NCBI GenBank assembly: GCA_039815185.1
Contig: JBCBZT010000080.1
Span: 1 to 25,605, forward strand
Length of the DNA: 25,605 nucleotides
Direction of reading: 5' to 3'
From: Cyanobacteria bacterium P01_A01_bin.123
Lineage (GTDB): Bacteria; Cyanobacteriota; Cyanobacteriia; Phormidesmidales; Phormidesmidaceae
Shown piece after piece: positions 1 through 25,605 of this stretch. The position numbers and the translations under genes are program-made. The notes below the pieces were generated by a model that saw only the letters and a list, made by a program, of their open reading frames with translations, made no database searches and was not told where the DNA came from. Position 1 is the first letter of the stretch. Each line of letters starts with the position of its first letter.

Positions 1-23
1 GATTCAAACATCGTAAAGGGGAG

Positions 24-74
24 TGGTAGATGCACCCTGATTAAAGTCTTAGCTCCGGCTAGGGCTTTTTTTTT
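24..74 (+). ncRNA. nsiR1: NsiR1-like small RNA, copy A (5' end approximate)
   Basis: Starts TGGTAGATGCACCCTGAT, matching the conserved 5' end of Nostoc NsiR1 as I recall it. Followed by hairpin AGTCTTAGC-TCCG-GCTAGGGCT and a T-run. Bases 1-46 are identical to 96-141. Confidence 0.8.
45..74 (+). terminator. Rho-independent terminator of sRNA copy A
   Basis: 9-bp stem with G-U pairs, 4-nt loop, T9 tail. Confidence 0.8.
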
Positions 75-83
75 ACCCATTCA

Positions 84-110
84 TCCGGAGCTGGTGATTC
101 AAACATCGTA
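84..110 (+). promoter_or_regulatory. DIF1-type (HetR-dependent) promoter: TCCGGA (84-89) - N18 - GTA (108-110)
   Basis: TCCGGA lies about 35 nt upstream of the predicted start (119/120), with GTA 18 nt further on. This is the arrangement of NsiR1/DIF1 promoters. Confidence 0.75.
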
Positions 111-118
111 AAGGGGAG

Positions 119-167
119 TGGTAGATGCACCCTGATTAAAGCTCTGGCTTCGGCTGGGGCTTTTTTT
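119..167 (+). ncRNA. nsiR1: NsiR1-like small RNA, copy B (last copy of the array)
   Basis: TGGTAGATGCACCCTGATTAAAG, then hairpin AGCTCTGGC-TTCG-GCTGGGGCT and T7. The repeat period is 95 bp. Stem substitutions relative to copy A preserve pairing. Confidence 0.82.
140..167 (+). terminator. Rho-independent terminator of sRNA copy B
   Basis: 9-bp stem, C(UUCG)G tetraloop, T7 tail. Confidence 0.85.
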
Positions 168-269
168 CTTTGCCCCTATCGTTTAAAGCACATCACAGTT
201 GTCTGATTCCAGTCATGGCGCTCCCAATCAAGCACAATAGGATTAACTAATGACTTTCCCCCTGTGGCG

Positions 270-875
270 ATGCCCATTCTAGAAGCCGACAAGATTTACC
301 TATTCAGTCAATTCGCTGAGTTTAACCAGCCGCCAGACGAAATCTTGGCTGAACTGGGTTATCAATGGACAATTCAACCCCTTTCCTTACCTAGCTACAG
401 CGTTCCTAATCTCTCCGAGTTCCAACACTCCTTAGAACGGCGTATTCAACTCACGCCCCTCACAAGTGAGCAGGCACGTCGAGAAACCTTGGTTTCTCCA
501 ATCTTGTTTCGAGTCGTTGAACAGTTGAATTTGCGCCTTAACATTGAGTATCCGGTTTCTGGTAAACGGAGCAGAGGCACCTTAGACTACCTAATTCGTG
601 GACAAAAAACTCTCCTAGTCATCGAAGCGAAACGTGACGATCTGACTCGTGGCTTTACTCAACTCGCGGTTGAAATGACTGAATTAGGAGACTGTTACGG
701 TGTGATTACCACAGGTAACATCTGGCAGTTTGCGCAACTGACGGGTACCTTGATTACCCAAGATCTGAATCTATATCGAGTGCCCACGGATTTATCAGAC
801 CTCATTAGCGCCCTACTTAGCATTCTCTCGAATCGCCAAGATATAGAGAACACTCACGAAATGATAATTTCGTAA
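270..875 (+). CDS. PD-(D/E)xK nuclease-fold protein (type I restriction HsdR N-terminal-like, common cyanobacterial hypothetical)
   Basis: Motifs SEQARRETLVSPIL, IEYP, GTLDYL...LLVIEAK, GFTQLAVEM, YGVITTGNIWQF. ATG at 270; GTG at 264 is an alternative start. Confidence 0.75.
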   Translation: MPILEADKIYLFSQFAEFNQPPDEILAELGYQWTIQPLSLPSYSVPNLSEFQHSLERRIQLTPLTSEQARRETLVSPILFRVVEQLNLRLNIEYPVSGKRSRGTLDYLIRGQKTLLVIEAKRDDLTRGFTQLAVEMTELGDCYGVITTGNIWQFAQLTGTLITQDLNLYRVPTDLSDLISALLSILSNRQDIENTHEMIIS

Positions 876-1351
876 TCGAGGCCATACGTTTGTCGCAAAT
901 TGCAGGTGTCGTGGTCGGTGATATTGGTATCACTCAGTTCTAGATTGAAAAAATCGATTTGATCCTGCTCAAATAGGGGGCCAGCGTGCCAGGTGCCGAC
1001 TGCGAGCTTGATGAAGCAGTTGCCAGGGATAGTAAAAGCTTGAATGGCGTCTACTTGAGGGCAGGGGGCTGCTCCAGGGGGCGCGACAGCCATCAGCCAG
1101 GACTGGCCGGCCATCGCGCCTAAACATTGGGTACAGCGCTGGTGTCGCGTAATTTTGTGAAAGCTCCGCCCCATGCGTTGCAGCTGCATGATGTAAAACC
1201 GGGGGGTGCCTTGGGATAGGTCTAGTTGAGCATCGTTGGTGTTAAAGGCTTTACCGTCTGAGTTTGGAAAAATCACCTGTCCAAACGGGGCAAAGTTATC
1301 GGTGCTAATGGGCTGAGCCCAGAGTTGCTTTTGGGTCGAGGTGGGAGCCAT
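854..1351 (-). CDS. Ureidoglycolate lyase/hydrolase (AllA-like cupin)
   Basis: FAPFGQVI, ITRHQRCTQCLG, FIKLAVGTWHAGPLF, FFNLELSDTN are typical of the cyanobacterial/plant-type family. Confidence 0.85.
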   Translation of the reverse strand: MAPTSTQKQLWAQPISTDNFAPFGQVIFPNSDGKAFNTNDAQLDLSQGTPRFYIMQLQRMGRSFHKITRHQRCTQCLGAMAGQSWLMAVAPPGAAPCPQVDAIQAFTIPGNCFIKLAVGTWHAGPLFEQDQIDFFNLELSDTNITDHDTCNLRQTYGLDYEIIIS

Positions 1352-1572
1352 GGCGATTGCAGTGAGAAGAATGTCAGAGCATTATAGCTTTGACCCCATT
1401 ACATTAGGTGGTGCTGCATATCGCTGTACCGTCGGGCAACAGAAGCCATACGCCTCACGGCTGCACAAGCATAACGGCAGTTGTCAGATCTTAGAAGACT
1501 GCAAAAAAAAGCCCCTCTGTCAAACACCTGTGCCATGCTAAAAAGTCATGCTGAGACAAAGGACGCGAACTC

Positions 1573-2724
1573 ATGGATGACAAATCAATGCTGATGATTC
1601 CGGGGCCTACCCCCGTTCCAGAACAGGTACTGCTGGCCCAAGCCAAGCATCCCATTGGCCATCGCAGCGGCGAATTTTCCCAAATCATTGCCGAGATCAA
1701 CACAGCCCTCAAATGGTTGCACCAAACCCAAAATGACGTGCTCGCGTTGGCCGCCAGCGGCACGGGGGCGATGGAAGCAGCCATCATTAACTTTTTGAGC
1801 CCAGGCGATCGCGTGTTGGTCGGCAGTAACGGCAAATTTGGCGATCGCTGGGCGAAGATCTGTCAAGCCTTTGGTCTCAACACTGAAGTGATTACGAGTG
1901 AGTGGGGTAAACCCCTTGATCCTGAAGCCTTTGGCAGTGCGCTCACCGCCGACACTGGCAAAGCCATCAAAGCAGTTATTATCACCCATAGTGAAACCTC
2001 CACCGGCGTTTTAAATCCCCTCCAAGCGATCGCCCAGCATGTCAAAGCCCACGGCGAAGCGTTGACCATTGTGGATGCAGTCACCAGTCTGGGGGCCTAC
2101 AATCTAGCCATTGACGAACTGGGGTTAGACGTGGTCGGCTCCGGTTCGCAAAAGGGCTATATGATTCCCCCAGGATTAGGCTTTGTGTCGGTTAGCGAAA
2201 AAGCCTGGGCCGCCTATGAAAAGGCGACGCTACCCAAGTTCTATTTCGACCTGAAAGCCTACAAGAAAGCGGCTGCCAAAAACAGCACCCCGTTTACGCC
2301 ACCCATCAATCTCTACTTTGCCCTGCATACGGCGCTGAAAATGATGCAAGCCGAAGGGTTAGACAGCATCTTTGCCCGCCACGATCGACAAAAGCGCGCT
2401 ACCCGTGCTGCGATGAAAGCCCTCGGTCTACCGCTATTTGCCAGTGATGAGGCCGCCAGTCCAGCGGTAACCGCCGTCATGCCCCAGTCAGTCGATGCCG
2501 AAAAAATTCGCTCGACTGTGAAAAAACGCTTTGACATCGCCCTCGCGGGTGGACAAGATCACCTCAAAGGCAAGATCTTCCGCATCGGTCATTTGGGCTT
2601 CATCAGCGATCGCGATATTTTAACCGTCGTCAGCGCTATCGAAGCCAGCTTGATTGAGCTGGGTGATGACACTGTCACGCCAGGGGCAGGCATTGCAGCA
2701 GCCAGTTGGGTGTTGGTTGGGTAA
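1573..2724 (+). CDS. Class V PLP-dependent aminotransferase (alanine/serine-glyoxylate aminotransferase family, 'soluble hydrogenase 42 kDa subunit')
   Basis: LMIPGPTP, SGTGAMEA, HSETSTGV, VDAVTS, SGSQKG (PLP lysine), FRIGHLG. Confidence 0.95.
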   Translation: MDDKSMLMIPGPTPVPEQVLLAQAKHPIGHRSGEFSQIIAEINTALKWLHQTQNDVLALAASGTGAMEAAIINFLSPGDRVLVGSNGKFGDRWAKICQAFGLNTEVITSEWGKPLDPEAFGSALTADTGKAIKAVIITHSETSTGVLNPLQAIAQHVKAHGEALTIVDAVTSLGAYNLAIDELGLDVVGSGSQKGYMIPPGLGFVSVSEKAWAAYEKATLPKFYFDLKAYKKAAAKNSTPFTPPINLYFALHTALKMMQAEGLDSIFARHDRQKRATRAAMKALGLPLFASDEAASPAVTAVMPQSVDAEKIRSTVKKRFDIALAGGQDHLKGKIFRIGHLGFISDRDILTVVSAIEASLIELGDDTVTPGAGIAAASWVLVG

Positions 2725-2757
2725 TTTAGGCGATCGGAAGGGCGCGATTAAGGATCC

Positions 2758-2787
2758 TGCGGACACGCCTTCGCGAACGTGTCCGTA
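2758..2787. terminator. Hairpin between convergent genes (possible bidirectional terminator or REP-like element)
   Basis: TGCGGACACG-CCTTCGCGAA-CGTGTCCGTA inverted repeat; no U-tract. Confidence 0.45.
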
Positions 2788-2813
2788 CAGAGGGGTATCT
2801 TACGCGTTGGCGA

Positions 2814-3635
2814 TCACGCTGGGCTGTTTAGGCCAATCGTTTCCCCCACAGGATCTTGATCTAGCAGAGATTCGAGTGAGCGCTGGAGGAGGAGGAACTG
2901 GGGGCTATAGCGATCGCGGAAAGCCAAGTCGGAGATATCAGTACGTTGAATGATACGACCGGGGCGATCGCCAATCACAATCAAATGCTGACCTAGCAAA
3001 ATGGCTTCTTCCACACTATGGGTCACCAGCACCATGGTGGTCGATAGTTCCCGCCATGTCGATAGCTCCTGCCATACAGAATACAAAAATGCCTGGAGGC
3101 GGCGGCGGAGTGGGATGTCTAGGGCTGAAAAGGGTTCATCTAACAGCAGTACGTCGGGGCGGATCGCCATTGCCCGGGCGATCGCGACCCGCTGCTTCAT
3201 CCCACCAGAAATCTGATGCGGGTAGAGCGTTTTGGCGTGGTCGAGGCCGACCATCTCAATCACATCCTTAACCCGTCGTTTATAGGCATGGGGTTTTTTG
3301 CCTCGAGCCTTAAACCCAAAGGCAATATTTTGCTCGACCGTTAGCCACGGATAGAGATTGTTCTCTTGGAACACCATACTGATTTTAGAGTTGATGCCCT
3401 GTAGGGGTTGCCCGTGGAATAATACCTTTCCTGCCGAGGGTGGGACGAATCCCCCCAGTAACTTGAGGAACGTAGATTTGCCACTGCCGGACTGACCTAA
3501 AATCGACACAAATCCACCCTGGGGAATATCCAAATTCAAGTTAGCGAGCACCGTTGCTTGGTTTTGCCCGCATTGTGGAAAGCTTTTATAGACGCTGTGA
3601 CACGATAGGATACTGTGCTGACTTTGCGGCATCAC
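2814..3635 (-). CDS. ABC transporter ATP-binding protein, NitT/TauT (NrtD/SsuB/TauB-like)
   Basis: Walker A GQSGSGKST, VFQE Q-loop, signature ISGGMKQR, LLLDEPFSALD, VTHSVEEA. Confidence 0.93.
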   Translation of the reverse strand: MMPQSQHSILSCHSVYKSFPQCGQNQATVLANLNLDIPQGGFVSILGQSGSGKSTFLKLLGGFVPPSAGKVLFHGQPLQGINSKISMVFQENNLYPWLTVEQNIAFGFKARGKKPHAYKRRVKDVIEMVGLDHAKTLYPHQISGGMKQRVAIARAMAIRPDVLLLDEPFSALDIPLRRRLQAFLYSVWQELSTWRELSTTMVLVTHSVEEAILLGQHLIVIGDRPGRIIQRTDISDLAFRDRYSPQFLLLQRSLESLLDQDPVGETIGLNSPA

Positions 3636-4463
3636 CTAGACCTTCCACCAAAAATATCGCCTTTGAATCCAAAGCAGCAGCCGATCCACAGCAAATCCCG
3701 TCAAGCCAATGACGCAGATCCCCAGCAAAATCAAATCGCTATTGAACAAATTACGCCCCATCATAATCACGGCGCCTAATCCATCCCGGAGTCCAGTCAT
3801 TTCTGCTGCCAGAACAGCCATCCATGCCGCAATAAAATTGAGCCGCAGTAGGGTAAACACGCCAGGCAGCACCGCAGGAATAATCACCATTCGCCAAGTG
3901 TTGAACTTGCTAGCCCCCAAATTAGTAGCGGTCACAATCAAGTTAGCCGGAATTCGTTTAATTTCAGCAACGGTGGCAATGGTAAGCGTAAAAAAGACCC
4001 CCATAAACACAATAAAAATAGCTGTCACATTGCCAATCCCAAACACCACTAGCGCAACGGGGACCCAGGCGATCGGGGCAATTGGCGCAATCATACCCAG
4101 GATGGGCAAGATAAAAAGTTCCGACCACTTAGACAAGCTGATCAGTAAGCCGCAGATCAGTGAACCCATGAAGGCTACCGCCATTCCCAAACACACGCGT
4201 ATCAATGTGATCGAAATAGACACGTAAATTAAGGAGGACTGAGACCCCAAACCCACCCTAAATTTGCTTTCAAACAAAACGGGTAAAAACTGAGAAGGCG
4301 GAGGCAATACTTGGGTAATGGGCATCGTCGGATGGGCTCCAAGCCATTCCCACAGCAGCACCAACAGTGTGCATGAAATCATGCCACAACCAATGGGCAG
4401 CAAAGACTTTTGCCATCTGGGCCAGAACTGGCTGACTTGGGGCAAGTTGATTAGATTGCTCAT
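3636..4463 (-). CDS. ABC transporter permease, NitT/TauT (SsuC/TauC-like)
   Basis: Multiple TM segments; LPPPS, PIAPIAW, EAA-like loop ATNLGAS, AAEM..GLG. ATG at 4463; the ORF extends to TTG at 4487. Confidence 0.92.
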   Translation of the reverse strand: MSNLINLPQVSQFWPRWQKSLLPIGCGMISCTLLVLLWEWLGAHPTMPITQVLPPPSQFLPVLFESKFRVGLGSQSSLIYVSISITLIRVCLGMAVAFMGSLICGLLISLSKWSELFILPILGMIAPIAPIAWVPVALVVFGIGNVTAIFIVFMGVFFTLTIATVAEIKRIPANLIVTATNLGASKFNTWRMVIIPAVLPGVFTLLRLNFIAAWMAVLAAEMTGLRDGLGAVIMMGRNLFNSDLILLGICVIGLTGFAVDRLLLWIQRRYFWWKV

Positions 4464-4531
4464 GGCTTTGAGTCTCAATGCAAACAATTTAGGCTGGGTG
4501 GTTGATGGATCGAGATTGCCTCTTGGATGAT

Positions 4532-5545
4532 TTAGGGTTCCAGCTGTTGAATCAACGTTGTGTCAAAAATATTGCTGGCGGGTACGTTTGCTTTGATGTA
4601 TTCCAAATCCACCATGGCATCTACCACGCCCTGAATCGCTTCTAAGTCAGGGGTAAAGGTAATCGGAGCGGGTTGGGTTTCAAACGCAGTTAGCAGGACA
4701 TCATCATCTACTCGGTAATAGTTGCCGTCTTTTAGGAGGGCGATCGCCGCCTCTGGTTCATCATTAATAATTTCAGCAGCACACTGGAGACCTTTGAGAT
4801 AAGCTTCCACAACCTCGGGCCGATTGGTCAGCGTTTTCTCCAAAACGCTGACCACTGTATTGGGGGTTGTGGGCGACCACACTGCCGCATTATCGGTCAA
4901 CACTACTGCTTCGCCACTGGTCACAAACTGGGTCGTGTAGGGCTTGATGTGGCTCAAAATATCGACGTCACCCAGGCGGAATGCTTCTACCATGGCCAGC
5001 AAGTCGTCAAAATAGACCATTTCAAAGTCGTCGATAGAGAGACCAGCTTGTTCAAACCCGTCCACTAAAATCAGTTCTAGGGTATCGCCACGTAGGGTGG
5101 CAATTTTTAGCTTTTCGTCCCCATCGGCCACATGGGCAGCTAATTCATCTAAAGAAGCGACATCGTAATTCTCTTTAATAATCACCTGCATCACACCCCA
5201 ACCACCCGCTGCTGCAATGGTTTGAATCGGCACGCCACTATTAGCCGCAAAAAAGGGCAGGGTAAATGGATTGGTACTAAAATCGATGCTGCCCCCGGCC
5301 AGGGCAGCGTTGTTGTCTCCAGGATTGCTAAAAAATACGGTTTCGACTGCTAGGCCGTTGTCTGCAAAGCATCCGGACTCGACACCCACAAAGAGTGGAG
5401 CCATATCTAGGGCGACTAGATGCCCTGCTTTAACCGGAATCAAATCGTTTGATGATGAGATCTGGGGCGTATTGGACACTGCTACGCCACAGCCGACAAG
5501 CATTGTACTCGCCAATGAAAAAACAACAGTTGGTTTGCCCCACAT
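4532..5545 (-). CDS. ABC substrate-binding lipoprotein, SsuA/NMT1-THI5-like
   Basis: Lipobox LVGC; APLFVG..GCF..NGL; ALAGGSIDF; NRPEVVEAYLKG; AGGAG RBS upstream; first gene of the ABC operon. Confidence 0.9.
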   Translation of the reverse strand: MWGKPTVVFSLASTMLVGCGVAVSNTPQISSSNDLIPVKAGHLVALDMAPLFVGVESGCFADNGLAVETVFFSNPGDNNAALAGGSIDFSTNPFTLPFFAANSGVPIQTIAAAGGWGVMQVIIKENYDVASLDELAAHVADGDEKLKIATLRGDTLELILVDGFEQAGLSIDDFEMVYFDDLLAMVEAFRLGDVDILSHIKPYTTQFVTSGEAVVLTDNAAVWSPTTPNTVVSVLEKTLTNRPEVVEAYLKGLQCAAEIINDEPEAAIALLKDGNYYRVDDDVLLTAFETQPAPITFTPDLEAIQGVVDAMVDLEYIKANVPASNIFDTTLIQQLEP

Positions 5546-5819
5546 AGATGCTTATTCTCCTGGTTTAACGATAGTGTGACTGGCTAATGGGTGTGTTTAG
5601 TTCAGCGTGTTGCCACTGGAGAGTCCCCAGAACGCAAATTAGTGTTGAAGCCACGGGTATATGAAATACCCCGAATCTATTTCCAGAGTTCCCGGGGCGG
5701 AGGGTTGATTATCTGCTACCGCCTGTCGCAGGCCACGCTGGTTCGGGAATGCTAACAGGGTGACAACGGTTCCTAGCTGATCATGCAAGGGCAGCTAGGG
5801 CATCAAGAGACTAGGTGCT

Positions 5820-8609
5820 ATGACGACCCCTGAACCCATTCGTGTCGGTATTCTCCATTCCTTAACTGGAACCATGGCCATGAGTGAAACACCGCTCAAA
5901 GATGCGGAACTCATGGCGATCGCAGAAATTAACGCCGCCGGAGGCGTCCTGGGTCGCCCGGTCGAAGCCATTGTCGAAGACGGTGCGTCCAATCCCGAGA
6001 CCTTTGCCCACAGAGCTCAAAAACTGTTGAGAACTGACAAAGTATCCACGGTGTTTGGCTGTTGGACATCTCCCAGCCGCAAACTGGTGCTGCCCGTTTT
6101 CGAACATCACAATGGGTTGCTGTGGTATCCCGTCCAGTACGAAGGGTTAGAGCAGTCCAAAAATATTTTTTACACCGGGCTCTGTCTCAACCAGCAAATT
6201 GAGCCTGCTGTGGACTGGTTGCTGAGTCAGGGACGCACTCGGTTTTATCTAGTCGGATCCGATAATGTGTTTCCCCGCACGGCTAATAAAATGATTCGGG
6301 CTCACCTAAAGCAGGGGGGCGGCACCGTCGTGGGTGAAGAAGAATATATCCTGTTTGGCAATCAAGATTTTGACTATACCCTGGGAGAAATCCAGCGGCT
6401 CAAACCCGACGTGGTGTTTAGTACCATCAACGGCGATAGCAATTTGGGCTTTTATGCCCAATACAAAGCAGCGGGGATTGAACCCAGTGAAATCCCAATC
6501 ATGGCGGTCAGCATTGCCGAAGCTGAAATCCAACGTATTGGCCCAGAATACACCCAAGGGCACTATGCGGCGTGGAGCTATTTTCAAGGGGTAGAAACGT
6601 CTCAGAACCAAACATTTCTGAAAAATTTTCAGCGAATTTATGGACGCGATCGCGTCCTAGGCGACCCGATTCAGTGTGGATATTTGCAGGTGTATCTCTG
6701 GGCTATGGCTGTGGAAAAAGCCCAGTCCACTGCCGTTGATGAGGTGCGAGAAGCAGCCTACGGTATCACCTTTGATGCACCAGAGGGGCAAGTCAAAATC
6801 GAGCGCAATCACCACCTGCTAAAAACACCCCGGATCGGGCAAAGTCAGCCCGATGGACAATTTAAGATTGTCCACGAACATAACCAGCCTGCGAATCCCC
6901 AGCCCTGGCTCGGCATCGATGAGACCGATCACCCCAATGCCCAGCTGGTGGTCAACATGCTGGGGGAAGTGGCCCAATCGATTCAGTACAGTTGTCAACT
7001 GACTCAAAAATCCCATGCGTTAGAAAACACCATGGCCGATTTGATGCAGGTCAACCAAGAACTCCAACAGACCCAGTCTCAACTGATCGAAATAGCCCAT
7101 CGAGAGGATTTGCTCAAGCGTCGCCTATCGATGCAAATTCGCAGTTCTTTCAAACTTGACACCATCCTAGAATCGGCAGTTCAAGAAGTGTGTGATGTGC
7201 TGCAAGTCGATCAGTGTACGTTCCTGTGGTACCGCTCAGAGACTGAAACATTTGAGGTCAATCATGTAGCCCGTGCCAATAGCATTCAGCCCCATCCACT
7301 GGTCGATACCCTTTGGAATCAGCCTCCGGTCAGAACGGCTATTCTTGAGCAAACTTTATTCCATACTGAAAATTTGTGGAGCATGGCTGACCTAGTTATC
7401 TCCCCCAAAGACTATCCAACAGACGCTACCTTAGCCTGCCTAGCAACGACCATCACAACCAATTCCGACCGTTTAGGTATCCTTGCCTGCGAACACTACA
7501 GCACTGCTCATATCTGGCATGAAAGCGAAATCGGTTTAATCCAAGAGGTGGCAGACCAACTGGCGATCGCGATCGAACAGGCCGATCTCTATCAGCAAAG
7601 CCGCGTGTCCGAAGCGTTAGCGCTAGACCAAGCTAGACAGCTCAACCAAACCCTACAAGAGCTACAAAAGACCCAAGCTCAGATGGTGCAAAGTGAAAAA
7701 ATGTCGAGCTTGGGACAACTGGTCGCTGGGGTTGCCCACGAAATTAACAACCCAGTGAACTTCATCTACGGCAATCTATCGCACGCCGATGAATATATTC
7801 ACGATTTGCTTGAGTTGATTACGCTCTATCAAGAACAGTTTCCGAAAAGCACGCCAGCGCTGGAAGACCGGATTGACGAGATTGATTTAGAATTCCTCAA
7901 AGCAGACTTACCTAAGCTACTAGATTCGATGCATGTTGGCACCGAGCGCATCCGCGAGATCGTTAAATCGCTGCGCACGTTCTCTCGCCTAGATGAAGCA
8001 GCGGTGAAAGCGGTAAACATCCATGACGGGATCGACAGTACCTTGATGATTTTGCACAATCGGATCAAAGCCAGATCTGATCGGCCTGAAATTATGGTCA
8101 CCAAAGACTACAGCGAGCTACCTTTGGTTGAATGTAATGGGGGCCAGATGAATCAGGTATTTATGAACCTGCTGGCCAATGCGATTGATGCTTTAGAAGA
8201 GTATTTTGAGGCATGCCAACAACGAGGCGATCGCGACTATAGACCCACCATTACAATCCGCACCTATGTTGTCGATGCCAACCATGTCAACATTAGCTTT
8301 GCAGATAATGGCCCTGGTATTCCCGAAACGGTTAAAGCTAGCCTATTCGATCCGTTCTTCACGACTAAACCCATCGGCCAAGGCACGGGGCTAGGACTCT
8401 CTATTAGCCACCAGGTCGTCACCGAAAAACACAATGGTCATTTGGCGTGTCATTCCAATACCAATCAAGGGACTGAATTTGTGATTACGCTGCCCGTACA
8501 GCATGAGCTAATCGATAGGGGTGATCAATCCGGCGAATTTCAGAAAACCGCTGCCCCCCAAGTCACAAACGTCCCTGAAACGATACACCCCTTATCCCAC
8601 TCCTGCTAA
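5820..8609 (+). CDS. Soluble sensor histidine kinase: UrtA/AmiC-like amide/urea-binding domain + coiled coil + GAF + HisKA + HATPase
   Basis: N-terminal VGILHSLTGTMAMSE, FGCWTSPSRK, LLWYPVQYEGLEQS (UrtA/FmdD). H-box AHEINNP, N-box NQVFMNLLANAIDA, DNGPGI, FDPFFTTK, GTGLGLS. No signal peptide or TM helix. Confidence 0.92.
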   Translation: MTTPEPIRVGILHSLTGTMAMSETPLKDAELMAIAEINAAGGVLGRPVEAIVEDGASNPETFAHRAQKLLRTDKVSTVFGCWTSPSRKLVLPVFEHHNGLLWYPVQYEGLEQSKNIFYTGLCLNQQIEPAVDWLLSQGRTRFYLVGSDNVFPRTANKMIRAHLKQGGGTVVGEEEYILFGNQDFDYTLGEIQRLKPDVVFSTINGDSNLGFYAQYKAAGIEPSEIPIMAVSIAEAEIQRIGPEYTQGHYAAWSYFQGVETSQNQTFLKNFQRIYGRDRVLGDPIQCGYLQVYLWAMAVEKAQSTAVDEVREAAYGITFDAPEGQVKIERNHHLLKTPRIGQSQPDGQFKIVHEHNQPANPQPWLGIDETDHPNAQLVVNMLGEVAQSIQYSCQLTQKSHALENTMADLMQVNQELQQTQSQLIEIAHREDLLKRRLSMQIRSSFKLDTILESAVQEVCDVLQVDQCTFLWYRSETETFEVNHVARANSIQPHPLVDTLWNQPPVRTAILEQTLFHTENLWSMADLVISPKDYPTDATLACLATTITTNSDRLGILACEHYSTAHIWHESEIGLIQEVADQLAIAIEQADLYQQSRVSEALALDQARQLNQTLQELQKTQAQMVQSEKMSSLGQLVAGVAHEINNPVNFIYGNLSHADEYIHDLLELITLYQEQFPKSTPALEDRIDEIDLEFLKADLPKLLDSMHVGTERIREIVKSLRTFSRLDEAAVKAVNIHDGIDSTLMILHNRIKARSDRPEIMVTKDYSELPLVECNGGQMNQVFMNLLANAIDALEEYFEACQQRGDRDYRPTITIRTYVVDANHVNISFADNGPGIPETVKASLFDPFFTTKPIGQGTGLGLSISHQVVTEKHNGHLACHSNTNQGTEFVITLPVQHELIDRGDQSGEFQKTAAPQVTNVPETIHPLSHSC

Positions 8610-8674
8610 AGCAGCACAGCAGATGGCGGTACTGAAACGACGCTGCAAGCATTCTTGTTGATGCCTCCTAGCGT

Positions 8675-9640
8675 TTACAACCAAGCCCGCGTCACCCGAG
8701 CCAACTGCTCCTGCTCTGCCATCGTTAATTCCCAACCCAGAGCCCCGGCGTTTTGACTCGCCTGAGTCGCGTTTTTTGCCCCCGGTATCGGTACCACATT
8801 ACCCTGACAAATCAGCCAGTTGAGGGCGACTTGGGCTGGCGTGCGATCGCGTTCCTCAGCAATTTGCTTTAGCGTCTGCACCACCAGTTCAATCTTGATC
8901 AAGCCATTTTGGCTAAATTTAGGGTCAATCTGTCGGGCCCCCTTGGGCTTCTCAGACGTATCAGCGCTGTACTTTCCAGTCAGGCGCCCTTGCGCTAAAG
9001 GACAGTAAGCCAAAATAGCAATTCCTAGATTGTGGGCCGCCTGCAGCACACCATTCGACTCAATCTTGCGGTGCAGTAGAGAATATTGCACCTGGTTCAC
9101 AGCTAAAGGAATCCCTCGCGCTGCCAGATAATTGTGGGCGTCAGTCATCTGCTTAACGGAATAGTTACTCACCCCAATCGCTTGAATCCGCCCCTGCTTG
9201 ACTTCGTCGGCTAAGGCGTTCATCAAGGCCTTTTGCCCCATCAAGAAATCAAAAGGCCAGTGCACCTGATACAACGTAATCGAAGGCACCTGCAACCGCT
9301 TCAAACTCTCGGTAAGAGCATCGGCAACGGCCTGAGGCTGAAACCGCCACGGCAACGGGAAATACTTGGTCGCCAGGTGAGTGGGTTGGTCTACTGCTTG
9401 CGCAAACCGACCCAAAAGCCTTTCAGATTCACCCAAACCATAGACTTCAGCAGTATCAAAGAAAGTCACGCCCGCTGCTAAAGAGGCGGTAAATGCTGCT
9501 TGTAAATCTTCGGCAGTGTAGGTTTTGCCATAGTCCCAAAATAAGGCGTCGCCCCAAGCCCAAGTGCCAACACCTAAGGCTGGAATTAAGGGGCCATCAG
9601 GGCCAAGGCGAATGGTTTGAGGGGAGGTTTGCGTGTCCAT
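8675..9640 (-). CDS. Aldo/keto reductase (pyridoxal reductase-like)
   Basis: LGVGTWAWGD, FDTAEVYG, ATK, LYQVHWP, IGVSNY, NQVQYSLL, PIPGAK. Confidence 0.93.
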   Translation of the reverse strand: MDTQTSPQTIRLGPDGPLIPALGVGTWAWGDALFWDYGKTYTAEDLQAAFTASLAAGVTFFDTAEVYGLGESERLLGRFAQAVDQPTHLATKYFPLPWRFQPQAVADALTESLKRLQVPSITLYQVHWPFDFLMGQKALMNALADEVKQGRIQAIGVSNYSVKQMTDAHNYLAARGIPLAVNQVQYSLLHRKIESNGVLQAAHNLGIAILAYCPLAQGRLTGKYSADTSEKPKGARQIDPKFSQNGLIKIELVVQTLKQIAEERDRTPAQVALNWLICQGNVVPIPGAKNATQASQNAGALGWELTMAEQEQLARVTRAWL

Positions 9641-9751
9641 GGTTGATTTGCGGGGGATGTATTGGGAAATGCTTTATAAATTGTAATAATATTTAGTCTT
9701 TGTGGGCATGAGTGTTTGAGCACGATCTTCCCAGAACAAAAGGCCAGAACA

Positions 9752-9785
9752 AATGTGGCGATCGCAGATCTGCGATCGCCACATT
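9752..9785. repeat. Perfect 34-bp palindrome containing two HIP1 sites (possible terminator of the 9818-10315 gene)
   Basis: AATGTGGCGATCGCAGA|TCTGCGATCGCCACATT is its own reverse complement; the minus strand continues T-rich (TTGTTCTGGCCTTTTGTT). Confidence 0.85.
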
Positions 9786-9817
9786 GATTGCTATGCCTTA
9801 TGGTTCAGTGTTCTAAC

Positions 9818-10315
9818 CTAAGCGCTTTCGTCAGTCTCAGGTGTCGGAGTCTCGGTTCCCTTCGCCTCAACCTTGGGCACCGAGGCCACAGGTGCAACAG
9901 GTTGGGGTGTTTTAGCCGCTGGGGCAGGCTTTTCAGGGGCGATCACTTTAATAGGGGGCGGCGGCAGTTCGATGCCGAGTTGATCTTTCGCTTGATTCAG
10001 CAAAAAGGCGGCGCTACTGCTGGTGACATCAAGTAAAGACTTACCTGCAGACACAAACATCTCACTTGAACTTTCGGCTTCACTCTGTTGCCCCAACTGT
10101 TGATACCAGGCACGGACGTTACGCCCGGTTGCCGTTGCATAGCTGCCGATCCAGGCGGCTAAGATCAACACCAGGCAAAATACCAGCCAGATTAAACGCC
10201 CTGATTCCAGGAGAATTGTCCAAGTTAGGGCAAGCACCTTCTGATACGTCTTAGCGGTTTCTACCGCAAATATCAAATCCCAAAGCTTTGTCGCTTGCGC
10301 TTGAATTTTATCCAT
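9818..10315 (-). CDS. Hypothetical cyanobacterial membrane protein with Pro/Ala-rich C-terminal tail
   Basis: 165-aa ATG ORF, hydrophobic segment LIWLVFCLVLILAAWIG, low-complexity tail. Confidence 0.75.
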   Translation of the reverse strand: MDKIQAQATKLWDLIFAVETAKTYQKVLALTWTILLESGRLIWLVFCLVLILAAWIGSYATATGRNVRAWYQQLGQQSEAESSSEMFVSAGKSLLDVTSSSAAFLLNQAKDQLGIELPPPPIKVIAPEKPAPAAKTPQPVAPVASVPKVEAKGTETPTPETDESA

Positions 10316-10450
10316 AGCAGTTACTAAAAAGGGTGAGTTACAAAGAAATCTTGGTCACTCCAGTAAGATTGGTCACGCCAGTAAAAGTTGTTGTGACACG
10401 AGTAAAACCATGCTTAAGGTATAAACCCAAGCCCCCAATTGACAAGGCTA

Positions 10451-10504
10451 CTAATGTCGGAATTTTGCCGCCATTAGCGGTTCCATAGGCAGCGCCTAGG
10501 AACC
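10451..10504 (-). terminator. Two adjacent hairpins downstream of the GT9 gene
   Basis: CTAATGTCGG-AATTTTG-CCGCCATTAG (10451-10477) and GGTTCC(A)TAGGC-AGC-GCCTAGGAACC (10479-10504). Confidence 0.4.
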
Positions 10505-10535
10505 AGGAAATGTGAATATATGATTCGGTCGGCGA

Positions 10536-11498
10536 TTAGCCCCCCCATACCTTTTTCAAGACAGTCTCAGCCGAGATATCGGCCAACTTGCCCGTTAGGG
10601 AGGGAATGCCGATAAAGCGAGTTTCTGGCGCTCCTTCACTTGCAGATGGCAAGCCAGTTGCTGCCGCAGTTTGGGTTTCAAATAAAGCCAGCGTAAACAC
10701 TTTGAGTGCCACTGCTATTTGCATGACGACGCTGTCCGTGCAAAGCACCAAATCTGCCCCAGCAACCATGGCGGCCATTTGCCCCACATTATTGGGGGTA
10801 GAGACTTTAATCGCAGGCACCTGTGCCTTCAAGGTTTGGATCAGCTGAGCATCACCCGGAGCCTGCAACCAGATCAACGGTAAATTGGGCTGGCGCGCTT
10901 GGAAATTTTGCAAAATGATTTGCCATTGACCTGCAGGATAGGCTGCTTCTATGGCTAAGCCGTCGTGGAGCAACACATATCCGGTGTCTTTTACCCCCAG
11001 ACTCTCTCGCTGCTGATTGGCCCAGTTGAGATCGCCCTGGGGCACATTAATGGCAGTGTTGGAACAGGGCACAGTCAACCCCAAACCCTGGAGCAAGTCG
11101 TGATAAACATAAGCTTGATACTGAGACGACTTGCGCGGCACTGTGTGAGTCAAGAATAGCGCCCCTGGGTTATCTGCATAGCCAATCCGAGTTGGGACAC
11201 CGCTGAGCCAGAGCAGCAGGCCAATGCTCCATTTTGGACTCAGGGTGATTAAGACTTCATATTCGCGATCGCGAATAATCCCCAACAAATTTGCCCAGTC
11301 TGCAGGGCTGCTATTGGCCTGAAAATCAAACAGGATAACCTCATTGACCACTTTAGAGATGCGGTAAGCCGATTTAGCCAGAGGCTCAACCACAACATCA
11401 ATTTCAGCGGATGGGTAAGCCTGCTGCAAATCGTCAAAGGTCGGGAAGAACAGAATTTGGTCGCCGATACCGCCAGGGACTAGAGCCAATACTCGCAT
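10536..11498 (-). CDS. Glycosyltransferase family 9 (heptosyltransferase-like; cyanobacterial PnsB1/NDF1-like)
   Basis: MRVLALVPGGIGDQILFFP, RDREYE, PTRIGY, ADLVLCTDS. Confidence 0.9.
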   Translation of the reverse strand: MRVLALVPGGIGDQILFFPTFDDLQQAYPSAEIDVVVEPLAKSAYRISKVVNEVILFDFQANSSPADWANLLGIIRDREYEVLITLSPKWSIGLLLWLSGVPTRIGYADNPGALFLTHTVPRKSSQYQAYVYHDLLQGLGLTVPCSNTAINVPQGDLNWANQQRESLGVKDTGYVLLHDGLAIEAAYPAGQWQIILQNFQARQPNLPLIWLQAPGDAQLIQTLKAQVPAIKVSTPNNVGQMAAMVAGADLVLCTDSVVMQIAVALKVFTLALFETQTAAATGLPSASEGAPETRFIGIPSLTGKLADISAETVLKKVWGG

Positions 11499-11682
11499 AA
11501 TATTTTGTTACGCTTGTCGCCCAACATTTTAGTGGAAGCTGGTGTCACTCTATCTGATATGTACCCGACAAAACCCAATAAAACCTGTTAATTTTCTCTG
11601 GAGAATTAGGTGTAGGGTGAAAAAAGGCGGGAATCGAGCCGTCAAGCTTTCTCTGCAGTTGTTGTTCATTCCCTGATTTACC

Positions 11683-12369
11683 ATGCACTTATTGATTCCT
11701 GCAGCGGGAATGGGGCGACGCATGGGCAGCGATCGCAACAAAATTCTACTCAGCGTGTTGGCACGTCCGGTAATCGCGTGGACGCTGTTAGCCGCAGAAC
11801 AGGCTCAGCAAATCGACTGGATTGGGATCATCTGCCAACCCAGCGACCAAGCGGATTTAGAAGCTATCGCCCAACCGCTAAAGTTGACGAAACCCTTGAC
11901 GTTTATTACCGGAGGCGACACTCGCCAGGCATCCGTATACAACGGCTTGCAAGCGCTCCCCCCAGAAGCTAGCCACGTGTTGATTCACGATGGTGCTCGT
12001 TGTCTAGCCACGGCGGATCTCTTCAACCGCTGTGCCCTGTCGCTACAAAACTGTGCAGGTATTATTGCTGCGATCGCGGTCAAAGACACGATTAAAGTCG
12101 TGGACGACAGTGGCTTGATTGAGGCAACACCCGATCGCAGTCACCTATGGGCAGCTCAGACCCCACAGGGTTTTGACGTTGCGCTGCTCAAAGACTGCCA
12201 TGACAAAGGGCAACAGATGGGTTGGCAGGTGACCGATGATGCTGCCTTATTTGAAAAGTGTGATCTGCCAGTCAAAATTGTCCCTGGTGAAGAAACTAAC
12301 TTAAAAGTCACTACCCCAGTTGATTTGACCATTGCCGAATTTATCTTGCGTCAGCGAATTGAAGATTAA
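11683..12369 (+). CDS. ispD: 2-C-methyl-D-erythritol 4-phosphate cytidylyltransferase
   Basis: IPAAGMGRRMG..NK, GGDTRQASV, LIHDGAR, AQTPQGF, VTDDA, NLKVTTPVDL. Confidence 0.97.
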   Translation: MHLLIPAAGMGRRMGSDRNKILLSVLARPVIAWTLLAAEQAQQIDWIGIICQPSDQADLEAIAQPLKLTKPLTFITGGDTRQASVYNGLQALPPEASHVLIHDGARCLATADLFNRCALSLQNCAGIIAAIAVKDTIKVVDDSGLIEATPDRSHLWAAQTPQGFDVALLKDCHDKGQQMGWQVTDDAALFEKCDLPVKIVPGEETNLKVTTPVDLTIAEFILRQRIED

Positions 12370-12483
12370 CAACGCAATTTAATAAAAACGCAACTTAAAA
12401 AGCAGAGAACGATCCGAGTAGAATCCTCCTCTGCCAAAAAGATAGATAATCTGGTTAAAGGGCTGACTAGCGGATTAAGGCGA

Positions 12484-12603
12484 CTACATGTCACCGCCTC
12501 GAACTGCCAGCAAAAATACGATCACTGGCCCAGAAATCACAATCATTGCTAGCATCGTCAGCTGGGCGATGAGTTCAAAATTAATGCTGCTTAAAAAATC
12601 CAT
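12484..12603 (-). CDS. psb30: Photosystem II reaction centre protein Psb30/Ycf12 (39 aa, not in ORF track)
   Basis: Manual translation MDFLSSINFELIAQLTMLAMIVISGPVIVFLLAVRGGDM*; GGAGG RBS just upstream of the ATG. Confidence 0.95.
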   Translation of the reverse strand: MDFLSSINFELIAQLTMLAMIVISGPVIVFLLAVRGGDM

Positions 12604-12682
12604 CGATCCTCCAAACCCTTGAAATATAAACGCTGGCTCAAGAAATGCTGGAATCAATTCTACCTGGTAACCGTCCTCGATT

Positions 12683-12700
12683 TTTAAATAAGTTTACAAA
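12683..12700. promoter_or_regulatory. Putative HLR1 (RpaB) direct repeat in the psb30/ykgJ divergent promoter
   Basis: TTTAAATA-AG-TTTACAAA against (G/T)TTACA(T/A)(T/A)-N2-(G/T)TTACA(T/A)(T/A); one mismatch. Confidence 0.5.
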
Positions 12701-12724
12701 ATTCTAATTTATGGGTTTGCTTAC

Positions 12725-13078
12725 ATGAAAACTTGGCAATGCGTTAAGCAATGTGGCGCCTGCTGTCACCTGGATCCTAGCGATCGCCCCGATTTAGACA
12801 CCTACTTGAATAAATCTGATTTGGCCCTCTATCTCAGTTTGGTGGGTGAGAACGGCTGGTGCATCCATTTCGACGCTGAGACCCGAGAATGCCGCATCTA
12901 TGACGATCGCCCCAGCTTCTGCCGAGTTCAGGCTGATACCTTTGGAGCGATGTACGGCATTGCGCCAGAAGAGCTCAACGACTTTGCCATCGGCTGTTGC
13001 CAACAGCAAATTGAAGGCGTCTATGGTCGTCCTAGCCTGGAGTGGAAGCGGTTCGAGCAAGCGATTGAAACGCCCTGA
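12725..13078 (+). CDS. YkgJ family cysteine-cluster (CxxCxxCC) protein
   Basis: WQCVKQCGACC, GWCIHFD, CRIYDDRPSFCRV, GCC. Confidence 0.9.
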   Translation: MKTWQCVKQCGACCHLDPSDRPDLDTYLNKSDLALYLSLVGENGWCIHFDAETRECRIYDDRPSFCRVQADTFGAMYGIAPEELNDFAIGCCQQQIEGVYGRPSLEWKRFEQAIETP

Positions 13079-13106
13079 ACTTGCATTCCCCGCGTAGTTT
13101 TCACAT

Positions 13107-13125
13107 AATGAAAGAAATATGAAAA
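13107..13125 (+). promoter_or_regulatory. Putative ManR box
   Basis: AATGAAAG-AAA-TATGAAAA fits the recalled consensus (T/A)ATGA(G/A)A(A/G)-N3-(T/A)ATGA(G/A)A(A/G); it sits directly upstream of Mn transporter genes. Confidence 0.65.
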
Positions 13126-13171
13126 AGCACTTGAAAAAGCATTTGTTGTTCATGTCAGCCAGTTCCTGCCT

Positions 13172-13594
13172 GTGACTTTCCCTGCTCAGGAGGGTGTGCC
13201 CTCAATTTCAGCATCATCATCATCTGAGTCGTCTATGACGGTTCACTCATCTACAGATGACACGAGCGCAATTGCCGATTTAACCGCTAATTCAGGCGCT
13301 AACCCAGAGCACAGCGCATTTTGGAGCATTTTTTTCTCGACGTTTGTCACTATCTTCTTGGCTGAAATCGGCGATAAGACTCAACTCACAACCTTATTGA
13401 TGACCGCAGAATCTCATGCCCCTTGGATCGTTTTTGCTGGTGCAGGATCTGCTTTGGTGCTGACTAGCTTGCTGGGCGTTTTGCTGGGGCAATGGTTGGC
13501 TACCCGGATTGAACCTAAAACCCTCGACCGAGCTGCCGGGCTTACCCTCTTGGGCATTGCCGTTTGGCTTCTATGGGATGTGTGGCAAGGCTAA
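13172..13594 (+). CDS. hmx1: UPF0016/TMEM165/GDT1 half-size Mn transporter (Hmx1-like)
   Basis: Single FLAEIGDKTQ motif with 3 TM segments. The start may be ATG 13235. The hmx1/hmx2 assignment rests on relative length. Confidence 0.85.
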   Translation: MTFPAQEGVPSISASSSSESSMTVHSSTDDTSAIADLTANSGANPEHSAFWSIFFSTFVTIFLAEIGDKTQLTTLLMTAESHAPWIVFAGAGSALVLTSLLGVLLGQWLATRIEPKTLDRAAGLTLLGIAVWLLWDVWQG

Positions 13595-13616
13595 ATCGTG
13601 AATTGGGGCATATTCA

Positions 13617-13913
13617 GTGGATTGGAACTTATTAGGCTTAAGTTTTATTGCAGTGTTTCTCTCGGAGTTGGGGGATAAGAGTCAAGTTGCCGCGATCGCA
13701 TTAGGCGGCAGTTCCAAATCTCCCAAAGCTGTCTTTTTAGGGACGGCGACGGCACTCTTGTTGGCCAGTTTAATCGGGGTATTGCTGGGGGAAGGCACTG
13801 CCCAACTGCTGCCGACACGCTGGGTTAAAGCGATCGCAGCTTTGGGATTTGCCATCATTTCAATCCGCCTGCTGTGGCCCAGTTCCCCAGACATGTCTGG
13901 TGATGAATCCTGA
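13617..13913 (+). CDS. hmx2: UPF0016/TMEM165/GDT1 half-size Mn transporter (Hmx2-like)
   Basis: Single FLSELGDKSQ motif with 3 TM segments; tandem with its partner half. Confidence 0.85.
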   Translation: MDWNLLGLSFIAVFLSELGDKSQVAAIALGGSSKSPKAVFLGTATALLLASLIGVLLGEGTAQLLPTRWVKAIAALGFAIISIRLLWPSSPDMSGDES

Positions 13914-13939
13914 TTTCCACAGCAGCAATGGAGCGGTCG

Positions 13940-16900
13940 CTATGGTGACGATAATTGATGAAAATGCTGCCAGTGATGTTTCAGAAACTGGGTTGATTGC
14001 TGCACTGCTAGGGGTTTACTCAGCCAATATCCTTGTATCTCATGGCAGTCGAGTGAACGCAACAGGTCTACCTGAGTTTGGGTTTCAACTCCCTCCGCAA
14101 TCACATCCAGTTTCAGTCCCTTGGCCAGGGCAACAATCGCGGCAATCATGGCGTGATCTTCTATCTTTTCCGTTAAGTCTTGAATGAATGTGCGATCAAT
14201 TTTCAGCCCATGGAGGGGAAATTTTTTCAAATAGCTCAAGGAAGAATAACCCGTGCCAAAGTCATCCATAGTAACGCGGACGCCCATGGTGCGTAGGCGA
14301 TTGAGGGTCGCATTGGCCACGTCTACATCCCGCATCACTGCTGTTTCTGTGATTTCAAGTTCTAGAAATTCGGGAGCCAGGGCAGTTTCCTTGAGAATCT
14401 GATCAACCGTTTCTACCAGGTTGGGTTGCTGAAGTTGGCGGGGTGAGAGATTAACCGCCACGCGCAGGGGCGCAATCCCCTGGTTTTGCCAGCGTTTATT
14501 TTGTGCACAGGCTGATCGCAGTACCCACTCACCAATGGGCACGATTAAACCGTTTTCTTCGGCAATAGAAATAAACGTGTCTGGCGCAATCACCCCCCAT
14601 TCTGGATGGTGCCAGCGAATCAGAGCTTCGACCTGAATGATTTTACCCGTCACAATGTTGATCTGCGGTTGATAATGCAGCAAAAATTGTCCGCGGGCGA
14701 GGGCATGATGCAAACTATTTTCGAGTACCAACCGCTCTGATGCCTTGGAGTTGATGGTAGTCGTGTAAAACTGATACTTGTTGCGCCCTTCTTCTTTAGC
14801 TCGATACATGGCGGCATCGGCGTTTTGCAGCAGGGTTTTCATATCCTCGCCATCTTGGGGATAGCGGGCAATACCAATGCTGCTGGTCACATACAGGTCT
14901 TGCTCTCCCAACCGAAAAGGGGCTTTTAACGACTCCAATAACCGCTGAGCTACGTTTACCACATCCCCAGGCAACGGTAGGTTGGGCAAAATTAGCGTGA
15001 ATTCATCTCCACCCCAGCGGGCAATGATGTCTTGTTCTCTCAGGGTTTGCGTTAGACGCTGGGTAGCCTGCTCAAGCAGTTGATCACCAACAGCATGGCC
15101 AAGGGTGTCGTTGATAGTCTTAAATCGATCGAGATCGAGAAACATCACCGCTAGCGTTTCCCCAGTGCGCTTGGCATGGTCAATGGCAAGGGGGAGGTGC
15201 TGATTAAACAGCATGCGGTTGGGCAATCCAGTGAGGGCATCGTGAAATGCCTGGTAGCGCATTTGGGCTTCGGTCTGCTGACGCTTGATGGCACTCCCGA
15301 CACTGGCTGCGATCGCCACCAAAATAGACTCTTCATTGCGAGACCAAATTTTTGCCCGCAAGCAGGCATCAAAGCCAATGTATCCCCAAAACTGCCCATC
15401 AATAAAAATGGGCACCATTAAGAGTGACAGAATCTGGTCTTTGGCCAAGAGTTCTCGCTCTGATTTGGGCAGATCCCTGACTAAGCTGCGAATGGATTGG
15501 CCGGCGCTAAAAATGTCGTGCCATCGCATCAAGCCATAGCTGCTGTAGGGTAAGGATTGCCAATGGGGTTGCCCAATGCTGGGTGTAATCCCTGGGCGGC
15601 TCCACTCGTGGCACATGGTCATCATTGGTTTACCCGTTACGGGTTCGGCATGGTTTTGATAGATGTAGACCCGATCGGCTTCAGCTGCCTCTCCTAAAAC
15701 GGCCAAGGCTCGTTCGATAGCAGTATCAAAGTCCGCAGTGGCCAGCAAATGATGGCTGGCCACCGCCACACCCTGCAAAAAGCGATCGCGGCGATAGAGT
15801 TCGACTTCAGCCTGCTTGCGGGCTGTGATATCTTCTACCGTGCCTTCGTAGCCGATTATCCGGTGATGTGAATCGTAAATGGCGCGGGCCGATTCAGAAA
15901 CCCAGATGATACTGCCGTCTTTGCGATACACCTGGGACTCAAAAGACAGCACAGATCCAGCTTGGGCTTGTATCAGCGCCACAAAGACTGAGCGGCGATT
16001 CGGGTCAACATAAAGCTGTTCGCCAATGTTCTCCAAAGATGTGATTAGGTCTTCCGGTGACTCGTAGCCATAGAGTTGAGCCAACATGGGGTTAACCGTT
16101 GTGTAATGGCCATCCAGCGTACTTTGAAAGATCCCTTCTACGGCATTTTCAAAAATGCTGCGATATTTTGCCTCAGTTTGCCGCAGCGATTCTTCCACCT
16201 GCCAGCGCTCATAAACTAACGATAGTGCTACAGAGGCTCCCCGCAGCAGTTCGACTTCGGTGTTTTCCCACCGTTGGGGTGTCTGACAGTTGCTAAAGCC
16301 AATGGTGCCAATTAGCTGAGCTTTGACGACTAGCGGCAACAACAGCAGCGAGCGCACGTTAGCCGGTGGCGCACTCAGCAGTTGACGCTGAAGCTCAGTA
16401 AAGTCATCTTGCGTTTGATTGATGGCTTCTCCTTGAGTAAGGTGCGCCAACCAATCTTCAAATGGTGGAGCCATAGGAATTTGCTGAAAAGCTGCTAGGC
16501 CAGTCGTCGAGGGGATACCTTGAGCCGACCATTCTGCAACTTGTCTGAAGCAGGGAGGTTGGGTATTCCGATGAAGCTTATAGATATAGACCCGACAGGC
16601 TTCTGCGACCTGACCCAAGGGTGCCAAGATAGGCAACCAGTCTTCAGCACAGGCGTCTCGATCGAGCGCTAAGAGTTGCCGCTGCACGTCTACCAATGCA
16701 GACATATATTGTTCTCGTTTGGCCAGTGCCCGTGCACTGTTAAGCTGATCGGTAACATCTTCGCAGGTGCCCAATACTCCAAGGGTTTCTCCCTCTTCGG
16801 ACTGAATGGGAAATTTGCTGCATTCCAGCCAGCGCCAGCCCTGATCATGTACCCGTTGAGATCGGAGAACACCTAATTCAGGCTGGTTGTTGGCCATGAC

Positions 16901-19003
16901 GGCGCGATCGCCACTCTCCGCTTCTGCGTCTGAATAGAAGGCAATATCGCGATCGCTCAGCCCCACAATTTCAGTCGGGTGATTAAGCCCAATCGCTTTA
17001 GCAAAAGCTTCATTACCCCCTAAATAATGACAGTCTCGATCCTTCCAAAAAATCTGCTGGGGAATGCTGTCTAAAACCAACTGTAAAAACCGCTCTCGCT
17101 GCCGCAGCATCTTCTCTGCCAATTTCCGTTCGGTAATATCCCGAGACACTGCGAGCACTTCGACCCCATTCCCCTGGCCTGGAGAATCAATCACCTTCGT
17201 AATGGTTTCAAACCAGAGATAATGGCCTGCCTGATGGCGAATGCGATAAGTTAGCGTTTGGGACTCCCGTGCCTGCAAAAGCCGTTGATAGGCGATGTGA
17301 AAGCTGACCCAGTCTCGCCTGTGGATAAAATCCAGTAACTGCCGCCCCACTAGTGTCGTGGGCGAGTAACCCAGCAATGTCTGACAGGCCGGAGATAAAT
17401 ATAGACAGGTGCCATCTATTCGATGACGTGAGATCACATCGTGAACATTGTCGGCCAACAAACGATAGCGAGATTCGCTGATTCGCAGTGCTTGTTCAAT
17501 GTGTTTGAGGTTCGTAATCTCGGTGATAAACCCTTCTAACCCGATGAGTTGGCCCGTTTCATCAAAGACCCCAGCGCCTTTTTCCCATAGCCATTTTTCG
17601 AGCCCGCTTTTAGTGCGAATGCGATATTCAACTTCGTAAGGCTGTTTTTGGGCGATCGCATGGTGCATTAGCGCCAAGACCCCAGGCAAGTCTTCTGGGT
17701 AAGTCACGTCGTTATAAGTCACGCGTCGATTTGGCCCAGTCAACTCTTCACTGGTGTAGCCCGTGAGTTGATAGCATCCGTGACTGAGATATCGCATTGT
17801 CAAGCCAGGATCGGCATCCGCAGCAAACACGATGCCGGGTAGAGAATTCATCAGGCTGCTCAATTGCCGCTCCCGCTCGCACAGCGCCGCTTCAGTTTGC
17901 TTAAGGTGCAAGATACTCTCTAGTTGAGTGATTAGGGTGCTGACTAATTGCACCTGTTGAGCATCGATCGCTTGAGGATCGGTGGCAAAAAAGCAGGCCA
18001 CTGCCACGACTTGACCCTGCACAATAATCGGTACGCCAATGCTGGATCGCAATCCGACCTGCATGGCCAAGTCGGCCCTAAGGAATAACACCTTTGGCTC
18101 TTGGGATACATCCTGAATCCACTCGCTTTCTTGCGTTTGCCAGACCCGTCCGGGTAGCCCCACGGCAGGGGCAAAGGTTGTCACTTGGCTAGCTTCGCCA
18201 AAATGGTCGAAAGCAGGACTTGAGGCGTACCAAGTCGAACCGTAGACCAACCGTGGTTGATCGCCATGTTGTTCTACTTGCCAATACTCACCAAAACTCC
18301 AATGGGTAAATTGACAAACGCTCTTAATCACTTGACTCAGGGCAAGGAAGACATCGGCAGATTCTTCAACGGCTTGATTCAGCGTTAAGAATAAATGCAA
18401 AACAGGATGGTTGAAGGGGGGTAGAAGTTCAACCTTAAAGTGATGCAGTTGGGCCAAGCGAGCACTGGTTAATCCGACTAAACAGCGGATATGTTCTAAC
18501 ATTGCTGACGGATATGTTCCGGGGGTTGGATGACTCAGGGTCAAACAGCCTAATGCTTGTCCCTGGTAGCTCAATGGCAATGACAAAAGCGATCGCCCTT
18601 GAGTTACTAAACCCACGGTTGATTGAGGCGGCAGTGAGACAGCGGGAGCAGTCAAATCCGCTAGCAAAATAGTTTGACCTTGAGCCATCACCTGTCCAGG
18701 CCAACCTGCATCCCTCGGCATTAACTGGGGGATAAGTGCAGTATCCCCTGCCAAGCTAAACAGTTGATAACCAGGTGAATTATCCGGATTCAATAGCGCA
18801 ACACTACAGAATTCAACTAAATCCAAACCCTTGAAATAATGCTGTAGCACTGTCAAAAGTTGGTCTGTGTCTGACGCTGAAGCTACCTTTTTTGAAAAAT
18901 ACTGGATTCCTTCAAGAGTAAAAGTATCAATATCGATATCTTGTTGGTGATGCTCGCGATTTTGCAGTGAATCTATTGGTTCCAGCATTGTTTTGTCTGC
19001 CAT
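13940..19003 (-). CDS. Multi-sensor diguanylate cyclase/phosphodiesterase (approx. GAF-GAF-PAS-PAS-PAS-GAF-PAS-GAF-GGDEF-EAL)
   Basis: HDALTGLPNR, FLDLDRFK..NDTLGH, I-site REQD, RWGGDEF, VEALIRW, ELEITE, DDFGTGYSSL, LKIDRTF; PAC motifs DITERK/EDITARK. Confidence 0.95.
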   Translation of the reverse strand: MADKTMLEPIDSLQNREHHQQDIDIDTFTLEGIQYFSKKVASASDTDQLLTVLQHYFKGLDLVEFCSVALLNPDNSPGYQLFSLAGDTALIPQLMPRDAGWPGQVMAQGQTILLADLTAPAVSLPPQSTVGLVTQGRSLLSLPLSYQGQALGCLTLSHPTPGTYPSAMLEHIRCLVGLTSARLAQLHHFKVELLPPFNHPVLHLFLTLNQAVEESADVFLALSQVIKSVCQFTHWSFGEYWQVEQHGDQPRLVYGSTWYASSPAFDHFGEASQVTTFAPAVGLPGRVWQTQESEWIQDVSQEPKVLFLRADLAMQVGLRSSIGVPIIVQGQVVAVACFFATDPQAIDAQQVQLVSTLITQLESILHLKQTEAALCERERQLSSLMNSLPGIVFAADADPGLTMRYLSHGCYQLTGYTSEELTGPNRRVTYNDVTYPEDLPGVLALMHHAIAQKQPYEVEYRIRTKSGLEKWLWEKGAGVFDETGQLIGLEGFITEITNLKHIEQALRISESRYRLLADNVHDVISRHRIDGTCLYLSPACQTLLGYSPTTLVGRQLLDFIHRRDWVSFHIAYQRLLQARESQTLTYRIRHQAGHYLWFETITKVIDSPGQGNGVEVLAVSRDITERKLAEKMLRQRERFLQLVLDSIPQQIFWKDRDCHYLGGNEAFAKAIGLNHPTEIVGLSDRDIAFYSDAEAESGDRAVMANNQPELGVLRSQRVHDQGWRWLECSKFPIQSEEGETLGVLGTCEDVTDQLNSARALAKREQYMSALVDVQRQLLALDRDACAEDWLPILAPLGQVAEACRVYIYKLHRNTQPPCFRQVAEWSAQGIPSTTGLAAFQQIPMAPPFEDWLAHLTQGEAINQTQDDFTELQRQLLSAPPANVRSLLLLPLVVKAQLIGTIGFSNCQTPQRWENTEVELLRGASVALSLVYERWQVEESLRQTEAKYRSIFENAVEGIFQSTLDGHYTTVNPMLAQLYGYESPEDLITSLENIGEQLYVDPNRRSVFVALIQAQAGSVLSFESQVYRKDGSIIWVSESARAIYDSHHRIIGYEGTVEDITARKQAEVELYRRDRFLQGVAVASHHLLATADFDTAIERALAVLGEAAEADRVYIYQNHAEPVTGKPMMTMCHEWSRPGITPSIGQPHWQSLPYSSYGLMRWHDIFSAGQSIRSLVRDLPKSERELLAKDQILSLLMVPIFIDGQFWGYIGFDACLRAKIWSRNEESILVAIAASVGSAIKRQQTEAQMRYQAFHDALTGLPNRMLFNQHLPLAIDHAKRTGETLAVMFLDLDRFKTINDTLGHAVGDQLLEQATQRLTQTLREQDIIARWGGDEFTLILPNLPLPGDVVNVAQRLLESLKAPFRLGEQDLYVTSSIGIARYPQDGEDMKTLLQNADAAMYRAKEEGRNKYQFYTTTINSKASERLVLENSLHHALARGQFLLHYQPQINIVTGKIIQVEALIRWHHPEWGVIAPDTFISIAEENGLIVPIGEWVLRSACAQNKRWQNQGIAPLRVAVNLSPRQLQQPNLVETVDQILKETALAPEFLELEITETAVMRDVDVANATLNRLRTMGVRVTMDDFGTGYSSLSYLKKFPLHGLKIDRTFIQDLTEKIEDHAMIAAIVALAKGLKLDVIAEGVETQTQVDLLRSLDCHEIQGYWLSKPLAVQQSTQFLKHHWQHFHQLSSP

Positions 19004-19321
19004 AGACTTCAGAAATCGGAGCCTTTGAAGTTAGCAAAATAATTGATTAAAAATAATTTAGGCAATTTGATATGAGGGGGCTTCTAGTAGGAAATATAAG
19101 AATGCTGAAAAAGCAAGAAAAAACAAACGAGTTTCTGATGTGAATTTTAACTCAAATCTATCAGGCAAAAAGTAATCGCCCCTGAGAACCGATCCTGAAA
19201 TCAGATGCCAGCTTCTCTAAAGGACTCCCAACTTTAAGTGGGTGAGAACCCTAGAGATAGGCATCAAGGATCCAAAACAAGTCTGTCTCAGCATACCCAT
19301 GTGACCCTGCGTCTCTGCACT

Positions 19322-20524
19322 TTATGACTTGGCAAACCGGGGGCTGCTCACAATGCAGGCCGACGCTAACACAAAGAAAAGGCTGCCTATCGATACAATG
19401 AAGCTAGGCGCCAGGGACGCGGTCGTGTCGCTGAGTGCGCCAAAGAGGGCCGAAGAAACTGCCCCGCCGCTAAAGTACATGCCTGTCCCTAAGCCTGCCT
19501 TTTGGGGTGGGACTAAAGATAGCGCGAAGGGAATAGTGCCGTTTGAAACGATGCTGAAACTGGCACCAAACCCTAAGGCAATCAAGGCTGCTATCACGGC
19601 GTTGCCCGCGCCGCCAGCCAGGAGACCTAGGCCAGCCAAGATGATTAACCCTAAAGCCATCGTGCGTCGGTTGCCCAGATATCCCGCCAATTGTCCACCG
19701 GGAATGGCAACCACCGCGATCGCGATAAAAATCAACCCGACAATTAAGCTAGTCGGGCCATCGGGCATCTGGGCTTTCACCAAAGCTGGGAATCCAGTCA
19801 TCAAGCAGCGAAATCCCAGGGCGACGCCAAAACCCGTGCCAAAGATAAACCCTAACCCTGACCAAGAGAACGGTTGCACAGTTTGCTGAGTGGACGCTGG
19901 TGAAGCATCGGTGATACCCACGGTTGGGTTAACTTGGCGCAGCGCTGCCGCTGCCGCTAACAACACAAAAGACCCAATCGCGAATGTGATACCTGGGCCT
20001 AGGCTCAAAATCCAAGTGCCTGCCAATGGCCCCAACGCTCCAGAGATACCCCCCACCAGGGTGAGAATGCTGGCCGCTTGAGGTAATTGAGTCGAAAATG
20101 CATAGCGGCCTAACAACGAGATCGCTGGACTGCGAAAGACGGTCATGGCTAAGGCCCAAGCCACCAACATCATGGGCAGGAGCCAACGCACTGGGGCAGA
20201 GCCGACCCCAAAAATTACCACTGCTGGAATACCGATAAAGCAGCCAGAGGACAAGATCAAACCGAAGGCAATCATCGGGAATTGGCTACCCATCCACTGC
20301 TGGGCGCGATCAGACAAACTGCCCATTAGGGGCTCCATCACGGCTGCCAAAACATTTTCGATAATCAGCAATCCCACCGCTAACGTTTCCGAAAAGCCAA
20401 ACTGGGTCAGGAGTTCAACCAAATAGAGGTTATAGATTACCCAAACCAAAATCACTGCGCCTTGTACCAGCGCCAGCGCCCAAACTTTTAACCACAAGAC
20501 CTGAGTTGAGGAAGATTTCATCAT
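19322..20524 (-). CDS. MFS transporter
   Basis: About 12 hydrophobic segments; motif A-like PLMGSLSDR and GQLAGYLGNRR. Confidence 0.88.
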   Translation of the reverse strand: MMKSSSTQVLWLKVWALALVQGAVILVWVIYNLYLVELLTQFGFSETLAVGLLIIENVLAAVMEPLMGSLSDRAQQWMGSQFPMIAFGLILSSGCFIGIPAVVIFGVGSAPVRWLLPMMLVAWALAMTVFRSPAISLLGRYAFSTQLPQAASILTLVGGISGALGPLAGTWILSLGPGITFAIGSFVLLAAAAALRQVNPTVGITDASPASTQQTVQPFSWSGLGFIFGTGFGVALGFRCLMTGFPALVKAQMPDGPTSLIVGLIFIAIAVVAIPGGQLAGYLGNRRTMALGLIILAGLGLLAGGAGNAVIAALIALGFGASFSIVSNGTIPFALSLVPPQKAGLGTGMYFSGGAVSSALFGALSDTTASLAPSFIVSIGSLFFVLASACIVSSPRFAKS

Positions 20525-20694
20525 TCGCGAATTCTGTAGCAGTGGAGGCCATAGTGCTAGCTTGCCCGAAAGGCTAGGTTGCCGTCTAATCTCCTACATT
20601 TAGTTACACAAAAAATGGGGATGTTCCGGCACGAAACATGTCCTAGGGTTTCCAACCCGAGAACATGAATAGGGGGAGTCAGGTAACTCTGAAT

Positions 20695-21531
20695 CTAACA
20701 ACCCGCGTCTCCTTCAACTGGTATTTCAATTGATTCACCCGCACTCTCCAAATGCAGGGTGCCACTTTCGATGTCAACAACTTCGTAGCGTTGCTCACCC
20801 AGACTAACGGTGACTTCAGCCTGGGCCGCGCTGTCCAGGCTAGTAAAGCTTTGATTGATGGCCTGACCATAGAATTCCTCTCCAGAAGCAGCTGTTCTGC
20901 GGAACTGAGTCATGCGACCATTCAGCTTCATCCACATGGAGGTGGTTTCCAAGCCGTTAGAAAAGATGATTTGGTCGCTGCCAGCCCGGATAAGTGTCAT
21001 GCCACAGCCGCCGCCACTCACGGCAAATAGCTCATCAATGGTGTAGTTATCAATGCGAACTGTACCCATTTGGTCTGTGGGGGAGGCATCGGCGGTGTTA
21101 ATGAAATCGCCGCGAATCCAGCCCTCAGCGCCAGATTCGTCAAACTTGATGTAGTACCAGGTCAGCCCGTCAGTCCCCGAAGCTGCCTTTAACAGCTTCA
21201 CGGGATCCCCGACTAGACCATAACCTTTGGCAGTGGATTCAGCGGCGGGTTGCGATCGCAGATTGATTTGAGCATCCGCCTGCTGCGCCCTCAACTTTGC
21301 GGATTGGGGAGGATTAATGGGTGTCTCGGCTGGAGACGTTTGATGCTGAGGGGAGGATGTGGCTGAGTTTGACGTTTCTTCAGCTGTGGAAGCTGAACTG
21401 TCTAATGCATCTGAAGTCGTCTCTGGGGAGGACGATGTCTCTGAGTCAGCTTGCTCTCGTTGGCAACCAGCCAGGGTGCTAGTGCCCAAGACTAAACTTA
21501 GCGCGATCGCGACGTATAGTACCCGTTGCAT
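20695..21531 (-). CDS. Lipoprotein with bacterial SH3 domain and Ser/Thr-rich linker
   Basis: Lipobox LAGC; INLRSQP...GYGLVGDPV...WYYIKF...EGWIRGDFI. Confidence 0.85.
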   Translation of the reverse strand: MQRVLYVAIALSLVLGTSTLAGCQREQADSETSSSPETTSDALDSSASTAEETSNSATSSPQHQTSPAETPINPPQSAKLRAQQADAQINLRSQPAAESTAKGYGLVGDPVKLLKAASGTDGLTWYYIKFDESGAEGWIRGDFINTADASPTDQMGTVRIDNYTIDELFAVSGGGCGMTLIRAGSDQIIFSNGLETTSMWMKLNGRMTQFRRTAASGEEFYGQAINQSFTSLDSAAQAEVTVSLGEQRYEVVDIESGTLHLESAGESIEIPVEGDAGC

Positions 21532-21625
21532 CTTTCTACTGAGTAATCCACAGCCAAATCATAACTGTCGAATGAAATGGTTGAGTGCGAAAACAACATC
21601 TGAGAAGGCTGCTTGGCATATTGGC

Positions 21626-21883
21626 ATGGGGATTGCCCCGGCTGGGTTTGATAAAGCAAACATGGGACATCGTCACTTATGGGTCGATTTGGAAACCCTG
21701 CCAAATCTAAAGGAAGCCCTTGCCGAAACCGACCACGTTAAACATTTTGGCGGGGGTCAAACAGAAGCAACGTTGACCTTACCGCCCGGCGAGCATAGGT
21801 TGCAACTGTTATTGGCGAACTATGTGCATATTCCCCATGAGCCGCCTGTGATCTCTGAGCCCGTCACGATCACGGTGGAATAG
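21626..21883 (+). pseudogene. DUF4399 family protein, apparently 5'-truncated
   Basis: GMGIAPAG...GHRHLWVD...HFGGGQTE.TLTLPPGEHRLQLLLAN..HIPHEPPVIS. The usual signal peptide and N-terminal strands are missing; similarity begins abruptly near 21620. Confidence 0.65.
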
Positions 21884-21895
21884 TGTCAAGGGGGG

Positions 21896-22042
21896 TATCC
21901 TTAGATTGCAAGGGGATGCAATGGCGAAGCGTCACAGAGCGATCGCGTTGGGGGTTGCTGTCATAGCGTTGCGGGGTGCCGCAATGGCATTACGAGTTGA
22001 TGCAATGGTGTTGCAGGGGCATGCAATGGCATTGCGGGGGGA
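21896..22042. repeat. Degenerate 21-bp tandem repeat, about 7 units (consensus approx. TGCAATGGCRTTGCGGGGG)
   Basis: Units at 21917, 21938, 21959, 21980, 22001 and 22022 keep a 21-bp phase. Confidence 0.75.
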
Positions 22043-22101
22043 TGATACCCTTTTGCGTTGCAACGGCTACAGTTGAAAGCCCTTTGGGATGTGGCTTCTG
22101 C

Positions 22102-22132
22102 AATCCAAAATCGCAAATCTAAAATCCAAAAT
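22102..22132. repeat. STRR-type heptamer repeat (AATCCAA-like, x4)
   Basis: AATCCAA AATCGCA AATCTAA AATCCAA AAT. Confidence 0.8.
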
Positions 22133-22320
22133 TGGTAGTAATGCCACTGCATTAACGCTTCAGACCTGAATTACTTGTCACTCAACCAGTTGAGTCAGCC
22201 AGTAGACAATAGGGTAACGATGCAAGTTGGAATGCCGTTTTGATGCAATGAAGTTTACAGTTATACCTAAATCAAAGTCTTGCCTCCATAATTTTTCCGT
22301 GAGCCTAGGGGAGTGCCTCG

Positions 22321-25300
22321 GTGTCTATTCAGAAATCGGTTGAAGAGGTTCTCAAGTTTCTGCGCTGGATTGCGGAACTGATCGTCACTAAAAACTGGTT
22401 TGCGCTGCTGGGATTGCTCACTATCTCGATCTATTGCCTGTTTACGCCCCCCGAACTCAATGTCCTCAGTATTTTGGGTGGAGACCGAGGCGGCTGGTTG
22501 ACAAGACTGTTTGAACAAGACGGTGGTCTGCCTTCGTGGTATGTGCCGGGATTTGTTCTGATAGAGCTGGGGCTGATTGTCAGTGCGCTGGTGATTGCTG
22601 TGCGGTCTATGCCAAAGCCTGATGGAGGCAAGCTGGCGGATGTGGCGGAGCGGAAAGCGATCAAGGGATTGCGTCCGTTTAGCTCAGAAGACGCAGCCAT
22701 CTTTGCCAAGCTACAGCGGACGCAAAGTCTCAGGGATTGCCTGGAATCGATTACCAGCAAGACCTTTCGGTTTGGCATTTTGATGGGGGAATCGGGCTGT
22801 GGTAAAACGTCCTTTTTGCAGGCGGGGTTGTGGCCGCAGTTGAGTAAACCAGATGCGACCCACGCGGGCATTTATGTGCGTTTTAGCGATCAAGACCCTA
22901 TCTATACCATTGCTAAAGCGTTGGCGGAGCAGTTAGAGCTGCCGCTAGACTGGCTGATCCCCAGTGAATCGGCCCATACGCTGGTGGGGAATGGACGACC
23001 TGCGAAAACTTCACGCCCGGATCAGCAAACAGCCAGCCAGCCAGTCGGGCCTGCACTGTTTCTAACGCTACTGACTCAAGTGACTGACGCGAGCGATAAG
23101 CCGCTGGTGTTGCTGTTAGATCAGTTTGAGCAGTTTTTTGTGCATTACAAGCGGGCGGAGCAGCGGCAGCCGTTTGTGCAAGCATTAGCACAGTGGTATC
23201 GCAGTGCGGATCCCTTGCCTGTCAAGATTTTGGTCTCCATTCGGTCGGACTTGATGTATCAATTAGACGATCTGCATCAGGCGTTGGGCTATGCCTTGGG
23301 GCCACAGGAGGTGGTGCAGCTCAAGAAGTTTACGCCAGCGGAAGCCGCCTCGATTTTGGGCGTGATTGCGCGGGAAGAGCACTTGGCCTTTGAACGCAAA
23401 TTCGTGATTGATCTGGCGGATCAAGAATTGGCGAATCGAGAAGATGGGCTGATTTCCCCAGTCGATTTGCAAATTTTGGCCTGGATGATTGATCGCCAGA
23501 CTGGATCTGAGACTCGCGCTTTTAACCGTATTGCCTTTCAGAAATTTGGTGGGGTTGAGGGACTGCTACAGCGGTTTTTGGAGCGGACGCTTGAGGCCCG
23601 CGTGACCCAAGGCCAACGTCAGTCAGCGGTTAAGGTGTTGCTGGCGTTGACCGATTTAGACCGACAAGCACGGGCTGGTGTGTTAACCGTGCCTATGTTA
23701 GAAGGCAAGCTGAAGGATACGGTCAAGTCTGAGGAGGTGAAAGAAGCGGTTACCTGGTTAGCGCGGGGGGATGTGCGGTTGATTACACCCCAGGCGCAGG
23801 ATAGAGAGATGGGGTATGAGCTGGCTCATGAGCGGCTGATTCCGGCCTTGATGCAACAGGCTGGGAAAGAACTGTCTGCGGCTGACAAGGCCAATCAACT
23901 GCTAGATCGACGGGTGAATGAGTGGTTGGGGAATCAGCGCCAGTCTCGCTACTGGTTTGGGCTGTGGGAGCTGTGGCAAATTGAGCGGCAGCTTCCCTAT
24001 CTGGTGTGGGGGCCAAAGCGGCGGCAAAAGGAGCAGCTATTACGATTCAGTCGGCGGCGGGTCTACGGCATTGTCAGTGGTCTAACGCTGGTGGCAGTGA
24101 TTGCTGCAGGGGTTAGCGGCTGGTGGTTTTATACCCCGTCAGGCCAGATGCAGCAGGTGCGCTCCCAGCTGTTTAGCCATTTGGAGAATGCGGGTACCTT
24201 CAAATCAGCCCATGTGGCCTTGGCCTATGCCAAACATGGAGAGTGGGCCAAAGCTCAGACGATTCTGAAGGCTCATGTTGCCAAACAAGACCGCGATATG
24301 TCCTGGTTTATTCGTGAGGTTGCTGGTTTTCTGCCCTATGCCGATGACAGGCAACAGGGGTTGAGCCAACCATTAACAGCCTTAGCAGAAACGATTGAGG
24401 ACGACAGGTATAAATCGTTGGCGTTGCGTGCCATTGTCGCCGCCGCTGTCGAGTTAAACGACGATGCCCAGGCCGCGCAAGTGTTAGAAAAATCCCTCGC
24501 TGCCGCTGAAACGATTGAGGACAAAGGGTCTAAATCGTTGGCGTTGGGTGCCATTGTCGCCGCCTATGTCGAGTTGAACGACACCCCCCAGGCCGCGCAA
24601 GTGTTAGAAAAGGCCCTCGCCGCCGCTGAAACGATTGAGGACGACTGGCATAAATCGCGGGCGTTGGGTGCCATTGTCGCCGCCTATGTCGAGTTGAACG
24701 ACACCCCCCAGGCCGCGCAAGTGTTAGAAAAGGCCCTCGCCGCCGCTGAAACGATTGAGGACGACTGGCATAAATCGTTGGCGTTGCGTGCCATTGTCGC
24801 CGCCTATGTCGAGTTGAACGACACCCCCCAGGCCGCGCAAGTGTTAGAAAAGGCCCTCGCCGCCGCTGAAACGATTGAGGACGACGGGTCTAAATCGTGG
24901 GCGTTGCGTGCCATTGCCGCCGCCGCTGTCGCGTCAAACGACGATACCCATGCCGCGAAACTCCTAGAAAAATCCCTCGCCGCTGCTGAAACGATTGAGG
25001 ACGACGGGTCTAAATCGCCGGCGTTGGGTGCCATTGCCGCCGCCGCTGTCGAGTTGAACGACACCCCCCAGGCCGCGCAAGTGTTAGAAAAGGCCCTCGC
25101 CGCCGCAAAAACGATTGAGTACGACAGGTCTAAATCGGAGGCGTTGAGTACCATTGCCGCTGCCGCTGTCGCGTCAAACGACGATGCCCAGGCCGCGCAA
25201 GTGTTAGAAAAATCCCTCGCCGCCGCTGAAACGATTGAGGACGACGGGTCTAAATCGGAGGCGTTGAGTGCTATTGCCGCCGCCGCTGTCGAGTTAAACG

Positions 25301-25605
25301 ACACCCCCCAGGCCGCGCAAGTGTTAGAAAAGGCCCTCGCCGCCGCAAAAACGATTGAGGACGACAGGTCTAAATCGGAGGCGTTGGGTGCTATTGTCGC
25401 CGCCGCTGTCGAGTTAAACGACGATGCCCATGCCGCGCAAGTGTTAGAAAAGGCCCTCGCCGCCGCTGAAACGATTGAGTCCGATGGGTCTAAATCGTCG
25501 GCGTTGAGAACAATTGCCGCCGCCGCTGTCGCTTTGAACGACACCCCCCAGGCCGCGCAAGTGTTAGAAAAGACCCTCGCCGCCGCTGAAACGATTGAGG
25601 ACGAC
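22321..25605 (+). CDS. Membrane-anchored STAND (nSTAND1-like) NTPase with C-terminal 40-aa helical (TPR-like) tandem repeats; 3'-partial, not in ORF track
   Basis: GTG start with GGGGAG RBS; frame +1 open for 1095 codons to the window end. IKGLRPF..ED, Walker A GESGCGKTS (22786-22812), Walker B LVLLLDQFEQFF, sensor ILVSIRSD, ISPVDLQ, FGGVEG, YELAHERL. Hydrophobic helices at approx. aa 26-41, 73-94 and 581-604. Confidence 0.92.
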   Translation, partial: MSIQKSVEEVLKFLRWIAELIVTKNWFALLGLLTISIYCLFTPPELNVLSILGGDRGGWLTRLFEQDGGLPSWYVPGFVLIELGLIVSALVIAVRSMPKPDGGKLADVAERKAIKGLRPFSSEDAAIFAKLQRTQSLRDCLESITSKTFRFGILMGESGCGKTSFLQAGLWPQLSKPDATHAGIYVRFSDQDPIYTIAKALAEQLELPLDWLIPSESAHTLVGNGRPAKTSRPDQQTASQPVGPALFLTLLTQVTDASDKPLVLLLDQFEQFFVHYKRAEQRQPFVQALAQWYRSADPLPVKILVSIRSDLMYQLDDLHQALGYALGPQEVVQLKKFTPAEAASILGVIAREEHLAFERKFVIDLADQELANREDGLISPVDLQILAWMIDRQTGSETRAFNRIAFQKFGGVEGLLQRFLERTLEARVTQGQRQSAVKVLLALTDLDRQARAGVLTVPMLEGKLKDTVKSEEVKEAVTWLARGDVRLITPQAQDREMGYELAHERLIPALMQQAGKELSAADKANQLLDRRVNEWLGNQRQSRYWFGLWELWQIERQLPYLVWGPKRRQKEQLLRFSRRRVYGIVSGLTLVAVIAAGVSGWWFYTPSGQMQQVRSQLFSHLENAGTFKSAHVALAYAKHGEWAKAQTILKAHVAKQDRDMSWFIREVAGFLPYADDRQQGLSQPLTALAETIEDDRYKSLALRAIVAAAVELNDDAQAAQVLEKSLAAAETIEDKGSKSLALGAIVAAYVELNDTPQAAQVLEKALAAAETIEDDWHKSRALGAIVAAYVELNDTPQAAQVLEKALAAAETIEDDWHKSLALRAIVAAYVELNDTPQAAQVLEKALAAAETIEDDGSKSWALRAIAAAAVASNDDTHAAKLLEKSLAAAETIEDDGSKSPALGAIAAAAVELNDTPQAAQVLEKALAAAKTIEYDRSKSEALSTIAAAAVASNDDAQAAQVLEKSLAAAETIEDDGSKSEALSAIAAAAVELNDTPQAAQVLEKALAAAKTIEDDRSKSEALGAIVAAAVELNDDAHAAQVLEKALAAAETIESDGSKSSALRTIAAAAVALNDTPQAAQVLEKTLAAAETIEDD
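24385..25605 (+). repeat. Coding 120-bp tandem repeat, 10 complete units plus a partial 11th
   Basis: Consensus AETIEDDxxKSxALxAI(V/A)AAAVELNDTPQAAQVLEKALAA; exact 120-bp period with no indels. Confidence 0.97.

Follow-up and report, generated by a model that had tools for sequence, protein, structure and literature searches.

A gene that runs off the 3' end of the window (the whole 25,605-nucleotide stretch analysed here, which is an entire contig, C17, and ends within a repeat array) very probably encodes a three-pass membrane protein, with an nSTAND1 ATPase in the cytoplasm and an array of TPR-like repeats and an unnamed end domain on the other side of the membrane. The predicted topology has the N-terminus inside, the loop between the first two transmembrane helices (TM1 and TM2) outside, the ATPase inside and everything past the third helix (TM3) outside, where the outer compartment would be the periplasm or the thylakoid lumen. 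On balance, the features of the sequence lead us to favour slightly a role of this nSTAND1-TM-repeat protein in conflict-type sensing. More tentatively, and with a little under even confidence in the scheme as a whole, we propose that a single gene provides a sensor for a non-self ligand on the outside, in which oligomerisation would cluster the N-terminal membrane hairpins and so damage the membrane. NLR-type switches are intracellular sensors in textbooks; with hypervariable repeats predicted outside the cytoplasm and no enzyme effector, the clade described here would illustrate how a switch of this sort keeps watch on the cell surface and perhaps acts by way of its own membrane helices.

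The open reading frame, which the preliminary description had picked out as missing from the open reading frame track, is real: it starts with GTG behind a Shine-Dalgarno-like site, and an 82%-identical orthologue has the same GTG start preceded by a similar stretch. The 3' end of the frame is open simply because the contig breaks off within a 120-bp tandem repeat. The complete gene had been expected from an extension of the contig, and we place its remainder on a second contig, C92, which adds five full repeats, a helical cap and a beta domain of about 170 aa, for a product of at least 1563 aa across the two contigs. Two observations point to this join: a complete orthologue (P0003, 982 aa) aligns to both C17 (aa 1-769) and C92 (aa 685-965), and the repeat is found solely at these two contig ends; the source genome, a metagenome bin, has 6% contamination, and the junction itself is not read through. 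Features of the part lying in the window are collected in Table 1.

Table 1. Features of the gene and its product within the window. KD, Kyte-Doolittle hydropathy over a 19-residue window.
Feature	Residues	Coordinates	Strand	Basis or remark
Shine-Dalgarno-like AGGGGAG		22307..22313	+	7 nt ahead of GTG; read off the sequence
5' part of the gene	1-1095	22321..25605	+	remainder on contig C92:2-1408 (468 aa), outside the window
N-terminal amphipathic helix, predicted cytoplasmic	2-22	22324..22386	+	AF2 helix 2-22
TM1	25-42	22393..22446	+	KD peak 1.57 (aa 26-44); AF2 helix 26-41
TM2	74-95	22540..22605	+	KD peak 2.38 (aa 75-93); AF2 helix 74-96
nSTAND1 NTPase (P-loop, helical domain, winged helix)	115-541	22663..23943	+	Pfam PF20703, AF2
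Walker A GESGCGKTS	156-164	22786..22812	+	G156, G159, G161, K162, S164 invariant
Walker B LLLDQFEQ	263-270	23107..23130	+	D267, Q268, F269, E270, Q271 invariant
Sensor-1 arginine	R308	23242..23244	+	invariant, n=46 sequences
YELAHE, MHD-like histidine motif at the winged-helix end	499-504	23815..23832	+	sequence, AF2 model
Basic juxtamembrane motif S-x-R-R-hydrophobic-Y	577-582	24049..24066	+	cytoplasmic side of TM3 (predicted)
TM3, predicted N-in/C-out signal-anchor	581-603	24061..24129	+	KD peak 2.01 (aa 581-599)
Motif T-P-x-G-Q-(I/M)-Q	605-611	24133..24153	+	just past TM3, predicted outer side
Helical N-cap between TM3 and array	612-689	24154..24387	+	AF2 helices 606-621, 626-639
Ten full 40-aa TPR-like repeats and an eleventh begun	690-1095	24388..25605	+	TRF, Pfam TPR_12/TPR_7

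The ATPase module scores 135.2 bits with the Pfam nSTAND1 family (PF20703), for which the cut-off is 27.1 (E 6.1e-39), over model positions 3-377 of 379, and a genome search recovers the same span. All the elements from which an nSTAND1-type NTPase had been recognized by eye (Walker A and B, a sensor-1 arginine and an AHE motif) are present, and K162, D267, E270, R308 and H503 are invariant in 46/46 aligned sequences. Y499, E500, L501, A502 and H503 are all invariant and sit on a beta hairpin (488-501) of the AF2 model. Model and alignment together give the order typical of STAND and NLR-like proteins, that is, NTPase, helical domain and then a winged helix that contains a conserved histidine; in Foldseek, the model matches Cdc6/Orc1, CED-4, Apaf-1, plant resistosomes and MalT with E between 1e-8 and 1e-5. 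The NACHT model PF05729 scores 19.6 bits, under its Pfam cut-off of 26.7, which places the protein outside the bNACHT group. The clade forms a long branch of the tree, and its protein scores 135 bits with PF20703 versus 329-413 for the canonical paralogues.

Ahead of the ATPase, the two N-terminal hydrophobic helices noted in the preliminary description are borne out by their hydropathy, and both peaks are kept in 108 of the 111 homologues having intact N-termini. TM1 begins with a conserved (R/K)-N-W-F, W26 being found in 45/46 sequences, while TM2 contains a small-xxx-small motif (A89 in 46/46 sequences, A93 in 45/46). Alignment column counts also show conservation of F13, W16, A18, L20 and I21 in the preceding amphipathic helix. 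This helix and the hairpin have no family in Pfam, NCBIfam or PADLOC and no Atlas match, and profile searches of the same three collections agree with the earlier statement that an enzymatic effector domain is absent. An N-terminal caspase domain is present in five of six canonical nSTAND1 paralogues of the same genome, and, judged from domain order, the slot in which these paralogues hold the caspase is here occupied by the 2TM hairpin. By analogy, the hairpin might act as a membrane effector, a role that we regard as possible but doubtful; it could be a plain membrane anchor.

Downstream of the NTPase, the succession of an RRR stretch, a transmembrane helix and repeats is as originally described. 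TM3 is part of a long AF2 helix (567-604), and its flanks are asymmetric in charge, with eight K/R in aa 560-582 versus three in aa 607-640. Of 116 homologues, 114 retain its hydrophobic peak although its sequence varies, and nearly all of 119 cyanobacterial homologues retain all three transmembrane helices. Both flanking motifs are conserved among the 46 aligned sequences: S577 is found in 46, R579 in 32, R580 in 35 and Y582 in 31 on the predicted inner side, and T605 in 33, P606 in 36, G608 in 40 and Q609 in 45 on the other. A Tat signal has by consensus an S/T-R-R-x-F-L-K-type motif and, behind it, a helix of mild hydrophobicity; the spacing of the S-x-R-R-hydrophobic-Y motif before TM3 departs from this consensus.

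The helical repeat array is likewise as announced, with C-terminal repeats of a sensor type. Pfam TPR_12 matches with 70 bits over eight stretches, TPR_7 also matches, and TRF reports a period of 120 bp with 10.1 copies and 87% matches. C17 and C92 combined hold at least 15 units of 40 aa, and the 15 units on the two contigs have a mean pairwise amino-acid identity of 0.78 and a strongly acidic net charge of -64. Variation among units is concentrated at positions 5, 7, 8, 11, 14, 26, 27 and 36; positions 7, 8, 11 and 14 are spaced i, i+1, i+4, i+7 and therefore lie on one helix face. Positions 11, 7, 8, 14, 15 and 5 are the most variable in six other homologues with at least seven repeats. The dN/dS ratio at the variable positions is 3.9, a figure inflated because these positions were picked by amino-acid variability, and 0.76 overall. 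Repeat number changes quickly, from about 2 in the 82%-identical orthologue to at least 15 here. The acidity of the array, not evident in homologues like P0047, could reflect binding of a cation or polymer instead of protein recognition.

The array is followed, on C92, by the helical cap and the beta-sandwich end domain, whose signature reads SPDxxC...DWWE...RAH...PxPxxC and for which neither Pfam nor NCBIfam has a model. A phmmer search with this domain retrieves 435 representative proteins (E <= 0.001; P0138, for one, at 6.2e-19); it is a widespread, unnamed lipoprotein domain, with 435 representative clusters. Among the 139 best of these representatives, 129 are at most 450 aa long; 48 of the 129 have a lipobox by a strict test, and another 32 are hydrophobic at the N-terminus. 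Others begin with an anti-sigma-like segment, and a single 2194-aa protein is of secreted type. One paralogue in the source genome is itself a lipoprotein. In STAND-fused copies, the SPDxxC cysteine is found in 52/54 and the C-terminal cysteine in 44/54, the remaining 10 being alignment gaps. The present copy has C41, W47, E49, R60, H67, R91, H93 and the C-terminal cysteine, and has replaced W48, Q71 and P72 of its relatives. We predict that the part past TM3 lies outside because free-standing proteins related to the end domain are for the most part lipoproteins and because the cysteine pair is kept; together with the conservation of TM3, this adds to the positive-inside rule in arguing for the topology originally proposed, with the NTPase in and the repeats out.

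The family comprises 504 database matches, chiefly in filamentous or benthic cyanobacteria. A match at E <= 1e-50 is present in five of 30 relatives, one of which has at least three copies. Among 300 other genomes from the phylum, two contain a match when only four candidates are scored per genome. In one sub-clade, the repeats are replaced by an FGE-sulfatase domain after TM3. No synteny was found with the 82%-identical orthologue, and no neighbours are shared among four other loci. The adjoining genes have housekeeping or signalling functions; none is a defence gene, and the locus lies in no defence island. PADLOC-DB v2 yields the generic PDLC01169 'TPR' model alone (E 4.6e-6), with nothing else at E <= 1. 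The neighbourhood therefore lends no defence context to the role suggested in the preliminary description, whereas the distribution, patchy instead of universal and single-copy, does agree with it.

The logic of a STAND protein with sensor repeats fits the hypervariable repeat positions, the patchy distribution and the swap of the sensor for an FGE-sulfatase domain, so that this part of the earlier interpretation is supported along with the topology; its presentation of the receptor as hidden, or new in kind, is not, as detailed below. In the scheme that we propose, an outside non-self ligand would be bound by the variable face of the repeats, possibly with help from the end domain. The signal would reach the ATPase by way of TM3 and the conserved motifs on either side of it, and the ATPase would undergo ATP-driven oligomerisation as other STAND proteins do. 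Clustering of the N-terminal membrane hairpins would then damage the membrane. A bolder version, which might be called an 'inside-out NLR', has the array in the periplasm recognise surface proteins of phages or foreign cells and the pre-inserted hairpins assemble into a pore resembling a resistosome, with death or arrest of the cell as the outcome; we consider it improbable in this full form. If true, it would unite a Toll-like-receptor topology and an NLR engine in one immune receptor with no separate effector, and phage or foreign-cell surface proteins would be recognised before or during entry. The involvement of a single gene makes the proposal testable by expression of one open reading frame.

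The alternative that survives best, which we judge possible but rather unlikely, is a transmembrane switch for envelope signalling that monitors an endogenous envelope component or a metal and has no immune or suicide role, its ATPase serving as a timer or scaffold for cytoplasmic partners and its 2TM hairpin merely as an anchor. Such a switch would suit housekeeping and signalling neighbours and the absence of defence context, as well as the strong acidity of the array. With H102, H128 and two cysteines conserved, and with superoxide reductase and SoxZ among its weak fold matches, the end domain might bind a metal or small ligand. Patchy distribution, variable copy number and the lack of conserved neighbours or partners speak against it, however, and changing ligands fit better than a fixed endogenous one because the repeats are hypervariable at fixed positions and their number changes quickly.

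Lower still in probability is that the protein recruits a separate effector encoded elsewhere, for instance one of the many caspase-like or TIR proteins of the source genome, to its N-terminal helix or to the oligomerised ATPase. The conservation of that helix would be explained in this way, the source genome has many caspase-nSTAND1 genes, and several nSTAND1+TM+TPR genes in the source data of Kaur et al. 2021 (PMC8195603) adjoin TIR or TIR+DrHyd genes or are trypsin-fused; but no effector gene adjoins the locus here or at the four other loci, and Pfam and NCBIfam searches found no effector-associated adaptor domain. Very improbable, finally, is that TM3 does not span the membrane, which would leave the repeats and the end domain in the cytoplasm, the arrangement of ordinary NLR-like proteins: TM3 is less hydrophobic than TM2, and TPR arrays in STAND proteins are usually cytoplasmic, but the peak persists while its sequence drifts as in membrane anchors, strong positive charge precedes it, and the end domain, with its conserved cysteine pair, elsewhere follows lipoprotein signals and membrane anchors.

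Returning to the proposed one-gene sensor, its general layout has precedents. The string 'nSTAND1+TM' occurs 461 times, and 'nSTAND1+TM+TPR' 23 times, in the source data for Fig. 2 of Kaur et al. 2021 (PMC8195603; supplementary file 1); the accessible portion of the main text contains no discussion of this layout that we could find. Our protein resembles these nSTAND1+TM+TPR and beta-propeller proteins in having PF20703, one transmembrane helix after the NTPase (here TM3) and then repeats. Most of those examples, in contrast, lack an N-terminal transmembrane segment and have TIR, trypsin or caspase effectors in the protein or next to it; 'TM+TM+nSTAND1' is absent from the file, which has a single 'SIG+TM+nSTAND1+TM+BetaPropeller' entry. 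As the layout is already catalogued, the advance consists in a defined sub-family that can be tested, and no new principle is involved; we found its 2TM front end, its end domain and the clade itself listed nowhere. Sensing of intramembrane or periplasmic signals was also proposed earlier for a TM-bearing subset of bNACHT proteins by Kibby et al. (10.1101/2022.07.19.500537), who in the accessible part of their article further propose FGS domains and repeats as sensors of antigen-receptor type, and name there no tested bNACHT of this layout. Those proteins are likewise NLR-related, but form a separate STAND clade from this nSTAND1 protein.

Closer in NTPase family are the caspase-nSTAND1-sensor proteins (conflict systems of the EACC1 type; Kaur et al. 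2020, PMC7159879, and 2021), which have the same order of effector, NTPase and variable sensor. The source genome contains five such genes, one with a membrane-embedded CHASE2 sensor. Unlike them, our protein has a 2TM hairpin and not a caspase, and its identity to the paralogues of the genome is 22-28%.

Fungal NLRs with highly internally conserved (HIC) repeats, such as HET-E/HNWD, share with this protein near-identical repeats, few hypervariable positions and a changing repeat number, according to the accessible part of PMC13449251. That paper reports that bacteria, too, have HIC repeats joined to ATPase domains, and one of its figure legends names nSTAND1 and 'TMH'. The identity among our units (0.78 for amino acids, 87% at the DNA level) lies above the similarity of about 0.70 that defines HIC repeats, although scored here as plain identity and not as the T-REKS Psim of that study. 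The fungal proteins are cytosolic and combine WD40, ANK or TPR repeats with NACHT or NB-ARC, whereas the present array is predicted outside the cytoplasm.

Two further comparisons concern effectors and membranes. Avs proteins are cytoplasmic and bind phage proteins there, with nuclease and similar effectors, and in plant CC-NLRs the N-terminal helices form a membrane channel once oligomerised, the mode of action suggested above for the hairpin. Avs (AVAST) proteins share with ours a STAND NTPase and C-terminal TPR-like sensors, combined with N-terminal effectors in the accessible part of PMC10907252; no PADLOC model for Avs matched at E <= 1. The NTPase fold matches the plant resistosomes ZAR1 and Sr35 (6j5t, 7xc2, 9h2l) at 11-13% identity; plant NLRs are soluble until activated and respond to cytosolic ligands, whereas here the helices are predicted to be embedded in the membrane from the outset.

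The open reading frame that a preliminary description had proposed at the 3' end of the window is real: it stays open for 1095 codons from a GTG start, has a Shine-Dalgarno-like AGGGGAG 7 nt upstream, and runs past the window end. The proposed frame stands within the window but not as the extent of the gene, the remainder of which is carried by C92, a second contig of the same genome bin (8.09 Mb, 133 contigs, completeness 99.99, contamination 5.99), the window being all of contig C17. C17 breaks off within a tandem repeat of 120-bp period (10.1 copies at 87% matches) that recurs in only one other place in the genome, the first 649 bases of C92. There, an open frame of 468 aa encodes five further full repeats and a last, degenerate one, followed by a helical cap and a C-terminal domain of ~170 aa. 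That both pieces are parts of one gene follows from P0003, a complete orthologue of 982 aa with 81-82% identity over aa 1-640, which aligns to both (residues 1-769 to C17, residues 685-965 to C92); the protein therefore comprises at least 1563 residues. The gene holds at least 15 full repeats, a further number being lost in the gap between C17 and C92; over 24200-25605, the contigs of the probable source metagenome run are unitigs of 50-80 bases in the array, and none bridges it. This metagenome is the only run listed as containing the sequence; no RNA run is. A pseudogene or an assembly artefact is ruled out by the uninterrupted frame and the intact orthologue. The genes next to the C92 piece are transketolase, fabF, acpP and psaC, the last of which confirms the cyanobacterial assignment. 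Coordinates of the gene and of other features are collected in the table.

Features of the gene, its surroundings and related genes in the same genome (G000)
Feature	Location	Strand	Remark
Gene studied, 5' part	window 22321-25605	+	
Gene studied, 3' part	C92:2-1408		
120-bp tandem repeat	window 24388-25605		
S-x-R-R-hydrophobic-Y motif	window 24049-24066 (aa 577-582)		
ATGCAATG copies	window 21916-22250	+	
DUF4399 gene	window 21359-21883	+	directly upstream of gene studied, same strand
SH3_3 lipoprotein gene	window 20695-21531	-	divergent
203-aa protein gene	window 264-875	+	21 kb from gene studied
L044	G000:C39:176811-180137	-	nSTAND1 paralogue
L050	G000:C1:47056-51966		divergent nSTAND1
L051	G000:C1:40812-43760		divergent nSTAND1
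Beta-domain copy (L052)	G000:C119 about 11776-12117		lipoprotein-type signal ending LTLTSC
Beta-domain copy	G000:C127 about 24165-24521		

Profile searches bore out the assignment of an nSTAND1 NTPase followed by TPR-like repeats: Pfam recognizes nSTAND1 at aa 115-541 (E 6.1e-39; 135 bits for a cut-off of 27.1) and TPR_12 in 8 stretches, the Pfam NACHT model stays below its cut-off, and NCBIfam and PADLOC return TPR-type matches and nothing further. All the motifs previously listed were recovered, and 46 aligned family members show no variation at K162 of Walker A, D267/E270 of Walker B, R308 of sensor-1 or YELAH503. An AlphaFold2 model of aa 1-640 (mean pLDDT 78.3) has helices at 26-41, 74-96 and 567-604, and Foldseek matches its NTPase module to Cdc6/Orc1, CED-4, Apaf-1, plant resistosomes and MalT; a sequence search of solved structures matched the TPR part only and returned no nSTAND1 structure. 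The same 640 residues retrieved 504 proteins at E <= 0.001. Among the best 120, those with names are nearly all cyanobacterial (Leptolyngbya, Acaryochloris, Rivularia, Xenococcus, Spirulina and others), and most align to 96-100% of the query with 46-81% identity.

This clade has one copy in the genome, separated by a long branch from the canonical nSTAND1 genes of the same genome in a FastTree phylogeny of every second homologue plus four members with an FGE-sulfatase domain, calculated without support values. Five of the six canonical paralogues have a caspase at the N-terminus and CHASE2, pentapeptide repeats or WD40 as the sensor at the C-terminus, whereas the gene studied has a helix-plus-hairpin where the caspase would be. 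One paralogue, L044, combines, in this order, a caspase (Peptidase_C14), nSTAND1 and CHASE2; it is a second nSTAND1 protein with a membrane-embedded, outward-facing sensor. In two large neighbouring genes, L050 and L051, ~540 unassigned residues precede a divergent nSTAND1 module (116-117 bits), followed in one of them by WD40 propellers.

Proteins of this general kind have been catalogued. The nSTAND1 family takes its name from Kaur et al. 2021 (PMC8195603). Their supplementary file 1 contains 'nSTAND1+TM' 461 times and 'nSTAND1+TM+TPR' in 23 cases, commonly with a TIR or TIR+DrHyd gene as neighbour or with trypsin or caspase in the same protein; that file has no 'TM+TM+nSTAND1' and a single entry with 'TM+nSTAND1+TM', from Chloroflexi. 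Kibby et al. (bioRxiv 10.1101/2022.07.19.500537) assign FGS domains and repeats to the antigen-receptor type of sensor and suggest that TM-bearing bacterial NACHT proteins sense intramembrane or periplasmic signals, and PMC13449251 describes highly internally conserved repeats in bacterial NLR-like proteins, including those of cyanobacteria. A full-text search of a limited paper collection found no description of the 2TM clade or of its C-terminal domain. What is new is the 2TM front end, the unnamed extracytoplasmic end domain and the cyanobacterial clade.

The two N-terminal helices and the helix after the NTPase, as previously claimed, appear as Kyte-Doolittle peaks of 1.57 (TM1, about aa 25-42), 2.38 (TM2, 74-95) and 2.01 (TM3, 581-603), and are kept in nearly all homologues. 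Both N-terminal peaks reach at least 1.5 in 108 of the 111 homologues with an intact N-terminus (119 examined), and the TM3 peak is found in 114 of the 116 with a Walker A anchor, the exceptions scoring 1.34 and 1.41. TM1 begins with (R/K)-N-W-F, W26 being present in 45/46 aligned members, and TM2 retains A89 (46/46) and A93 (45/46). TM3 is hydrophobic, its sequence varying (mean column identity 0.38) between conserved flanks, with S577 (46/46), R579 (32/46), R580 (35/46) and Y582 (31/46) before it and G608 (40/46) and Q609 (45/46) after it. Column 34, in the middle of TM1, is acidic in about half of the alignment (22 D and 2 E of 46); the protein studied has T. An ESM Atlas search with aa 1-112 gave no usable match.

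An NTPase outside the cell is ruled out, as ATP is absent there; the module must be cytoplasmic. Since two helices precede the ATPase and one follows it, the N-terminus is predicted to lie inside, and the 30-residue TM1-TM2 loop and everything after TM3 outside, in the periplasm or the thylakoid lumen. Lysines and arginines number 8 in the 23 residues before TM3 versus 3 in the 34 after it. The placement of the repeats outside, already proposed in the preliminary description, is strengthened by the relatives of the end domain, lipoproteins among them, and by a retained cysteine pair. The conserved S-x-R-R-hydrophobic-Y preceding TM3 bears a loose resemblance to a twin-arginine export motif, with a spacing that departs from the Tat consensus; conceivably, the large C-terminal part might be exported folded by Tat.

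Neither Pfam nor NCBIfam has a model for the end domain. A search with it returned 435 representative proteins at E <= 0.001, of which we surveyed the 139 best, leaving out those previously fetched. Ten exceed 450 aa; among the other 129, 48 pass a strict lipobox heuristic, 32 start with some other hydrophobic segment, in many of which a lipobox can be seen, 9 are fragments and 40 show neither signal. By eye, these 40 include ~13 pieces of STAND-TPR proteins and ~14 with an anti-sigma-like cytoplasmic N-terminus. The anti-sigma-like proteins (P0208, P0210, P0218, P0226-P0228 and others) measure ~270-360 aa, have LSRxYR...PP..LDA.IL in their N-terminal part and the beta domain last; P0255, a secreted-type protein of 2194 aa with a dockerin-like segment, also ends in it. 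Two free-standing copies in the same genome, on C119 and C127, share 29% and 36% identity, respectively, with that of the gene, and one has a lipoprotein signal.

The domain terminates 54 of the 119 homologues, many others stopping after the cap or being cut by contig ends. Two cysteines are kept, one in SPDxxC (52/54 STAND-fused copies) and one at the very end (44/54, the remaining 10 being alignment gaps). The domain may bind a metal or a small ligand, as its conserved residues (H, C, W, E and R) hint. AlphaFold2 predicts a beta sandwich (pLDDT 87.7), for which no specific relative can be named because structural matches are weak or generic: Foldseek found none in the PDB at E <= 0.001 (best ASF1, 2.6e-3, and superoxide reductase, 2.9e-3), and VIA-align over 48,161 chains peaked at Z 7.8, all matches being generic Ig/FnIII-type sandwiches. 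ESM Atlas returned only unnamed 'hypothetical protein' clusters.

The 15 repeat units have a mean identity of 78% and vary mostly at positions 5, 7, 8, 11, 14, 26, 27 and 36, among which 7, 8, 11 and 14 are spaced as one helix face. The dN/dS ratio is 0.76 overall, 0.32 outside the variable sites and 3.9 at them, the last value being inflated because the sites were picked by their variability. As a partial control, six homologues with at least seven well-matched repeats (internal identity 0.79-0.87) vary most at 11, 7, 8, 14, 15 and 5. Repeat number shifts fast, from ~2 units in the 82% identical orthologue to many in others, and in four homologues, forming one nested sub-clade in the FastTree phylogeny, an FGE-sulfatase domain replaces the repeats after TM3.

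By its position, the conserved helix-plus-hairpin would occupy the effector slot. In the reading we favour, a ligand outside the cell may bind the variable repeat face, TM3 and its conserved flanks would relay the induced change to the ATPase, the latter would oligomerise, as STAND proteins do, and the clustered hairpins could then perturb the membrane. An immune role is plausible. There are two main rivals: the protein may be an envelope-signalling switch in which the hairpin is merely an anchor, or it may be a sensor that recruits an effector encoded elsewhere.

At E <= 1e-50 the gene has matches in 5 of 30 relatives (4 of 18 within the same family), one of which has at least three copies; the sole other sampled genome of the genus, 85% complete, has none at this threshold. 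Of 300 other genomes sampled evenly across the phylum, with only four candidates scored per genome, two match at E <= 1e-40. The 82% identical orthologue shows no synteny and lies among unrelated genes, and conserved neighbours sought in four other loci revealed none in common. Given these patchy matches and shifting surroundings, we regard the gene as an accessory one that changes position and has no fixed partner.

Upstream lie genes for a DUF4399 protein, an SH3 lipoprotein, an MFS transporter and a large PAS/GAF/GGDEF/EAL protein. The DUF4399 gene probably starts at a later ATG, since the longest ORF shares ~170 bases with the start of the SH3_3 gene. PADLOC, run on 13 neighbouring proteins, detected nothing near the gene; at the far end of the window, a 203-aa protein without Pfam match hits its PD_DExK ('CAS-associated') model (E 2.3e-24). 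A promoter and terminator scan of window 21500-22500 returned nothing. The 437-bp spacer directly 5' of the gene contains all four copies of ATGCAATG present in the 25.6-kb window, a cluster absent upstream of the 82% identical orthologue, and a near copy, CGCAATGG, occurs at about 21980.
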